Notes under the pieces: model-generated | The model's database searches: none | What the model was told of the DNA's origin: nothing | Seen by the model: the letters and a program-made list of their open reading frames with translations, nothing else | Part shown: piece by piece, positions 1 to 64,000 of the stretch | Numbering within the stretch: the stretch's first letter is position 1 | Layout: every line of letters begins with the position of its first letter | Virus record (IMG/VR): IMGVR_UViG_3300042691_029205 | Coordinates: 14,911-78,910 of that record | DNA length: 64,000 nucleotides | Direction: 5' to 3' (one strand) | From: a virus | Translations under genes and position numbers: made by a program

Positions 1-29
1 TAACTCAATTAGAACATAGATTTTGGTTA

Positions 30-215
30 ATGGCTACTGAAAATCCTGATTTAGCCCGCGATTTTATTCGCATAGTTCATAAACCTAAAACCAAAGAACA
101 TAGAGAACTTTTTAGCTATATGTTTGGAATTAAATTACTTGAGACAATGGATGAACTTAGAATATCTCTTATAGAAGATAACAAGGAGTTATCAAATGAC
201 TCGGAAGAAGACTAA
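30..215 (+). CDS. hypothetical protein (may be 5'-truncated by window edge)
   Basis: ORF in co-oriented gene array; no motif recognised. Confidence 0.5.
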   Translation: MATENPDLARDFIRIVHKPKTKEHRELFSYMFGIKLLETMDELRISLIEDNKELSNDSEED

Positions 216-232
216 AACAAAACAGATTCAAT

Positions 233-490
233 GTGGTAAAAAAAATACCATGCTTAACTATTGAAGCTGAAAAAGTAATAGATAGCGGCCTGGATAAGAT
301 ATTTACTAAGTTGGCATCTATGAAGTCTGTGGAATATATACAAGTATATCCAGACGACGATATCTATGAACCAGAAGGATACCAAATTGTTCCTCTTAAT
401 ACAGATACCTCGTTTAGAGAACAATTTTTAGAACAAATGGAAAATTTACTTATTGAAAAGTTATATAGATATACGAAAGATAATAAATAA
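233..490 (+). CDS. hypothetical protein
   Basis: ORF, tight packing with neighbours. Confidence 0.55.
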   Translation: MVKKIPCLTIEAEKVIDSGLDKIFTKLASMKSVEYIQVYPDDDIYEPEGYQIVPLNTDTSFREQFLEQMENLLIEKLYRYTKDNK

Positions 491-502
491 GGAAAATACT
501 AT

Positions 503-703
503 ATGTTAAAATCAGAAAAAATAGCGGTTACAACTACTCTTGTATTAATAGTATTAATTACTCTGTTAAATTTTGGCTGGATGTGGATTTGTGCCAGCCA
601 GGAAGCCGCAACGTATAATAAAATAACAGGGACTAGCGTAACCACCTGGGATGCCCTGTGGGTAGAACTAAGAGTAGATTCACAACCAAAAAAGAGAGAT
701 TAA
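503..703 (+). CDS. small membrane protein
   Basis: AGGA RBS; N-terminal hydrophobic helix. Confidence 0.65.
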   Translation: MLKSEKIAVTTTLVLIVLITLLNFGWMWICASQEAATYNKITGTSVTTWDALWVELRVDSQPKKRD

Positions 704-705
704 TA

Positions 706-891
706 ATGTTCGCCAACTGTCAAAGCGAGTATGCTTATTTTTGTAACCTATCTGATGAAGAAAAGTTTCTTCTAATGAAGGAAATGGCCGACCATCTTAT
801 AGATTTAGAGTCTATTCACTGGTCAAACAAAGAACCTGGATATTACTGGAGTTGTTCGGGAGCTAAGTTGGGAGTAGAAGATGAAAGTTAA
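706..891 (+). CDS. hypothetical protein
   Basis: ATG at 706 follows upstream stop (TAATAATG). Confidence 0.6.
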   Translation: MFANCQSEYAYFCNLSDEEKFLLMKEMADHLIDLESIHWSNKEPGYYWSCSGAKLGVEDES

Positions 892-1087
892 GAAACTCAT
901 TAATATATTAAATATCTACTCCAAAAATCTAAAAGTTTATAAGGCCGCTGATGACGAAGGAAACTCCTTCCAAGAACTATACGAAGGTTCTATTGGTATC
1001 TTGTATAAGAATCTGGATACCGGAGATATAGTTGGTGAATGTGACATTGAAGATGACGGAAATTACGAAGAGATTCTTGTACTCTAA
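881..1087 (+). CDS. hypothetical phage protein
   Basis: GGAG RBS; MKVKKLI...DDEGNSF pattern typical of small phage proteins. Confidence 0.65.
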   Translation: MKVKKLINILNIYSKNLKVYKAADDEGNSFQELYEGSIGILYKNLDTGDIVGECDIEDDGNYEEILVL

Positions 1088-1104
1088 AAATAAGCAGCGT
1101 AGCT

Positions 1105-1920
1105 ATGGCATTTTGTTTTATTGGTAGTTATCCGTTGTATTGTCTTACTGGTGGTAAAATTCCATATAAAGACATTGATGTATTGACAGATAATATTGAA
1201 CATGCTAAACATTACATTCTTACTGAATATAAACTAGGCGAAGCTAAAATTGAGTATCACCTAGCCACAGGCGAAATGTTGGAGTTTTTATACGATAACC
1301 CTACATATCCACCATTAAATGAACTTTTAACTCTTAAACTAAGCCACATGCAATGGGATATTAACTGGAAAAAACACGCAGAACAAGCAGTTTTACTAAT
1401 GAGTTCTTACGGATGTACTCCTGATATATCTTTGTTTTACTCTTTCTCACGATACTGGAAAAAACACCACGGAGATAATAAAAAACACATTACACTAAAC
1501 AAGGAAAACTACGAGTTTTTTGACAATGGTGTAACCTATAAATTTGTCCACGATGATCTGCACGAAGCGGTCAAACATAAAAAACACCCGATGTATTGGT
1601 ATATCAAGGAAGATAAAAACTCCGCAAAAACTAGCGACTCACTACTTAACAAATTGAGTCCGCAGGATAAAATATTGTTATGCAGAGAAGAAATGTATGT
1701 CGTTGCCCTGGAACGCTTTATAATTCCCAGCAATTTTACATGTGATCCAGTGGTAGCTTGTCGGAGAGCCTTATATAAATTGTGTACCTCGATGACTAAG
1801 GGTTTATTTTGTCAGACGATTTTGTTTAATTTACACCATCTTTGGAATCCAGATTTAGACTTTATTTATAAGTTTAATCGGGCTTATTTTAATAATCAAT
1901 TAACACTAGCACAAGGATAA
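1105..1920 (+). CDS. nucleotidyltransferase-like phage protein (Pol beta-type GS...DxD)
   Basis: FIGS...KDIDV at N-terminus; LKLSH, HDDLHE, EEMYVVALER motifs recalled from a conserved large-phage family. Confidence 0.6.
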   Translation: MAFCFIGSYPLYCLTGGKIPYKDIDVLTDNIEHAKHYILTEYKLGEAKIEYHLATGEMLEFLYDNPTYPPLNELLTLKLSHMQWDINWKKHAEQAVLLMSSYGCTPDISLFYSFSRYWKKHHGDNKKHITLNKENYEFFDNGVTYKFVHDDLHEAVKHKKHPMYWYIKEDKNSAKTSDSLLNKLSPQDKILLCREEMYVVALERFIIPSNFTCDPVVACRRALYKLCTSMTKGLFCQTILFNLHHLWNPDLDFIYKFNRAYFNNQLTLAQG

Positions 1921-1923
1921 CGT

Positions 1924-2262
1924 ATGAGTACGCTTAAAGATTTTAAGTCTGTTTTAGATGAATTAGAAGTTAGCGTTTCGGACTTTCTAAACGACTTTGA
2001 GTATGAAGACTATTCACATGCTCCAGAAGACAAGGAACAGGAATACAAGGATTTACTAGCAAGTTGTGAATCTGTATCTGTTGGAAGTCATTATGACGGG
2101 AAAGTATACGACATTATTTTCAAATGGAAAGATATCTTTATTCGTGGGTCTGGTTGGTATTCTTCATGGGGTGATTCTAGTCACGAAGACTATTTAGAAG
2201 AAGTAGTACCAGTAGAAAAAACAATAATTCAATATGTAAATAAAAACAATAAGAAAGGTTAA
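1924..2262 (+). CDS. acidic hypothetical protein, paralog of 2271..2600
   Basis: DIIFKW...GWYSSW...EVVPVEKTIIQY. Confidence 0.75.
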   Translation: MSTLKDFKSVLDELEVSVSDFLNDFEYEDYSHAPEDKEQEYKDLLASCESVSVGSHYDGKVYDIIFKWKDIFIRGSGWYSSWGDSSHEDYLEEVVPVEKTIIQYVNKNNKKG

Positions 2263-2270
2263 GTATCACT

Positions 2271-2600
2271 ATGGACGAATTACTTTCAGAACTAGATAAG
2301 TGGAATATCAACGTAGCAGATATGTTGAAATATATAAATCAAGAAGATTGGGAAGACCCAGATTTAGATGATTTTGATGAAAACGAATGGGAAAATTTTA
2401 TAGGGTCTTTTGAGCTAATAGATAGCGGCTTTAAAGGAGATGGTCAGTTGTTTGATATAATCTTTAGATACAAAGACAAGTATTTTAAAGGTTATGGTAA
2501 GTATTCATCTTGGGACTCAACTAGATACAATAGTGATTTAGTAGAAGTGTTTCCAAAACAGGTTACTATTACCGAATACGTGGAACAAGAAGACTTATAA
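2271..2600 (+). CDS. acidic hypothetical protein, paralog of 1924..2262
   Basis: DIIFRY...GKYSSW...EVFPKQVTITEY. Confidence 0.75.
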   Translation: MDELLSELDKWNINVADMLKYINQEDWEDPDLDDFDENEWENFIGSFELIDSGFKGDGQLFDIIFRYKDKYFKGYGKYSSWDSTRYNSDLVEVFPKQVTITEYVEQEDL

Positions 2601-3574
2601 TGACTCTTAAACAAATACAACTATTGATAAAGAACCAGAATGCTTGGGATTTATTTGGTTCTGATATAGATAGCCGCCTTAAAGAACTTTTAGTCGGTTG
2701 TCACCCTGATCGTTTTGAAGATGAAAAAGATAAAGAACTAGCTCTATCCCTATCAAAACAGCTATCCTTATTAGCGGAGAAAGCTAGAGAGCCTCGTTTG
2801 TCAATCTTGGACTATTTATTCGTCAAGGATATTTGTACCGGCGACTCTTCTTATGTTCGTCTGTTTGAAAAAGCAGGGAAAAAGTATATATTCAAAAGCC
2901 CGCTTTCCGATGGGGTTAAGAAGCTAGTCGGGACTGAATTTAATCTAACTAAAGACTTAGTGAGTAAGTCTACTGGTCAGGTTTTTGAGAAGTTTTTTAG
3001 AAAGCCGGTCGAGATTATAATCGACGCTAAAAATAAAGACTATCACTGTGTATATGAATATACAGATGGTTTGATTTCAGTGGCCGATTTGATTAATATG
3101 TTTCCTAGCGGCCTAGATGGTCGTCATATTGTATGGATAACACGTAGAGTATTAGCCGCCCTAGCTTATTTACATTCTCAAGATATTTGTCATAATGCAC
3201 CTACGCCAGATCATTTACTTGTAGAGTATAAGGGTCATGGTTTAGTATTGGCTGGGCTGCTGCATTCTACAAAAACCGGAGAAAAACCACCTGTTATTCC
3301 TGCTAAATATACTGATATATATCCTGATAAATGGGTCAAGGACATTAAAAAAGCCAGTAGCGGGCTAGACATTTATCTAGCAATCAGTTCAATGCTTAAA
3401 CTTGCTGGCATAAATTGTCATACTCGAATTAAGAATTTTCTCAAGGGGGTTCAGCTTGAGAGCTTGACAAACCCACAATCGGGAATTATAATACATGATG
3501 AGCTTGGTGATTTGGCAAAGTCTTTATACGGGAAACCGAAATTTTTTGAATTGGAGCTAATTAATGAAACTTAG
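2600..3574 (+). CDS. J-domain-like (HPD) N-terminus fused to a protein-kinase-fold domain, probably a pseudokinase
   Basis: GCHPDRF; kinase elements YIFKS, TEF, ALAYLHSQDICHNAPTPDHLLV; HRD replaced by HNA and no DFG. Confidence 0.75.
   Translation: MTLKQIQLLIKNQNAWDLFGSDIDSRLKELLVGCHPDRFEDEKDKELALSLSKQLSLLAEKAREPRLSILDYLFVKDICTGDSSYVRLFEKAGKKYIFKSPLSDGVKKLVGTEFNLTKDLVSKSTGQVFEKFFRKPVEIIIDAKNKDYHCVYEYTDGLISVADLINMFPSGLDGRHIVWITRRVLAALAYLHSQDICHNAPTPDHLLVEYKGHGLVLAGLLHSTKTGEKPPVIPAKYTDIYPDKWVKDIKKASSGLDIYLAISSMLKLAGINCHTRIKNFLKGVQLESLTNPQSGIIIHDELGDLAKSLYGKPKFFELELINET
3464..3492 (+). promoter_or_regulatory. sigma70-type promoter (intragenic)
   Basis: TTGACA-17 nt-TATAAT perfect consensus. 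Confidence 0.8.
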
Positions 3575-3800
3575 AAAATGGATACTACATCAATTAGATG
3601 AAATGTTAGAGTGTATTAAATACGCTAGAACAGATTATATTAGTAGTCAATTAACACCTATTGGACCACCAGTAGAAAAACAATTTACTTCGGTTCGTTC
3701 TACAATAAGAGCAGAAAAAGCACTATGTAAAATAGAATCAATAGTAAAAGCAATTAAATCTTTACTTACACCAGAAAAAATCTTTACCAAAGGACAATAA
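3564..3800 (+). CDS. hypothetical protein
   Basis: GGAG RBS, overlaps upstream stop. Confidence 0.65.
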   Translation: MKLRKWILHQLDEMLECIKYARTDYISSQLTPIGPPVEKQFTSVRSTIRAEKALCKIESIVKAIKSLLTPEKIFTKGQ

Positions 3801-3802
3801 AT

Positions 3803-4774
3803 ATGGGAACATCAAATTATTCAGCCGATCTTTATAACCACAAGGCGGTTCTACGAGCTAAAACAGCCACGCCTGTATTTGCTCACTCTGCTGCTGTTAG
3901 CTCTGGAAAGGCAGCAAGAGCTACACATGATAGCTTAAATCCAGTCAAATTCACTAATAAAATTCGTGAAAGTCGAGACTCAGCAGAACACCCGAATTCA
4001 CTAGCTATTGCGGTAGCCTTCGATGTGACTGGTTCTATGGGTGGTGTGCCTAAAACAGTACAAAGCAAACTTAATACGCTAATGAGTTTGTTACTGAAAA
4101 AGGGCTATGTGGAAGACCCCCATATTATGCCTGCTGCTTTTGGTGATTCATATTGCGACGACGGGCCAATTCAAGTTGGTCAGTTTGAAGCGGGTAATGA
4201 GGTGGAAGATCATCTTACTAATATCTGGTTAGAAGGTGGTGGTGGAGGCCAAGTTAGTGAGTCGCCAGGACTGTTTCTGTATTACATGGCAAATTATACC
4301 TCAATTGACTGCTTTGAAAAACGCGGCAAAAAGGGCTATATTTTCATTATTACGGATGAAAAGTCACACCCTGTTTCTAAAGAACATATTAAGGAATTTC
4401 TTGGAGTGGACACTGAAAAAGACTACTCGTTCCAAGAGGTTTTAGATATGGCTCGTACCAAGTATAATGTATTTGTTATTATGCCTAATTTAACGTGTCA
4501 CTATAATGACTCACAAGTTAATAACTTCTGGAAGTCGCATTTAGGCGAGAATTTTCTCAAGTTAGACGATCCTGATACTGTAGCTGAATTGATTGCCTCA
4601 ACAATTGGACTCTGTGAGGGTAATGTTGATAACGATCAATTAATAGATGATTTAACCGATGCTGGTTTATCGAAGAATTCTATTGATTCAGTAACAAAAA
4701 CCCTATCTACAGTCACTACTAATACAGCAATCTCGAATAAAAAGTATAGTGGGACTGGTTTAAAACCACTATAA
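3803..4774 (+). CDS. von Willebrand factor A (vWA) domain protein
   Basis: MIDAS-type DVTGSMG, GGGGG..ES, IITDE. Confidence 0.85.
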   Translation: MGTSNYSADLYNHKAVLRAKTATPVFAHSAAVSSGKAARATHDSLNPVKFTNKIRESRDSAEHPNSLAIAVAFDVTGSMGGVPKTVQSKLNTLMSLLLKKGYVEDPHIMPAAFGDSYCDDGPIQVGQFEAGNEVEDHLTNIWLEGGGGGQVSESPGLFLYYMANYTSIDCFEKRGKKGYIFIITDEKSHPVSKEHIKEFLGVDTEKDYSFQEVLDMARTKYNVFVIMPNLTCHYNDSQVNNFWKSHLGENFLKLDDPDTVAELIASTIGLCEGNVDNDQLIDDLTDAGLSKNSIDSVTKTLSTVTTNTAISNKKYSGTGLKPL

Positions 4775-4798
4775 AACTCAATTTGAGTTATCGATTCT

Positions 4799-4826
4799 AG
4801 CCCCTTGAAAGAGGGACTTGTTTTTT
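4799..4826 (+). terminator. possible intrinsic terminator
   Basis: CCCTT-GAAA-GAGGG hairpin followed by TGTTTTTT after vWA gene. Confidence 0.45.
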
Positions 4827-4851
4827 GCCTGCGGTAAGCTATAATAAAGAC

Positions 4852-5208
4852 ATGAAATACGAAATAAAAGTTAAATATTTATTATCTGGTACTAAAGATT
4901 GGCAATTTAAAACTTTAACAGTTAAGGACACGGATAATTTTTGTAAAATCATAGATCAAATTAACGAGTTATTTACAGGTGTTCTGCATTTCTTATCAGG
5001 TAGGAAATTAGAAAATGATAATTTATCGCTCTGTGCAACAAAGAGTGGATGTACTGGATGTATAGAAGACGAAACATATAAACATGGATATCGTTTTAAC
5101 TACGACGATGGGACAACGGATGCTGGAGAATATAGAAAGAAAGGAATGGTAATATATCATTATGCAGATAAAATTAAAAACCCCGAAAAATCATCACCTA
5201 CCTCGTAA
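4852..5208 (+). CDS. hypothetical protein
   Basis: ORF; ATG start at 4852 preferred. Confidence 0.55.
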   Translation: MKYEIKVKYLLSGTKDWQFKTLTVKDTDNFCKIIDQINELFTGVLHFLSGRKLENDNLSLCATKSGCTGCIEDETYKHGYRFNYDDGTTDAGEYRKKGMVIYHYADKIKNPEKSSPTS

Positions 5209-5347
5209 GGTTGTGATCGAACTAAGTGTCAATGAGTTTAATTTACTACATAATGCAATAGATTCGATAGAACTAGACGATCCAGACGAACATGATTTTA
5301 TTACATTGTTACAAGAAGAATTAGAGGTAATTCATGGAGATTTGTAG
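5162..5347 (+). CDS. hypothetical protein
   Basis: overlapping ORF in array. Confidence 0.5.
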   Translation: MQIKLKTPKNHHLPRKVVIELSVNEFNLLHNAIDSIELDDPDEHDFITLLQEELEVIHGDL

Positions 5348-5549
5348 AGGTTCGATTTTTTTAAAATCGGCTTGTGGTAGATGTGAAAAATGTCAAAATG
5401 ATATTGTCGCTATAGCTAAAAGCCTAAATTATTATCTACATAAAACAGACGAAGAAACTAGAGAAGTTGCTTGTAGCGAAGTTACAAATAATATCTGCTT
5501 ACACTGTTTTGGTACTGATAAACCTTGTTATTGCTGGAGAGACGAGTAA
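5334..5549 (+). CDS. small Cys-rich (Zn-binding) protein
   Basis: CGRCEKC and CLHC..PCYC; GAGG RBS. Confidence 0.65.
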   Translation: MEICRGSIFLKSACGRCEKCQNDIVAIAKSLNYYLHKTDEETREVACSEVTNNICLHCFGTDKPCYCWRDE

Positions 5550-5833
5550 TGTCAATGTCAACATATGTTTATGGTGTTCGTGATTTAGATGGTATGTTTG
5601 CTAAAATGATGAGGGTTAAGAAAGTCTGCGATACAGCAGGCATCAGTTATCCAAAAGAGGTAACTGAATATTTTAAAGACCCAGGGGAAAACGAAGAAAC
5701 AATAAGAAGAGAAATGGAAACTCTTGAAATCAAATTCGAGAGAAACAGTCGAAATGGTGAATATATATATGAAGTACAATTAGAAGATTTACCTAAAGAA
5801 GTGAAGGCTATTAGATTTATTAATTCATGGTAA
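5549..5833 (+). CDS. hypothetical phage protein
   Basis: TAATG coupling; MSMSTYVYG...IRFINSW. Confidence 0.7.
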   Translation: MSMSTYVYGVRDLDGMFAKMMRVKKVCDTAGISYPKEVTEYFKDPGENEETIRREMETLEIKFERNSRNGEYIYEVQLEDLPKEVKAIRFINSW

Positions 5834-5860
5834 TAGGGGTTTCACCCATATAACCCAAGG
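5834..5860. repeat. intergenic GGGG-loop-CCC-spacer-CCC motif, copy 1
   Basis: TAGGGG TTTCA CCCA TATAA CCCAAGG; similar to 23011 and 40681. Confidence 0.6.
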
Positions 5861-5871
5861 AAAAAAGAACA

Positions 5872-6048
5872 ATGTACGATATAATAGAAGCATTAACAAA
5901 AGAAGTAAATCAATCTCTTTGGAATGCTTTTTATACAAATGAATGGTCAAAGTTTATAGAAACAGTAATTCCAAAGATGAAAACTATATCTGATTTAATG
6001 GAAGAAGATCAAGAATGGTGGGAAGATTACAACGAACCAGCAAAATAA
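5872..6048 (+). CDS. 58-aa hypothetical protein (below ORF-track cutoff)
   Basis: AAGGA RBS; MYDIIEALTKEV...EPAK* translated by hand. Confidence 0.6.
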   Translation: MYDIIEALTKEVNQSLWNAFYTNEWSKFIETVIPKMKTISDLMEEDQEWWEDYNEPAK

Positions 6049-6058
6049 AGTATTAAAT

Positions 6059-6424
6059 ATGCCATACGATAGACCTCCTATTAAACTTACGATGTTAATA
6101 TTAGAGCAGGGTCATCACGAAGGTGCTAGATTAGCATGTATCCCACTTTTTGTTTATCATTATGATTTAACAAGAGAAAAGCTAATTAGTGTTTTTTTAG
6201 ATAATATTAAATTAGTGTTACAAGAAACGAATAATAAACAAACGGTATATAATTGGTTACTAGATCAATTTAACTTGGAATCTCATGAAACATGTGGAGA
6301 CAAAGTTTGGGATCATTTAGATTCAATGGGAATTAAATTTATCCCTGATTTAGATATAGATATTAAAATAGACAACATTGTATTATTAGACGTTTACTCA
6401 CTAGAGGATGATTATAATGACTAA
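6059..6424 (+). CDS. hypothetical protein
   Basis: ORF in array. Confidence 0.6.
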   Translation: MPYDRPPIKLTMLILEQGHHEGARLACIPLFVYHYDLTREKLISVFLDNIKLVLQETNNKQTVYNWLLDQFNLESHETCGDKVWDHLDSMGIKFIPDLDIDIKIDNIVLLDVYSLEDDYND

Positions 6425-7742
6425 GGCTTTTATCGTCGTAGGACTTCAATTTGGTGATGAAACTAAGGGAGCAACAACAGATTACCTATGTTCGTTGTTT
6501 CCAGATCAGCGTAAGCTCGTAGTACGCTATAGCGGTGGCTCTCAGGCTGGTCATTCCGTAGAACACAACGAAAGTCGCCATATCTTTAATAACTTCGGCA
6601 GCGGCTCTTTACAAGACGTTCCAACTTATTGGGATCGTCATTGTGTATTAAATCCCTACAGCCTGTTTTATGAAACAGAGAAATTAGTTCAATTAGGTTT
6701 AAAGCCAAAGATTAATATTCATCAACAATGTTTAGTCTCAACAATCTATCATCAGATTTTTAACCAGTATAGAGAAAGAAAACGTGGAGACTTAAAACAT
6801 GGTACTTGTGGTCATGGAATTGGTGAAACACGCTCTTATTACTTAAAATACGGCCAAGACGCTATCTTTTATCAAGATTGTTTTTTATCTCCGCAAGTTT
6901 TAGAAAACAAGCTCTATTTACTGAGAGAGCGACTACTTGAAGAAAGTAATTATGGAAAAGAGCTATGCGAAGAACTGTATAGCGTTGATATTTTTCAAGC
7001 TAAGTATGTTATAGAACAAATAGTTTTTCAACAGAAGACAGGGAATAATTATATAACACCAATTAAAGAGCACGATCTATTTGTTTTTGAAGGTGCTCAA
7101 GGTATTTTACTAGATCAGAATTACGGATTTCACCCACATACTACATGGACAGATACTACGCCACGTAGGGCGTTGGAGTTATGTAGAGAATGGGGTATTG
7201 AAGATGTTAAGATACTTGGTCTAACACGTACTAATACTACTAGACATGGTAATGGCCCGCTACCTACTTATAATCCAGAACTAACGGATGAATATCCAGA
7301 CCAAACGAATACACATAATGAGTTCCAAGGTAACTTTAGAATTGGCGATTTAGACCTATCTATGTTGGAATACTCAAATGAGATTATTCGACGTAGTTGT
7401 GGACGAGGTTTAGATGGTTTAGTAGTTAGTCATCTGGATCAACATCAAGATGGTTTGTATAAGACAAAAACATTGAACAAGACAGAATATAAAAAATATT
7501 TCTGTCGAGAATTAAAATATCAAGGCTCTCTATTAAAACAGGAGGCATTGACATATGAACTGTCTTTATTACACGATAAGACTAGATACAACTACCACGA
7601 TAGTCTAAGATGTGATAAAATTTCTTTATACAATAAACTACAGTCTATTTTTCAATGCCCTGTGGTCATCGAATCTGATGGGGCGACAAGGAATCATAGA
7701 CAAACAACGAAAGAGGGGCAGGAAATATTATGTATATCATAA
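6417..7742 (+). CDS. divergent adenylosuccinate synthetase (PurA)-like ligase
   Basis: GLQFGDETKG, VRYSGGSQAGH, GHGIG, FEGAQGILLD, TTRHGNGP; GAGG RBS. Confidence 0.85.
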   Translation: MTKAFIVVGLQFGDETKGATTDYLCSLFPDQRKLVVRYSGGSQAGHSVEHNESRHIFNNFGSGSLQDVPTYWDRHCVLNPYSLFYETEKLVQLGLKPKINIHQQCLVSTIYHQIFNQYRERKRGDLKHGTCGHGIGETRSYYLKYGQDAIFYQDCFLSPQVLENKLYLLRERLLEESNYGKELCEELYSVDIFQAKYVIEQIVFQQKTGNNYITPIKEHDLFVFEGAQGILLDQNYGFHPHTTWTDTTPRRALELCREWGIEDVKILGLTRTNTTRHGNGPLPTYNPELTDEYPDQTNTHNEFQGNFRIGDLDLSMLEYSNEIIRRSCGRGLDGLVVSHLDQHQDGLYKTKTLNKTEYKKYFCRELKYQGSLLKQEALTYELSLLHDKTRYNYHDSLRCDKISLYNKLQSIFQCPVVIESDGATRNHRQTTKEGQEILCIS

Positions 7743-7960
7743 TGATTATTGCAATAATTTTATGGATAGGCATTGGATTAAGGTGTTGGTTTTATGAAAC
7801 AATATTGATGAACGAATATCGATTTGCTAAAAAATGTATAACAATGGCCGATTTACTTAGTATTCCTGCATATATGGTACTTGGCGTATTTTTTAGTATT
7901 GTAGATTTATTAGGTAAATTTAGTAAAATTGTAATTTGGAAGGAGAAAAAGAATGATTGA
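7730..7960 (+). CDS. small membrane protein
   Basis: two hydrophobic segments. Confidence 0.55.
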   Translation: MYIIMIIAIILWIGIGLRCWFYETILMNEYRFAKKCITMADLLSIPAYMVLGVFFSIVDLLGKFSKIVIWKEKKND

Positions 7961-8570
7961 TTTAAATAAATATTGGGTAGAGTGTATTAATCATAGTACA
8001 TTTATATTGAAAATATCACATTGTCGAGTGGATAAATGGGATCGTCGAACTGGTGGATATTACATATGTGAAACAAGTGATTATCCAGGTAAAGTATTTA
8101 TATCAGTATCAGACAAACTTCCGAAAAACTGCACAAAATGGAGTCATACTAGTTACACACTTTTTAGTGTGGTAGCCGATCCTATTATTATTGATGTTGA
8201 TAATAATTTAACTGTTAAAACGGAGAACCCTGTCATGTTTATTAAGTACATTCGCGTTAATGACGGTAATAACAATAAATATGGTTCACCATCTGTCGGT
8301 CGGCCTATTGGTTGTATTGCTATGACTTCTAGTGGCGATTATGGTATATCGTTACATAATAAAACTGATATGTTTGATAAGCGTACCAGTAAGGCTTATG
8401 CTGTATCTAGAGCGATTGGTATGGAAAAACCCATTCGTAAAATTCCTACTAAAACGGTACTGCATCCTCACACTGGAAATCCAATTATGTTAGATTGCCT
8501 GATTGACGATATGGTTAGCCACCTACAAACAAAAGTGAAAAAGATTAAAGACTTAAAAGCCAGCGGCTAA
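7953..8570 (+). CDS. hypothetical protein
   Basis: AGGAG RBS; 205 aa. Confidence 0.65.
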   Translation: MIDLNKYWVECINHSTFILKISHCRVDKWDRRTGGYYICETSDYPGKVFISVSDKLPKNCTKWSHTSYTLFSVVADPIIIDVDNNLTVKTENPVMFIKYIRVNDGNNNKYGSPSVGRPIGCIAMTSSGDYGISLHNKTDMFDKRTSKAYAVSRAIGMEKPIRKIPTKTVLHPHTGNPIMLDCLIDDMVSHLQTKVKKIKDLKASG

Positions 8571-8577
8571 TTTAGAA

Positions 8578-8585
8578 CGGTGTAT
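8578..8585 (+). promoter_or_regulatory. putative phage late-promoter motif CGGTGTA
   Basis: recurs upstream of 8623, 11183, 14894, 47174 and 50814 (variant before 46483). Confidence 0.55.
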
Positions 8586-8622
8586 ATTTCTAGTAGAGGA
8601 CACACAGGAGTTTCTACTAGAA

Positions 8623-9129
8623 ATGGCTATTACAACTAATTGTATATTTAAATCTGCTATTTATTGGCAGCAAAAAGATACACAAAATCTAGGTTTTTTA
8701 AATGATACCGGCGAAATCGGTATTACTCTACCACTATCTACGGGCAGCGGTAATTCTCAAGTAAATCAAGTGTTTTACGAGAGCGGAACCCTGCCCTCCG
8801 GTCAATCGGTTGAATATGATTTAACTGATTTAACCCGCACTATCTTAAATTCTGATGTTCCTATTACCTTTGCTAAAGTCAAGGGTATTTCTGTAAAAAA
8901 TAAGGGAACTAGCAGCGGCCACATTATATCTATTTCTGTTACCGGCTCCAATGCTTTTGAAGATTTATTGGAAGATGGTACGTCTTTGCGTGTTTATCCT
9001 GGGGCTGCTCAGACGTTTTTCCGCCCTATAGATGGTTGGACTATCACTTCTAGCGGCTGTATCTTTCAGATTAACGACCTCTATTCTTACGGTGTACCCT
9101 ACGAAATTTCAGTAGTAGGAGTAGAATAA
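8623..9129 (+). CDS. putative virion structural protein, paralog 1
   Basis: Ser/Thr/Gly-rich beta composition; shares KGISVKN...PG...GW...YEI pattern with next two genes. Confidence 0.65.
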   Translation: MAITTNCIFKSAIYWQQKDTQNLGFLNDTGEIGITLPLSTGSGNSQVNQVFYESGTLPSGQSVEYDLTDLTRTILNSDVPITFAKVKGISVKNKGTSSGHIISISVTGSNAFEDLLEDGTSLRVYPGAAQTFFRPIDGWTITSSGCIFQINDLYSYGVPYEISVVGVE

Positions 9130-9614
9130 TGGCGTTTTTAGGTTTTTCTAACGTCCAAATTAAATGGACAAAAACAGATAGCAATTTAGGTACTGTCGTA
9201 TCAAAAAACCACCGACAGACACAAACTACATGGACTGATATCTATAGTAATAATTATTATGCAGAAGATTTATTATCATTAGAATTAGATATAGCCGCCA
9301 CAGAAACATATACATTAGATTTTAATGCTATTTCTTACGAACGGCTGGGTTTTACACTTGAAAAACAGTGGACTAAACTAAAATTTCTCTATATTGAAAA
9401 TTTAGATACTGAAAATTATATAGATATTGGGTCTAGCGGCCTTTCTTATCCATTAGGAATTGTATGTGAAGACGCTGATATAGGACCATTAGGAGTCTAT
9501 GTCTATTCCGATAAAGCCGGTATTGCTATAAGCGGTTATCAAAAAGATTTTCAGTTAGTAAATAATAGTGGATCGACAATAAGTGTCAGAATCGTAGCTG
9601 CGGGAGAATTCTAA
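9129..9614 (+). CDS. putative virion structural protein, paralog 2
   Basis: KFLYIEN...IGPLG...GIAISG; coupled start/stop. Confidence 0.65.
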   Translation: MAFLGFSNVQIKWTKTDSNLGTVVSKNHRQTQTTWTDIYSNNYYAEDLLSLELDIAATETYTLDFNAISYERLGFTLEKQWTKLKFLYIENLDTENYIDIGSSGLSYPLGIVCEDADIGPLGVYVYSDKAGIAISGYQKDFQLVNNSGSTISVRIVAAGEF

Positions 9615-10483
9615 TGGCTGAATTTTCCGCTGAAATATTTGCTGACATTAATTTTAGACGATCCGAGAAGAGTTCTTACGGAGTCGTTCAAGATGAAGTA
9701 ATTATCAAGCATTCAACCGAACTAGAACGAGGTGTAGGTTTCCAAGAGGCCGAGTCAATTTATAGAACAACTCAGACTCAGCCATCTACAGGAGAAGTGC
9801 TATACCAACTAGAAGATTTACCATTTACTGTTATTGGTGAAGATATATCTACTAGTATTATTGGAACTAATTATAGTAAGATAAAAGGATTTTCTATCTA
9901 TAATAGAAGTTCACAGCCTCTTTATTTTAGATTACCATTCTTTACAGGCCAAATGAGAGTTGGAGCAAGCGGCGAAGTACATTCATCTAATATGGATGGT
10001 TGGGTGGTTTCTTCTGGTGACGAGATAGGGATTAGTGGAAATAGCGGCCAAACATATGATTTATTATTTTTATCTGCTCCAATTCCTTTCGATGTAACCG
10101 GCTCACTTAACGCTAATTATACGTATATTTCACCAGTAGTCTCAACAGGCTATATGAACTATTCGTTTAGCGGCCAATTAAGTATAGGTTTTACTGGTAA
10201 TATTGGACATACTTTAAATATATCTAGTACAGGTAGTTTTAATTATAGTCACTATTTAGATATTACTTCAACTGGAACTGGTAATTATAGTCATCACTTA
10301 GACGTAACTTCTTTAGCCACAACTAATTATTCATTAGCAGACATAACTCCAATCATCCGAAGTATTTTAAATACAAATTATTCTCATTATCAAGATGTAA
10401 CACAACGAGTCTATGGGAATTATTCGTTTAGCGGTGAAGTACCAAGCGGCGATTATGGTATGTTATTTGGTATTTGGTTCTAA
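9614..10483 (+). CDS. putative virion protein, paralog 3, with C-terminal NYS repeats
   Basis: KGFSIYN...VGASG...GWVVS; C-terminal ~14-aa repeats centred on NYS. Confidence 0.65.
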   Translation: MAEFSAEIFADINFRRSEKSSYGVVQDEVIIKHSTELERGVGFQEAESIYRTTQTQPSTGEVLYQLEDLPFTVIGEDISTSIIGTNYSKIKGFSIYNRSSQPLYFRLPFFTGQMRVGASGEVHSSNMDGWVVSSGDEIGISGNSGQTYDLLFLSAPIPFDVTGSLNANYTYISPVVSTGYMNYSFSGQLSIGFTGNIGHTLNISSTGSFNYSHYLDITSTGTGNYSHHLDVTSLATTNYSLADITPIIRSILNTNYSHYQDVTQRVYGNYSFSGEVPSGDYGMLFGIWF

Positions 10484-10496
10484 AAGGAGCAGGAAA

Positions 10497-11135
10497 ATGA
10501 ATATATATATCCAATGTCGAGACGGAGAAGAGGACTTTTTTAATGTAGCGGCTTATACCGTAATTAAAAATACCAGCAAAGAGGTATCAATTTTTAAATT
10601 AAATCCAAAAACATTAAGGGAATCCAAATTATTAATCCGACCACAAGACGAGTTAGCCCGTTATTTTATTCCTCATATGCAAAAATATAATGGACTAGCT
10701 TTATTTTTAGATTGTTATAATTATGTTAATATAGACGTATATGACTTAATAGCTGCCTTTAATACTAAAGCTGCCATTGGAATACCTCAAAATAATGAGA
10801 AACAGCCGTTTTTAGTTTTTAATTGTGAAAATCGACATAATCACGATAAATTATTTCCTAATATGATTAATTCAATGAATTTTAGTCGAAGGGAATTATA
10901 TTTCTGGATTCCTCAGAATGATAAATTCTATTTTCATGAAGGCTGGACTAAAGATAGTATAGTATTTAATGATAAAAAAGATGATTATTTTAGTAATCTA
11001 TTAAAAGAGTCTAAAGAAGAAAAAACACTCTTTGGTTTAATTAAAAAAGAACGCAAAATAAACTTTACAGAGGTCAATGAACAAACAATTCCACAAATTA
11101 CATCGAATCAATGTGGTTGCGGCGGCAAAAAGTAA
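10497..11135 (+). CDS. degenerate GT-A (GT8-like) glycosyltransferase homolog
   Basis: MNIYI...ARYFIPHM.KYNGLALFLDC resembles phage GT8-like SRFLVP..Y.G.ALFMDCD; DxD altered to DCY. Confidence 0.5.
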   Translation: MNIYIQCRDGEEDFFNVAAYTVIKNTSKEVSIFKLNPKTLRESKLLIRPQDELARYFIPHMQKYNGLALFLDCYNYVNIDVYDLIAAFNTKAAIGIPQNNEKQPFLVFNCENRHNHDKLFPNMINSMNFSRRELYFWIPQNDKFYFHEGWTKDSIVFNDKKDDYFSNLLKESKEEKTLFGLIKKERKINFTEVNEQTIPQITSNQCGCGGKK

Positions 11136-11143
11136 CGGTGTAT
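11136..11143 (+). promoter_or_regulatory. putative late-promoter motif CGGTGTA
   Basis: intergenic, upstream of 11183. Confidence 0.55.
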
Positions 11144-11182
11144 TACATGGTATGTGGAAATCTACAAATAGAGGAATAAAAC

Positions 11183-13438
11183 GTGAGTACACCATATAGT
11201 TATAGTCAAAGAGGCACGTTTGCCAGCGGACCAGCAATCGCTATCAAGGAATTTACCGATGGTAGTGGTAATGCTAGAGTTATGCCACAAGTATCTCTTT
11301 CTTTAGCAACTGGTACAGGCGACTATAATGAAATCCAACAGATAGCCCAAAGTGGTACAAATTGTATCCCTATTGCCTTAGTTGGGGCTGACGGAACAGT
11401 TATTGATAATTTTAATAATGGAAGTATAAATGCCCTTAATGTAGCTCTTGTGGATGCAACAGGAGGCCAAGTAACTTCTTTCGGTGGCGGCACTCAATAT
11501 ACAGAAGGAGATTCAGACGCTTCTATTACAGGCGGGGCTATATTATTTGAGGGAACCGGCGATATATTACGAGTTCCATCTAATGATTATCCTCTGCCAA
11601 TCAAATTAATAGACGAAGCTGGTAGCGAAGCTGATATTATTAGCGGTGGTCTTAATGTTAATTTGCAAGATCAATATGGTAATTTAGTAGACACAACTGC
11701 TTTACCTGGATCTATTAATGCTATTAATGTAGCTATTTTAGACAGTAATGGAGATCAGGTAGATATAACTCAGTATTCTAGAGATGATACACCTGCCCCA
11801 ATTAAGGGTTTTGCTATATTCCATGAAGGAACTGGTAATGCTATGCATACTGCTTCGGCAGGAACACCATTTCCTATTAAAATTGTTTCTGATGAAAGCG
11901 ACCATCCTTATTTTTATGCTAGTGGTGAAACGGTAGATGCTTATAGTAAAGGAGTTTTGATTGGTGGCGGAAATACCGGAGACGGGGTAAAACTAACTAA
12001 TGTTATTAATGCTACCACTGAAATAGATACCGCTCAAGCAACCGATCTATACGGAATCGTAACTAATTCGGTTATTCGTTATAGAGACGCGGATAGCGGC
12101 GATTTTACAACCGTTGGTGGAGGTGTAGCGACTCCCGATTATAATAATAGAGGATTATTTGTCCGGCCTATCTTAGGCGATAGGTCAACTTCTGGTACGT
12201 TAGATATGACTGATTCTGCTGCTAATGTGGCTTTTGCTAATATAAATGGATATGCCACAGCAACGGTATCTGTAAGTGGTACATGGACTGGTACTGTAGC
12301 ATTTATGGGTAGTGTGGATGGAACTAACTTCTTTGATATTCCTGGTCATACAGTAGGAAAAGGTCATGAATTTATTGAGACTTTTACTGCTAATGGTGAC
12401 TACACAATTCCAATTGCAGGTTTAAAAGGATTTAAAACACAAGTTAGAACTACTGGTTCAGGAACAGCTAATGTAAGCAGCAGATTAAGTTATGCATCTG
12501 GTCGTATATATGACCTACCAGATGTAGAGACAACCGGCTCTATAGCTATGAGCAGCACCTCAAATGCAGTTACGATGAGTAATATTCATGGTGTAGAAAG
12601 TGCATTAGTAGAGACTACAGGTACATGGACTGGAACTATTATTTGTGAAGGATCATTAGATAATTCAACTTATTATGCTATTTTTGCAAATAATCAAACG
12701 GCGGCTGAAACTTCAATAGCCAGCACCTTCACTTCTAACCAATTACGATCTTTAAATATTACAGGTTTTAATTATTTTAGAGTACGTTGTTCTGTTGTAG
12801 GAACAGGTACAGCCAATGTTCGCATTAAATTAGTAGAGAATTCAAAATCATTTTATTTAGACAAAGGTTTACCAACTGGTACTAACTCTATAGGTACTGT
12901 TGTTACATCAGGTGGAGTTTCTCATGATAGTGCGGATTCTGGACAGCCTGTGAAGATTGGAGGCAAAGCCGTATCTGGAAGACCTACTGCGGTATCAGCA
13001 AGTGATAGAGTTGATGCTTATTACGATTTACATGGATCACAGATGGTTAGAACAGCTAATCAATATCAAGATAATGGTTTTACAGTTAATCATGTACCAG
13101 CCGCGAATACGCAAGCAACTAAAAACCAAGCTGCTGCGGGTTCTGGTTTATGTAATGTATGCACTGGTATATCTGCCACATGGTCAGCAGATGGTACTGC
13201 CCCTACAGCGGCTCAAAGATATGTATATCTAAGAGATGGAGCATCTGGTTCTGGTACTATATTATGGGCAGGAACACTATCGTTACCAGCAACAGCAGGT
13301 GCAAGTACAGGTATAGCAATCAGCGGACTTTGGATCAAAGGGACTGCGAACACCTCAATGACTTTAGAGTTTAGTAGTGCGGGCGGGGCTAATACATACG
13401 AGGTAGTAACAATGACAGGTGTTATTGTAGCAGGCTAA
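11183..13438 (+). CDS. large virion/tail fibre-like protein with internal duplications
   Basis: GTG start, GAGGA RBS; G/T/S/A-rich; two pairs of tandem repeats (GSINA.NVA; GTWTGT). Confidence 0.7.
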   Translation: MSTPYSYSQRGTFASGPAIAIKEFTDGSGNARVMPQVSLSLATGTGDYNEIQQIAQSGTNCIPIALVGADGTVIDNFNNGSINALNVALVDATGGQVTSFGGGTQYTEGDSDASITGGAILFEGTGDILRVPSNDYPLPIKLIDEAGSEADIISGGLNVNLQDQYGNLVDTTALPGSINAINVAILDSNGDQVDITQYSRDDTPAPIKGFAIFHEGTGNAMHTASAGTPFPIKIVSDESDHPYFYASGETVDAYSKGVLIGGGNTGDGVKLTNVINATTEIDTAQATDLYGIVTNSVIRYRDADSGDFTTVGGGVATPDYNNRGLFVRPILGDRSTSGTLDMTDSAANVAFANINGYATATVSVSGTWTGTVAFMGSVDGTNFFDIPGHTVGKGHEFIETFTANGDYTIPIAGLKGFKTQVRTTGSGTANVSSRLSYASGRIYDLPDVETTGSIAMSSTSNAVTMSNIHGVESALVETTGTWTGTIICEGSLDNSTYYAIFANNQTAAETSIASTFTSNQLRSLNITGFNYFRVRCSVVGTGTANVRIKLVENSKSFYLDKGLPTGTNSIGTVVTSGGVSHDSADSGQPVKIGGKAVSGRPTAVSASDRVDAYYDLHGSQMVRTANQYQDNGFTVNHVPAANTQATKNQAAAGSGLCNVCTGISATWSADGTAPTAAQRYVYLRDGASGSGTILWAGTLSLPATAGASTGIAISGLWIKGTANTSMTLEFSSAGGANTYEVVTMTGVIVAG

Positions 13439-13473
13439 TTATATTTACTTTTTTGTTTTAAGGAACTTTTATC

Positions 13474-13827
13474 ATGGCTCAGTTTGAAGAATTATCAGCA
13501 GAACAACAGCAAGCGGTTTTACAGGGTACTTTGTTTATGCGACAAAAGGCTGGTGAGTTTGCTCGCCTAGCTAACTCTATCCAATATTTGTTAATTGGGG
13601 CTGGTAGTGACTATATTACTCAGGCAGTATCCGAATTAGATGATGGTGCTTTGATTCCTCTTTATGATCCAGCATCAGAATTTCGTGGTGCTACTTATAT
13701 GAGTAAAGAAAGATATCTACAGCTAAAAGCATTAGCTCAGGATATTGTTGATCTTAATACAGATACTCAACAAGGTATTAAGGCTGCTACTGTAGAAGCC
13801 GTTGGTCCATTTAGAGTAATTTCTTAA
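13474..13827 (+). CDS. hypothetical protein (possible fibre chaperone)
   Basis: AAGGA RBS; position after fibre-like gene. Confidence 0.6.
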   Translation: MAQFEELSAEQQQAVLQGTLFMRQKAGEFARLANSIQYLLIGAGSDYITQAVSELDDGALIPLYDPASEFRGATYMSKERYLQLKALAQDIVDLNTDTQQGIKAATVEAVGPFRVIS

Positions 13828-13828
13828 T

Positions 13829-14545
13829 ATGCCAATTACTACTATTTTTCAACATACTACTTTTAATAACGCTGAATTAGGCACTATAAGTAGTACAAAT
13901 GTTGGAAGCGGCTATACATCTCAATATACCACTGGTACATATGGATCATTATACGCAAATACTAGTGGTAGTTATTCTGGATATATTTCTAATAATACAG
14001 CTAGTCAATCTGGTACAAATGGATGTAGATATAAAATAAATCATACTAATGGTACTAATCCAATTTTATCAATAATATTAAGATATTATTATGCTGTTAC
14101 AGATGATACATTTCATATATATTTTAATTATATAGATAGTTCAAATTTTTATTGCGTACAAATGACAGGATTAAATAGTTCAACTAGATTTCAAAATTAT
14201 AGAGTTGATAAATATGTAGCTGGGGTTAGAACACAATTACAATGGCAAGGTAATACTCCATTCGTCGGTAGTACAAATGAATATATTAAACTAGACTATG
14301 ACGGATCAAATATTCGTTTATATCAATCTACAAGTTTAACTTTTGGGGCGGCAACATATACAGATGCAGTTAGTGGATTATCTACTTCTTCTGGTAGTTT
14401 ATGTTTAGGAAGTGGTAGGACGGAATATTATAATAATTTTTATTCAACTACACGACATGGAATAAAAGAGATTTACGCTGAAGCAGACGTAGCCGCTACC
14501 TCGACTTACAAAGGTGGTCGAATTATCGGCGGTGGCTTGTTATAA
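13829..14545 (+). CDS. putative virion protein with lectin/concanavalin-like beta-sandwich
   Basis: Y/T/S/G/N-rich; FNYIDSSNFY..., IKLDYDGSNIRLY, SSGSLCLG. Confidence 0.55.
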   Translation: MPITTIFQHTTFNNAELGTISSTNVGSGYTSQYTTGTYGSLYANTSGSYSGYISNNTASQSGTNGCRYKINHTNGTNPILSIILRYYYAVTDDTFHIYFNYIDSSNFYCVQMTGLNSSTRFQNYRVDKYVAGVRTQLQWQGNTPFVGSTNEYIKLDYDGSNIRLYQSTSLTFGAATYTDAVSGLSTSSGSLCLGSGRTEYYNNFYSTTRHGIKEIYAEADVAATSTYKGGRIIGGGLL

Positions 14546-14703
14546 GCAGCCAGCGACGATTGCCAGCGTTTTTTAACTCAGATCGACTCAAACCACGTTT
14601 TCTTATTTTAGGTCGTTTTCCCGCTTTGGAAAAGGCTTGATTTTAAGAAAACAGAAATTGTTTGCGGGTTTCCGTAAAATCCTAAATGTTTTCACTTTCA
14701 TAC

Positions 14704-14732
14704 TTGACGATATTTTTGGGAAATAGTAAACT
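14704..14732 (+). promoter_or_regulatory. sigma70-type promoter
   Basis: TTGACG-17-TAAACT in 350-nt intergenic region. Confidence 0.5.
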
Positions 14733-14850
14733 ATTGGCATAGGGTTAAGTATCATTCTCTTCTTACAGTAAGATATTAATATTATATATCTAAGTGTTAA
14801 CTCTTCCTTAGTATTAAGAATCTGAGTAGAGTATCCAACTGAGTTAAGAA

Positions 14851-14858
14851 CGGTGTAA
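14851..14858 (+). promoter_or_regulatory. putative late-promoter motif CGGTGTA
   Basis: upstream of 14894. Confidence 0.55.
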
Positions 14859-14893
14859 TCTAATATAGATACAACTCACATAAGGAAAACTCT

Positions 14894-15214
14894 ATGAAAC
14901 GCCGAATTCTACACAATAGACGAGAAATTGAAGTAAATGACGAAGATTTAGAACAACTAATGGGCGGCTGGATACCTAACTTCTCTAATTTAACAGACGG
15001 TATAAAAAATAAAGTTCTAGCTTACGTTTTAGAAGAAGTAAAGAAAGCTATAGCCGACCCAGCAAACCGCGAAAAATTTAAATTGGTCATTATGACCTGG
15101 GTTTCTACAAAAGATTTTGGTCCAAAAAGCGAACTAATTAAAGCTCTTTTTCTACCAATGTTGGATGATATCTTGGATGTAATTCTAGAATTAGAAGTAA
15201 AGCAAGGAGAATAA
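14894..15214 (+). CDS. hypothetical protein
   Basis: AAGGA RBS. Confidence 0.7.
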   Translation: MKRRILHNRREIEVNDEDLEQLMGGWIPNFSNLTDGIKNKVLAYVLEEVKKAIADPANREKFKLVIMTWVSTKDFGPKSELIKALFLPMLDDILDVILELEVKQGE

Positions 15215-15215
15215 T

Positions 15216-15692
15216 ATGTTCAATAAGATAATTAACTACACTTTGGTTGTATCAATGTGTATTATAATTGGTTGTAATTTTCGCCATCAAGATGATCCTA
15301 AACCACCAGTACCTCAACCAGTACCAGTTATTGTTGACGAGACAATAGATCGGGACTTTACAGTTGATGTTAAAGACGAAGTGGTTCCACAACCAGACCT
15401 ACCTAAACCAAATGATGAAGTGGCAGGAAAAATTAAGTCTATAACCGACAACTACTTAGACGAAATAGCTGCCAACTACAGCATCATCTGTAATCAAGAA
15501 TTTAAAACAGTTACAGAAGTAATGAATGAACTTACCCGTCTTAATGTGGCTTCTAGGGTTAAGTTTCAAACAGAAATCGGAGCTATACTTAAATCTAAAT
15601 TAGCTACTGATGATGATAAATATAACAAGGAAGTCGGAACAAAGGTATTTTTATCGATTTCCAAAGGTATAAACGACGCTAATAAGGAATAA
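15216..15692 (+). CDS. lipoprotein with Pro-rich linker
   Basis: signal peptide ending IIIGC; PKPPVPQPVP. Confidence 0.65.
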   Translation: MFNKIINYTLVVSMCIIIGCNFRHQDDPKPPVPQPVPVIVDETIDRDFTVDVKDEVVPQPDLPKPNDEVAGKIKSITDNYLDEIAANYSIICNQEFKTVTEVMNELTRLNVASRVKFQTEIGAILKSKLATDDDKYNKEVGTKVFLSISKGINDANKE

Positions 15693-15696
15693 TAAT

Positions 15697-16548
15697 ATGT
15701 TTCATGCTTTAAAGAAGTTTTTTAATAAACACGGCCATTATGGATTAATTAGAAATCGAAAAGTAGAAGAAGAATTTTGTTCTGCTAATCCTTATTCTTT
15801 TGGCGACGATGTTATTCCTCCAGTTGATATTAATCTTATACCAGTATCAATGGGGATCAATAAGTGGCTTAAAACAGAGAACCAACAACAGCTTTCAAGT
15901 TGTGTTGGGCATGGTAGCACTTCTGCCGCAGAAATTGCCTTCTATCGAGAAACACGGCTTGTAGAACAATTTAATCGTATGTTTGCCTATCGTACCGCCC
16001 AAATGATAGACGGTATTACAGGTGATCGTGGTGCAATGATCACTGGAGCCGGAAAAGCTAGTATGAAATTCGGTCATTGCTTAGAATCTATTTGGCCATA
16101 TGTTAATCGTTATCAAACTAAATTACCTGCCGAATGTTTTAAAGATGCAGAAAAACGTAAGATTAGAATGTATAAGGCTTTACGGTCTTATGATGATGTT
16201 CTTCGCTGGCTAGTTCATGGTATTGGTGGTGTTCATATTGGAATTGACTGGAATTCTAGTATGGATAATTATGACTCAAAAGGTCGTATTACTAAATATA
16301 GTCAAGGTGGCGGCGGTCATGCTTTATGTTTAGGTGACTGGAATAAAGAGTTCCTTGATGATAAAGGTCAACCTTTTATTGAAATGTTTAACTCTTGGGG
16401 TGTAAATTGGGGTGTTGGTGGTAGAGCTTATATCCATCCAAAAGTAGTTGATTATTGGTGCAAAGCCGAAGTTGTTATAGGATATTCAGATATGGATGGT
16501 GAAGCTGTAAAGCCTCGTACTTATGACTGGTCAACTTTTTCTATGTAG
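15697..16548 (+). CDS. papain-like (C1) cysteine peptidase
   Basis: NQQQLSSCVG (Gln, Cys), GGHAL (His), NSWG (Asn). Confidence 0.9.
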   Translation: MFHALKKFFNKHGHYGLIRNRKVEEEFCSANPYSFGDDVIPPVDINLIPVSMGINKWLKTENQQQLSSCVGHGSTSAAEIAFYRETRLVEQFNRMFAYRTAQMIDGITGDRGAMITGAGKASMKFGHCLESIWPYVNRYQTKLPAECFKDAEKRKIRMYKALRSYDDVLRWLVHGIGGVHIGIDWNSSMDNYDSKGRITKYSQGGGGHALCLGDWNKEFLDDKGQPFIEMFNSWGVNWGVGGRAYIHPKVVDYWCKAEVVIGYSDMDGEAVKPRTYDWSTFSM

Positions 16549-16558
16549 GATCATAATC

Positions 16559-16720
16559 ATGAAACAATCTAAATTAAAAGAGACTCAATTGAGAATGGAA
16601 CGAAGAAAACAAAGAAGAAAAAGAGCAAATGAATTGAGAAAAAGAGGTATAGTTAGCACTGGTAGTATATCTCTATCTAAAAAAGATGATAGACCAGCTT
16701 TAATAATTCGTTTTCAATAG
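16559..16720 (+). CDS. small basic protein
   Basis: K/R-rich ORF, AGGA upstream. Confidence 0.45.
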   Translation: MKQSKLKETQLRMERRKQRRKRANELRKRGIVSTGSISLSKKDDRPALIIRFQ

Positions 16721-16727
16721 GCGGTCT

Positions 16728-17066
16728 ATGAATCTAAAAGAGTTTGTTACTAAAACATCTGATAATCTGGATGATAGAGGGTTGTGTTCCAATCCTCTTT
16801 TGATTTTGACTATGGTTAGTATTGCTATAAATATAGCTAGATTATGGGTTGAATGTAGAAAAAACAAGTCTGAAATGTATAATATGGCGGTTAAGCCTAA
16901 TTTTACACAAAAAATTTTATTGAAACGTGTTATTAAAAATAATTTACGATCTAAGACTATATCTACAAGTCATACCAATACTGTTTATAATGCTCTAATT
17001 AAAACAGCCGGAAATCTAACAGAGGAAGAGTTTAATAAACTCATTAATAGTATAGATACGGAGTAA
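16728..17066 (+). CDS. hypothetical protein with one hydrophobic helix
   Basis: NPLLILTMVSIAINIARLW. Confidence 0.65.
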   Translation: MNLKEFVTKTSDNLDDRGLCSNPLLILTMVSIAINIARLWVECRKNKSEMYNMAVKPNFTQKILLKRVIKNNLRSKTISTSHTNTVYNALIKTAGNLTEEEFNKLINSIDTE

Positions 17067-17069
17067 GTT

Positions 17070-17870
17070 ATGCTTAATTTTATTCTGCAATCCAATTTAA
17101 TCGAAAATGAAAACTTTGGATTAGTAGCAGAGAAATTAGGTCATAATATATTACGATATAACGATTTAAGTGAATATCTATCTATAGATAACGGTCTTCC
17201 AACTTATGTTCGCTGCTCACTAGATCATTATCTTTCTTACTGGCGAAAGAACAGCCCAAATCCTGGTGTTTGTTTTGAAGCCTCCAACTTTAAATACCTA
17301 GAATACCAGCAATACTGGAACGGCTATCTACTTAATAACAATTTCATCGTTTGCCCGATATCTAATTTAACAGAAGAGTGGTATAATGAGTTTATTCATG
17401 GTGATATGTTTATACGGCCTAATTCTGGCTGTAAATCTTTTACTGGCCAAACAATTTTTAAATATAAAGACCTGAAACAAATTATTGATTTATACCGGCC
17501 ATTACCAAGCGAACTAGCTATTTTCGCACCGGCTCGTCCAATTAGTAATGAAGCTCGCCTAGTTGTGGGGATTGACAAAGATGAAAAACCTGTTATACTA
17601 GCAGGAAGTATGTATCGTATTGATGGGAATGTTCAAAATGAGCGGATTAATAAGGATAGCCGATACTGGAAGTTCGGCCAAAAGGCGGCTGAACAAGTCC
17701 TAGAGAAGTATGGAAATCCTCCGTCTGAATTGTTTACACTTGATGTTTGTTCTGAAAGATGGCGGGATGAACTATATATAGTTGAACTTAACTCTTTTGG
17801 ATGTGCTGGTTTATATGATTGTGAAATAGAGTCGATTATTCATTTCATGGAAAAACAATGGACAACTTAA
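17070..17870 (+). CDS. ATP-grasp protein, R2K/DUF4343-like
   Basis: FIRPNSGCKSFTG, EAR, LDVC, VELNSFGCAGLY. Confidence 0.8.
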   Translation: MLNFILQSNLIENENFGLVAEKLGHNILRYNDLSEYLSIDNGLPTYVRCSLDHYLSYWRKNSPNPGVCFEASNFKYLEYQQYWNGYLLNNNFIVCPISNLTEEWYNEFIHGDMFIRPNSGCKSFTGQTIFKYKDLKQIIDLYRPLPSELAIFAPARPISNEARLVVGIDKDEKPVILAGSMYRIDGNVQNERINKDSRYWKFGQKAAEQVLEKYGNPPSELFTLDVCSERWRDELYIVELNSFGCAGLYDCEIESIIHFMEKQWTT

Positions 17871-17915
17871 TTACTTGGATTTTATCTACCATTATAGCAA
17901 CTGAGGACGAGGATA

Positions 17916-18383
17916 ATGAACAAGATTAATTGCTCTGTTAGATGTATGGTTAATAAAGATTTAGAAAAAGTAACAGATATTGAGCACGAATCTTCTAATT
18001 ATGAAAACATCTTAACGGAAGATGAAATTACAGTTTTTCTGCGTCAGAATGATACGGTTGGCCTTGTAGCCGAAGTGGACGAACAAATAGCTGGTTTTTG
18101 TCTTTACCGGCTAAAAACTAACAGTCTTATTGTGTACCGGCTGGTTGTCTCCCCTTATTACCGGCGTTTTAAAATTGGCACGCAAATTGTTGAAAAACTT
18201 AAACAAAAAATGAGTTTTGGCAACCGCACCCACTTGACAATTGCCGTTTCTGAGCGTAATATAGAGGGACAGCTTTTTCTTCGTGCTAATGGATTTGTTT
18301 GTTACAAGACTAAACCTAATTTTTTTGAAGAAAACGACGCTTACTGTTTTAAATTAGAGGCTAAAAATGCTGTTACCAAGTGA
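17916..18383 (+). CDS. RimI-like GNAT acetyltransferase
   Basis: LVVSPYYRRFKIGT acetyl-CoA motif; VSERN..GQLFLRANGF. Confidence 0.85.
   Translation: MNKINCSVRCMVNKDLEKVTDIEHESSNYENILTEDEITVFLRQNDTVGLVAEVDEQIAGFCLYRLKTNSLIVYRLVVSPYYRRFKIGTQIVEKLKQKMSFGNRTHLTIAVSERNIEGQLFLRANGFVCYKTKPNFFEENDAYCFKLEAKNAVTK
18234..18262 (+). promoter_or_regulatory. sigma70-type promoter (intragenic)
   Basis: TTGACA-17-TAATAT. Confidence 0.55.
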
Positions 18384-18555
18384 ATCTACTGATCGTAAAC
18401 AGTCTATTGCAATTATTTGCTTTGTTGTGTTTATGTCTATATATGTTATTACTGCCATTACTTGCGACTATAATGTTAAAAAAACGGCCATTGAAAAAGG
18501 CTATGAGCAAGATAGCAACGGACATTGGGTGAAGAATAAGGAATTCAATAAATAA
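18367..18555 (+). CDS. small membrane protein
   Basis: single TM followed by KKTAIEKGYEQ. Confidence 0.65.
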   Translation: MLLPSESTDRKQSIAIICFVVFMSIYVITAITCDYNVKKTAIEKGYEQDSNGHWVKNKEFNK

Positions 18556-18573
18556 GGCAGTTTGGTGAAGAAT

Positions 18574-18783
18574 ATGAGTGTCAAAACAGATAAAGATATA
18601 AAAAATGCTATTTCTAATGAAAGTACATCTCAATCTTTTTTTATTGGTTTTGTGTGGGGTATTATATTCTGTACCATTCCAATAGTTTCATGTTATTATA
18701 AAATGTCTACGTATAAGTATACAATTTTTAATCTACAAAACAAAGTTCAAAATTTACAACAAGAAATAGACACAAGGAAATAA
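18574..18783 (+). CDS. small membrane protein with coiled coil
   Basis: TM plus LQNKVQNLQQE; start uncertain. Confidence 0.55.
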   Translation: MSVKTDKDIKNAISNESTSQSFFIGFVWGIIFCTIPIVSCYYKMSTYKYTIFNLQNKVQNLQQEIDTRK

Positions 18784-18786
18784 TAA

Positions 18787-19224
18787 ATGAAGCCGTTTGG
18801 TTATTCACTCTTGATCGACATGTATGAATGCTGTCGATATGCTCTAGACGACTTAGATTTACATTACAGACTTCTAGAAGAACTTCCACATAGACTTGGT
18901 ATGAAGTTAATGACTCAACCAGTAGTTTGTCACGGTTTAGTTGAATTTTCGCCCTATCCTTATAAAGACTGTAACGGTAATCTTGAGTATTTTAGACGCG
19001 ATATCTACTTAGACAAGGCGGGCTGTAGCGGCTGGGTCGGATTAATAACCAGCGGAATTCAGGTTCATTCTTGTGTTCCCACAAATTTCTCTACGATAGA
19101 TATTTATTCCTGTAATGATTTTCGTGAACTAATTCCTGGTATCAAAGATTTTCTACGATCTAGATTTAAATTTGAGTCATATGAAGAGAACCTAGTAGTT
19201 CGCGGCACAAAATATAAAGGATAA
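18787..19224 (+). CDS. speD: S-adenosylmethionine decarboxylase (SpeD)-like pyruvoyl proenzyme
   Basis: FGYSLLIDMYEC, G.SGWVGLITSGIQVH, IDIYSC, VVRG. Confidence 0.7.
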   Translation: MKPFGYSLLIDMYECCRYALDDLDLHYRLLEELPHRLGMKLMTQPVVCHGLVEFSPYPYKDCNGNLEYFRRDIYLDKAGCSGWVGLITSGIQVHSCVPTNFSTIDIYSCNDFRELIPGIKDFLRSRFKFESYEENLVVRGTKYKG

Positions 19225-19226
19225 TC

Positions 19227-19652
19227 ATGTCTTATATTGGAAAAATTGACTCATTTAGCGGTAAATATAGATTCTTATCTAACTTTTATCCTTGTATCAT
19301 TGAATACGAAGGTATAACTTATCCTTCTACTGAACACGCATTTCAAGCGGCAAAATTCCTAGATTTTAAAATTAGAGAAGAAATAGCCGCTTTGAAAAAA
19401 CCTGTGGAGGCTAAACGATTTCCAAAAGGAAAAACTATCCGTGAAGATTGGTTCGATGTGTCATTAAAAATAATGAAAGATGTGAATGTTGTTAAATATA
19501 GACAACCTTCTTTTAGAGATCGGTTATATGATACTCGCGGCTATGAACTAGAAGAAGGTAATACCTGGGGCGATACTTTTTGGGGTACTTGTGATGGTGT
19601 AGGAGAGAATCATCTAGGTAAAATCCTAATGGAGATTAGAGATGAGTTATAG
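19227..19652 (+). CDS. NADAR (YbiA-like) family protein
   Basis: FLSNFY, YPSTEHAFQAAK, EGNTWGDTFWG, GENHLGKILM. Confidence 0.9.
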   Translation: MSYIGKIDSFSGKYRFLSNFYPCIIEYEGITYPSTEHAFQAAKFLDFKIREEIAALKKPVEAKRFPKGKTIREDWFDVSLKIMKDVNVVKYRQPSFRDRLYDTRGYELEEGNTWGDTFWGTCDGVGENHLGKILMEIRDEL

Positions 19653-20130
19653 TCAGCCTAACTATATATTCCTAGATATTGATGGTGTCTTAAATAACCA
19701 TAATCCGCTAGAAAATAACACATGTGGGATAAATAAGGAAAATATAGCCGCCCTTAATTTAATAATGGACGAGTGTGATCCGTTTATAATACTATCTTCC
19801 GCCTGGAGAAGTCTAATAGCGAAAAAGGATTTGTCTCTACGTGGCTTTGAAATCATGCTACAAACACATGGCTTGAAGTGTTTTAACAAACTGGTGTCTC
19901 ATACTCGTTTTCAAATGTTTCAGGATAACAGAGAAGAAGAAATATTAGAGTGTGTTTTAGATAATGATATTAAAAACTATGTAATTTTAGATGATTTACC
20001 GCTAGACTTCACTAATCTTAACATTCCAGCCTATCGTTTTATAAAAACCGACCCTCATTTAGGACTTACAATCGAAGATGTACAAAAGGCAATATCTGTT
20101 TTTAAAGAGCCGCCAAATGAAGCTATATAG
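19642..20130 (+). CDS. HAD-domain phosphatase (Swiss Army Knife RNA-repair type)
   Basis: FLDIDGVLN, LSSAWR, YVILDD, GLT. Confidence 0.85.
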   Translation: MSYSQPNYIFLDIDGVLNNHNPLENNTCGINKENIAALNLIMDECDPFIILSSAWRSLIAKKDLSLRGFEIMLQTHGLKCFNKLVSHTRFQMFQDNREEEILECVLDNDIKNYVILDDLPLDFTNLNIPAYRFIKTDPHLGLTIEDVQKAISVFKEPPNEAI

Positions 20131-20722
20131 TATATTTATATTCTTCCTGCTAGTCTTTTGCTGTAATATTTATGCAGAAGAAATTACTCTATCTGAATTA
20201 AGACCAAAACAAAACAACTCCTATTTAGATGATATATATCGTCATGTGTATCCTAAAGAATTACGTTATTTTCAAGAGCGTGATTTAGTTACCAGCGGCC
20301 ATGAATGTTTACATGCTGTAAATTCTAGGATTCGCCGTGAGTATGTTGGTAAGGCCGGTTTTTACATTAAAGGCGATAGGGCTTTTATATTTAGCCCTGT
20401 TCCTATAAAGTTAAAAGAAGTAGCCTCCTTAGTAGAACAAAAGGACAGGAATCATTTATACCAGACCTACCTTATAGACGCTCAAAAAGACTGGAACGAC
20501 GAGGCTTTATATGTTTTAGACGAGCTAAGTGCTTATGTGGCTGGTTATCAAGTTGGTCGTGAGTATAATTTAACCGCCCGCTATAAAGATTCACAAAAAA
20601 GCGGCTTGACCCTCTTGACTTTTTCCAAAATCGTGCTACAATTGGCTAAAGAGAGAAATTACTCAGAAATTGATGAGTTGACTAAATTTATTGAGTTGCA
20701 AGAAAATTTATTAAGGAATTAG
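20117..20722 (+). CDS. exported HExxH metalloprotease-like protein
   Basis: signal peptide; GHECLHAVN and downstream LDELSAY. Confidence 0.55.
   Translation: MKLYSIFIFFLLVFCCNIYAEEITLSELRPKQNNSYLDDIYRHVYPKELRYFQERDLVTSGHECLHAVNSRIRREYVGKAGFYIKGDRAFIFSPVPIKLKEVASLVEQKDRNHLYQTYLIDAQKDWNDEALYVLDELSAYVAGYQVGREYNLTARYKDSQKSGLTLLTFSKIVLQLAKERNYSEIDELTKFIELQENLLRN
20615..20642 (+). promoter_or_regulatory. sigma70-type promoter (intragenic)
   Basis: TTGACT-16-TACAAT with extended TG. Confidence 0.55.
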
Positions 20723-20724
20723 CT

Positions 20725-21108
20725 ATGAGCGACGAATATAAATATGAATACCATACAGATATTGGTACAGAGATTAAAGAAGGATGGGAGGTTGAAACAG
20801 ATGATGGTGAATGGAGAAAAACCATTCTAGAAGGTACTAGAATTGGAGATTGTTTTACTGGAAAAAGATACCGATCTATTAAATCTCTTAATACACAAAA
20901 AGAAACAATATCACAGGCTAAATATCTTGTAGAGTTATTGCATCAAAAGTTTTATCCAGAGAACAAAGAGTGGCGTGCATGTGAGTCTATATTAGGAATA
21001 CTAGATCAAATCAATAATATTTGTGCAGGATTACAAAGAATTCCAGAACCAAGTAAGCAAGTTGCTGCACCTGTATCATGGGTAATTGAAACTTCATTTT
21101 ATAAATAG
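20725..21108 (+). CDS. hypothetical protein
   Basis: AAGGA RBS. Confidence 0.65.
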   Translation: MSDEYKYEYHTDIGTEIKEGWEVETDDGEWRKTILEGTRIGDCFTGKRYRSIKSLNTQKETISQAKYLVELLHQKFYPENKEWRACESILGILDQINNICAGLQRIPEPSKQVAAPVSWVIETSFYK

Positions 21109-21118
21109 GTTATAAAAA

Positions 21119-21298
21119 ATGAAAGCTGAGAATGCATTTGTCTCTCTAACATTGGTATTGATATTTTCTATCTTTGTTGGTTTTATAATTGGATACTCAA
21201 TTTCAACCGCAGATCATAAGCGAAAAGCTGTTCAGAGTGGATTTGCCGAGTACGACTCGCAAACTGGAATCTGGAAGTGGAAAGATGGTAAGAGATGA
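21119..21298 (+). CDS. 59-aa membrane protein (below ORF-track cutoff)
   Basis: MKAENAFVSLTLVLIFSIFVGFIIG...KAVQSGFAEYDSQTGIWKWK; translated by hand. Confidence 0.6.
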   Translation: MKAENAFVSLTLVLIFSIFVGFIIGYSISTADHKRKAVQSGFAEYDSQTGIWKWKDGKR

Positions 21299-21395
21299 AT
21301 AAAAGAGAACAAGCCGAAATGCAGCGATTGAAAAACAAATTATTAAAAGCCAAGGCGTGGATAGTTGAAGATAGGCACATGATGAGAGGTAAAAA

Positions 21396-21662
21396 ATGAC
21401 ACAACACGAACGGTTTGAGCAGTGGATAGAAAGTACATACTCACCTCAAAAATTACGAAAGACTGACCAGCCAAGTGATTACGTTCAGAATTCGCACGGT
21501 ATGTGGTTAGCATGGCAAGCTGCACAACCGAAAGTACCTGATGACGTGCGAGAAGCGGCGGAATATGTAAAATGCCCAAATACCAGTGAACATAGCTTTG
21601 ACGTTGCAATGATGAAGATAGTAGACTGGGCACTAAAGTTAATTGAGGAGCAAACGCAATGA
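21396..21662 (+). CDS. hypothetical phage protein
   Basis: GAGG RBS; RFEQW...MWLAWQAA common phage pattern. Confidence 0.65.
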   Translation: MTQHERFEQWIESTYSPQKLRKTDQPSDYVQNSHGMWLAWQAAQPKVPDDVREAAEYVKCPNTSEHSFDVAMMKIVDWALKLIEEQTQ

Positions 21663-21765
21663 GTGAAAACATAGCACTTATATTTGCAGCATTCGTTCTC
21701 TTCAGCTTCCTTGCTGGGTTTTGTGTTGGGTTCAAGGCAGGAATCATCGACCGTGAGGAAAATCA

Positions 21766-22095
21766 ATGACACCTGAAGAATTAGAAGAACTAAAGAGATT
21801 AGAAGCAGCAGTATCTAACGATGGCGAGATGATTGGAGAACAATTTAAACAGTATTTGGATGATTGCAAAAAATTTGCCAAGATGATTTATAACCACGCC
21901 CACGAACTCATCGCAGCGGCGGAAGAACGCGACCAACTCAAGCAGCGTTTGGAGGTGTGTGCGGAGTTCTTTGAAGTCCACGACTACATTAACGAAATAA
22001 ACACACCGGAAGAAAACGGAATAGATTTTGCAAGTTTATTTCGCGAGAAAGACCGAAAATTTCAAGCAGCCCGTGCAGCGGCGAAAGGACAGTAA
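21766..22095 (+). CDS. hypothetical coiled-coil phage protein
   Basis: GAGG RBS; MTPEELEELKRL...ELIAAAEERDQLK. Confidence 0.7.
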   Translation: MTPEELEELKRLEAAVSNDGEMIGEQFKQYLDDCKKFAKMIYNHAHELIAAAEERDQLKQRLEVCAEFFEVHDYINEINTPEENGIDFASLFREKDRKFQAARAAAKGQ

Positions 22096-22098
22096 TTT

Positions 22099-22746
22099 AT
22101 GACTGACTTTATTATTAACGGCGACTCAGTATTTAAGTCAGATGTTACTTTAAGTAATCAAAGATTTTATCAATCGAAAGTTGACGTTAAAAATATAACA
22201 CTCTCTGGAGCGACAATAACTATCTCTAACTGTCACACTCCTAGATTTGAAAATGTAAGGTTCTCTAAAACGTCGCTGATTATATTAGAGGGCTGCTATG
22301 ATCCATATTTTCGCAACTGTGAATTTATTGAAGATACACAGTTAGCTATTTATGGTATAAACAGACAAAGTAACTGCATTAGAATAATGGACTGTAGATT
22401 TGAAAACAATACTGATATTGGTCTTACGTGCTCGGAAAATATTAGACAGTGCTTAATACATGCAACCAAATTTCACGCTAAAAAGAACCATCCAAATTCT
22501 AAATTATGCAGCTTTAAAAATGTAAAAGAGCTATTCATCAAAGATTGTAAGTTTACATCTGGTGAATCTAAAAAAATAGGAGTTGGTATGTCTATTGATA
22601 ACTGTGAAAATGTGGTTATTGATAGCGTGTTTGAAAGTTTAGATATTGGTATTATAACAGATAATATCAAGGAAATAACTCTAAATGCGATTCAGCCGAA
22701 ACGACGCTTGTGCGGAACTCTTATTAAAGAAGGACAAGGACTTTAA
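22099..22746 (+). CDS. right-handed parallel beta-helix protein
   Basis: repeating I.NC.F / I.DC.F / F.NCEF units. Confidence 0.7.
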   Translation: MTDFIINGDSVFKSDVTLSNQRFYQSKVDVKNITLSGATITISNCHTPRFENVRFSKTSLIILEGCYDPYFRNCEFIEDTQLAIYGINRQSNCIRIMDCRFENNTDIGLTCSENIRQCLIHATKFHAKKNHPNSKLCSFKNVKELFIKDCKFTSGESKKIGVGMSIDNCENVVIDSVFESLDIGIITDNIKEITLNAIQPKRRLCGTLIKEGQGL

Positions 22747-23010
22747 ATGTTTAAATCTAGTAAAACGCTAAAAACAGGTGTTCCAGAACAACCAGAGGTT
22801 ACTGTAAATTATATTATTGATGATGATAATGTAACATATGTACCATTGCAAAATATTAAAATTGCCTTAGATAATTTGGCTATTTATATCGCTGTAGATA
22901 TGTTAACAAAACCAGATCAAAGTATTTCTACTGTATTTGCTAGACAAATAAATTTACAAAAGGAAGCGGTTGATAAGCTGGAGTTGATGATAAAGTCTTC
23001 CACTAACTAA
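22747..23010 (+). CDS. hypothetical protein
   Basis: coupled to upstream stop. Confidence 0.6.
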   Translation: MFKSSKTLKTGVPEQPEVTVNYIIDDDNVTYVPLQNIKIALDNLAIYIAVDMLTKPDQSISTVFARQINLQKEAVDKLELMIKSSTN

Positions 23011-23040
23011 AAGGGGTTCCACCCCTTTAAAACCCCGAAG
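23011..23040. repeat. intergenic GGGG-loop-CCCC-spacer-CCCC motif, copy 2
   Basis: AAGGGG TTCCA CCCCTT TAAAA CCCC GAAG. Confidence 0.65.
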
Positions 23041-23149
23041 AGGATTAAAATGGAAACCGGAATGTTTTTCTTAGGTGTGTGTATTGTATTACATGCTGTT
23101 ATAAATTTTATTAGAAGTGTTATGTGGTTTAACAGCAGGAGAGACTAAT

Positions 23150-23437
23150 ATGGTTATCGCTATAGATTTTGACGACACATTAACCAAGGATGCTGAATTA
23201 TGGTGTGAATTTATAAGAATATGTAAAATCGGCCATCATAAGATAATCTGTGTAACTTGCAGAAGAAACACAGCAGTTAATCAAGATACTATAGAACGCT
23301 GGATGCAGTCTCATAATTGTAGTATTCCTGTTTATTTTAGTGACTTGAATCCAAAAATAGAATTAATGAATAAATTAGGAATTAAAGTCGATATTTGGAT
23401 AGACGATGATCCACATTGTATTTTAGAAGGTAAATAA
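23150..23437 (+). CDS. small HAD-superfamily hydrolase
   Basis: IAIDFDDT, VTCR, K, IWIDDDP; AGGAG RBS. Confidence 0.8.
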   Translation: MVIAIDFDDTLTKDAELWCEFIRICKIGHHKIICVTCRRNTAVNQDTIERWMQSHNCSIPVYFSDLNPKIELMNKLGIKVDIWIDDDPHCILEGK

Positions 23438-23473
23438 AACAATTAAATTAATTAAGGAAGGAGCAACGAAAGA

Positions 23474-24068
23474 ATGAACGAAATTTATTTTTCATCAGAC
23501 TTTCACGGCTTTTCATAAGAACATAACCGGACCTACTGTATCTAGTTGGCCGACTGGTTATCGTGACTTTTCTTCTATTGAGGAAATGAACTCTACTATC
23601 TATGAAAATATGAACTCTTCTATAAAAGAAGATGATATCTTGTATTTTCTAGGAGACTGGTCATTTGGCGGCAAGGATAAGATTCCAATAGTTCGAGAGA
23701 ATATTCGTTGTAAAAACATATATTTTGTCGCGGGCAATCACGATCATCATATTGAGAGAGATAGAAACTTACAAAAGCTGTTTCTTTCGGTTCGTAAAGA
23801 GATGTTTACTAAGATTTGCGGGCGTGATTTCTTTCTAAGTCATTACGCACATAGAACTTATATTCATCAGTCTGCTACTAGTATTCATCTTTACGGTCAC
23901 TCACATGGTAATCTACCGGATGATATTCATAGCCTGAGTATGGATATTGGATTTGACACACATCTTTTTGGGCATGAAAAATATACTCCATATCATATAG
24001 ACGAGATATTCCATATTATGGACAATATTAAAGAGCCGGTTTCTACAGATCATCATACAAATCATTGA
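23474..24068 (+). pseudogene. calcineurin-like metallophosphoesterase interrupted by a +1 frameshift
   Basis: MNEIYFSSDFHGF (SDxH motif) stops at 23518; +1 frame continues HKNITGP...LGDWS...GNHD...SHY...HLYGHSH. Confidence 0.8.
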
Positions 24069-24085
24069 TTTAAAGGATCATAAAT

Positions 24086-25408
24086 ATGAGTATTGATATT
24101 TTGGCATTAATTAAAGAATACTGGCCTGTCTTATTAATGTTTTCTGGATTAATTTTTTCTTGTTGGACATATATAAAAGACATTTGCATTAGACTTTGGC
24201 GATTTTTTATTGTCGAGGTTCATATTACTGACAGACGTTCTGTGTCTGGTCTTCGTCGTTACCTATGTAAAAATTTTGAATTTACTTTTAGTGAGCCTTA
24301 TTATTTTTCTCGTATTAAATTATTTAATAATAACAAAACTAGCTATCCTTTAGTTAGACATTTACCTGTTAAGGGATTTTTAAGATATGGATGGCGTATT
24401 ATCTATATAGATAACAATGTCTGCTATTCATGGATAGAACCAGATGTTAAGATTTATTTTTTACGTTATAGTTTTCACTATAGGCACTTTTTAGATCAGG
24501 CTAATAATTGGTCTATAAATGATAAAGATTCTCGATTTATGGTTAAAAAAATATGCGGGACACGTTATGATAATACTATTATATCATCTATATCTAACAA
24601 TAAAACAGATAATCATTCTTTTATAGAAAAGATACATTTTAAAGAGTCTATGATTTTAGATGGTAAAGAATCTGATTATAATATTAATCTAAGAAGCTCA
24701 TACGAGCTATATCAAACAAATAAACAAACTGAATCTATTATTGATGAAATTTCTATGTTTATAGAATATGAAGATTGGTATAAGTCTAAAGGTATAAAGT
24801 GGCAACGTGGTTATGTTTTAACATCTAAACCAGGAGGAGGTAAAACTTCTTTTGTTCGTTATATAGGTGTTCGTTTTGGATTACCTGTATATTCGTTTGA
24901 TTTGGGGTCAATGACTAATAATAATATGATAGATGAATGGGCAACAGCAACGACTAATTCACCTTGTATTATTTTATTTGAGGATTTTGACGCAGTATTT
25001 AATAAACGTGAAAATATTACAAATACATTAGCACAAACTCCTGGTGTAACTTTTGATTGTATTTTACAGTGTATTGATGGTATTAATTCTAATGATGGCG
25101 TTATATTATTTATAACTACAAATAAACCAGAATGTTTAGATTATGCGTTAAGTGATACTAATCAAGAAATGAGTAGTCGCCCTGGTAGAATTGATCGTTA
25201 TATTGAATTAAGCGATCCAACCGAGCAACAAAAAACTAATATAGCAACCATCATTCTTGAAGATTGCTCAGATAAAATTGATGTTCCTAAATTTATTAAT
25301 ACTGAATTATTACCTAAATCTAGTTCAATGAGCATTGCACAATTTCAAGAAATGTGTACCAAGATAGCTCTAGACTACAAATGGAATAAATCTTTAACTG
25401 AGAATTAA
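24086..25408 (+). CDS. membrane-anchored AAA+ ATPase, BCS1-like
   Basis: N-terminal TM; GIKWQRGYVL, PGGGKTS, ILFEDFD, ITTN, RPGRID. Confidence 0.8.
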   Translation: MSIDILALIKEYWPVLLMFSGLIFSCWTYIKDICIRLWRFFIVEVHITDRRSVSGLRRYLCKNFEFTFSEPYYFSRIKLFNNNKTSYPLVRHLPVKGFLRYGWRIIYIDNNVCYSWIEPDVKIYFLRYSFHYRHFLDQANNWSINDKDSRFMVKKICGTRYDNTIISSISNNKTDNHSFIEKIHFKESMILDGKESDYNINLRSSYELYQTNKQTESIIDEISMFIEYEDWYKSKGIKWQRGYVLTSKPGGGKTSFVRYIGVRFGLPVYSFDLGSMTNNNMIDEWATATTNSPCIILFEDFDAVFNKRENITNTLAQTPGVTFDCILQCIDGINSNDGVILFITTNKPECLDYALSDTNQEMSSRPGRIDRYIELSDPTEQQKTNIATIILEDCSDKIDVPKFINTELLPKSSSMSIAQFQEMCTKIALDYKWNKSLTEN

Positions 25409-25503
25409 ATAGGTTACTAAATGAATAATTATCAAAGACCAGAAGACAGTATTGTAAAGCATTACTTGGATCAAACTAAAACAAGCCCAGCGGCGATTGA
25501 GCT

Positions 25504-25803
25504 ATGATTATTTTCAACACCAATCTCATTAACGATTCCAATAAAGACCTATGTACTGTCGTCCATTATTTTTCACCTGAAAAGAACAGAGCGGCCTGCT
25601 CCCTCCAAGATATAAAATTTTTAGAGAGATACCTGGGTCACACTCTTGACTTTTCACAGTATCCAAGTTATAATAAGGTGAGTTACCACACTCCTAAGCA
25701 AGAAGACGAAGTTAGATTGAACACTTTATCAACTAATTTATTTATCAGAGAAATTATTAAGCCCAAGTCTAAAAAAGACAAACTTTTATTTAAAAAGGTA
25801 TAA
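25504..25803 (+). CDS. hypothetical protein
   Basis: ORF. Confidence 0.55.
   Translation: MIIFNTNLINDSNKDLCTVVHYFSPEKNRAACSLQDIKFLERYLGHTLDFSQYPSYNKVSYHTPKQEDEVRLNTLSTNLFIREIIKPKSKKDKLLFKKV
25646..25674 (+). promoter_or_regulatory. sigma70-type promoter (intragenic)
   Basis: TTGACT-17-TATAAT. Confidence 0.7.
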
Positions 25804-25805
25804 TT

Positions 25806-26093
25806 ATGCGTTTTGAAACACTAGAATCGACACCAAGTAAAGACCACCCATATTTAGATGCAGATCGTGCTTTGTTTTATGTGTATGATACAGTCAAGCA
25901 CTCAAAATCACTAGGAGCATACACAAGGCGGGATTTAGCAGATAAAATTACCGATCAAAAAAATAAAGAATATCTCGAAACTTGGTTTGCAGAAGTAAAA
26001 CATCAGGACTTAAAAAATGGCACTATCGATCAAGAAGTTACAGAAAACAGCCTCTCAGAGGACGTTATTACTCAACAAGCAGGGGACTTATAA
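25806..26093 (+). CDS. hypothetical protein
   Basis: ORF downstream of promoter. Confidence 0.55.
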   Translation: MRFETLESTPSKDHPYLDADRALFYVYDTVKHSKSLGAYTRRDLADKITDQKNKEYLETWFAEVKHQDLKNGTIDQEVTENSLSEDVITQQAGDL

Positions 26094-26352
26094 GTGTAAG
26101 CCGGAAGATTTTGGGTTTTTTGGCCTAGCTCTAGCTGGAGAAGTCGGCGAAACCTGCAACCTTTTAAAAAAGGTGCTACGTGGCACAAAACAACTTAATC
26201 TAACTACACTTGATGCTCTAGCTAGTGAATTAGCTGACTGTCAAATGTATTTAGTTTTGTTAGCTGCCTCGCTAAATATTAACCTTGAGGAAGCTGTAAT
26301 TGTGAAATTTAACGAACGTAGTAAAGACTTAGGGATAGATATTACATTATGA
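26017..26352 (+). CDS. MazG-like nucleotide pyrophosphohydrolase
   Basis: LAGEVGETCNLLKK...ELADC...KFN. Confidence 0.8.
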   Translation: MALSIKKLQKTASQRTLLLNKQGTYKCKPEDFGFFGLALAGEVGETCNLLKKVLRGTKQLNLTTLDALASELADCQMYLVLLAASLNINLEEAVIVKFNERSKDLGIDITL

Positions 26353-26846
26353 AAAAATTAATTCTCATTCGCTCTGCTTCTGGTGGAGGTAAGAGCTATC
26401 TAGCTAAACAAATCGCCTATGAAGCCGTTATAGATAATAAGTCCGTTGTTATTCATAATACTGATTCTGTTTGGATGAGCAAGACTAATTTTACAGATGA
26501 AGCCTATTACTTTGACTTTAATGTTTTATATCAGGCTCACCAAATCAACCAAGCTAAAACGGCTATCTCTATGGAACGCGGAATTAACGTAGTTATCATA
26601 GACAATACGAATACCACCCTGAAAGAAGTCAAGGTCTATGTTGATTTAGCTGTCAAATACGGCTACACAGTAGAAGTAGTGCGGCCCAATACACCCTGGT
26701 TTGGTAATATTGATGAACACTTCGCTAGAAACACGCATAATGTTCCTAAAGACGTTATCCAAAAACAGATGGATCGATTGAGTAGATCGCCTGACTCTGA
26801 AGTTTATGAATACTATAATAGTATAAGAGATTGCAATGTCTCCTAA
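26349..26846 (+). CDS. P-loop kinase, polynucleotide kinase/N4BP2-like (AAA_33)
   Basis: SASGGGKS, VIIDNTN, RNTHNVP. Confidence 0.8.
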   Translation: MKKLILIRSASGGGKSYLAKQIAYEAVIDNKSVVIHNTDSVWMSKTNFTDEAYYFDFNVLYQAHQINQAKTAISMERGINVVIIDNTNTTLKEVKVYVDLAVKYGYTVEVVRPNTPWFGNIDEHFARNTHNVPKDVIQKQMDRLSRSPDSEVYEYYNSIRDCNVS

Positions 26847-27666
26847 ATGGTTAATTGAAAAAGATACATTAGAATGTACAGAAAAGCTAATTGAATCTTT
26901 GGTTAAATTTAATATTGAATATCAAGAGATTCATAGTTCTGTTCGTTTTAAAGATGATTTTCTTTCTATTTTTAAACCGTATGATTGTGTAATCTTCTAT
27001 GGTTCATTGGAACTCGCTAAAAGAATTCGTAAAAAAGCTAAGTGGGTTCCAGGGGTGTTTTATAATGTCGAACAATATAATTGCACATATTACTATGCTA
27101 AATTAGGCAAGTATTTATTAAATGAAAATTATATTATGATGCCTTATGGCGAATTAAGCCGCCGTAAAGAATTTTTATATGAAATGTTCGGAGAAGATAG
27201 AGCAGTATTTATTCGTCCTAATCGAGGTGACAAAATCTTTACTGGTAAGGTAGTATATAAAGAAAACTTTGAAAAAGATATTCGATTATTTAACTTTTAC
27301 CAAATGGCAGACGAAGAATTAGTTATAGTTGCCAGACCTATTAATATTACTTGTGAATGGAGATTTGTTGTAGTAAACCAAGAGGTTATTACTGGTAGCG
27401 TGTATAAAGAAAATGATCGTGTTGGCAGTAAAGCTGGCTATGATATTAAAGCATTTGAATTAGCAAGTAAAATTGCGAAGGAATATAATCCTGATCCGGC
27501 ATATGTAATAGATATTTGTTTGACTAAAACTGGCGATTATCGCTTAATGGAAGTTGGATGTTTTAGTTGTGCAGGAATGTACTTATGTGATACAGATATT
27601 ATTGTAGAGAAAGTTTCAGACGTTGTATTAAAAGAATGGAGAAATTACAATGAAGGTTGTTGCTAG
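26836..27666 (+). CDS. ATP-grasp protein, R2K/DUF4343-like (second copy)
   Basis: FIRPNRGDKIFTG, EWRF, IDIC, MEVGCFSCAGMY. Confidence 0.8.
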   Translation: MSPKWLIEKDTLECTEKLIESLVKFNIEYQEIHSSVRFKDDFLSIFKPYDCVIFYGSLELAKRIRKKAKWVPGVFYNVEQYNCTYYYAKLGKYLLNENYIMMPYGELSRRKEFLYEMFGEDRAVFIRPNRGDKIFTGKVVYKENFEKDIRLFNFYQMADEELVIVARPINITCEWRFVVVNQEVITGSVYKENDRVGSKAGYDIKAFELASKIAKEYNPDPAYVIDICLTKTGDYRLMEVGCFSCAGMYLCDTDIIVEKVSDVVLKEWRNYNEGCC

Positions 27667-27919
27667 ACTAGTATTACTATTTATTTTAACCTGCTCAACT
27701 TGTTTTGGGCAGACAGTTGTTTTTAAAGACTCAGCCGGTCGTTACGCTGGTTCGGCTTCTACAAGTAGAAATATTACGACGCTACGAGACAGTAGTGGTA
27801 GATACAGTGGCTATAACAGATATAACGGTGGTAAAACGTCGTTTTATGATGCTAAAGGCAGATACAGCGGGCAAGCAAGTGGAAAAGTAATAGTATCTCC
27901 TTTTACAAAGTCGAAGTAA
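27650..27919 (+). CDS. exported protein with three D-x-x-G-R-Y-x-G repeats
   Basis: signal peptide; DSAGRYAG, DSSGRYSG, DAKGRYSG. Confidence 0.7.
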   Translation: MKVVARLVLLFILTCSTCFGQTVVFKDSAGRYAGSASTSRNITTLRDSSGRYSGYNRYNGGKTSFYDAKGRYSGQASGKVIVSPFTKSK

Positions 27920-27920
27920 T

Positions 27921-28133
27921 ATGAAAGATGTAATTTTTATACTAAATTTACTGTTAATCATTCTTGGTGCTATATGGTATTTCATTAGTACCACATATGC
28001 ACTTAGCTGTATTTCCGGCAAACAAATTGAATTTATTGTCTGTGGAATTGGATTACTAGTGTTTAATTTTTGTTCCTTGTCTCTATTTATTAAAAGGATG
28101 TATCAGTATGCGAAAAACTCTTGGTTTGTGTAG
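27921..28133 (+). CDS. two-TM membrane protein
   Basis: hydrophobic. Confidence 0.55.
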   Translation: MKDVIFILNLLLIILGAIWYFISTTYALSCISGKQIEFIVCGIGLLVFNFCSLSLFIKRMYQYAKNSWFV

Positions 28134-28971
28134 TTTGTTTTTGTTACTTTCTGTTGGTTGTTCTCGTCAATTTGTTGATCCTGGTAACGTAGGAGTACAA
28201 GTTAATTTCTATGGAGAAGAAAAAGGGGTTGACGACAAAGTATTGACTAGCGGTGCTTATTGGTATAATTCATGGACTTCTAATATTTATGAATATCCAA
28301 CCTTTATGCAACAAGCCGTGTGGACACAAAGCTCAACAGAAGGAAGTCCTAACGATGAAAGCATATCCTTTAATAGTACAGAAGGATCACCAATCAATGT
28401 TGATGTTGGCGTAGCTTATGCTTTTAAAGCTGAAAAAGTGCCACATGTATTTAAGAAGTTTAGACAAGATGCTAACACGATTACTCATGGATATTTAAGG
28501 TCTAGAGTGCGAGATGCGTTTAATGAACACGCTTCCACATATAAAGCAGCCGATATTTTTGGTTCTGGTAAGGTTAAATTACTCAAAGAAGTAACCGAAA
28601 CGATTAAGACTCAATTAGCCGAAGAAGGATTTGAGATTGATAATATCTCATTTTTATCTAAGTTTAGAGTGGATTCTAACTTAGAGGCCGCTATAAATAG
28701 AACGATTCAAGCCTCTCAACAGGCTATTGAGGCTGAAAACAAGGTAAAACAGATCGAGGCAGAAGCCCAACAAGCTATAGCTAAAGCCAAGGGAACATCA
28801 GAGTCAGTGTTACTCGAAGCAAAGGCCAAGGCAGAAGCAAATATTATATTGGCGAAGTCAATTACTCCAGAATTAGTCCAATATGAAGCACTACAAAAAT
28901 GGGACGGTAAAATGCCTACATATATGGGTGGTGGTAGTAGTATGCCATTTATTACTGTCCCTGTTAAATAA
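28108..28971 (+). CDS. SPFH/band 7/prohibitin family lipoprotein
   Basis: LSVGC lipobox; VDPGNVGV; AEAQQAIAKAKG; KWDGKMP. Confidence 0.9.
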   Translation: MRKTLGLCSLFLLLSVGCSRQFVDPGNVGVQVNFYGEEKGVDDKVLTSGAYWYNSWTSNIYEYPTFMQQAVWTQSSTEGSPNDESISFNSTEGSPINVDVGVAYAFKAEKVPHVFKKFRQDANTITHGYLRSRVRDAFNEHASTYKAADIFGSGKVKLLKEVTETIKTQLAEEGFEIDNISFLSKFRVDSNLEAAINRTIQASQQAIEAENKVKQIEAEAQQAIAKAKGTSESVLLEAKAKAEANIILAKSITPELVQYEALQKWDGKMPTYMGGGSSMPFITVPVK

Positions 28972-28986
28972 CGAAAGGACAAATAT

Positions 28987-29193
28987 ATGTTTAATTTGAT
29001 TAATAATATTACGAAACCATTAGAAGAAATAGTTAAGTATATTGGTTTTACATGTGAATATACTTATAACAGATTGTATAATGCTAAGTCAAACCTACTA
29101 AAAGACTTACCGACAGATACGAATTGTGACTGGATTAATAAAAGAAACCAAGAATTGAATAAAATACCTCTATGTAAAAGCGTTAAAAGATAG
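28987..29193 (+). CDS. hypothetical protein
   Basis: AAGGA RBS. Confidence 0.55.
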   Translation: MFNLINNITKPLEEIVKYIGFTCEYTYNRLYNAKSNLLKDLPTDTNCDWINKRNQELNKIPLCKSVKR

Positions 29194-29199
29194 AGCTAT

Positions 29200-29330
29200 A
29201 TCGTTGCTAACCACAACTAGCCTAAATCCCAGGTGAATGGTACTTGAGTGTACGGGATACGACGAGTCTGACGACTGTGGTGGTCGCTAGATGGCCTTCG
29301 TTGGAGTAAGTAGGTAGCGACACTTACATT
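29200..29330 (+). ncRNA. candidate structured ncRNA with H-type pseudoknot
   Basis: GC-richer intergenic segment; ATCCC/GGGAT, CCACA/TGTGG, GTCGCTA/TAGCGAC crossed by GTAAGT/ACTTAC. Confidence 0.4.
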
Positions 29331-29332
29331 AA

Positions 29333-29405
29333 CCACTAAGTAGCTTAATTGCTGGTAAAGCGGCTCTTGGCCAGAGAGAAGAGGATTCAAACGCCTCCTA
29401 GTGGA
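29333..29405 (+). tRNA. degenerate tRNA-like element (identity uncertain, GCC or GGC in loop)
   Basis: CCACTA/TAGTGG acceptor, GCTT/AAGC D-stem with TGGTA, CTCT/AGAG anticodon stem, GAGG..TTCAAAC..CCTC T-arm; several mismatches. Confidence 0.45.
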
Positions 29406-29633
29406 CTTATGAAAATCAATAATAAATTTAAACAAGCCTGTAAAAAAGCAACTAAAGAAATCAAAAGATTAGCTAAGACAGGTTATCCTGTAGAAGAACT
29501 TGGTTTAAATCGTTACTTGCAGAATAAAAGAACACATAAATAATATCTAATAAATCAGGTAAAAATTATACTGAATCGCTGTTGAATTTAATATTAGTTA
29601 CGCTAAAGCACATTCATTAGTAAAGAGGTACTT

Positions 29634-30203
29634 ATGCAGGTATTCCTAGATATGGACGGAGTTTTAGCAGATTTCCCGTCTGCCGTGTGCAACGCACACA
29701 ATCGCCCAAATCCATATACTGATCCAAATAACTTTGGCAAAGATATATTAGAGTGCTGGCCCGATATGTGTAAAAAAGACTACTGGCTTCCAGCGGAGTT
29801 TGATTTTTGGGCTAATCTTAAACCGCTGCCTGATTTTGAAGAATTGATCGGTATTATTAAGGAATTCGTCCCGCTCGAAGAAGTCTGTATTTTAACCTCT
29901 CCAAGTCGTAATCGCGGCTGTAAGCCTGGAAAACTCAAGTGGATAGAAAAATACTTACCAGAAATCAGCGAGAAAAACATCTTTTTCTGTTCTGAAAAAT
30001 GGCGGTTTGCCCTTGACAAAGACGGAAAACAGAATATACTTATTGATGACACATCTAAGAAAACCGAGCCTTTTATCAAGGCTGGTGGCGAAGCATATTT
30101 AGTGCCTCGTCCTTGGAATCATCATTTTATTTGGCGTGATGAACCATACGAATTATTACCAAAAATTTTAAAAGATTGGATGAAGGCGAACAAAAATGTC
30201 TGA
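29634..30203 (+). CDS. 5'(3')-deoxyribonucleotidase (NT5C-like HAD)
   Basis: FLDMDGVLADF, ILTSP, GKLKW, LIDD, PWN. Confidence 0.85.
   Translation: MQVFLDMDGVLADFPSAVCNAHNRPNPYTDPNNFGKDILECWPDMCKKDYWLPAEFDFWANLKPLPDFEELIGIIKEFVPLEEVCILTSPSRNRGCKPGKLKWIEKYLPEISEKNIFFCSEKWRFALDKDGKQNILIDDTSKKTEPFIKAGGEAYLVPRPWNHHFIWRDEPYELLPKILKDWMKANKNV
30013..30040 (+). promoter_or_regulatory. sigma70-type promoter (intragenic)
   Basis: TTGACA-16-TATACT. Confidence 0.55.
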
Positions 30204-30269
30204 AGCTATGAAACTATTCAAACAAAGATAAGAACGAACTTTTTTCCTTTTCTAAAATGGATTAATATT

Positions 30270-31577
30270 ATGATTACTAAAATTTACCCAGGTTCTATCA
30301 ATTATACCTGCACTGTTGTAAAATTACCGCACAAGCAAGTTATTCAGGGTTTAGACAACCTTGTTAATGTTTGTATATTTGGTAATAACTGTCTAATTTC
30401 TAAAGACTCTGATGAAAATAAGCTCTGGCTGTTCTTTCCTTCTGGTACTATATTATCAGAGAAATTTTTGGCCGCAAATAACTTATATCGTCACTCTGAG
30501 CTAAACGCGGATAAGACCAAAAAGGGCTTCTTTGAAGATAACGGTCGTGTTAAGTCTGTTAAGTTTAAGGGTGTAGTATCTACCGGATTTTGTATTCCCG
30601 TTTCTGCATTAGGAGAGATGGGACTTGTATATACAGATTTGAATGTTGGTGACGAGTTTAATGAGATTGATAATGAATTTATCTGTAAAAAGTTTATAAA
30701 TCGCCACTTAGAATCATCTAAGTCTCCAAAGATTAAGACTGGTCGTGTATTAGATGAAGTAGTTAATTCACGTTTAGTACCTGAGCATGACGATTCATCT
30801 CATTTAATGCGTAATACTCGAAAGATGGATAGAAATCCAATTGTAGCTGTAACACATAAAATGCACGGCACAAGTTTACGGGTGTTTAAAGCACCAGTAA
30901 AGCGTCCATTACGTTGGTATGAACGCCTGTATGCATATTTTGGCGGAAAAATACAAGATGAAGTCTATGACTATGTTGTAGGTTCTCGTCGTGTAATTAA
31001 GTCTATTGGATTTAAGACTTTGAGTGGTAAAGAACACTTCTACTCCGAGGATTTGTGGTCAAAAGCAGCAAAAGAATACTTTGATGGCAAATTGTTCGAT
31101 GGAGAAGCTGTTTTTTGTGAAATCGTAGGTAAGGACTATACGAAAAAGGCAATACAACCTGGATATACTTATGGCTTTGAAACGCCTAAGATTTTTATCT
31201 ATCGTATTGCTAATATTAATCATCAAGGTGTAGAAGTTGATCTTCCATATGCTCAGATGAAAATTAGAGCAGATCAATTAGGTATACCTGTTTGCCAAGA
31301 GTTATTTTATGGTCGTTTTAATGATTTTTTAGAGCAATTTAAAGCTGAAGGAAATACATTAGACGAAAAAATAGAAGATGTTTTCTATAAAAAGCTACTT
31401 GATAAACCTGATCCTGTTGACCCAACTGTGGTTAATGAGGGTTATGTTGTGCGTATAGATGATATTTATCCAAAACCAGAAATGTTAAAGGCTAAATCTC
31501 CTTTGTTTATCAAGGGCGAATCGGATTTAGCAGACAAAGGTAACTTAGATATAGAGGATCAACAAAGTGAAGAATGA
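30270..31577 (+). CDS. ATP-dependent RNA ligase (Rnl2/DRB0094-like, N-terminal OB-type domain)
   Basis: motif I KMHGTS, CEIVG, FIYRI, EGYVVR, LKAKS. Confidence 0.85.
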   Translation: MITKIYPGSINYTCTVVKLPHKQVIQGLDNLVNVCIFGNNCLISKDSDENKLWLFFPSGTILSEKFLAANNLYRHSELNADKTKKGFFEDNGRVKSVKFKGVVSTGFCIPVSALGEMGLVYTDLNVGDEFNEIDNEFICKKFINRHLESSKSPKIKTGRVLDEVVNSRLVPEHDDSSHLMRNTRKMDRNPIVAVTHKMHGTSLRVFKAPVKRPLRWYERLYAYFGGKIQDEVYDYVVGSRRVIKSIGFKTLSGKEHFYSEDLWSKAAKEYFDGKLFDGEAVFCEIVGKDYTKKAIQPGYTYGFETPKIFIYRIANINHQGVEVDLPYAQMKIRADQLGIPVCQELFYGRFNDFLEQFKAEGNTLDEKIEDVFYKKLLDKPDPVDPTVVNEGYVVRIDDIYPKPEMLKAKSPLFIKGESDLADKGNLDIEDQQSEE

Positions 31578-32169
31578 TTATATGTCTCTATCGGATATCC
31601 AGAAGGAAATGGACTTTTGGATTAATTATAACCAGCCTCCAAAAGACTTTAAACACAAAGCCTTTTATGTAGATTTTTTCGATTTTAAACAGGTGAGTGG
31701 CGACTGTTTAGAGATTGGATGTGCTGGTTCTCCGTTTATTAGTTATGCAGATGAAGTTAATCCATATTTAAATCTAGAATTACTAGACCCACTTATGGAT
31801 GAAATAGTTCGTATTCCTAAGTATTCATATTTAGAAAAGTATACACGGTATCAGACTTCTCTACTTGATTTTAGAACATGGCAATCATATGATTATATTA
31901 TTTGTTTGAATGTATTAGATCATTTTGGTCAGGCACATGTAAATTTCCTCAATAAAATTTTTAATTTATTAAAAGTCGGCGGCTATTTATACTTGTACTA
32001 TGATATTCGGCCAAAATATTTAGACGGGCATTATCCAATAGATCACCTAGCTGTACATAATCATATAAGCAATATATATAATATACGCAAAGAATCTCTG
32101 GATGTAAATCCTGTTCATAACGGTTGGTCTGGTGTGCGATCTTCTTATAGAGGTGTATTGCAGAAATGA
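31567..32169 (+). CDS. class I SAM-dependent methyltransferase
   Basis: LEIGCAG, LDPL, YDYIICLNVLDH, LKVGG. Confidence 0.8.
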   Translation: MKNDYMSLSDIQKEMDFWINYNQPPKDFKHKAFYVDFFDFKQVSGDCLEIGCAGSPFISYADEVNPYLNLELLDPLMDEIVRIPKYSYLEKYTRYQTSLLDFRTWQSYDYIICLNVLDHFGQAHVNFLNKIFNLLKVGGYLYLYYDIRPKYLDGHYPIDHLAVHNHISNIYNIRKESLDVNPVHNGWSGVRSSYRGVLQK

Positions 32170-32735
32170 ATGTCTTATTAGATTGTGGTAGCCACTTTTT
32201 TGAGGGTCTTTATAAACTCGACAAAATCTATCATTTTGGTAATTATTGGCGGATTGTTTGTTTTGAAGCTAATCCTGAAACATATAACCAATCACTAAAT
32301 AATAAGCCCAATTTTAAGAATTTAGATATTAATAATATAGCTATTTCAGATAAATCCGACTTTGTGATAGTCAATTGCGACAAAGACTATGGAGAAGGTT
32401 CTAATATATTAGAATATCCACCAGTTAATGACATAGTATATGGGAATACTTTTAATTTTAATAGACGGGAGATTTGTTCAGAGGATATAGTTGACTCTAT
32501 AGATTATGAAAACCTAACACCTCATGATAAACTTTTCATTAAGTTGGATATCGAAGGCTCAGAGTATCGAGTTATTCACCGTCTTATTGAAACCGGCTAC
32601 TATAAAAAGATAGACACTCTCTATGTTGAATTTCACGACAGGTTTTTTGAAGCTAGAGAATATTACCAACAGCTTAATCGGTTATACGTTGATTTTTTAA
32701 CCAAGAGCGGCGTTAAAGTTGTACTTTGGGATTAA
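32166..32735 (+). CDS. FkbM-family methyltransferase
   Basis: LDCGSH, FEANP, KLDIEGSEY, VEFH. Confidence 0.9.
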   Translation: MNVLLDCGSHFFEGLYKLDKIYHFGNYWRIVCFEANPETYNQSLNNKPNFKNLDINNIAISDKSDFVIVNCDKDYGEGSNILEYPPVNDIVYGNTFNFNRREICSEDIVDSIDYENLTPHDKLFIKLDIEGSEYRVIHRLIETGYYKKIDTLYVEFHDRFFEAREYYQQLNRLYVDFLTKSGVKVVLWD

Positions 32736-32736
32736 T

Positions 32737-33408
32737 ATGAAACTATATACATTGTTTACCGATAGTCACTCTGAATTACTACAGCGGTATTTTTTACCGT
32801 CTTTATTTAAAGTATTGCCGATTTTAGAAGTAGTTGTGAAAAAAGTGCCGCAGTTATGTGAAACGGCCACATATGGAGAAAACGGCTGGTTCGAGACAAT
32901 GCTTCGTAAAGCAGAGTATCATATTCAATCTTGCGAAGAGACGATGGGCGGCTATTTTATTTATATGGACTGCGACATTCAATTTTTCCGGCCATTTTTA
33001 CATGAAATGTTGGTGGAAATAAACGCCGGAGACTATGATTTAGCGTGCCAGGACGACGTTTTTCCTTTTGGGAACCGACCAACCTACTGTGCTGGACTTT
33101 TTATCTGTAAATCTTCGGATAGAACTTTACGATTTTTCAAATCCTTATATAATAGTATGTTGGCTAATCAGCGACACAAAGATCGTTACACCGACCAAAT
33201 TGCCTTAAACGAAAATTTAGATCAGATTAAACACAGCTTACTTTCACATCGATTTTATACTATTGCTCATAGTAAGCCCAAACTATGGAATCAGGATTAC
33301 AACATTCAAATTCCTAATGATTTGTTAGTACATCATGCTAACTGGACACATGGTATTGAGAATAAGATATCATTATTGAACTTCGTTAAAGAACGACAAA
33401 ATGTTTAG
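32737..33408 (+). CDS. nucleotide-diphospho-sugar transferase (GT77-like)
   Basis: YMDCDIQF, CAGLF, DQIALN, HHANW. Confidence 0.8.
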   Translation: MKLYTLFTDSHSELLQRYFLPSLFKVLPILEVVVKKVPQLCETATYGENGWFETMLRKAEYHIQSCEETMGGYFIYMDCDIQFFRPFLHEMLVEINAGDYDLACQDDVFPFGNRPTYCAGLFICKSSDRTLRFFKSLYNSMLANQRHKDRYTDQIALNENLDQIKHSLLSHRFYTIAHSKPKLWNQDYNIQIPNDLLVHHANWTHGIENKISLLNFVKERQNV

Positions 33409-33784
33409 TTATTTGTTTAAATTTTTTAATTCATTATATTATTACTTTTTCCCGACATCTAAAAGACAGGGAATTAAGTATTATTATAATGTATTAGTAT
33501 ATATAACAAAAAAAGACCATCAATTTAAATGCAATGAAATAGATAATGTTTTTGGTATTATAAAATTAAAGGATAAAAACCGTAAAGTTTATTATCTTCC
33601 TATATCTGATAAGTTAGATAAAACTGTAGATGAATGTATAAATGAATATTGCAGAGTGAATAATAAGATTACCTGTTTTGTGTATCTTTTTTATTTTAAT
33701 GATAAATTGGTTAATGTGTATGTAACCAACGAAATTGACTTAACCTGTGAAGGTTGTCAGTTAATGAAAGAAGTTTTATTATAA
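33401..33784 (+). CDS. hypothetical protein
   Basis: ORF. Confidence 0.5.
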   Translation: MFSYLFKFFNSLYYYFFPTSKRQGIKYYYNVLVYITKKDHQFKCNEIDNVFGIIKLKDKNRKVYYLPISDKLDKTVDECINEYCRVNNKITCFVYLFYFNDKLVNVYVTNEIDLTCEGCQLMKEVLL

Positions 33785-33795
33785 AGGGTTTAATC

Positions 33796-34218
33796 ATGGC
33801 TAGTTTTAACAATGTTGTTTTGGTTGGAAATGTAACAAGAGACGTAGAAGTACGCTATACACCAGGAGGGGCTGCTGTTACTGATATTGGATTAGCAGTA
33901 AATGAGCGGTATAAGAAGGGTGATGAATGGATGGAAGAAACCGTCTTTGTGGATGTTACTTTATGGGGTCGTCAAGCAGAAGTAGCAGGCGAATATCTAA
34001 CTAAAGGTTCCCCTGTTTTAATTCAAGGAAAGTTGCGTCTCGATTCTTGGGAACAAGATGGACAAAAACGATCTAAACTCAAGGTTGTAGCAGATACGAT
34101 GCAGCTTTTAGGGTCTAAGAAGGATAAAGTAGAAGGTGAAAGCGAACCAGAACCAAAGACCGCTAAACCTAAAAAGAAGGCTACTAAGGATAGTGATACT
34201 GAGGAAGTGCCTTTTTAA
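33796..34218 (+). CDS. ssb: single-stranded DNA-binding protein
   Basis: MASFNNVVLVGNVTRDVEVRYTPGG...WGRQAE...acidic tail EEVPF. Confidence 0.95.
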   Translation: MASFNNVVLVGNVTRDVEVRYTPGGAAVTDIGLAVNERYKKGDEWMEETVFVDVTLWGRQAEVAGEYLTKGSPVLIQGKLRLDSWEQDGQKRSKLKVVADTMQLLGSKKDKVEGESEPEPKTAKPKKKATKDSDTEEVPF

Positions 34219-34231
34219 CAACGGTGGTATA

Positions 34232-34411
34232 ATGGGATCAACCTGTTGGGATGAAAATATTAGGCTCGCTGAAAAAGTTGGCGAGCTAGAAGTCTCTCTT
34301 AAAAAAGAGCGGGATTATAATATTGAATTAAGATCACAAATTCATGATCTTGAGATAGAACTAGCCTCTCTAAGAGATTCTCCAACTGTTAGATTTTTTC
34401 GGGAAGATTAA
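34232..34411 (+). CDS. small coiled-coil protein
   Basis: ATG at 34232; heptad pattern. Confidence 0.5.
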   Translation: MGSTCWDENIRLAEKVGELEVSLKKERDYNIELRSQIHDLEIELASLRDSPTVRFFRED

Positions 34412-34930
34412 ATGAGCACAAAAATCATTAATCTATTAGCGTCTCCGTGTAAGGGTAAATCGTCATTATCCCACTCTATTGTCGGTGAAATGAAGAAATT
34501 ACACTTACATGTAGAACATGTCTCCGAGTATCCAAAAGAGCTAGTTTATTCTGGTCGGCTGCATGATTTGTCGTGTCAACCGGCTGTTTTTGGGCGAATG
34601 TTGGAAAAAATCTGGCTTTTATATGATAAAGTGGACTATATAGTAGTAGATGGCAGCTTGTTGTTGTCTGCGGTGTATGGTACTGATGTATGGCCAACTA
34701 GTTTCCAGCGTTCGGTAATAGATATTTATAACTCGTTTAATAACTTAAACTTCTATTTACAAGGAAGCTATACACCTTATAAACAAGAAGGGCGGCTGTC
34801 TGAGCATAGCCAACGAGATATAGATTCAGAAATTTTACGTTTGTTGGTTATGGAAGATATTAAATTTATTTCCCTGCCAATAGACACAGATCGCGTTAGT
34901 ACAATACTAAACTATGTTTTACACCAATAG
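34412..34930 (+). CDS. P-loop ATPase/kinase, NadR/AAA_28-like
   Basis: INLLASPCKGKS, EYPKELV, DYIVVDGSLLL, EGR. Confidence 0.7.
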   Translation: MSTKIINLLASPCKGKSSLSHSIVGEMKKLHLHVEHVSEYPKELVYSGRLHDLSCQPAVFGRMLEKIWLLYDKVDYIVVDGSLLLSAVYGTDVWPTSFQRSVIDIYNSFNNLNFYLQGSYTPYKQEGRLSEHSQRDIDSEILRLLVMEDIKFISLPIDTDRVSTILNYVLHQ

Positions 34931-34950
34931 AAAGTAGAGATTGAATTATT

Positions 34951-35304
34951 ATGGCAATGTCTGATGTTAATATTAATGTTATTATGGGTAATTTAACTCA
35001 CGACCCTAAATTGAGTTATACTCCTGGTAACACACCATTTTGCAATGCACAAATCGCAAGTAATTGGAACAAAGGCCCGAAACCTGCTGTATTGTTTCAG
35101 GAAATTCGGCTTTACGGGACTACTGCTGAGTTGCTGGTCAAAGAAGGCTATAAAGGTAAGAAAATTCAAGTTACAGGCCACTTAGAAACTAAGTCGTTTG
35201 AAGAAGACGACGGTAAAAAGTTATCGAAAAACGTATTATATGTAGAAGACCTCAAGTTTATAGGTGGTCCTGCTGAGAAGCAAGACTATGACTCAGTTAA
35301 TTAA
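34951..35304 (+). CDS. second, divergent SSB-family OB-fold protein
   Basis: MGNLTHDPKLSYTPG, YGTTAE, KGKKIQVTGHL; no PF tail. Confidence 0.8.
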   Translation: MAMSDVNINVIMGNLTHDPKLSYTPGNTPFCNAQIASNWNKGPKPAVLFQEIRLYGTTAELLVKEGYKGKKIQVTGHLETKSFEEDDGKKLSKNVLYVEDLKFIGGPAEKQDYDSVN

Positions 35305-35602
35305 ACTCCTGATCTTTATTTTTCGGTTTAAAAATTATATGGATGAAACACCAGTAGATAATCCAGAACAGCCCACAAAAAAACCCAAAAAACCCAAAAA
35401 GGCTAATAGTACACAACTACGAGCTTGGTGGGATAAGCATAAAAATAAGCTATATATTGTTGCGGCTATTCTTGGTGCTATTGGTGTATCGAACGCAGAT
35501 CGTTTAGATATTGTCTATATTCTAGAGTCGGCCTTAACTGTTCCCGAAAGACTTGACAATCTCGAAGAACGTGTTAAAATACTAGAAGAGAAAACAAAGT
35601 AA
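35288..35602 (+). CDS. membrane protein with C-terminal coiled coil
   Basis: LYIVAAILGAIGV; RLDNLEERVKILE; start uncertain. Confidence 0.55.
   Translation: MTQLIKLLIFIFRFKNYMDETPVDNPEQPTKKPKKPKKANSTQLRAWWDKHKNKLYIVAAILGAIGVSNADRLDIVYILESALTVPERLDNLEERVKILEEKTK
35553..35580 (+). promoter_or_regulatory. sigma70-type promoter directly upstream of the RNA-gene cluster
   Basis: TTGACA-16-TAAAAT with extended TG. Confidence 0.65.
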
Positions 35603-35604
35603 TT

Positions 35605-35912
35605 TACTAGTAACAACGTCATTCCATCGTTGTAAAACTCATGGAGTCCACCAGGGACAAAAAGCTGGTAGTCTAAAACTCCGTAAATAAGACTTTAAAA
35701 GTGGACGGTAGGACTTTAGTGTTAATGGTAGCACAACGCCATTAATAAGGCGTAAGATCGGTTCGATTCCGAATGTCTGTTTACAGTACCAGCTATCCCT
35801 CTAGGTGTATTATGACTAGTCGCACCAATGGAAATAATGGGCTGGTCAATGGAGGTTAGATCATTCCTCAAAAATGACCTGTTTGTGGTGATGTTCAGTA
35901 AAAACTTCACTT
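35605..35912 (+). ncRNA. candidate large structured ncRNA enclosing a tRNA-like domain
   Basis: ACAACG/CGTTGT, GTCCAC/GTGGAC, AGGGA/TCCCT, AGCTGGTA/TACCAGCT, AGTCT/AGACT, GGTCA/TGACC, GAGG/CCTC pairings. Confidence 0.5.
35710..35780 (+). tRNA. atypical tRNA-like cloverleaf with 8-nt anticodon loop (ATTAATAA)
   Basis: D-arm GTGT-TAATGGTA-GCAC, stem ACGCC/GGCGT, T-arm TCGG-TTCGATT-CCGA, weak acceptor GGAC/GTCT. Confidence 0.55.
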
Positions 35913-35917
35913 AATAC

Positions 35918-35990
35918 TGCGAGTGGAGGGTGTGGTCATCCAAGGTGTCTCATAAGCACCAAAAATGTAGTTCGATTCTACAATTCGCAA
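35918..35990 (+). tRNA. tRNA with CAU anticodon (Met or lysidine-Ile2)
   Basis: TGCGAGT/ATTCGCA acceptor, GGTGT-CTCATAA-GCACC, TGTAG-TTCGATT-CTACA; D-arm atypical; no encoded CCA. Confidence 0.8.
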
Positions 35991-35994
35991 CTAA

Positions 35995-36067
35995 GCGTCT
36001 ATAGTGTTCAACGGCAGCATGTTAGTCTTCCAAACTAAAAGTTTCAGTTCAAATCTGAATAGACGCT
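35995..36067 (+). tRNA. tRNA-Gly(UCC)
   Basis: GCGTCTA/TAGACGC acceptor, U discriminator, TTAGT-CTTCCAA-ACTAA, TTCAG-TTCAAAT-CTGAA. Confidence 0.9.
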
Positions 36068-36092
36068 CTGTTTTAAATTAAAGGAGAATAAA

Positions 36093-36692
36093 GTGGATTA
36101 TAAGTCAAATATTGATAAAAACAAAGAACGAATTTACGAAGCAATTTCTAATATTGATCCAACTTATGCTATTAAAGTTTTAGCGGACACATTATTTAGA
36201 AATTATCCACAGTTTGAAATTTGGACCGGCTCTGGTTCCTATAATTCTCATCATTATGGAAAAGGTGGCTTATTACAACATACTAGAGAGGTTCTAGAAC
36301 TATGTATTCAAAATTATGGGTATTTAACTTCAGACGAACCAATTAATAATTTTCACGATCTAAAAATACTTGTTCTTGGTGCTCTATATCATGACGTTGG
36401 TAAGATTTGGGATTATGGGCCAAAAGATGGTGGTTTAAATTGGGAAAATACAAACCATAAAAAAGAAATTCATCATGTTCCTCGATCATATCTAGAGTGG
36501 AACAGGGTGGCTACAGAACTTAGTTTATCCGAAGAAGTAACCGATGAGGTTTCTCATTTAATACTATCTCATCATGGTTGTAAAGAATGGGGTTCGCCAG
36601 TAGAGCCACGTAATAAATTAGCATGGATATTACATCTTTCTGATAATATGTCGGCTAAATTCAACTGTCCAATTCACATACCACAAAAATAA
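36093..36692 (+). CDS. HD-domain hydrolase, YhaM-like (no OB domain)
   Basis: HHYGKGGLLQHT, YHDVGK, ILSHHG..EWGSP, LHLSDNMSA. Confidence 0.85.
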   Translation: MDYKSNIDKNKERIYEAISNIDPTYAIKVLADTLFRNYPQFEIWTGSGSYNSHHYGKGGLLQHTREVLELCIQNYGYLTSDEPINNFHDLKILVLGALYHDVGKIWDYGPKDGGLNWENTNHKKEIHHVPRSYLEWNRVATELSLSEEVTDEVSHLILSHHGCKEWGSPVEPRNKLAWILHLSDNMSAKFNCPIHIPQK

Positions 36693-36710
36693 GTTCTACA
36701 GCGTTTAAGT

Positions 36711-37805
36711 ATGAAAATTATTATAACGGCCCCAATTAACAATACCGGCATTGGCATTATGAACAAGGAAATTGTTCTAGCAATGTCTAAAATTCCATCA
36801 GTTGACTTATCTTATGTGCCGGTTGGTAATATAGAGGGTCTGGATAATAAAGAACAAGCAGAAACAATACAGAATTTACTACTTTGGAATAAAGAGTATG
36901 ATAAATCCGCTATTAGTCTAGTAATAAATCAACCTGCCACATCTATCGGTCATACAACTGCTAAACGTGCTCTGTTTACAGTATTCGAGCTAGATAATTT
37001 TACAACTAGAGAAAAAGTCTGTCTATCTTCTCAAGATGTAATAATTACACCTTCTCAATGGGGAGTTGATATTCTTAAATCCAGAGGCTATAATAATTCG
37101 ACCAAGGCTCCTTTAGGTGTCAACTATACGATTTTTAATCCAGCCGTAAAGCCTTCTCCACGCAACACTTACAGAGATTCGCAGGAAAAATTCATAGTAT
37201 ATTTTGCGGGCAAACTAGAGAAACGCAAAGGGATTGATGTGGCTCTTAGGGCTTTTAATTATGCTTTTAGCGGTAAAGACAATGTGGAATTTTGGCTATC
37301 TTGTCATAATATGTTTATGTCTGATAGTGATTATCAGGCGGCTATTAAACGAGAAATTTTAAATCCGGCAGTAAATAAATTGTGGTATAAGACAAAGGTT
37401 TTACCGCGAGTTCAAACTCAAAAAGATTTAGCGGAGATAATGAGCCAAACAAACTGCGGGCTATTCTGTTCGCGTGCAGAGGGTTGGGGACTAGAATCAG
37501 CCGAAATGATCTCTATGAATAAGCCATGTATAATAACAAATTACTCTGCTCACACTGAGTATAACGACTATTTTTATAGAATACCAGTTAAGTTTACCGA
37601 ACCGGCCAATGATGGGGTTTGGTTTCATGGTCATGGTAATTGGGCAACACTTGATGAAGAAGTCTGCCTAGACGCGGCTAGGGCACTTAAAAACCTATAT
37701 CATGGTACTAAATTAGATGTTGATTACAGCCAATTTACAGAACAATATACATGGTATAATACTTGTCAGCATATTTTAAAAGCATTGGAAGTTGCTTATG
37801 GATGA
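36711..37805 (+). CDS. GT-B (GT4-like) glycosyltransferase
   Basis: GKLEKRKGID, SRAEGWGLESAE, TNYSAHTEY. Confidence 0.85.
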   Translation: MKIIITAPINNTGIGIMNKEIVLAMSKIPSVDLSYVPVGNIEGLDNKEQAETIQNLLLWNKEYDKSAISLVINQPATSIGHTTAKRALFTVFELDNFTTREKVCLSSQDVIITPSQWGVDILKSRGYNNSTKAPLGVNYTIFNPAVKPSPRNTYRDSQEKFIVYFAGKLEKRKGIDVALRAFNYAFSGKDNVEFWLSCHNMFMSDSDYQAAIKREILNPAVNKLWYKTKVLPRVQTQKDLAEIMSQTNCGLFCSRAEGWGLESAEMISMNKPCIITNYSAHTEYNDYFYRIPVKFTEPANDGVWFHGHGNWATLDEEVCLDAARALKNLYHGTKLDVDYSQFTEQYTWYNTCQHILKALEVAYG

Positions 37806-38715
37806 TACGCTTTATATAATTACCCCAATTTTTAATTCTTGGAGATATAAATCTCGATACAAGCTCTATAAAGACTTCGAGACTTATATTAAAAAACACG
37901 ACAATGTTCGCCTGATTACTATTGAGGCGGCTTTTGGAGATAGGCCGTGGGAAGTTACTTCTCCAGACGACAAAGACGATATACAACTTAGAACCTCTAC
38001 TGAATTGTGGCACAAAGAAAGAATGATTAACCTAGCGGTAAATAGATTGCCGCAAGGGTGGAAGTATGCCGGTTATCTTGACAGTGATTTAGTTTTCAGC
38101 AGACCAGACTGGAATACCGAGATTGTTCAGCGGCTACAACATTATTCTTTTGTGCAGCCTTTTAGTCAGTCTATTAATTTGAGTCCAAGTTATGAAGTAA
38201 TAGGCACAACAAGAGAATCTTTTTTCTCTGCTTATTTAAACAACACATTAGACTCACAGCTTGAATATGGTAAGTTGCCACACCCAGGATTCGGCCTATT
38301 TTGGACAAAAGAGGCATTTAATGCAGTTGGCGGCTTATTAGACACCCCTATTTTGGGGAGTTCTGATCTCCATATGCTTGCTTCATTAATAGGATTAGGT
38401 GAAACTAAATTACCACAAGGTATTAGTAATGGTTATAAAGAACAATTATTAATGTGGCAAAACAGATGTGAAAATTTAATTCGTAGAAATATTGGTATAG
38501 TACCTGGGTTGATTTTACATCAATGGCATGGAGCTAGAAAAGATCGAAGATATGGAGAACGCTGGAAAATATTAGTGGACAATCAATATGATCCAGAGTT
38601 TGATATAAAATTAGACTGGCAAGGATTATATCAATGGAGTGGAAATAAACCACAATTACAATATGATGTGCGAAATTACTTCGCGAGCAGGCATGAAGAT
38701 AGTATAGACCTATAG
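37798..38715 (+). CDS. GT-A fold glycosyltransferase-like protein
   Basis: WHKERMINLA, YLDSDL, HPGFG, GGL, GSSD, HQWHG. Confidence 0.7.
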   Translation: MDDTLYIITPIFNSWRYKSRYKLYKDFETYIKKHDNVRLITIEAAFGDRPWEVTSPDDKDDIQLRTSTELWHKERMINLAVNRLPQGWKYAGYLDSDLVFSRPDWNTEIVQRLQHYSFVQPFSQSINLSPSYEVIGTTRESFFSAYLNNTLDSQLEYGKLPHPGFGLFWTKEAFNAVGGLLDTPILGSSDLHMLASLIGLGETKLPQGISNGYKEQLLMWQNRCENLIRRNIGIVPGLILHQWHGARKDRRYGERWKILVDNQYDPEFDIKLDWQGLYQWSGNKPQLQYDVRNYFASRHEDSIDL

Positions 38716-38725
38716 GAATAAATTT

Positions 38726-39139
38726 ATGTGGACTAATGGAAATCCAACTTCTACCGGCCTTTATGTAATTGAATGGTGTAATGGTTGTACATGGCCAGAA
38801 GTATATCTTGTTGTAAAATGTAAAGATGGTAATTTATACCTATCTACTCATCAATATAGAGAAAATCGTAAGCCTTATCCATTATCAAGATCAGCTATTA
38901 AAAGACATTATAAAATTGAGCAACCAGATGGGGATGGTATGAATATTAATTTCCATACTAAAGATTTTGATCCTGAAATTTGTGCTATTAGTGACCCAGA
39001 TGGTAAAAAATTTAGATGGCTAAATTATTATCCCGAAGAACATAATAGAAAGCCTCTAGATGCTTATGAGAATGAATCATTAACAGAGTTTATGAAGAGA
39101 TTATCAGAATCATTACCACCTATAGAGTATCTAGAATAA
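38726..39139 (+). CDS. hypothetical protein
   Basis: AGGA RBS. Confidence 0.6.
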   Translation: MWTNGNPTSTGLYVIEWCNGCTWPEVYLVVKCKDGNLYLSTHQYRENRKPYPLSRSAIKRHYKIEQPDGDGMNINFHTKDFDPEICAISDPDGKKFRWLNYYPEEHNRKPLDAYENESLTEFMKRLSESLPPIEYLE

Positions 39140-39151
39140 GGAAATAAAAGA

Positions 39152-39892
39152 ATGGGAAACCTAAATAAAGACGATGAATTTACAGTTGGTAAATTACCAC
39201 CATATGTAACTGGTAAATTAGTAGAATCAAACATACCTAATAAAAACGATGATATATTTCCAATGACAGTCTCTTCTACATATGTGATGCCTAGTAAAAC
39301 TAGCGATTTTGGAGCGGTGGTACAACCATTAGAAAAAACTGGTATATATGAATATGACTCTATCCAAAAAAAAGATGGAACTATAAATTTGCAGGATTAC
39401 GTTCAAACATTATACTTTCCGCCAAAAATTCTTTTAATGTGTAAAAAGATACATCCAGACACTAAAATTCCTACAAAGAACAACTTAGATGATGCCGCTT
39501 TTGATTTATCCTGTGTGGCAGATGAAACCTTTACTAAAAAACCAGACGATGACTGTTTAAGTTATATACTCGCTCCTGGCGAACGCAAGGTATTTAAAAC
39601 CGGCCTAGTAATTTCAAGTCCAAGGGGCTATTTCTGTCAATATACTGGTAGATCAGGATTGGCCGCTAAAAAAGGGGTAGATTTTATGGCAGGAACTATA
39701 GATTCTGCCACATATCGCGGGGAATGGGGCGTAGTATTAATTAATCATGGAGACACTCCGGTAAAAATTAATGCTGGCGACCGTATAGTACAATTTATTG
39801 TTCTACCTATACCAGATATTGCTATAGTTGAAGTGTCGGAATTAGATGAAACAAATCGCGGTACGAAAGGTTGGGGAAGTAGTGGAACCTAA
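39152..39892 (+). CDS. dut: trimeric dUTPase with N-terminal extension
   Basis: AAFDL, GRSGLA, GTIDSATYRGE, GDRIVQ, RG.KGWGSSG. Confidence 0.9.
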   Translation: MGNLNKDDEFTVGKLPPYVTGKLVESNIPNKNDDIFPMTVSSTYVMPSKTSDFGAVVQPLEKTGIYEYDSIQKKDGTINLQDYVQTLYFPPKILLMCKKIHPDTKIPTKNNLDDAAFDLSCVADETFTKKPDDDCLSYILAPGERKVFKTGLVISSPRGYFCQYTGRSGLAAKKGVDFMAGTIDSATYRGEWGVVLINHGDTPVKINAGDRIVQFIVLPIPDIAIVEVSELDETNRGTKGWGSSGT

Positions 39893-40103
39893 AACACCAA
39901 GAATTATATATAATGTTAAGCCATTTCCAGTTCCAGATAGTGTTATTTTAGATGTTGATAATGCTAATAGTGGAAATAGACCTTTCCAGAAATCTCCCAT
40001 TGTTCCACTAAAGGACTTATCAATCGAAACATTACATTTATTATGTGATGATTTCAAGCGTTCTGTATTTAAAAAAGCCGGTAAAATTGATCCAAAGGGA
40101 TAA
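39846..40103 (+). CDS. hypothetical protein
   Basis: ORF; IPL.DL..ETL..LCD.F pattern. Confidence 0.55.
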   Translation: MKQIAVRKVGEVVEPKTPRIIYNVKPFPVPDSVILDVDNANSGNRPFQKSPIVPLKDLSIETLHLLCDDFKRSVFKKAGKIDPKG

Positions 40104-40109
40104 AGCATC

Positions 40110-40304
40110 ATGTATATAGATTTATGTATTGCGATAATTATTACAATTGCACTTGGTTGCAATGTAGTCTTTGCACCACAAAAATATGGTTGGATGAGTG
40201 GCTTTGTTGAATTTTTATATTTTTCATTTTTTGTGCCAATTACTTGGCTCATCTTTTTCATCGAACGCTACTTATTTTTACTTTACTCTATAAATGTCGA
40301 TTAA
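40110..40304 (+). CDS. small membrane protein
   Basis: two hydrophobic segments. Confidence 0.5.
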   Translation: MYIDLCIAIIITIALGCNVVFAPQKYGWMSGFVEFLYFSFFVPITWLIFFIERYLFLLYSINVD

Positions 40305-40359
40305 ATAGCTTGTTACACTATAACACAGTAAAAAATCAAGCTCACCGACGTTTGAGGTC

Positions 40360-40387
40360 TTGACTTTTCTGTTTTCCAGGTTATAAT
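40360..40387 (+). promoter_or_regulatory. sigma70-type promoter (intergenic)
   Basis: TTGACT-16-TATAAT upstream of 40430. Confidence 0.7.
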
Positions 40388-40429
40388 AACACAGAGAACC
40401 AAATTCACAATTTTTACAAAGGAAAGATC

Positions 40430-40681
40430 ATGCCCGCTAAAATTAACTGGAACAACCAAAACACACCACAAACTTTAAATTTTGATCAATTGTCTTATGG
40501 TGATTGTTATAAGGTTGCCACTTCTCGCTCTAAAGGTGCGGTTTATATGAAAACCGAAGGTGGACACCAAGATTATGCTTTAGAATTAGCTACAGGTAAG
40601 TTATTCCCACCACAACTAAGTCCACTATCGTTAGTTGAAGTCGAAATTAATATTCAGGCGGATAAACCAACTATTTACTAA
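40430..40681 (+). CDS. hypothetical early protein
   Basis: AAGGA RBS after promoter. Confidence 0.7.
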   Translation: MPAKINWNNQNTPQTLNFDQLSYGDCYKVATSRSKGAVYMKTEGGHQDYALELATGKLFPPQLSPLSLVEVEINIQADKPTIY

Positions 40682-40708
40682 TAGGGGATTCTCCCCTATG
40701 ACCCCTAG
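40681..40708. repeat. intergenic GGGG-loop-CCCC-spacer-CCCC motif, copy 3
   Basis: ATAGGGG ATTCT CCCCTAT GA CCCC TAG. Confidence 0.65.
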
Positions 40709-40716
40709 AGTTATAT

Positions 40717-40926
40717 ATGAACGCAGATCAATCAACTCAATATCTACCATTAAGTTTTAAAACAAATAGAGATATTCCATATTGTATTTCTTATATAAAT
40801 TATATAAGGATATGTGAAAAATATTTTAAGGACAATAATACATCGATTGAAGATATTATAGCTTATTATCAAGACGAAGGATTAATAAGAAATGATAAAG
40901 ATGATGTTTTCTTCTTAGAAAGATAA
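40717..40926 (+). CDS. hypothetical protein
   Basis: ORF. Confidence 0.5.
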   Translation: MNADQSTQYLPLSFKTNRDIPYCISYINYIRICEKYFKDNNTSIEDIIAYYQDEGLIRNDKDDVFFLER

Positions 40927-40929
40927 AAT

Positions 40930-41130
40930 ATGCCTGTTTATGGACCAGATTATAACAAACATAGAGCAGATGAAGATGGTAAGGAATTATATAATATTAT
41001 AGTCCAAAGATTTAGAGTTATGCAAGCTACAGATTATTTTACACTAGAAATCTGTAGAGACGAACTTAAAAGAGAATGTATCAGGTTGATGCATTTATTT
41101 CACAAATATGATTCTTATGAGAATTTTTAA
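40930..41130 (+). CDS. hypothetical protein
   Basis: ORF. Confidence 0.5.
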   Translation: MPVYGPDYNKHRADEDGKELYNIIVQRFRVMQATDYFTLEICRDELKRECIRLMHLFHKYDSYENF

Positions 41131-41170
41131 CTTAGCAGGATTTTATAAATGAATACTGGAATAAATAAAG

Positions 41171-41848
41171 ATGACTAAAATTCGTTTAGTTTCTGATTGC
41201 CACGGTAAATACGACCGTCTTCTTCCTCTTTTAGATTCTAATCAGGCGGATTATGTCATACAGCTTGGCGACATGGGGTATGATTACTCATTTTTAAATT
41301 CTATTCCAAGTGACTACCTAAGAGTCTTAAGAGGCAATCACGACCATCATATCAATTATAAGCAGTATAATCATTTCCTTCCAGACTACGGCTATCATAC
41401 ACTAGGGAACTTCAACTTCTTTAATGTCTGTGGTGCTTTCTCTATTGATTGGAAAATCCGAGAGAAATACTATTTTTCCGGTAAATGGCCTCAAACTTGG
41501 TTTCCAGAGGAAGAACTATCGGTTTCGCAGCTAGAAAAAGCAGTAGAATTATATTCGTCTATTAAGCCGCAGGTAGTCCTTACACACGAAGCTCCACGTA
41601 GTATAGCTAATATTATAGGTAATCCTAATATTCTTAAAGATTTCGGTTACGACCCTCATACATTTACTACTAGAACAAGTGAGGCTCTAGAATGTATGTT
41701 TGAAATACACAAACCTAAATTATGGCATTTCGCTCATTACCACCATAACTTTGATATAACTATTGATGGTACAAGATTTATTTGTAAGAGAGAATTGGGA
41801 TTTACAGACCTAACAGTAGATAATGAAGGGAATATCAATGTTCACTAA
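41171..41848 (+). CDS. calcineurin-like metallophosphoesterase
   Basis: SDCHG, LGDMG, GNHD, THEAP, HFAHYH. Confidence 0.9.
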   Translation: MTKIRLVSDCHGKYDRLLPLLDSNQADYVIQLGDMGYDYSFLNSIPSDYLRVLRGNHDHHINYKQYNHFLPDYGYHTLGNFNFFNVCGAFSIDWKIREKYYFSGKWPQTWFPEEELSVSQLEKAVELYSSIKPQVVLTHEAPRSIANIIGNPNILKDFGYDPHTFTTRTSEALECMFEIHKPKLWHFAHYHHNFDITIDGTRFICKRELGFTDLTVDNEGNINVH

Positions 41849-41862
41849 TAAGGTAACTCAAA

Positions 41863-42228
41863 GTGAGTAGTCCAGAAATCCAATCTTTTACAATTGGTGA
41901 CAAAGTTGTCCCGAAAACGATTGGTTTTCCAGGTGTTGGAATGATAGTTGGTATTATTCATGGTACGGTATATTCCGCGTATAGCGGGGACTATATGCCT
42001 AAGTTGTGGACTGTTAAATATCCAAATTGGGCAGAAGAAATTGTATGTATTATTCTTTTCGACCAAGAAAGAAAACCGTGTACAAAGGAAGAGTTTAGGA
42101 CTATTTTTCCTTTAAATCTTTACCCTAGTATGTCTTATGATGATTTAATCCCTAGTAAACTTATAGCCTATCCGTTTAAAGACCTTTTTTTGTTTGAAAA
42201 ATTCGAGGAGTATATTAATGAAGAATAA
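41863..42228 (+). CDS. hypothetical protein
   Basis: GTG start, AAGGT RBS. Confidence 0.55.
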   Translation: MSSPEIQSFTIGDKVVPKTIGFPGVGMIVGIIHGTVYSAYSGDYMPKLWTVKYPNWAEEIVCIILFDQERKPCTKEEFRTIFPLNLYPSMSYDDLIPSKLIAYPFKDLFLFEKFEEYINEE

Positions 42229-43417
42229 TATTTTAGCCGCCATTTTAATGCTATTAGTATTGTTTACCGCAGATTTAGCAGCCCAAGTACCTGAAATCCC
42301 AGGATTAAAGTATGATGGCTGCTTTCAATTAACTGATAAGAGTACAGATCGTAATTTACCTACTAAGGTTGGTTGGAATTGGGGGTGTGGTTATGTAAAA
42401 GACGGTTATTATTTTGCGGGAAACCGCACTAACCAATATAATGCGGGCTTTTTAATTCCTAGCGAGCTATCTCAAAACTTGCCGGTTTATAACCCACTTT
42501 CTAAGGTATCGACGCTAAACGCCCCAAAGGTAGAGCGTTCGACAGATTGGACTCCTAGTGTGCCGCTGGATAAAGTTGATGATTTTATTCCTGCTACTTC
42601 TATTGAGATTACTTCTTTTTTCTTACTCAATAATAAATTAGGCACTAGTGTAAACCGCTTCTATAACGTAGGCAACTATAAATGGCCATTTTTGTGGGTT
42701 GATGGAGTTGGATATAGTTCTAGCATTGATCCTATCTATACTGGCGGCTATGTATTTGAGTTTCCAATTGAACATAGAAAATATACTGGTCGTTTTGGTT
42801 GCGGTAATAATAGAACCGGCAACGGTATTCAACAGCCTGTCTTGTGGACATTTGATGTTGTTCAAGATAATATGCAACTTAGCCATAGACTTGGCCCCAC
42901 TAAGCATTTTTATGAATGTATAGACGCGGCTGGTAATGTTACCTTGAAGGAAAAAGTACCTGATCTATCATCCGTCCCACCAACACTTGAGATTGATGGA
43001 TATACAGTATGTTGTCAAAGTCAAATAACCGGAGCATGTGCTTTGGGTGACAATGTATATTTTATTGGCTTGAAAGGCACTGGATTCGGCTGGTACGGTA
43101 ATCCGCAGTTTACATATAACGGCAAGTCATATAATGATAAGCGTATGGCTACAAAAGGTTATCATAATGAATTCTATGAATATGCTGTTTATGTATATAA
43201 TACCGAAGACCTTGTAAAGGTTAAGTATGGCGTTTTACAACCAGAAAACATTCAACCAAAGTCTGTAATCAGTCTTAAAACAGTTGTTCCAGAAGTAGCA
43301 ACGACCAAGAGTGGTATTTATGCAGATCAAATGAATAATAAGGTTTATGTGACTATTCCTTATATGTTAGCGTCCGGTGTTACTTATCCTATTGTATTTG
43401 TGTTTTCGGGTATATAA
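42218..43417 (+). CDS. exported beta-rich protein (possible propeller)
   Basis: GAGGAG RBS; signal peptide MKNNILAAILMLLVLFTADLAA. Confidence 0.65.
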   Translation: MKNNILAAILMLLVLFTADLAAQVPEIPGLKYDGCFQLTDKSTDRNLPTKVGWNWGCGYVKDGYYFAGNRTNQYNAGFLIPSELSQNLPVYNPLSKVSTLNAPKVERSTDWTPSVPLDKVDDFIPATSIEITSFFLLNNKLGTSVNRFYNVGNYKWPFLWVDGVGYSSSIDPIYTGGYVFEFPIEHRKYTGRFGCGNNRTGNGIQQPVLWTFDVVQDNMQLSHRLGPTKHFYECIDAAGNVTLKEKVPDLSSVPPTLEIDGYTVCCQSQITGACALGDNVYFIGLKGTGFGWYGNPQFTYNGKSYNDKRMATKGYHNEFYEYAVYVYNTEDLVKVKYGVLQPENIQPKSVISLKTVVPEVATTKSGIYADQMNNKVYVTIPYMLASGVTYPIVFVFSGI

Positions 43418-43435
43418 AGGAAAGAAGTATAAATT

Positions 43436-44371
43436 ATGCATATCGAACACCAATACTTAAATTTATTACAGCAGATTTTAGATCATGGAACCTGGAAAGA
43501 AAATCGAACTGGAATTCGTTGTAAGACTATAGCGAATACTATGATACAACATGATATGTCATCAGGTTTTCCTTTAATGACTCATCGAAAGTTAGCTATA
43601 CGAAGCACTCTCGTTGAATTGGAAGGATTCCTCAATGGAATTACATCCAAAGAATGGTATCAACAACGCGGCTGTAAATATTGGGATCATTGGGCAAATC
43701 CAGAGGCTACATTCTATGAATATAAAAAACGTGAACATGATCCAGATTTACCATATCAAACACAAAAAGAGGTCGCCAAAGAAGTAGATGATCTTGGTCC
43801 AATCTATGGTTTCCAATGGAGAAATTTTGGTTATGATTTTGAAAATTATAGAAAATCTATATGCGACAATCGCGATCAATTATTTACTATCTGTAAGTCT
43901 CTAAAGGAAAACCCGAATGATCGTCGAATGATTTGTTCTGCCTGGAATCCCACTCAATTACACCTAATGGCGTTGCCACCTTGTCATATGACCTGGGGAG
44001 TAATTCATATTAATGGCACTTTGAATTTGTGGTGGCTGCAAAGATCGTGTGATTTTATATTAGGAATTCCAGCAAATATTACGTCTTACGCGGCATTATT
44101 ACTTATTTTGTGTAAGTTTTCTGGTTTTACTCCTGGTGTTCTAACCGGCTATCTTTGTGATACACATATTTATGAAAATCACCTAGATGGAGTACAAGAA
44201 ATATTACGTCGAAAATATGAAATACCATATTATTTACCTAAATTAGAAATAACTAATGATTATCCTCTGGCTTTAAGTAAAGATTGGTTGAATGTATATT
44301 GGACACATAAAGACTATAAATTAAATGATTATCGGCATCTTGATCCTATTAAATTTGAGGTAGCTATATGA
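43436..44371 (+). CDS. thyA: thymidylate synthase
   Basis: RTG, LGPIYGFQWR, DRRM, ALPPCH, QRSCD, N, HIYENH. Confidence 0.95.
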   Translation: MHIEHQYLNLLQQILDHGTWKENRTGIRCKTIANTMIQHDMSSGFPLMTHRKLAIRSTLVELEGFLNGITSKEWYQQRGCKYWDHWANPEATFYEYKKREHDPDLPYQTQKEVAKEVDDLGPIYGFQWRNFGYDFENYRKSICDNRDQLFTICKSLKENPNDRRMICSAWNPTQLHLMALPPCHMTWGVIHINGTLNLWWLQRSCDFILGIPANITSYAALLLILCKFSGFTPGVLTGYLCDTHIYENHLDGVQEILRRKYEIPYYLPKLEITNDYPLALSKDWLNVYWTHKDYKLNDYRHLDPIKFEVAI

Positions 44372-44799
44372 GCCGATCCGACATTGATAAAATAGACAAA
44401 AAAATTGATAAGTATCGCGGCTATATTACTAAGCTCGCTAAGGATAAATATCAATATATCCAGAAGCTCAGTATCCAATGTTATGATTGTAAAGTTTTTA
44501 ATAGTCTAGAAGACTGGATATTATTAGAAGCAACTAAAAGTGATTATTTAAACGAAGAAACTATAATTACTAGAACGGAACTAATTTGTCCTGGTTGTTT
44601 TAGTCGCTATCGTATTATAGATAAAAATAAGTTCTTTATAGATAAATGTTTATTTAACAATATACTAGAACACAATCAATATCCTGGCTATAGACAACCC
44701 TATGTTCGTTACGTAAAACGCAACGGTTTGGATCATTATAAAGAAGGTGACTTTTTTGATCTTAGTGAAAAAACATATAACGAAAGTTACTTAAATTAA
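44368..44799 (+). CDS. Zn-ribbon-like hypothetical protein
   Basis: CYDC...CPGC. Confidence 0.6.
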   Translation: MSRSDIDKIDKKIDKYRGYITKLAKDKYQYIQKLSIQCYDCKVFNSLEDWILLEATKSDYLNEETIITRTELICPGCFSRYRIIDKNKFFIDKCLFNNILEHNQYPGYRQPYVRYVKRNGLDHYKEGDFFDLSEKTYNESYLN

Positions 44800-45194
44800 T
44801 GAAACTAATTATAGCAGGTTCCCGCGATTTTACCGACTATAATCTACTAAAAAGCCGCTGTGATAAATTTATAGCCGCCAACTTGACAAAACCCGACGAA
44901 CAGGTTATAATAGTATCTGGAACGGCAAGCGGTGCAGACAAACTAGGTGAAAAATTCGCAGAAGAAAAAGGCTATTCTATTCTACGTTTTCCTGCTAATT
45001 GGTCCAAATTTGGTCGTAGTGCCGGTTATCGTAGAAATGTTCAAATGGCAGAAAAAGCCACTCATTGTATAGTATTTAGATTAGGAGGTGCTCGATCTAA
45101 AGGTTCTACTCATATGTATAATATTGCTAAATCACATTTCCTTATTACAGAATTGGTAGACATTGATGACTCCACCGCAAACATCTCTTTCTGA
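44799..45194 (+). CDS. SLOG family protein (YspA/DUF2493-like)
   Basis: IIAGSRDF, VSGTASGAD, FPANW...SAGYRRN..M, SKGSTHM. Confidence 0.9.
   Translation: MKLIIAGSRDFTDYNLLKSRCDKFIAANLTKPDEQVIIVSGTASGADKLGEKFAEEKGYSILRFPANWSKFGRSAGYRRNVQMAEKATHCIVFRLGGARSKGSTHMYNIAKSHFLITELVDIDDSTANISF
44883..44911 (+). promoter_or_regulatory. sigma70-type promoter (intragenic), upstream of sigma factor gene
   Basis: TTGACA-17-TATAAT perfect consensus. Confidence 0.8.
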
Positions 45195-45693
45195 ATATGA
45201 GTTAATTTCAATTAAACAAATAAAATATTTTTGGAAGCCTTATTATCCTAGACATATGATGGGTATAGACCTAATCAATAAAGTTATAGCCGCTAATATT
45301 AAGGCTGATATGTCTTATGATGACAAATACAATACAGGTTATAAAACATGGCGAAATGTGGTTGCTATTACTGCTATACGAAATTTTTATAAAACCACAC
45401 ATAATAAGAAAAATAAAACCATTAGTTTAAATCAGGTTAAAAACTCAGAAGAAGTGAAGTTAGATATTGGTTATCGCGATTTATCGGAAGAAATAGTAGC
45501 CGCCGAAGAGTTGATTGATAAAACACTAAATGATACCGAAAAAGACTTATTATATCGCCGATGTTATAAAAATCAAAGCTATCGCGAAATAGCCGAGTCC
45601 TATAAAATTAGTAAACAGCGTGTTGCACAAAAAATATCTAAAATAGAGAGGAAGTTACATGAAGCCGCAAATAGTGATAACAATCAATCATAA
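45163..45693 (+). CDS. phage sigma-70-family sigma factor
   Basis: region 2-like YD.KY.T.YKTW...AI; region 4 HTH LNDTEKDLL...SYREIAESYKISKQRVAQ. Confidence 0.75.
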   Translation: MMTPPQTSLSEYELISIKQIKYFWKPYYPRHMMGIDLINKVIAANIKADMSYDDKYNTGYKTWRNVVAITAIRNFYKTTHNKKNKTISLNQVKNSEEVKLDIGYRDLSEEIVAAEELIDKTLNDTEKDLLYRRCYKNQSYREIAESYKISKQRVAQKISKIERKLHEAANSDNNQS

Positions 45694-46021
45694 CGATGAT
45701 GCCGATGTTGCGTTTATTAGTGATAATTTTTCACAAGATGATGCAGAACAAATTGGTACTATGATAGCAATGTTGAGTTGTGGAATGTATAATGATGTAT
45801 TCTTAAAATCAATTCAAAAGTTATTTAGCCACGATCAATATAAAGAGTTTAGCGAAACCGTCTTTAAAACATGGAAAGAGGAAGAGACAGAGATACACAC
45901 AGCTTTGTTCTCCTTTGAGAATCAAGGAAACTACAATGAGGAAGACGAAGAAGAACCAATGGTAAGACCAGATGACCTACCATATGCCCCGCCACTACCA
46001 GGAGATACATCTCATGAATAA
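45659..46021 (+). CDS. acidic hypothetical protein
   Basis: GAGG RBS; EEEPMVRP. Confidence 0.65.
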   Translation: MKPQIVITINHNDDADVAFISDNFSQDDAEQIGTMIAMLSCGMYNDVFLKSIQKLFSHDQYKEFSETVFKTWKEEETEIHTALFSFENQGNYNEEDEEEPMVRPDDLPYAPPLPGDTSHE

Positions 46022-46457
46022 AGAATATAAGTTTATATGGCAACATTGTAAAAATCCTTTTTTATTTAAAAAAGACTATGGACAAACTATATTATTAAGT
46101 GCAGACAATCTAGATGAAGCATTACCAGAATTACCAGAAGAGGAAATATCCGCCGACAGCGAAGACCATGAAATGGTTGGCGGTATGATTTATACTCCAT
46201 TAGGTGTACTTCCAATTACAGAACATACAGATATGTTCAAACTTTTTAATTTTTGGATGTGTCACACTAATTTTAATATTAGCCGCAATGTTTTTAATAT
46301 TGTTTGTAAAACCCAAGGCGTAGAAGCGGCCCATGTCTTTAGTAGATATAGGTTTAGGATTGCAATTGGCAAGGCTTTTGATTTTAAACCAACCCGCATC
46401 AAAATACAAGATTCTATCAAAAAATATCTAGAAAGCCGCCAAAATAAAACTGAATAG
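46014..46457 (+). CDS. conserved hypothetical phage protein
   Basis: TPLG, FNFWMCHTNFNI, GVE, RYRFRIAIGKAF; AGGAG RBS. Confidence 0.7.
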   Translation: MNKEYKFIWQHCKNPFLFKKDYGQTILLSADNLDEALPELPEEEISADSEDHEMVGGMIYTPLGVLPITEHTDMFKLFNFWMCHTNFNISRNVFNIVCKTQGVEAAHVFSRYRFRIAIGKAFDFKPTRIKIQDSIKKYLESRQNKTE

Positions 46458-46482
46458 TGTATTAATATCGGGAGGACTTCTT

Positions 46483-47169
46483 ATGTATGATCCCGATATA
46501 CACGAAATTCAGGAACACGGACTGGATATTTCTAGTCGCTCTATCTATTTATCGACTGAAAAAGATACGGAAAACTCAATCAACTTTCAGTCTATGTATC
46601 GATTTATTAAGAATTTAAAATTTTTAGATTCAATAAATCACGATCCTATTATATTCTATGCTGGTTCTGCTGGAGGGGACGTAGAATATGGATTTGGTAT
46701 GTATGATGCTATAAAATTAACCAAATCTCCGGTAATATTTGTTGGTATAGGTGAAGTATGTTCTATGCTAACGATCATTATGCAGGCTGCTAATCTAAGA
46801 CTTATTACTGAAAATACATACTTTTTAATACACGAAGGTCAAATATGTATCAGTGAGTCGGAACCTAAAATAGCTAGTTCCGCCGTTAAATCACATAGGC
46901 TAACCATTAATAAATTCTATGATATTTATTTGTCGCGTTGTATGAACGGGTTGTTTTTCAAAGGTAAAAATGATCGATCTATCAAAAATCACCTTAAAAA
47001 ACAGCTTATGAAGAAGGGTGACTGGTATTTAGAGGCCGAAGAAGTGGTTCATTATGGTTTTGCTGACGGTATTTTAGGCCAAAAGCCATATGAATCTATT
47101 GAAGATATATTGAAATCGGTGTATAATATTACAGACGACACTACTTTAATAACTAACCAAAAGGAATAA
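46483..47169 (+). CDS. clpP: ClpP-like serine protease
   Basis: SAGGDV..G, GEVCSM (Ser), LIHEG (His), DWYL.AEE...YGFAD. Confidence 0.8.
   Translation: MYDPDIHEIQEHGLDISSRSIYLSTEKDTENSINFQSMYRFIKNLKFLDSINHDPIIFYAGSAGGDVEYGFGMYDAIKLTKSPVIFVGIGEVCSMLTIIMQAANLRLITENTYFLIHEGQICISESEPKIASSAVKSHRLTINKFYDIYLSRCMNGLFFKGKNDRSIKNHLKKQLMKKGDWYLEAEEVVHYGFADGILGQKPYESIEDILKSVYNITDDTTLITNQKE
47117..47124 (+). promoter_or_regulatory. putative late-promoter motif CGGTGTA
   Basis: upstream of 47174. Confidence 0.5.
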
Positions 47170-47173
47170 TATA

Positions 47174-47686
47174 ATGGCTACACATTTTATAACAGGATCA
47201 GCCCAGGTGCAGGATGGAGGTATGACAATATATGGGGGGACCATCGTTGGTTCCCGTATGTCAACTCGCGGCGTTTCTGAAACTGCCCAACTAGGCACGC
47301 CAGTATTAACTAGTAGCATGGATAATTTACATGCAGCTATTAGTGGTGGTAATTTCGCCTTAATGACCAAAGGTAAATATGTTGTAAAACGAGTTACAAC
47401 CGAATTGGCTGGTTCTGCAAATACCGCATTGTTATCTGGTTCTAGTGAACATAGCAACCGACGCTCTATTAATTATGCTGAATCGTTTGCTCAAACCTTT
47501 TTACATTCGTTAACTTGGACCTCAGATGCCGAAGGAATGCCAACATTTTCCTTTACTAAGAATACTAGCTCGGCAGCTATCGGTACAGATTCCGAAGCAA
47601 GAAGTACCCGTACTGCTCCAGGTGAACTTGTCTATGGACTCTCCCAAGGTGCAATTACCGACGATTACAGTGCTAAGACTTCGTAA
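47174..47686 (+). CDS. putative virion structural protein
   Basis: S/T/G/A-rich; late motif upstream, strong terminator downstream; PGELVY...DDYSAKT. Confidence 0.55.
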   Translation: MATHFITGSAQVQDGGMTIYGGTIVGSRMSTRGVSETAQLGTPVLTSSMDNLHAAISGGNFALMTKGKYVVKRVTTELAGSANTALLSGSSEHSNRRSINYAESFAQTFLHSLTWTSDAEGMPTFSFTKNTSSAAIGTDSEARSTRTAPGELVYGLSQGAITDDYSAKTS

Positions 47687-47708
47687 TCTTGTTTTATAGT
47701 TAATTTCT

Positions 47709-47738
47709 AAGGGGTTAACACTGTTAGCCCCTTTTTTT
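47709..47738 (+). terminator. intrinsic terminator
   Basis: AAGGGGTTAAC-ACT-GTTAGCCCC followed by T7. Confidence 0.85.
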
Positions 47739-47753
47739 ATATCGGGACTTTCT

Positions 47754-48440
47754 ATGGACACCATGCTGCAATTCATCTTTGATTATTTAAGTCAAAATCA
47801 TGCGGCTTCATGGTTTTATCACGTAGTTAGCTTTCTTATTTTTTTAATAGCAGGAGTTAGGTTTATATTATGGCCAGCGGGATTATGGTGCTGGCAGGCT
47901 GGAAAAAGAGTTTATAGTTTTTTCACAGGTATTAACGACACTGTTCAAACTGTAATTTTCTTAAAAAAAGAACTACAACCAAATGGTGGCTCTACATTAA
48001 AAGATTCAATCAATAGAATAGACAATGAAATTCGGAATATCAAACATTTGGTTACTTATAGCTGTGCTAAACAAGGGGCTTTTTTTGACTTTTTAGGCTA
48101 TGTAGGCAACGATGGCATCGGCCTATTTGAAGCTAATTCAGAAGGAGAATGTGTACATGCCAGCCCTAAGTATTACGAAATCACAGGTTCTACCGAACAA
48201 GACGTTACAGGAAACGGCTGGATTAATTTACTAGATGAAAAGGATCGAGATAGAGTATATAATGAATGGTCTGCATGTATAGCACAAAAAAGACCTTTTA
48301 TTATGGAATACAATATAATAAATAGAAAAACAAACGAACAAATCTCAGTATCGTGTTATGCAAAGCCCTTAGTCGAACAAGGTAAATTTCTAGGATATAT
48401 TGGCGGACTAAGGAGATTATCATGTCAAAGTGCTACGTAA
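47754..48440 (+). CDS. membrane-anchored PAS-domain protein
   Basis: N-terminal TM; ELQPNGGSTLKD; PAS GLFEANSEG.C..AS..YYEITG...GNGW..LL...DRDRV..EW...GYIG. Confidence 0.8.
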   Translation: MDTMLQFIFDYLSQNHAASWFYHVVSFLIFLIAGVRFILWPAGLWCWQAGKRVYSFFTGINDTVQTVIFLKKELQPNGGSTLKDSINRIDNEIRNIKHLVTYSCAKQGAFFDFLGYVGNDGIGLFEANSEGECVHASPKYYEITGSTEQDVTGNGWINLLDEKDRDRVYNEWSACIAQKRPFIMEYNIINRKTNEQISVSCYAKPLVEQGKFLGYIGGLRRLSCQSAT

Positions 48441-49054
48441 GCTATGAACAAGCCGAAAGAATAATTAGCGAGGGAGATATTCTTCTCTTTAGACACACTG
48501 GACCTCTTTCTACGCTGGTTAGCTCAGTTACCGACAGTCCATACAGCCACGTTGGGTTAGCCTCTTGGAGTGATTCTGTACTTGAATGCGTGGAGTTTCG
48601 CGAATGGGTTGGGAGTCGGGCGATTAATTTGCAAAATTACGTAAAAAATTACCCAGGGGAGCTTGACATTTTCACGCCTCATAGATATAGTATTATTACT
48701 CACTTCGATTGTTCGACAAGAACGAGAACGGAAGAAAGAGTTTTTTTCAAAGGTAAAAAGATTACTAATGAGTTTCGCTGCCTAACTGGTATTCCGTATG
48801 GCTGGAAAAGAATTTGGCAGATTTTTTCCCGCAAGACCTATCGAATATTTTTCCCTTATAAAAACGAATTCTCAGACGAATTGGCAGATAAAATAATATA
48901 TCCAATCTGTTCTTCGGCGGTAGCATACTGTTATAATAAACACTACGTCGATTTAGTTCGATGTAAAATGGACGAGTTGGTTACACCTGGGGAAATAGCT
49001 AAGTCTTCTACGTTGAATTATATTGCGACTATATCTAAAAATGAAACAAACTAG
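48422..49054 (+). CDS. permuted papain-like NlpC/P60 hydrolase (YiiX/YebB-like)
   Basis: GDILLFR, YSHVG (His), GIPY, ICSSAV (Cys), VTPGEI. Confidence 0.8.
   Translation: MSKCYVSYEQAERIISEGDILLFRHTGPLSTLVSSVTDSPYSHVGLASWSDSVLECVEFREWVGSRAINLQNYVKNYPGELDIFTPHRYSIITHFDCSTRTRTEERVFFKGKKITNEFRCLTGIPYGWKRIWQIFSRKTYRIFFPYKNEFSDELADKIIYPICSSAVAYCYNKHYVDLVRCKMDELVTPGEIAKSSTLNYIATISKNETN
48663..48691 (+). promoter_or_regulatory. sigma70-type promoter (intragenic)
   Basis: TTGACA-17-TATAGT. Confidence 0.6.
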
Positions 49055-49135
49055 TTTTATAGACGAACAGTACAAAAACATGATATATACTATATATTGT
49101 ACTAGCATAAGTACATGTTTAAAGGGGCTTTAATA

Positions 49136-49375
49136 ATGAATAGGCGTGGTTTTTTAGGTTATCTAGCTGCCATAGCTGGAACTACAGTTGCTCCTCTTCC
49201 GGTAGTTGATACGGTTCCTGTTAAATTATTACCGGCCATTGTTCCTGTTAAGTATTCTATATTAACTGAGTTATATATGTCTCACCAAGCAATGGAAGAC
49301 ATACGAAATTGGTCTGTATATCAGACAGATGAAGTAACTAGAAAGGAAATATACACAGGTGGATTTAATCCTTAG
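49136..49375 (+). CDS. small protein with twin-arginine-like signal
   Basis: MNRRGFLGYLAAIAG. Confidence 0.65.
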   Translation: MNRRGFLGYLAAIAGTTVAPLPVVDTVPVKLLPAIVPVKYSILTELYMSHQAMEDIRNWSVYQTDEVTRKEIYTGGFNP

Positions 49376-49901
49376 TGGAAAGCGGGTTTATTTATCTTCA
49401 CCGATGGAGCATATTTCTCCTGCATTAAATTGGAATGAGCAGCGAAAAAGTGTAATAACCGTATTAGAAGAAGAATTTCGGTTAAAGGTTTTTGATCCTT
49501 ACAACGACCCGAAACAAACAAATATCAGCCTGCTTAACCAATATAAAGAACAGCGGGATTTCGATGGCGTTGCTAAAATAGCCAAAGATTTTTTAGCTAA
49601 AGATTTAAACGCTGTAAATTGGGCCGACTTAGTTATTGCTTATGTGCCAAAAGGAGTAGCTAGTTGTGGTGTCCCACATGAAATTATTAATGCTAATCTT
49701 GGGAAAAAACTAGTTTTATTAGTTGAAGGTACAGACAAGGCTAAAATTAGCATCTGGTATTATGGTTTTATCAAGCATCGTTTCATGTTCGGAGCTTGGC
49801 AACAGCTATTTGATTACCTGACGGAGATTAATGAGGGCAAACATATAGATGATCCTAGATTACAGTTCCTTTATTCTTATCCCATAGAATGGTTGTCGTA
49901 A
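49359..49901 (+). CDS. nucleoside 2-deoxyribosyltransferase-like protein
   Basis: VYLSSPM, FDP, DL..V..AD.VIAY, SCGVPHEI. Confidence 0.75.
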   Translation: MDLILSGKRVYLSSPMEHISPALNWNEQRKSVITVLEEEFRLKVFDPYNDPKQTNISLLNQYKEQRDFDGVAKIAKDFLAKDLNAVNWADLVIAYVPKGVASCGVPHEIINANLGKKLVLLVEGTDKAKISIWYYGFIKHRFMFGAWQQLFDYLTEINEGKHIDDPRLQFLYSYPIEWLS

Positions 49902-50464
49902 TGACTCCTGTTAGATATACTTATGTAGACAAAGAAGAAGTTGGCGGCTGTATATTACCTGCTCAATTTCCAGGTTGGGTAAAATATGAAACAGGTGATT
50001 TTTTTCATGAGACTTATTCTGTTAAGTGGGACTTGCGATTTTTAAGATTAGCCAGAGAAATAGCTTCTTGGTCACATGATCCATCTACACAAGTTGGTGC
50101 TGTTGCTGTAGATAAAGAACATGGTATCATTGCTACTGGATATAATGGATTTTCTAAAAAGAATTTAGATAGACCAGAAGATTATCAAAACAGAAATCGT
50201 AAATTAATGCAGATGATACATGCAGAAGAAAACCTGCTATTATTTGCTGAAAAAAATCGCCTAAAACATTGTACACTTTATACTTACCCTTTTATTCCAT
50301 GCGGAACTTGTGCAGCAAAACTATTACAAGTTGATATAGATAGAGTAGTGAGTTTAGATGGTATTCCTGATCGCTGGTTGGAGTCTTTCAATTGCGGTCG
50401 CGAACAATTTGCCGACGCTGGTGTAATAGTTGATTATTATCCTGTGGAGTTTTTGAATGTATAA
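49901..50464 (+). CDS. dCMP deaminase
   Basis: SHDPSTQVGA, GYNG, HAEEN, PCGTC. Confidence 0.9.
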   Translation: MTPVRYTYVDKEEVGGCILPAQFPGWVKYETGDFFHETYSVKWDLRFLRLAREIASWSHDPSTQVGAVAVDKEHGIIATGYNGFSKKNLDRPEDYQNRNRKLMQMIHAEENLLLFAEKNRLKHCTLYTYPFIPCGTCAAKLLQVDIDRVVSLDGIPDRWLESFNCGREQFADAGVIVDYYPVEFLNV

Positions 50465-50771
50465 AGTAAACATATTAAATAAATCTAGTATAGTAGAAAA
50501 ATACGAAAATACAATTCTAGACACAAAAGAAGAGATTTACCATTTCTTAATGTATTTAGATTTATCTGAATATAAAGATACAGACAGTTATATTTTTATT
50601 GATGAATATAATGATACTCAAGATTATACTATTCATAGTTGGGCTATATCTGTTGATGAATTTTTAGATTTAAAAAAGTACAACACTATAGAATATCTAC
50701 CTTTTCTACGAGATGAAGGTTATCATAAGTTTTTAGAATTTTTCGATCTAGAGTATTACAAATTATTTTAA
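50457..50771 (+). CDS. acidic hypothetical protein
   Basis: GGAG RBS. Confidence 0.6.
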   Translation: MYKVNILNKSSIVEKYENTILDTKEEIYHFLMYLDLSEYKDTDSYIFIDEYNDTQDYTIHSWAISVDEFLDLKKYNTIEYLPFLRDEGYHKFLEFFDLEYYKLF

Positions 50772-50778
50772 TTATGAG

Positions 50779-50786
50779 CGGTGTAT
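50779..50786 (+). promoter_or_regulatory. putative phage promoter motif CGGTGTA
   Basis: intergenic, upstream of RNR beta. Confidence 0.5.
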
Positions 50787-50813
50787 TAGGTAGTAGCTAA
50801 AAAGGAATACAAC

Positions 50814-51788
50814 ATGGGACTTTTTGACAAACGTATATCTTTTAAACCGTTCGAGTATCCAGACATTATTAAATACAAAGACGCTATTAATCATAGTTAT
50901 TGGTTAGTTAGCGAGTTTAATTTTATAGCAGATGTAAATGATTTTCATGTAAAACTAAGTCCACACGAAAGACATATTGTTAAGAATACATTATTAGCTA
51001 TATCTCAAATAGAAGTTTCTGTTAAGAAATTTTGGTCTAAATTAGGTGATAGATTTCCTAAAGCAGAATTTGATCAAGTTGGAATTACTTTTGGAGAAAG
51101 CGAAATTAGGCACGCTGATGCTTATTCTCATCTTTTAGAAGTCTTAGGGCTTAATGATGATTTTTCTATGCTTCTACAGAACGATGTTATACAAGGCCGA
51201 GTTGACTATCTAACTAAATATTTAAAAGGTGCGGCTGATAATACTAATGAAAATTATACTTTAACCTTATCTTTATTTTCTTTATTTATTGAAAATGTTA
51301 GTCTATTTAGCCAATTTTTAATTATAAAAAGTTTTAATAAGTATCTTAATATATTTAAAGATATAGATAATGTAATTCAGGCAACACAACAAGAAGAAAC
51401 AATTCATGCTTTATTCGGCGTTGAGGTTATACAGTATTTAAAACAAGAATTTCCCGATTGGTTTAATCAAGACTTCTATAGTAAAATACAAAGATCGTGT
51501 AAAAAGGCATATGATGCAGAAGTTAAAATAATTGATTGGATTTTTGAGCAGGGTGAATTATCTTTTTTACCTAAAGAAATTGTACTAGAATTCTTAAAAA
51601 GCCGCTTTAATTACAGTTTAGAGCTTATAGGCTGTCCTACTTTATTTGAGTTAGATCAAAATAAATTAGAACAAATACAATGGTTTGATGAAGAAATTAA
51701 TGCACAAATGAATACCGATTTCTTTCATAAAAAACCCACATCTTACTTTAAAAAATCACAAGCTATTACTGCGAACGACTTATTCTAA
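50814..51788 (+). CDS. nrdB: class I ribonucleotide reductase beta subunit
   Basis: KPFEYP, QIEVSVK, ESEIRHADAY, IENVSLFSQF, EETIH, DFF. Confidence 0.95.
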   Translation: MGLFDKRISFKPFEYPDIIKYKDAINHSYWLVSEFNFIADVNDFHVKLSPHERHIVKNTLLAISQIEVSVKKFWSKLGDRFPKAEFDQVGITFGESEIRHADAYSHLLEVLGLNDDFSMLLQNDVIQGRVDYLTKYLKGAADNTNENYTLTLSLFSLFIENVSLFSQFLIIKSFNKYLNIFKDIDNVIQATQQEETIHALFGVEVIQYLKQEFPDWFNQDFYSKIQRSCKKAYDAEVKIIDWIFEQGELSFLPKEIVLEFLKSRFNYSLELIGCPTLFELDQNKLEQIQWFDEEINAQMNTDFFHKKPTSYFKKSQAITANDLF

Positions 51789-51796
51789 GGAAATAT

Positions 51797-53443
51797 ATGT
51801 CTGAATACAGATGGTTGAATGAATTTTCACAACAATTTTTAGAGCGAGACTATTTATTACCTGGACAGACGGTAGATGATAGAGTTAATCAAATATGCAA
51901 TCGTGCTGAAAAAATTCTAAATATAGATGGTTATGCTTCTAAACTTAAAAAATACATTCAAAATGGTTGGTTTTCTCTAAGTACGCCAATCTGGTCTAAT
52001 TTTGGCTCAGAAAGAGGTTGTCCTATAAGCTGTTTTGGCTCATATATTGAAGATAGTATGCAGTCTATTTTAGACACACATGCAGAAGTCGGTATGATGA
52101 GCAAATTAGGGGGTGGAACTTCTGGTTTTTTTGGTGATTTAAGGCATAGAGGTAGTCCTATCACTAATAATGGTGAAAGTTTTGGTTCTGTTCATTTCAT
52201 GTCATTATTTGACACATTGATCAGAGTTGTTTCACAAGGATCAACTCGGCGTGGTAGTTTTGCTGCATATCTACCTATAGAACACAAAGACATAAAAGAA
52301 TTCTTACAGATTAGAAAAGAAGGTAATCCTCTACAAGAAATATTAACTGGTGTAACAATCACAGATAAATTTATGCAGGATATGATTGGTGGTAATGTTG
52401 ATAATCGTACAATTTGGGCAGAGGTTCTAAATACACGAACTCATACTGGTCTACCTTATATTATTTTTATAGATAATGTAAATAAAAATACTGTAGATGT
52501 ATATAAAGATAAAAATCTTAAAATAACGCACTCAAATTTGTGTACCGAGATTTTTTTACCTGACACAATAGATGAATCATTTGTATGCGATTTAGCAAGT
52601 ATGAATATTTTATATTATGATGAATGGAAAAATACTGATGCTGTAGAGGTTTTAACCTTTTTATTAGATGCGGTAATGACTGAATTTATTGAGAAAACAA
52701 AAAATATTAAACATATGGAGCGTGCTAATAAGTTCGCTAGAAATCATAGAGCATTAGGTATTGGCTGGATTGGTTGGCATAGTTATTTACAATCAAAAAT
52801 GATTCCATTTGAAAGTATGGATGCTAAATATGAAAATGTTAAAATAGCTCAGTCTATTCAAGAACAAGCATGGCAAGCCTCTAAGAAACTTGCACAATTA
52901 TATGGAGAGCCGCCTTTATTAAAAGGTTATGGCAGAAGAAATTCTACTCTAACGGCCATTGCACCTACTAAATCATCTGCATTTATATTAGGGCAAATGT
53001 CTGAGACTACAGAACCACATCGTTCTAATTATTATGTTAAAGACCTACAAAAAGGCAAGTTTACTATTAAAAATCCAGAATTGATTAAGCTGCTTAATAA
53101 TAAAAATAAAAATACAAAAGAAATCTGGGATAGTATATTAAAAAACAATGGCAGCGTTCAACATTTGGACTTCTTAAATCAACTTGAAAAAGATACATTC
53201 AAAACTTTTATGGAGATTTCTCCATTAGAGACTATTATTCAAAATTCACAACGTCAAAAATATATTGATCAAGGACAATCGTTAAATTTAATGATTGATC
53301 CTAGACTTCCTGTAAAAGAATTAAATCAATTGCTTATTAAAGCATGGGAATTAGGTGTAAAATCTTTATATTATCAATTTAGTATTAATGCAGCACAACA
53401 ATTAACACAACAAATAACTAACTGTAAGTCCTGCGAAGCATAG
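51797..53443 (+). CDS. nrdA: class I ribonucleotide reductase alpha subunit (no ATP cone)
   Basis: STP, ISCF, GGG, RRG, SNLCTEI, VCDL, IAPT, DQGQS, SLYY, CKSCEA. Confidence 0.95.
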   Translation: MSEYRWLNEFSQQFLERDYLLPGQTVDDRVNQICNRAEKILNIDGYASKLKKYIQNGWFSLSTPIWSNFGSERGCPISCFGSYIEDSMQSILDTHAEVGMMSKLGGGTSGFFGDLRHRGSPITNNGESFGSVHFMSLFDTLIRVVSQGSTRRGSFAAYLPIEHKDIKEFLQIRKEGNPLQEILTGVTITDKFMQDMIGGNVDNRTIWAEVLNTRTHTGLPYIIFIDNVNKNTVDVYKDKNLKITHSNLCTEIFLPDTIDESFVCDLASMNILYYDEWKNTDAVEVLTFLLDAVMTEFIEKTKNIKHMERANKFARNHRALGIGWIGWHSYLQSKMIPFESMDAKYENVKIAQSIQEQAWQASKKLAQLYGEPPLLKGYGRRNSTLTAIAPTKSSAFILGQMSETTEPHRSNYYVKDLQKGKFTIKNPELIKLLNNKNKNTKEIWDSILKNNGSVQHLDFLNQLEKDTFKTFMEISPLETIIQNSQRQKYIDQGQSLNLMIDPRLPVKELNQLLIKAWELGVKSLYYQFSINAAQQLTQQITNCKSCEA

Positions 53444-53454
53444 AAAGACAACTA

Positions 53455-54207
53455 ATGTCTCGAAAAAAACATAAACCAATAGAAAATCATAAACAACAAG
53501 ATGAAGCGGTTTATAATTATGCAAATGAAAGAGATAATAAAAAATTAAAGGCCAAGACAGAGGGGCAGCAAAAGTATATTGATACTATTAATAAGAATAC
53601 TATTACATTGTGTGTTGGACCACCAGGATCGGGTAAGAGCTATTGCTCAGTTGGAATAGCAATCGAGGCTCTCCGTCGCGGTCAAGTTGATAAGATAGTG
53701 CTTTCTCGGCCAATATTAGAGGCTTGCGGCGAAGAAATTGGTGCGATTCCTGGTTCGGTCGAAGAAAAAGTCGGGCCTTACCTACGTCCTCTTCTGGAAG
53801 CTGTACAAGCATTTACACTTAAAGGTGAATACGCTCTCTGGAAAGCAGAAGGAAAAATTGAAATTATTCCCTTTGCTTATATGAGGGGGTTGACGTTATC
53901 TAATACCGCGATAATAATAGATGAGGCAAATAACTTAACTCACGACCAAATGAAACTTGTTTTAACGAGAATTGGTCTACATAGTTATTGCGTTATACAG
54001 GGCGATCCAAAACAAAGCGATTTACCATATAATAAACAAGGTGCTTTGATAGATTATATGGAAATACTTGACGGTTTACCTTTCGTTGGAACGTGTGAAC
54101 TAACAAAACAAGATATTGTTCGTAGTCCGTTTATTGCATCTATTCTAGATAGAATCGAAGAGTGGGAAGAATCACATAATAAAACACCAAAAGGATATAT
54201 TCAATGA
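53455..54207 (+). CDS. phoH: PhoH-like ATPase
   Basis: GPPGSGKS, SRP, YMRGLTL, IDEANN, LTRIG, GD..QSD, DIVR. Confidence 0.95.
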   Translation: MSRKKHKPIENHKQQDEAVYNYANERDNKKLKAKTEGQQKYIDTINKNTITLCVGPPGSGKSYCSVGIAIEALRRGQVDKIVLSRPILEACGEEIGAIPGSVEEKVGPYLRPLLEAVQAFTLKGEYALWKAEGKIEIIPFAYMRGLTLSNTAIIIDEANNLTHDQMKLVLTRIGLHSYCVIQGDPKQSDLPYNKQGALIDYMEILDGLPFVGTCELTKQDIVRSPFIASILDRIEEWEESHNKTPKGYIQ

Positions 54208-55178
54208 AGAAAGCGTTAGTATTAGGCGGGGGTGGCTTTATAGGCAACCATATGGTTAACACCCTTAAAGAACAAGGGTGGTGGGTTAGAGCTGTTGATT
54301 TAAAATATCCAGATTTTACAGCATCTAACGCCGATGAATTCATTATCGCGGATTTAAGATGTGTAGAAAATGTGTATAAATCATTTGTTGTATATGGTGG
54401 TTTTGATGAAGTCTATCAATTTGCCGCAGATATGGGCGGTGCTGGATATATATTTACTGGTGAGCATGATGCATGTGTAATGCATAATTCTGCTACAATT
54501 AATCTAAATGTAGCCGAGGTTGCTAAAAACGTAGGAGTTGGTAGACTGTTTTACAGTAGTTCTGCGTGTATGTATCCTGCCCACAATCAAGAAGACCCAT
54601 TAAATCCTAAGTGTTCAGAAGACTCAGCTTATCCAGCGGCTCCTGATAGTGAATATGGTTGGGAAAAACTATTCTCAGAAAGATTATACTTATCTTATTT
54701 ACGTAATTATAAATTACCAGTAAGAATAGCTAGATATCATAATATCTTTGGACCTTTAGGAACTTTTACTGGTGGTCGTGAAAAAGCCCCTGCTGCTATG
54801 TGTCGTAAAGTAATACTTGCACCAAATAATTCTACTATTGAAGTATGGGGAACTGGTCAACAAACAAGGTCGTTTTTATATATAGACGAATGTATTGAAG
54901 CCACACAAAGATTAATGCGTTCTGATTTTATTGGACCTGTTAATATTGGTTCAGAAGAAATGGTTACTATTAATAATCTAGCCCAAATGGTTATAAATAT
55001 ATCAGGGAAAAACCTATCTATTAAAAACATAGATGGTCCTGTTGGTGTAAATGGAAGAAATTCAGATAATAAACTAATTAGAGAAAAGTTAAAGTGGGAC
55101 TATAAACAATCTTTAAATGATGGATTACTAAAAACATATAAATGGATCGAAACACAATACATATTATCTAATCTTTAA
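54204..55178 (+). CDS. NAD-dependent epimerase, GDP-mannose 3,5-epimerase-like
   Basis: GGGGFIG, AADMGGAGYI, SSSACMYP, YGWEK, REKAPAAMCRK, GRNSDN. Confidence 0.9.
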   Translation: MKKALVLGGGGFIGNHMVNTLKEQGWWVRAVDLKYPDFTASNADEFIIADLRCVENVYKSFVVYGGFDEVYQFAADMGGAGYIFTGEHDACVMHNSATINLNVAEVAKNVGVGRLFYSSSACMYPAHNQEDPLNPKCSEDSAYPAAPDSEYGWEKLFSERLYLSYLRNYKLPVRIARYHNIFGPLGTFTGGREKAPAAMCRKVILAPNNSTIEVWGTGQQTRSFLYIDECIEATQRLMRSDFIGPVNIGSEEMVTINNLAQMVINISGKNLSIKNIDGPVGVNGRNSDNKLIREKLKWDYKQSLNDGLLKTYKWIETQYILSNL

Positions 55179-55183
55179 AATTT

Positions 55184-55999
55184 ATGCAAGAAATAATTAA
55201 TATAACTAGTAGTAATACAGAAATAGAATACGAAGATTTATCTGAATTAAAATCTAAACGTGTTTTATTACTATCAATGGTTAATAATTGTAGTCATTCA
55301 TATGAATATATCAAGAATTTTATAGTCAATATTTCTAAAAATGTTGGTTATAGCAGTTTTCATTATATTACTAATAATAATATAGATGGAACTGTTTTCT
55401 TATTAGAAAATCTATCTAAGTATACTAATACAACTGGCACAATCTTACCAAATATATCTATAAATCAGTCAAATAGACTTGAGATATTTGCCAGAATGAG
55501 AAATATATTGTTTAATAATTCTCTAGCTATTGCTGGTTGTAATTTTGATTATGTAGTAATATTCGATTCTGATCTAATATGTAATATTCCACATCAATCT
55601 GTGTTAGAATCTTTTTTAGTAAAGGGTGAATGGTCTTCTATTTCAGCAAATAGTATTTTTAGTTCTATGGACTATCATTATGATGTATTTGCTCTTAGAT
55701 TATTGAACGAATCTGATAATATTCGAGATATCTACGATAGATTCGATCAAGGATACGGAAAATCATCATCTTGGATTAAGTTATATAATTTTGAAACTTG
55801 GTTTGAGGTAAAATCAGCCTTTGGTGGTCTAACTATTTATAAAATGCCGGAACTAGTTTCGATCTTAGAAAGAGATAGCTTCCTTTATAATTTAGAAGGA
55901 TACCCAGAATACACATGTGAACATGTTACACTTGCTAACAAATTAGCAGGTAAAAAGCTCATTAATCCTAATATTAAATATGCTGGAACTATAACATAA
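55184..55999 (+). CDS. GT-A glycosyltransferase (CAP59/GT69-like)
   Basis: ARMRN, FDSDL, YDVFALR, SAFGGLTIYK, CEHV. Confidence 0.7.
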   Translation: MQEIINITSSNTEIEYEDLSELKSKRVLLLSMVNNCSHSYEYIKNFIVNISKNVGYSSFHYITNNNIDGTVFLLENLSKYTNTTGTILPNISINQSNRLEIFARMRNILFNNSLAIAGCNFDYVVIFDSDLICNIPHQSVLESFLVKGEWSSISANSIFSSMDYHYDVFALRLLNESDNIRDIYDRFDQGYGKSSSWIKLYNFETWFEVKSAFGGLTIYKMPELVSILERDSFLYNLEGYPEYTCEHVTLANKLAGKKLINPNIKYAGTIT

Positions 56000-56907
56000 T
56001 GAATATTTTTATTCCTAGAGACGCTGGTTTCTTTTCGGTTTTTAATTTTTTAATCGGTACTATTCATAATGGTCTTAAAGTATATCCATATTATAACAGA
56101 GAATTATTTTTAAAAGTAAACGGAACCAATGAACACTTTGCTTATTGGTCTAAATCAGATAATGCTTGGTTTGACTATTTTGAACCTATTAAGTATAATG
56201 AAACAGATTCTAATCATATAAATCTAGATAAAAATTTACCTATATCTCAAGGATACGAAGCTGGCAGCGAATTTAGAGTTCCAAAAGATAGTTATAGATT
56301 AATGAAAGATAAGAATAGATTGAAAATATGGAGACAATCTGTAAATCAAACATATTCTAAATATATTCGATTGACTGACTCTATAGAGACAGCTAGTTAT
56401 AAATCATTAACGCCTAATACTAATTATATTGGGGTACATTATCGCCATCCTAGTCATTTTACTGAATCTGGGAGAGTGTATTTACAACAATATTTTGACC
56501 AAGTAGATCAAATCGATACGGAAACAGGTACAAAAAGACCAATTTTCCTAGCCTCAGACAATAAATTTGGAATAGCCGCCTTTAAAGATCGTTATGGTAG
56601 TCGTATTAATTACCTAACTTATGTAGAGCGTGTTGATTTTGACGGGTTTTTAGAGTGGGCGTTTGCTCTAGGTCAAAATAAAGCAGATCATGTTGGTTTT
56701 ATTGCTGGCAAGGGATATGAATTGCATCATAAGCAGTCGCAAAATTTAGATTTCGATAAAATGAAAAAAGCAACAGAAGACCTTCTTATAGAAGTTAGAA
56801 CTCTTTCACGCTGCCAATATTTAATACACACTCTGTCAAATATCAGCACGGCTATCAGTTATATGAATCCAAGTATTGAAATGAGAACTATTGAAGGGAT
56901 ATTATAA
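55999..56907 (+). CDS. NodZ/GT23-like fucosyltransferase-fold protein
   Basis: AGFFSVFN, GVHYR, IFLASD, LSRCQYLIHTLSNIS. Confidence 0.75.
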   Translation: MNIFIPRDAGFFSVFNFLIGTIHNGLKVYPYYNRELFLKVNGTNEHFAYWSKSDNAWFDYFEPIKYNETDSNHINLDKNLPISQGYEAGSEFRVPKDSYRLMKDKNRLKIWRQSVNQTYSKYIRLTDSIETASYKSLTPNTNYIGVHYRHPSHFTESGRVYLQQYFDQVDQIDTETGTKRPIFLASDNKFGIAAFKDRYGSRINYLTYVERVDFDGFLEWAFALGQNKADHVGFIAGKGYELHHKQSQNLDFDKMKKATEDLLIEVRTLSRCQYLIHTLSNISTAISYMNPSIEMRTIEGIL

Positions 56908-57326
56908 TGCCAACTTATATTTTTAAGTGTAACGACTGTCGAACAAAATACGAAATATATTCCAGTATTGCTAAATACGATACATGTAACAAAGACTGTC
57001 CTAAATGCGATTCTTCTGATGTACACAGAGTATACGAAGATGAAAATGTCTGTGGATCAGTTAGAAAAGGAGATAGCGAAATTACAGTCGGACAACTTGC
57101 AGACCGCAATAGGGAGAGAATGAGTGAAGACCAAAAGGAAGATTTATATCAAAAAAATAATGCATATAAAGACAAAGAATTAATTCGAGAGTCCTATAAA
57201 GATGAATATAGATATCGCAATCCACGTAAATTAAAACAAAAGAATAAATCAGATAAAGTAAAAGTATTATCCGACAAACAATTACAATCTAAGCTGAAAG
57301 GTAAAAATGCCCAAAAAAACAAGTAA
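56907..57326 (+). CDS. FmdB-family zinc-ribbon protein
   Basis: MPTYIFKCNDC...CPKC. Confidence 0.85.
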   Translation: MPTYIFKCNDCRTKYEIYSSIAKYDTCNKDCPKCDSSDVHRVYEDENVCGSVRKGDSEITVGQLADRNRERMSEDQKEDLYQKNNAYKDKELIRESYKDEYRYRNPRKLKQKNKSDKVKVLSDKQLQSKLKGKNAQKNK

Positions 57327-57741
57327 AAAAACAGCAGCCAAGACCAACCGTATCTCTATGGAAGAGATGTTTAGTGGACTTTATGTGCCAAATCCAGGTA
57401 AGGTAAGTAGAAAAAAAACACCTGAAAAACGCACAACTGTCCTCTATGGTATGGTTGGATCATCTAGTAGCAGAGATAATAAAAATAATACTATTGTTAC
57501 CAATGCAGAAGATGCCTTGGCTAAAGAGATACAAGGCGTTAGTCCGGCTTATTTTTTACTAGCCGACCGCACAAAATTTAAAAACCCACTTGACGAAAAT
57601 CATAAAACCGATAGAATAAAAGGGATAACTCGCTGGAAATGGGTAGAGGTTAGCGAGAAAACCTTTAAGTTTTATTTAAAATTTCTACAAACCCAAGCTA
57701 CCCGATATATAACTTCTGCGGAAAAGGAACAATATGGCTAA
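57307..57741 (+). CDS. hypothetical protein
   Basis: ORF; F.FYLKFL.T. Confidence 0.65.
   Translation: MPKKTSKKTAAKTNRISMEEMFSGLYVPNPGKVSRKKTPEKRTTVLYGMVGSSSSRDNKNNTIVTNAEDALAKEIQGVSPAYFLLADRTKFKNPLDENHKTDRIKGITRWKWVEVSEKTFKFYLKFLQTQATRYITSAEKEQYG
57590..57617 (+). promoter_or_regulatory. sigma70-type promoter (intragenic)
   Basis: TTGACG-16-TAGAAT. Confidence 0.5.
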
Positions 57742-57928
57742 ACGAATCGATAAAAGCGGTATGGGTAAAAGAAGCGGTGCAACTGTCAATAATGCAACAG
57801 CTTCGCAAATCGGCGACGAATCTCGTAAGCGTAGATCACCTAGAAAATTAAACGATTGTATTCATAGGATTGATGGAGATGACCAAGAAACAGAGAAAAA
57901 GTCAGCCGGAACAAAGCGAAAAACTTAG
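57734..57928 (+). CDS. small basic hypothetical protein
   Basis: AAGGA RBS. Confidence 0.6.
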   Translation: MAKRIDKSGMGKRSGATVNNATASQIGDESRKRRSPRKLNDCIHRIDGDDQETEKKSAGTKRKT

Positions 57929-58346
57929 ATATAAATCTAGATATACTCCTGAGCCACTATTTATTCATGCGGCTCAATATCTTTGTGAGTATATTTGCGA
58001 ACTAAAAGCACGTAAAGAAAAGAAAGATTTGCCGTTTTATTTTTGGGAACTAAAAGAGTGGAAAGAATATTTTCGCTCTCAAATCCATACCGCTAATCAG
58101 TTGCTTAAAAAATACAAGATGGCGGCTATATTAGAAGTCCTTAAAGATAAAAAGAATTATAATACTTATTCTTTGCGTGCTCCTTGGTTACAGACTCAGT
58201 TTATAGAGGCTAATAATCGACTTCTCTTGAAAGAGAAAGAACTTGAGCGTGTTAAAAAAGAACAAGAGGCTCAAGAATGTCAGATAAAGGTTAATACAAA
58301 TACTAGGCCGGAACTAAAAACAGGTCCATTTAAGGGGTTAGACTAG
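57870..58346 (+). CDS. conserved hypothetical protein upstream of RecA-like gene
   Basis: YKSRY, AAQYLCE, YSLRAPWL. Confidence 0.65.
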   Translation: MMEMTKKQRKSQPEQSEKLRYKSRYTPEPLFIHAAQYLCEYICELKARKEKKDLPFYFWELKEWKEYFRSQIHTANQLLKKYKMAAILEVLKDKKNYNTYSLRAPWLQTQFIEANNRLLLKEKELERVKKEQEAQECQIKVNTNTRPELKTGPFKGLD

Positions 58347-59428
58347 TGGCTAAAAAGAAAACAACGGTAGAAATCGAAGAAGAAGAGTTAGTAAAAGAAG
58401 AAGATCAACAATCAAAATTATATACCGATTATGCAGACACTATATTCTCCGCTAAGTATTTACTAGATAAGCCAAAGAAAGTCATTAGTGTAAGTCCAGC
58501 CTTTGATGTATATACTGGTGGAGTACCAGAAGGTAGCTTTATAGCTCTTACAGGTAAGGAAAAATGTGGCAAGTCGGTTTTAAGTTTATCTATAGCTGCC
58601 AGAGCACAAAGGCCAGAATATATTAATGAAGAATTATGTCCACAGGGTCGCAAGATTATATTCTTTAACGTAGAGCACCGTTTAAAGAAACGTGATCTTG
58701 AAGGTATTCATGGTATAGACTTATCAGACAACCGCTTTTTAATGGTGCAATCTTCCCCTGGTAAGATTCTTAGTTCTGAAAAGTTCTGTGACCGCATATT
58801 AAGATTTATTAATGAAGAACCTGGATGTATAGTAATTATTGATTCATTTTCTATGCTCTCTTCTTCTGCTGAACAGGCAGCAGATATAGGATATCAAGAC
58901 AGAGGACGATCTAATGGAATTATCTCAGAGTTAATGAGAAAAATCGCCGGACCATTAGCAGTAAATCAATGTATCGTGATTGGTATCACACATGGTTACG
59001 CGAATACAAGTGGCTGGGGTGCAGCCTTCGTAGAAAAATCAGCCTCATCTTTGAAATATTCCGAAGATATCAAATTTTTTGCTAAGAAAGTTGAACCCTG
59101 GAGAATAGGTTCTGACGAGAGACAACCTCAAATAGGTCAAAAGGTTGAATGGGATGTATTATTCTCTGCTATATTACCCCCAGGCGGCAAGGTAAAAAGC
59201 CATATACGTTATGGTTATGGACTAGATGAATATTCAGAATTAGCTGAATTAGCCTGTGACTTAGCTATATTTGAAAAAACGGAAAAGGGCGGTGTTTATA
59301 CCCTAAAAGATGTTGACAAGAAAATCAGAGGCACAGAAAATGTAATCGAATATTTAAAGGCTAACCCGTCTTATTATGAATTAATCAAAAATGAAGTTTA
59401 CGAAATGTCAGGAGTAGAATGCAGATGA
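58346..59428 (+). CDS. RecA/UvsX-like recombinase
   Basis: GGVPEG, GKEKCGKS, NVEHR, IIDS, IRYGYGLD. Confidence 0.85.
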   Translation: MAKKKTTVEIEEEELVKEEDQQSKLYTDYADTIFSAKYLLDKPKKVISVSPAFDVYTGGVPEGSFIALTGKEKCGKSVLSLSIAARAQRPEYINEELCPQGRKIIFFNVEHRLKKRDLEGIHGIDLSDNRFLMVQSSPGKILSSEKFCDRILRFINEEPGCIVIIDSFSMLSSSAEQAADIGYQDRGRSNGIISELMRKIAGPLAVNQCIVIGITHGYANTSGWGAAFVEKSASSLKYSEDIKFFAKKVEPWRIGSDERQPQIGQKVEWDVLFSAILPPGGKVKSHIRYGYGLDEYSELAELACDLAIFEKTEKGGVYTLKDVDKKIRGTENVIEYLKANPSYYELIKNEVYEMSGVECR

Positions 59429-59811
59429 AATTTATAGACTATATCAAAGCTGTAACAAAACAAGCTATCGAGAATAACATCGTTGTATATGACGATTATG
59501 CAGATAGTAATGTATATACAGAAATACTAGACAATCAACTAAAGAAATATTACGCAAAAGAATGTGTAGGATATCCAAAATTCTTAGTGATACCACAACA
59601 TGTTTCTTTGGAAACAAGAAGGACCGGCCTATTACTAACAAAGCTAACCGAATTTAAACCATCATTACCTGTAATTAGACTTGGTTATGATGAATATAGA
59701 CACTGGCTTGATTATATGAAGACTATTCAAATTGATCTAGCTATGCCGACAGATAAAGAAACTTTAGTATTGTTGGTTGGTTCAACTTCTGCAATATTTG
59801 GAGCGGTTTAG
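59419..59811 (+). CDS. hypothetical protein
   Basis: AGGAG RBS. Confidence 0.6.
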   Translation: MQMKFIDYIKAVTKQAIENNIVVYDDYADSNVYTEILDNQLKKYYAKECVGYPKFLVIPQHVSLETRRTGLLLTKLTEFKPSLPVIRLGYDEYRHWLDYMKTIQIDLAMPTDKETLVLLVGSTSAIFGAV

Positions 59812-59812
59812 G

Positions 59813-60232
59813 GTGAAAGTTTTTACATTAGATAATTCGATAGTCGATTGGCGACCACACTTACAAAAACAAAATGAAGAACGCGACGTAAGCGATAACC
59901 ACTTACGCTGCCGAGACTTACTGAAAGAACTTTTTCCCACTTCTATAATTTTAGAAGAAATAAACATTCCTTTGTTAAAAAAAGAGTGGGCATTCCTTGA
60001 CTTTTACATTCCACAGAGTAAAATAGCGATAGAGGTTCACGGCTCTCAACACTACGAATTTTCTCTGCAATTCCATAAAGATATTCGCGACTTGAACAAG
60101 CAAAAAGCTAAAGATCGTCGCAAAAAAACTTGGTGTGAACTAAATCAAATTAACCTTATTGAACTTCCTTATAATGAAACAGTTGAACAATGGAAGAAAT
60201 TAATACCGCACAAGGTCGTCTTAAAGAGATAG
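59813..60232 (+). CDS. PD-(D/E)XK endonuclease (DUF559/Vsr-like)
   Basis: EE, LDFYIP, AIEVHGSQHY, DRRKK.WC..N.I.LIE. Confidence 0.8.
   Translation: MKVFTLDNSIVDWRPHLQKQNEERDVSDNHLRCRDLLKELFPTSIILEEINIPLLKKEWAFLDFYIPQSKIAIEVHGSQHYEFSLQFHKDIRDLNKQKAKDRRKKTWCELNQINLIELPYNETVEQWKKLIPHKVVLKR
59997..60024 (+). promoter_or_regulatory. sigma70-type promoter (intragenic)
   Basis: TTGACT-16-TAAAAT. Confidence 0.5.
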
Positions 60233-60684
60233 ATCGAGTCTTAGATGAATATGAAAGTAAGACCGGACTTACTGGCTTCCAACAAGAATACGGCCAGTCA
60301 GAAGATTTTAAGAAATATCTTAATTTATCACGCGATGTATTAGAGAAAATGCACCCTGATGAGTGTGCGATTGCGGCGGTTATATTAAGTTCTGCTGCAC
60401 ATCATATTCAACGTGCTATTAACAGAGAAAACTCTAGGGTTAGCTGGGCTAAGACTCAATTAAAAAAAGTAGTCACTCCTAGATTGCATAACTATAGAGG
60501 CGGCTCATTTGATCAAATATTTAATATGGCCGCGTTAGACGATGAATATTCTAAGAAGATTATGGATATAATGGATTATGCTCAATTAAGAGTGGATCGA
60601 TTATATTTTATTGCTCAATCTATTCGGGCTGTTGCTGACGATATGAAAAATCTAGAAAAAGGAAAGAGAGCTAGACATGGCTAA
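60190..60684 (+). CDS. helical hypothetical protein (possible recombination mediator)
   Basis: all-alpha pattern, lies between recombinase and helicase. Confidence 0.55.
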   Translation: MEEINTAQGRLKEIDRVLDEYESKTGLTGFQQEYGQSEDFKKYLNLSRDVLEKMHPDECAIAAVILSSAAHHIQRAINRENSRVSWAKTQLKKVVTPRLHNYRGGSFDQIFNMAALDDEYSKKIMDIMDYAQLRVDRLYFIAQSIRAVADDMKNLEKGKRARHG

Positions 60685-61126
60685 GAAAACTACTAAAGAA
60701 CCAAGTATGTCGGATGTGTTGGCTGCTATTAATGGACTTACTAATGTTGTTGGTCAATTAGTACAGCAGAAACAAAATACATCTAATCCTACAGATGGCG
60801 ATTTTGAAGATGAAACTGGCGTGATTGTTCCAGTTAAACCACAACGAGGACGATCTAAAAAGAACCAATCTACCACTTCTAAGGCTGGTCCTATGAAGAT
60901 TAGTCCTACGTTAGGTAAACCACGGATTAACAAGTTTGAAGAAATGGCTGAAAAAAATGAGTTTACCCATGAAATAGATAAAAGAAAATGGAAGCCAAAA
61001 GAACGTGGTCCAATGCGTAGTATAAAGTATAACTGCGTTAAATGTGGAAAAGAAGAGTATATCACAAGGTCTATGATCGGGCCAAATGGTGAGTATAAAT
61101 GTAGTTCGTGTGTTGGCAGGAAATAG
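60677..61126 (+). CDS. C-terminal Zn-finger protein
   Basis: CVKCG...CSSC. Confidence 0.7.
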   Translation: MAKKTTKEPSMSDVLAAINGLTNVVGQLVQQKQNTSNPTDGDFEDETGVIVPVKPQRGRSKKNQSTTSKAGPMKISPTLGKPRINKFEEMAEKNEFTHEIDKRKWKPKERGPMRSIKYNCVKCGKEEYITRSMIGPNGEYKCSSCVGRK

Positions 61127-61185
61127 CTCAGTCGCCGCTGGGCTTAAAATTCTTAATTACACCTGCATTCTAAATAGGAAAACTA

Positions 61186-62646
61186 ATGTCTCAAGCAAAT
61201 GTAGCAGCCGAACGAGTAGTATTAGCAGGAATATTTCATTATGGAGCCGAGGCTTATTTCGATGTTTGTGATATGGTTAGCGAGAATACATTTACAATAG
61301 ATTCAAATCAAATTATCTATAAGTGTATACATCATATTTATGAATCAGATCAGCAGGCTAAATTAGACATTCCTACTGTATATGCAGCCGCCAATACACT
61401 GGGACTAGACTTCTTTTTTAATAAGCCCACCGAAGTTAAATATTTACAAGGAATTGCTACTTATCCGGTTCAACTATCGAATTGCCGCAAACAAGCTCAA
61501 ATTATACGTAAATTAGAGATAGCTCGCCTGTTAGGTAAACAACTCCTTAATGCTAACGACTCTTTAAAAGAGTTAACCGGCGAAGAAACCCTTTCTCATA
61601 TTCTAGGTATTCCTGAGTCTGCGGTTTTTGACTTTGGTAAGCTATTAAATCATGATGATTCTTATAGTCATTTAGGGGCTGGATTAGAAGAAACAGTTAT
61701 CCATGCGATGGATAATCCAGTCGATCAAGTAGGTATTCCTTCTGGTTTTCATCGTTATGATAATTCACTTGGTGGTGGATTTGAGCCTGGGTTACATGTG
61801 GTTGCAGCGAGGCCAAAAGCAGGAAAGAGTACCCATGCACGCTCTATAGGGTGGAATATTTCACATAAAGATATTCCCGTCCTGTATTTAGATACAGAAA
61901 TGATTAAATATGACCAGCAAGCTCGTATTATTGCTATGATGACAGGATATGCATATAAAGATATTAAGACTGGTAAAGTTGGCCTAGACGTACAACAACG
62001 AAATAATGTCATTACAGCCGCTAAAACTATTAAAGGAAAGCCGTTCTTCTATAAGAATATTGGTTCTATGCCAGCATTTGAAGAACAGGTGGCTATGATT
62101 CGTCGCTGGTTACAAAAAGAAGTTGGGCTAAAACCAGATGGAACAGCTAAACCGGCCTTTATTATATATGACTATCTTAAATTATTGGATAGTTCGCAGC
62201 TAAAAACAGCCGCCGAATTTCAGGCTATCGGCTTTATGGCTACAACTCTAACTAACATAGCTACACGTTATAACATACCTATTCTTGCCTATGTGCAGCT
62301 TAATAAAGACGGTATAGATAAAGAGGGATCGGGCGTAGTCGCTCAATCTGATCGTATCGAGTGGTTCTGTTCTTCATTATTTATCTTTAAAAAGAAATCA
62401 GTTGAAGAGATTGCCCAAGATGGGACAAATAATGGTAATCGTAAATTATTAAAAGTAGTTAGCCGCTTTTCAGGGGACGAAGAAAACGGCGACTATATCA
62501 ACTATCAGTTAGATGGATATAATTCTAGAATCACTGAGAAATCACTACATTCCGATATTATCAAAGATCAAAACGAATCACATGTAACCGATTCGGGCTT
62601 TAAAAACGAAGACCTAGATAATAATAATGAAATACCTTTTGAATAA
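61186..62646 (+). CDS. dnaB: DnaB-like replicative helicase
   Basis: AAERVVL, ARPKAGKS, LDTEM, YDYLKL, VQLN, QSDRI, SRF. Confidence 0.9.
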   Translation: MSQANVAAERVVLAGIFHYGAEAYFDVCDMVSENTFTIDSNQIIYKCIHHIYESDQQAKLDIPTVYAAANTLGLDFFFNKPTEVKYLQGIATYPVQLSNCRKQAQIIRKLEIARLLGKQLLNANDSLKELTGEETLSHILGIPESAVFDFGKLLNHDDSYSHLGAGLEETVIHAMDNPVDQVGIPSGFHRYDNSLGGGFEPGLHVVAARPKAGKSTHARSIGWNISHKDIPVLYLDTEMIKYDQQARIIAMMTGYAYKDIKTGKVGLDVQQRNNVITAAKTIKGKPFFYKNIGSMPAFEEQVAMIRRWLQKEVGLKPDGTAKPAFIIYDYLKLLDSSQLKTAAEFQAIGFMATTLTNIATRYNIPILAYVQLNKDGIDKEGSGVVAQSDRIEWFCSSLFIFKKKSVEEIAQDGTNNGNRKLLKVVSRFSGDEENGDYINYQLDGYNSRITEKSLHSDIIKDQNESHVTDSGFKNEDLDNNNEIPFE

Positions 62647-63757
62647 CGAGGAATTGAATTTATTAAATCTACAACTAGCCGACAAAATGCAGGAAATTTT
62701 TGATAGCTATGGTATAAAATACACCACAAATAATAGAATGATGCGGGCTTGTTGTCCAATACATGACGGAGACAATAAAGCCGCCTTTAATATGTATATT
62801 ACCGGCCACACTTTGGTTGGTAATTGGTATTGTAGAACACATAGCTGTCAAATAGATTACACTTCTACTCCTATTGGTTTACTTCGCGGACTAATGAGTA
62901 GATTTGATTTTAAAGGTAAAAAGGTTGATTTCAGAGCATCTGTCGAGCGAGCAATTAAGTTAACTGGTTTTAAGTCATCTGGTAAAAAGACACCCGATTT
63001 AGAACTAGAAAAGAATAGATTTGTAAATGCGGCTAGAATTCACTTATTAGATACAAGTATGACTGGTGGTGAAATAACTAGAGAGCACGTACAACGCGGC
63101 TTATTAATACCATCTCCTACTTTTATTAAAAAAGGATTTTCAGCCGACATTTTAACTAAATATGATATCGGTGATTGTTTGTCTACAGATATCACTAAAG
63201 AAATGTATCACAGGACAGTGGTTCCAATATATGATGAAACTCATAAGTTCATGCTTGGATGCACTGGCCGCAGTTATTATGGTAAATGCGAGTTATGTAA
63301 AAATCATCATAGTCCAGGTAGATGCCCACAAGAACAGTTTGCGTGGCAATATTCTAAGTGGAGACACTCAAAAACCCTAAAAACCGAAAAATGCCTCTTT
63401 AATTTTTGGTTTGCAAAAAGTATAATAAGTAAGACTGGAACGGCTATTTTAGTTGAAAGCCCTGGGAATGTCCTAAAACTTGAAGAGGTCGGTATCCATA
63501 TCGGATTAGCTACTTTTGGTACTCACTTAACCGATTTCCAGAAGGCTTTATTAAATTCTACCGGCTGTTTAAATGTGGTGATTATTGGCGATAATGATGA
63601 TGCTGGTAAAACATACAACGAAAATTTAGTCGCTTTGTGTAAAAGAGAATATAACTGTTATACCGTTAATATCAGCGGTACGGATATTGCGGATATGAAC
63701 ATAGAAGATATCAAAAAAGAGATATGCCCACTGTTACAAAAACTAAAAGCCATTTAG
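62627..63757 (+). CDS. DNA primase (Zn finger + TOPRIM)
   Basis: CPIHDGDN...WYCRTHSC; VPIYD; GR; LVESPGN; GDNDDAG; DIAD. Confidence 0.85.
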   Translation: MKYLLNNEELNLLNLQLADKMQEIFDSYGIKYTTNNRMMRACCPIHDGDNKAAFNMYITGHTLVGNWYCRTHSCQIDYTSTPIGLLRGLMSRFDFKGKKVDFRASVERAIKLTGFKSSGKKTPDLELEKNRFVNAARIHLLDTSMTGGEITREHVQRGLLIPSPTFIKKGFSADILTKYDIGDCLSTDITKEMYHRTVVPIYDETHKFMLGCTGRSYYGKCELCKNHHSPGRCPQEQFAWQYSKWRHSKTLKTEKCLFNFWFAKSIISKTGTAILVESPGNVLKLEEVGIHIGLATFGTHLTDFQKALLNSTGCLNVVIIGDNDDAGKTYNENLVALCKREYNCYTVNISGTDIADMNIEDIKKEICPLLQKLKAI

Positions 63758-63951
63758 ATATTCTTCAAATTTTAGTGTATCGTAAATATTTAGCCGCGAC
63801 TATCATATTAGATCATTGGAACGAAAACAATGAATTCCTGCGTATTAGTCAGCAATTTAAAATAGAGTCCGAGTTGGATAAATGGCTTCATAAATTTAAT
63901 AGAGAGTTAATTCAAGAACATAACTAACTATATCACTTTAAAGGGTCAATA

Positions 63952-64000
63952 ATGACAGCAATCATCGCGTTATCAGGTCGCCAACAATCAGGTAAAAGCA
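63952..64000 (+). CDS. start of P-loop kinase, probably dNMP kinase (truncated by window end)
   Basis: MTAIIALSGRQQSGKS translated by hand. Confidence 0.65.
   Translation, partial: MTAIIALSGRQQSGKS

Follow-up and report, generated by a model that had tools for sequence, protein, structure and literature searches.

A three-gene cassette recurs as a tight unit across hundreds of large phages and in bacteria, and open-access papers and preprints describe no function for it. The cassette encodes a J-domain fused to a kinase fold that lacks its catalytic Asp (K), a vWA protein with an intact MIDAS (V) and a paralog of adenylosuccinate synthetase, PurA (P). It was found in the window, the whole stretch of 64,000 nucleotides of viral DNA analysed here (IMG/VR record IMGVR_UViG_3300042691_029205, positions 14,911 to 78,910), where a first-pass annotation had reported three co-oriented genes and taken them for one system. 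All three genes are indeed on the + strand (K, 2600-3574; V, 3803-4774; P, 6408-7742), and together they are a real recurring module, with V and P as its obligate core and K as a common but not constant addition. The analysis directly established the domains, the conserved residues, the linkage of the genes, an operator and the paralogy to purA. The interpretation that we favour, with slightly less than even confidence, is that V and P make up a nucleotide-amine ligase module, which K would link to DnaK and which would be connected with NAD+/ADP-ribose stress.

The evidence for the module begins with gene linkage. With P as the seed, 160 loci were collected; V adjoins P in 152, and six of the eight loci without a neighbouring V are truncated by a contig end. 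In the reverse search, which took V as the seed in viral loci, P follows V directly in 77 of 79. The gap from V to P in related loci has a median of 9 nt and exceeds 500 nt in only 17 of 150. Among cultured phages, taxon counts for V and P are 200 versus 201 in Mycobacterium, 10 versus 10 in Rhizobium and 6 versus 6 in Vibrio. The three genes follow the order K-V-P on a single strand in 95 of the 160 P-seeded loci and 58 of the 79 V-seeded loci, and Actinomycetota, Planctomycetota and many large phages keep this order and orientation in a compact operon; gp270-273 of mycobacteriophage I3 are an example of the order. The statement in the first-pass annotation that the trio is operonic in actinobacteria and other bacteria was correct, and the gene-neighbourhood analysis that it proposed found co-occurrence beyond chance. 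K is detected in approximately two thirds to four fifths of loci (undetected in 46 of the 160 P-seeded and 14 of the 79 V-seeded loci), and the gene preceding V is not K-like in the single Nocardia locus tested. The first-pass reading of a trio is to be corrected to a V-P core, and with K missing from so many of the loci, coupling to DnaK cannot be essential.

The layout of the window itself is looser. The space between K and V holds an inserted ORF of 78 aa (3564-3800, + strand), which has no Pfam or PHROG match and no tblastn match in the 160 related loci. Between V and P, about 1.6 kb (4825..6424, + strand) is occupied by six further small ORFs of 127, 61, 71, 102, 58 and 121 aa that fall outside the conserved module. 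A Pfam/PHROG scan of the 127-, 102- and 121-aa ORFs gave no match, and tblastn against the 160 loci matched 5525-5833 to one viral locus and the other five ORFs to none. Small inserted ORFs are thus all that separates the three genes, as had been noted earlier. A perfect match (12/12) to the sigma-70-type promoter consensus, TTGACA-17-TATAAT, lies at 3464..3492 on the + strand, within the last part of K and ahead of V; the total of promoter-like sites in this region does not exceed chance, and this one is only a lead. Just past V is a terminator-like hairpin with a T-run (4802..4815, + strand), a match to consensus only. Because of these two sites, the separated K, V and P may be transcribed separately in this phage. 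Unconserved ORFs and promoter-like and terminator-like sites between the genes are also what one would expect if three unrelated early genes had come to lie side by side by chance, but that explanation is refuted by the linkage counts and retains next to no probability: co-occurrence, order and orientation are the same in both search directions, in phages and in at least two bacterial phyla.

K is a protein of 324 aa with two parts. Its N-terminal J-domain (residues 1-65, 2600..2794, + strand) was assigned by hhalign, AF2 and Foldseek. In hhalign, residues 4-64 of the K family align with the J-domain of E. coli DnaJ at 95% probability (E 3e-8), HPD on HPD. The AF2 model (pLDDT 94.3) places helices 23-33 and 42-63 on either side of the HPD loop (residues 35-37), the arrangement of helix II, HPD loop and helix III by which a J-domain is structurally recognized, and 88 of 105 K homologs retain the HPD tripeptide. 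The remainder of the protein (2795..3574, + strand) has a eukaryotic-type protein kinase fold according to VIA, profile and PHROG comparisons: PknB superposes on residues 67-310 with Z 22.5 and an rmsd of 2.3 A, a profile of the family hits CK2 alpha (E 1e-14), phrog_3043 ('kinase') matches K, and the best Foldseek match is the DnaJB1-PKA chimera 4WB7. K shares with active Ser/Thr kinases the fold and the Lys/Glu pair (beta3 Lys K99 in 97 of 105 homologs, alphaC Glu E113 in 101 of 105) but not the catalytic HRD Asp and DFG Asp. The protein of the window has the catalytic loop CHNAPTPDH. Across the homologs, Ala stands in place of the HRD Asp in 91 of 105, and no sequence retains the Asp; at the position of the DFG Asp, 56 of the 105 have D and 41 have G, as does the protein of the window. 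H198 and D257 are also conserved. The first-pass description of an HPD J-domain joined to a kinase fold without the HRD Asp is therefore accurate. The proposed recruitment of DnaK by the J-domain has only indirect support, from the retained HPD.

V (323 aa) has no match in a Pfam scan, vWA models included; its modelled structure is nevertheless that of a vWA or integrin beta-I-like domain by AF2, VIA and Foldseek. The AF2 model has a pLDDT of 89.5, the 50 best VIA matches all belong to the vWA or integrin beta-I class (Z up to 14.8), Foldseek gives a probability of 1.00 against vWA folds, and phrog_2971 matches at E 1e-59. Among the fold matches are the vWA domains of NorD (of NorQ/NorD) and BchD (of Mg-chelatase). 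The MIDAS, which had been called from the letters alone, is confirmed by four residues, the DxTxS motif (usually DxSxS) formed by D74, T76 and S78 together with the distal D185, all invariant in 152 sequences. A second conserved feature is the N-terminal tail, which starts Met-Gly and has the consensus M-G-[GS]-[SGT]-x-[WY]-S-D-D-x-Y. Gly2 is present in 152 of 152 locus-derived sequences, 251 of 268 database homologs begin with MG, residues 1-7 have no structure in the AF2 model, and none of the 150 best relatives of V carries an N-terminal fusion.

P belongs to the PurA superfamily, with a GTP-dependent ligase fold in which the aspartate loop has been replaced. Its likely start is the Met at 6417, where the family alignment begins. 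PF00709 matches P over its full length with 162 bits, and both PurA equivalog models fail by a wide margin (NF002223, 141.9 bits against a cut-off of 402; TIGR00184, 115.5 bits against 395.55), which bears out the first-pass reading of a divergent adenylosuccinate synthetase. The PurZ model NF038379 fails as well (35.9 bits against 300, covering residues 9-112 only). By NCBIfam cut-offs P is a PurA paralog that is neither PurA nor PurZ, and in the tree it forms a branch apart from canonical PurA. Alignment to E. coli PurA shows that P retains the equivalents of catalytic Asp13 and His41, of Lys16, of Gln224 and of the guanine-specific Asp333: its motifs GDETKG, GGSQAGH, FEGAQG and SHLD align with catalytic or GTP-site residues, and the P-loop GD(E)xKG and the TRxGxGP segment are kept. 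The change lies in the aspartate loop, GATTGRRRR in E. coli PurA, which has become NEFQGNFRIG in the window and N..N..QG.fR.G in the family. The equivalents of T300, T301 and R303 are lost family-wide, and R303 is a residue that contacts the aspartate substrate in PurA (PMC8342488). The first-pass proposal of an amine other than aspartate fits these sequence data.

Could P nevertheless be a working adenylosuccinate synthetase, carried as an auxiliary purine gene that raises AMP/ATP, for instance for NAD+ resynthesis? In that case aspartate would be used through a different loop, and V and K would merely regulate or stabilise P. The full-length PF00709 match and the intact catalytic Asp and His, P-loop, Gln224 and guanine-specific Asp speak for this explanation, and one Arg is still conserved within the remodelled loop, so that P may yet use aspartate. 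Moreover, the salvage of NAD+ by NAMPT and NMNAT consumes ATP, and both enzymes cluster with the cassette in some phages. Against it stand the scores far below the PurA cut-off, the family-wide loss of the aspartate-binding residues, a strict pairing with a vWA gene that is unparalleled among purA genes, and the lack of a purB-like lyase among the recurrent neighbours. In addition, cassette-bearing bacteria already encode a canonical PurA (five of five genomes, 550-606 bits versus 179-209 bits for P), so that P is not the housekeeping purA there. We regard an auxiliary PurA as unlikely, though it is the most serious of the alternatives.

Much less probable, to the point of being very hard to sustain, is a PurZ-type enzyme for the precursor of the 2-aminoadenine (Z) base. 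The idea has its origin in public names: phrog_1211, '2-aminooxy adenylosuccinate synthetase', matches P at E 5e-63, and RefSeq gives mycobacteriophage and rhizobiophage homologs of P that name. Genes for a MazG-like and an HD-domain protein on the contig also speak for it. However, the PurZ model covers only about the first 100 residues of P, which is a long, bacterial-type PurA homolog, and PurZ takes free aspartate (PMC8342488) whereas the aspartate loop of P is rebuilt. The MazG-like (phrog_229) and HD (YhaM/HDIG-like) genes of the contig are generic and lie 20-30 kb off, no MazG or HD family is found among the recurrent neighbours of P in 160 loci, and bacteria carry the cassette as an NrtR-linked chromosomal operon.

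The genomic surroundings of the cassette provide the link to NAD+. In 71 of 80 bacterial loci a gene of NUDIX/NrtR type flanks the cassette on the same strand, in line with the first-pass annotation; the Nudix box is degenerate in the aligned bacterial copies. In 52 of the 80 loci the first cassette gene is immediately preceded by a single site, TTT[TG]AGTC-N5-GACT[CA]AAA, of which 1.5 Mb of sequence holds 53 in all; this putative site for the NrtR-like protein can also be written TTTTAGTC-N5-GACTAAAA. The published NrtR site is a 21-bp palindrome with a GT-N7-AC core from which ADP-ribose releases NrtR, and the 21-bp palindrome of the bacterial cassette agrees with this form (PMC2330246). The bacterial operon is laid out as operator-K-V-P-nrtR, and given the palindrome ahead of it, it is probably induced when ADP-ribose, a breakdown product of NAD+, accumulates. 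Certain NrtR relatives control pentose use and not NAD metabolism (PMC2330246). Large phages carry the cassette genes without the NrtR regulator, often beside NAMPT and NMNAT. Of 49 viral records with the cassette, 13 have NAMPT, in nine of these no more than 10 kb from P, and 36 lack it; NMNAT or NMNAT/Nudix is found near the cassette in locus L014 and Rhizobium phage RHph_Y65, and NADAR in Vibrio phage phiKT1024. The contig of the present phage, about 45% complete, has no match for NAMPT, NUDIX, NMNAT, Macro or HSP70. Taken together, the NrtR-type operator, NAMPT, NMNAT and NADAR point to NAD+/ADP-ribose metabolism as the context of the cassette. The generic conflict role suggested by the first-pass annotation gives way to this context, and its overall interpretation is only partly supported.

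A more specific conflict role deserves separate consideration, namely a protein-targeting device of defence or counter-defence. Here the MIDAS of V would grip an acidic motif of a target such as an NAD+-degrading effector, K and DnaK would unfold or dismantle it, and P would mark or inactivate it with a nucleotide. MIDAS vWA domains typically recognise protein ligands through acidic residues, vWA adaptors of the NorD and BchD kind pair with chaperone ATPases, K retains its HPD, the neighbourhood is NAD-themed, and the cassette occurs sporadically (in 13 of the 301 genomes of the class sampled). Yet PADLOC-DB 2.0 has no match for V or P and only two weak kinase-domain matches for K (E 0.0035 and 0.0048), none of them significant, and the cassette neighbours in Rhodococcus are ordinary metabolic genes, with neither a defence island nor a prophage. 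The P tree follows taxonomy within Actinomycetota, and V, with 45-50% identity between phyla, is unusually conserved for an arms-race protein. Such a device is accordingly rather improbable.

Returning to the ligase module coupled to DnaK, we infer from these observations the substrate of P, its contact with V, the engagement of DnaK, induction by ADP-ribose and a role in infection. We take P as most likely an active, GTP-dependent PurA-type ligase: the 6-oxo group of a purine nucleotide would be phosphorylated first, and an amine would then displace the phosphate. Because the amine-binding loop is rebuilt, this amine is probably not free aspartate. V, as the fixed partner of P, could be either the amine donor or a metal-dependent (MIDAS) adaptor or activator. 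K would serve as a catalytically dead kinase scaffold whose J-domain brings host DnaK to the complex, and the cassette would most likely help the phage through nucleotide and NAD+ stress in the infected cell, or let it turn that stress to advantage. An extension of the donor role, to which we give only a small probability, is that V itself is the amine substrate of P: Gly2, exposed by removal of the start Met, would take the place of aspartate and attack the 6-phosphorylated purine nucleotide, leaving an N6-linked AMP-like (or GMP-derived) group on the V N-terminus. This fits the invariant Gly2, the prevalent MG start, the unstructured tail free of fusions, the loss from P of the residues that hold the aspartate carboxylates, and the V-P pairing. 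K and DnaK might then load, release or remodel modified V, and the NrtR-type operator would tie the modification to NAD+ breakdown. If true, this would be a previously undescribed protein modification, 'purinylation'.

The cassette can be placed among known systems that share one or more of its parts. PurA (EC 6.3.4.4; PF00709; E. coli 1ADE/1KJX) has the fold of P over its full length, with the P-loop Asp13, His41, Gln224, TRxGxGP and Asp333; P differs in scoring below the equivalog cut-off (142 versus 402 bits), in its family-specific aspartate loop, and in being a paralog additional to the housekeeping purA and always accompanied by a vWA gene. PurZ of the Z-genome phages S-2L and PhiVC8, which acts with MazZ and DatZ, is likewise a phage-borne PurA homolog with altered substrate use, and public annotation of P homologs borrows its label. 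PurZ is short and archaeal-type and uses dGMP, free aspartate and ATP (PMC8342488), whereas P has no linked MazZ or DatZ and also occurs on bacterial chromosomes behind an NrtR-type operator. The phage NAD+ reconstitution pathways NARP1 (Adps and Namat), NARP2 (NAMPT and NMNAT) and NARP3 (PnuC and NadR) are also phage genes tied to NAD+ breakdown products, but K, V and P are not components of them as published, a PurA-type ligase has no assignable NAD+-forming chemistry, and most cassette phages lack NAMPT.

Two further comparisons concern V and K. Chaperone ATPases pair with vWA adaptors in the MoxR-class NorQ/NorD and in BchI/BchD, and the cassette similarly ties a MIDAS vWA protein genetically to an enzyme and a device for recruiting an ATP-driven chaperone; the device is a J-domain borne by a pseudokinase, which implies Hsp70/DnaK instead of an AAA+ MoxR ATPase, and the client would be a PurA-like ligase. 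The TerY-P triad, reportedly described by Anantharaman, Iyer and Aravind in 2012, is said to combine the vWA protein TerY with a Ser/Thr kinase and a PP2C phosphatase. It resembles the cassette in setting a vWA gene beside a protein-kinase-fold gene in a conserved bacterial operon, but the cassette has no phosphatase, its K lacks the catalytic Asp and carries a J-domain, and its third gene is a PurA paralog. Finally, the bacterial cassette shows two features of an NrtR regulon: an adjacent gene of the NrtR family (Nudix-like domain plus winged helix) is present in 71 of 80 bacterial loci, though not on this phage contig, and a 21-bp palindromic operator precedes the cassette in 52 of 80.

The gene for a MIDAS-bearing vWA protein (V) and that for a PurA-like protein (P; PurA, adenylosuccinate synthetase) form the obligate core of a conserved cassette, in which the gene for a J-domain pseudokinase (K) is a frequent accessory. 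Genomic context was drawn from related loci, genome searches and annotated phage records, and ORFs in GC-rich loci were called by a simple longest-ORF rule. A related-loci search with a single P sequence gave no match and the P-family alignment (A1) was required; it yielded 80 loci each from viruses and bacteria, taken with 10-kb flanks. Among these 160 loci, V is found in 152 and K in 104, the latter by tblastn, which undercounts diverged copies. The gene order is K-V-P in 95 loci, V-P in 46, V-P-K in nine and P-V in two, while P is alone in eight, six of which are cut by a contig end. The median gap from V to P is 9 nt, exceeding 500 nt in only 17 of 150 loci. Seeding with V instead gave 79 viral loci, with K in 65 and P just downstream in 77. 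Cultured phages hold V and P records in numbers of 200 versus 201 (Mycobacterium cluster C), 10 versus 10 (Rhizobium) and 6 versus 6 (Vibrio), and mycobacteriophage I3 has the order kinase (gp270), V (gp271), small ORF and PurA-like gene (gp273). In L114, a Nocardia locus that lacks K, the ORF upstream of V proved not to be a diverged K (hhalign probability 0.1%). The first-pass annotation had taken the trio for one system and proposed a co-occurrence check on neighbourhoods of P homologs; the counts above uphold the trio as a conserved module, and chance adjacency of the three genes is so improbable that it is rejected outright.

The cassette occurs in jumbo-size phages, over 200 cultured cluster C mycobacteriophages, Rhodococcus, Nocardia, Streptomyces and Planctomycetota. 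V is patchy in bacteria (present in 13 of the 301 genomes drawn evenly from the class examined), and the Rhodococcus cassette sits among ordinary metabolic genes, in neither a prophage nor a defence island. A role as a protein-targeting counter-defence device, which the patchy distribution favours and this metabolic setting does not, appears unlikely to us.

The source virus record is 78.9 kb long and about 45% complete according to CheckV; the window covers its bases 14911-78910, has a G+C content of about 34% and carries nearly every gene on the plus strand. All three cassette genes lie on that strand where the first-pass annotation had placed them: K at 2600-3574 (J-domain and kinase fold), V at 3803-4774 (vWA fold) and P at 6408-7742 (PF00709), the family alignment of P starting at the second Met, 6417. 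Megablast of positions 2000-9000 against phages gave no match. About 1.6 kb of small ORFs separates V from P, which is a minority layout, and none of the window's small ORFs is conserved among the 160 P-seeded loci. A perfect TTGACA-17-TATAAT promoter match lies within the 3' end of K (3464-3492) and a terminator-like hairpin directly 3' of V (4802-4815), so V may be a separate transcription unit in this phage. Immediately upstream of the cassette, positions 1105-1920 encode a DUF7275 protein (PF23940, 150 bits; phrog_6944), a gene that is not conserved beside the cassette in other loci.

PF00709 spans P from end to end (162 bits), but P reaches only 142 bits against the PurA equivalog models (cut-off 402) and 36 bits against the model of PurZ, the phage enzyme for the 2-aminoadenine (Z) precursor (cut-off 300). 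In alignment with E. coli PurA, P retains the P-loop Asp13 and Lys16, His41, Gln224 and Asp333. The aspartate loop of PurA, GATTGRRRRTGW, in which Arg303 touches the aspartate substrate (PMC8342488), is replaced by NEFQGNFRIG in the window's P and by N..N..QG.fR.G in the family consensus. Furthermore, a canonical PurA is encoded elsewhere in all five cassette-bearing bacterial genomes checked. In a FastTree phylogeny of 72 rows (65 of the P rows being a random subsample), canonical PurA splits off on a long branch as a clade of its own with full support. Four good rows out of six represent it, since L246 and L250 were wrongly extracted under the longest-ORF rule and disregarded. The window's P clusters with Planctomycetota genomes and viral contigs (support 97). 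These sequence comparisons make P a paralog of PurA that is itself neither PurA nor PurZ. The main ordinary rival, in which P functions as an adenylosuccinate synthetase and its partners are regulatory, accommodates the retained residues, but the altered aspartate loop and the resident PurA leave it rather unlikely. P homologs are named '2-aminooxy adenylosuccinate synthetase' in RefSeq phages (NC_067270, NC_070967 and others) and in phrog_1211; given the PurZ-model score of the window's P, this PurZ-type label is probably a propagated mis-annotation. On the same score the PurZ or Z-genome reading, which has those labels on its side, was dropped as highly improbable.

Searches of Pfam, NCBIfam and PDB sequences gave no match for V, which was identified by fold alone. 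Its model (pLDDT 89.5) has a vWA/integrin beta-I fold, the best 50 VIA matches are all vWA domains (Z up to 14.8) and Foldseek concurs. The MIDAS residues D74, T76, S78 and D185 do not vary among 152 sequences. The V family as a whole is a large one, with 2,358 representatives when clustered at 50% identity (E up to 0.001), and its conservation is strong, at 45-50% identity between the window's low-GC phage and Actinomadura. Conservation extends to the N-terminus: every one of the 152 locus-derived sequences has G2, and 251 of 268 database proteins begin with MG, within the motif M-G-[GS]-[SGT]-x-[WY]-S-D-D-x-Y, the remaining 17 being mostly truncated-looking or having a differently called start. 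In the most novel of the readings that fit the data, an unlikely one, this invariant N-terminal glycine would be the amine for P, and a protein would come to bear an N6-linked nucleotide. The V gene matches as two pieces about 760 bp apart in a subset of cluster C mycobacteriophages (H43, H44, H67-H74), one of whose records annotates an HNH endonuclease in the gap, and a 581-aa V homolog (P0279) has a weak Hint (intein) match from about residue 173, beside the MIDAS GDE strand.

The sequence of K by itself bears only a weak kinase signal (16 bits to Pfam Pkinase; E 6e-19 to phrog_3043, 'kinase'). A word-seeded search gave a single relative, and K homologs were therefore drawn from cassette loci. 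The AlphaFold2 model of K, built from the 67-sequence K-family alignment (A2), has a pLDDT of 94.3, and superposing its residues 67-310 on PknB of M. tuberculosis gives a Z of 22.5 and an rmsd of 2.3 A over 222 residues; the family profile also matches CK2 alpha (E 1e-14). The best Foldseek match of the whole model is 4WB7, a human DnaJB1-PKA fusion that has the same two-domain layout, and the A2 profile matches the E. coli DnaJ J-domain (probability 95%, E 3e-8) with HPD aligned on HPD. Across 105 homologs, the beta3 Lys is retained in 97, the alphaC Glu in 101, the catalytic-loop His and the alphaF Asp in all 105, and HPD in 88. At the HRD Asp position 91 homologs have Ala and none has Asp; at the DFG Asp position 56 have D and 41 have G, with G in the window's K. 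A J-domain match joined to a kinase fold lacking the catalytic Asp identifies K as a J-domain pseudokinase, the assignment first made from the raw sequence.

Clustering of neighbour ORFs gave one further recurrent family, assigned by Pfam to NUDIX plus an NrtR winged helix; cluster 2 was discarded as antisense shadow ORFs of GC-rich genes. Of the 80 bacterial loci, 71 have the cassette flanked by this NrtR-like gene, in the same orientation. Among the copies aligned, the bacterial ones have a degenerate Nudix box (RRAVTTKLG in actinobacteria, and altered in planctomycetes too) and most viral ones an intact one (REVEEETG). NrtR sites are 21-bp palindromes with a GT-N7-AC core, and ADP-ribose frees NrtR from DNA (PMC2330246). 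A palindrome scan of the bacterial loci gave a sharp peak immediately upstream of the cassette: the site TTT[TG]AGTC-N5-GACT[CA]AAA, with candidate operator half-sites TTTTAGTC-N5-GACTAAAA, occurs in 52 of 80 loci at up to two mismatches (one site in 51, two in L100), that is, 53 sites in 1.5 Mb. In every case it coincides with or shortly precedes the called start of whichever cassette gene comes first, which is K or, in Nocardia lacking K, V. Position and the same-strand regulator gene thus define a bacterial unit operator-K-V-P-nrtR. Two planctomycete loci carry another 21-bp palindrome, ATAGTGT-N7-ACACTAT, upstream of V (-1291 from P in L087, -1200 in L135), which may be that lineage's own NrtR-type operator.

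In phages, the NrtR-like regulator is mostly missing (present in 10 of 80 viral loci). When 49 viral records with the cassette were searched over their full length, 13 had the NAD+ metabolism gene NAMPT, and in nine of the 13 it lies within 10 kb of P, against about one expected by chance from genome lengths of 70-512 kb, some of the nine genomes being related to one another. Locus L014 has the order NrtR, NAMPT, V, P, K and then a cytidylyltransferase-like gene. In Rhizobium phage RHph_Y65 (L166), genes for a ComF-like PRTase (PF15610, 157 bits) and for an NMNAT/NUDIX protein, so annotated, lie 3-4 kb upstream, and in Vibrio phage phiKT1024 the distance to an upstream NADAR gene is 1.2 kb. 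The RHph_Y65 stretch upstream of V-P (L166 96-4104) also encodes a metallophosphoesterase and a hydrolase, a second nucleotide-metabolism block by the cassette. The window's own contig, about half a genome, has no NAMPT, NUDIX, NMNAT, Macro (PF01661) or HSP70 match. It does encode a MazG-like pyrophosphatase (26017-26352), a polynucleotide-kinase-like ATPase (26349-26846), an RNA ligase (30270-31577; phrog_968) and a YhaM/HDIG-like HD protein (36093-36692), which look like a set for RNA repair or nucleotide handling that has no relation to the cassette, together with two phrog_7313 paralogs of unknown function (17070-17870, E 2e-26; 26836-27666, E 2e-54).

Domain content, conserved and lost residues, linkage, operator and paralogy to purA are established here; beyond them, we propose a composite mechanism. 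P would still act on a 6-oxopurine nucleotide through the two steps of PurA chemistry, with GTP and an amine other than free aspartate; V would bind P and K would recruit DnaK; the bacterial operon would be induced by ADP-ribose, and phages would deploy the module under NAD+ or nucleotide stress. As a whole, this reading is put forward tentatively, at slightly less than an even chance. If P does take a new amine, this would be new nucleotide chemistry and could even be a new protein modification. The size of the V family makes the module a widespread one without an assigned function, and tractable hosts (M. smegmatis with cluster C phages; Rhodococcus erythropolis) make the question directly testable.

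A full-text search of open-access papers and preprints found no description of the cassette, which unites parts hitherto unseen together: a ligase of the PurA type whose acceptor site has been rebuilt, a vWA protein whose N-terminal Gly is invariant, and a J-domain pseudokinase. Because the bacterial cassette stands behind an operator of the ADP-ribose-sensing kind, it belongs with current work on NAD+-depletion immunity and on the reconstitution of NAD+ by phages. Compared with PurA, PurZ, the phage NAD+ reconstitution pathways NARP1-3 and the PADLOC systems, it is a member of none, and NARP3 (PnuC plus NadR) is unrelated to it. The NrtR-regulated unknown genes nrtX-nrtY listed by Rodionov 2008 (PMC2330246, Table 1) have a divergent or unlinked arrangement, unlike that of the cassette. 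Chaperone-plus-vWA adaptor pairs of the NorQ/NorD type resemble the cassette in logic only.
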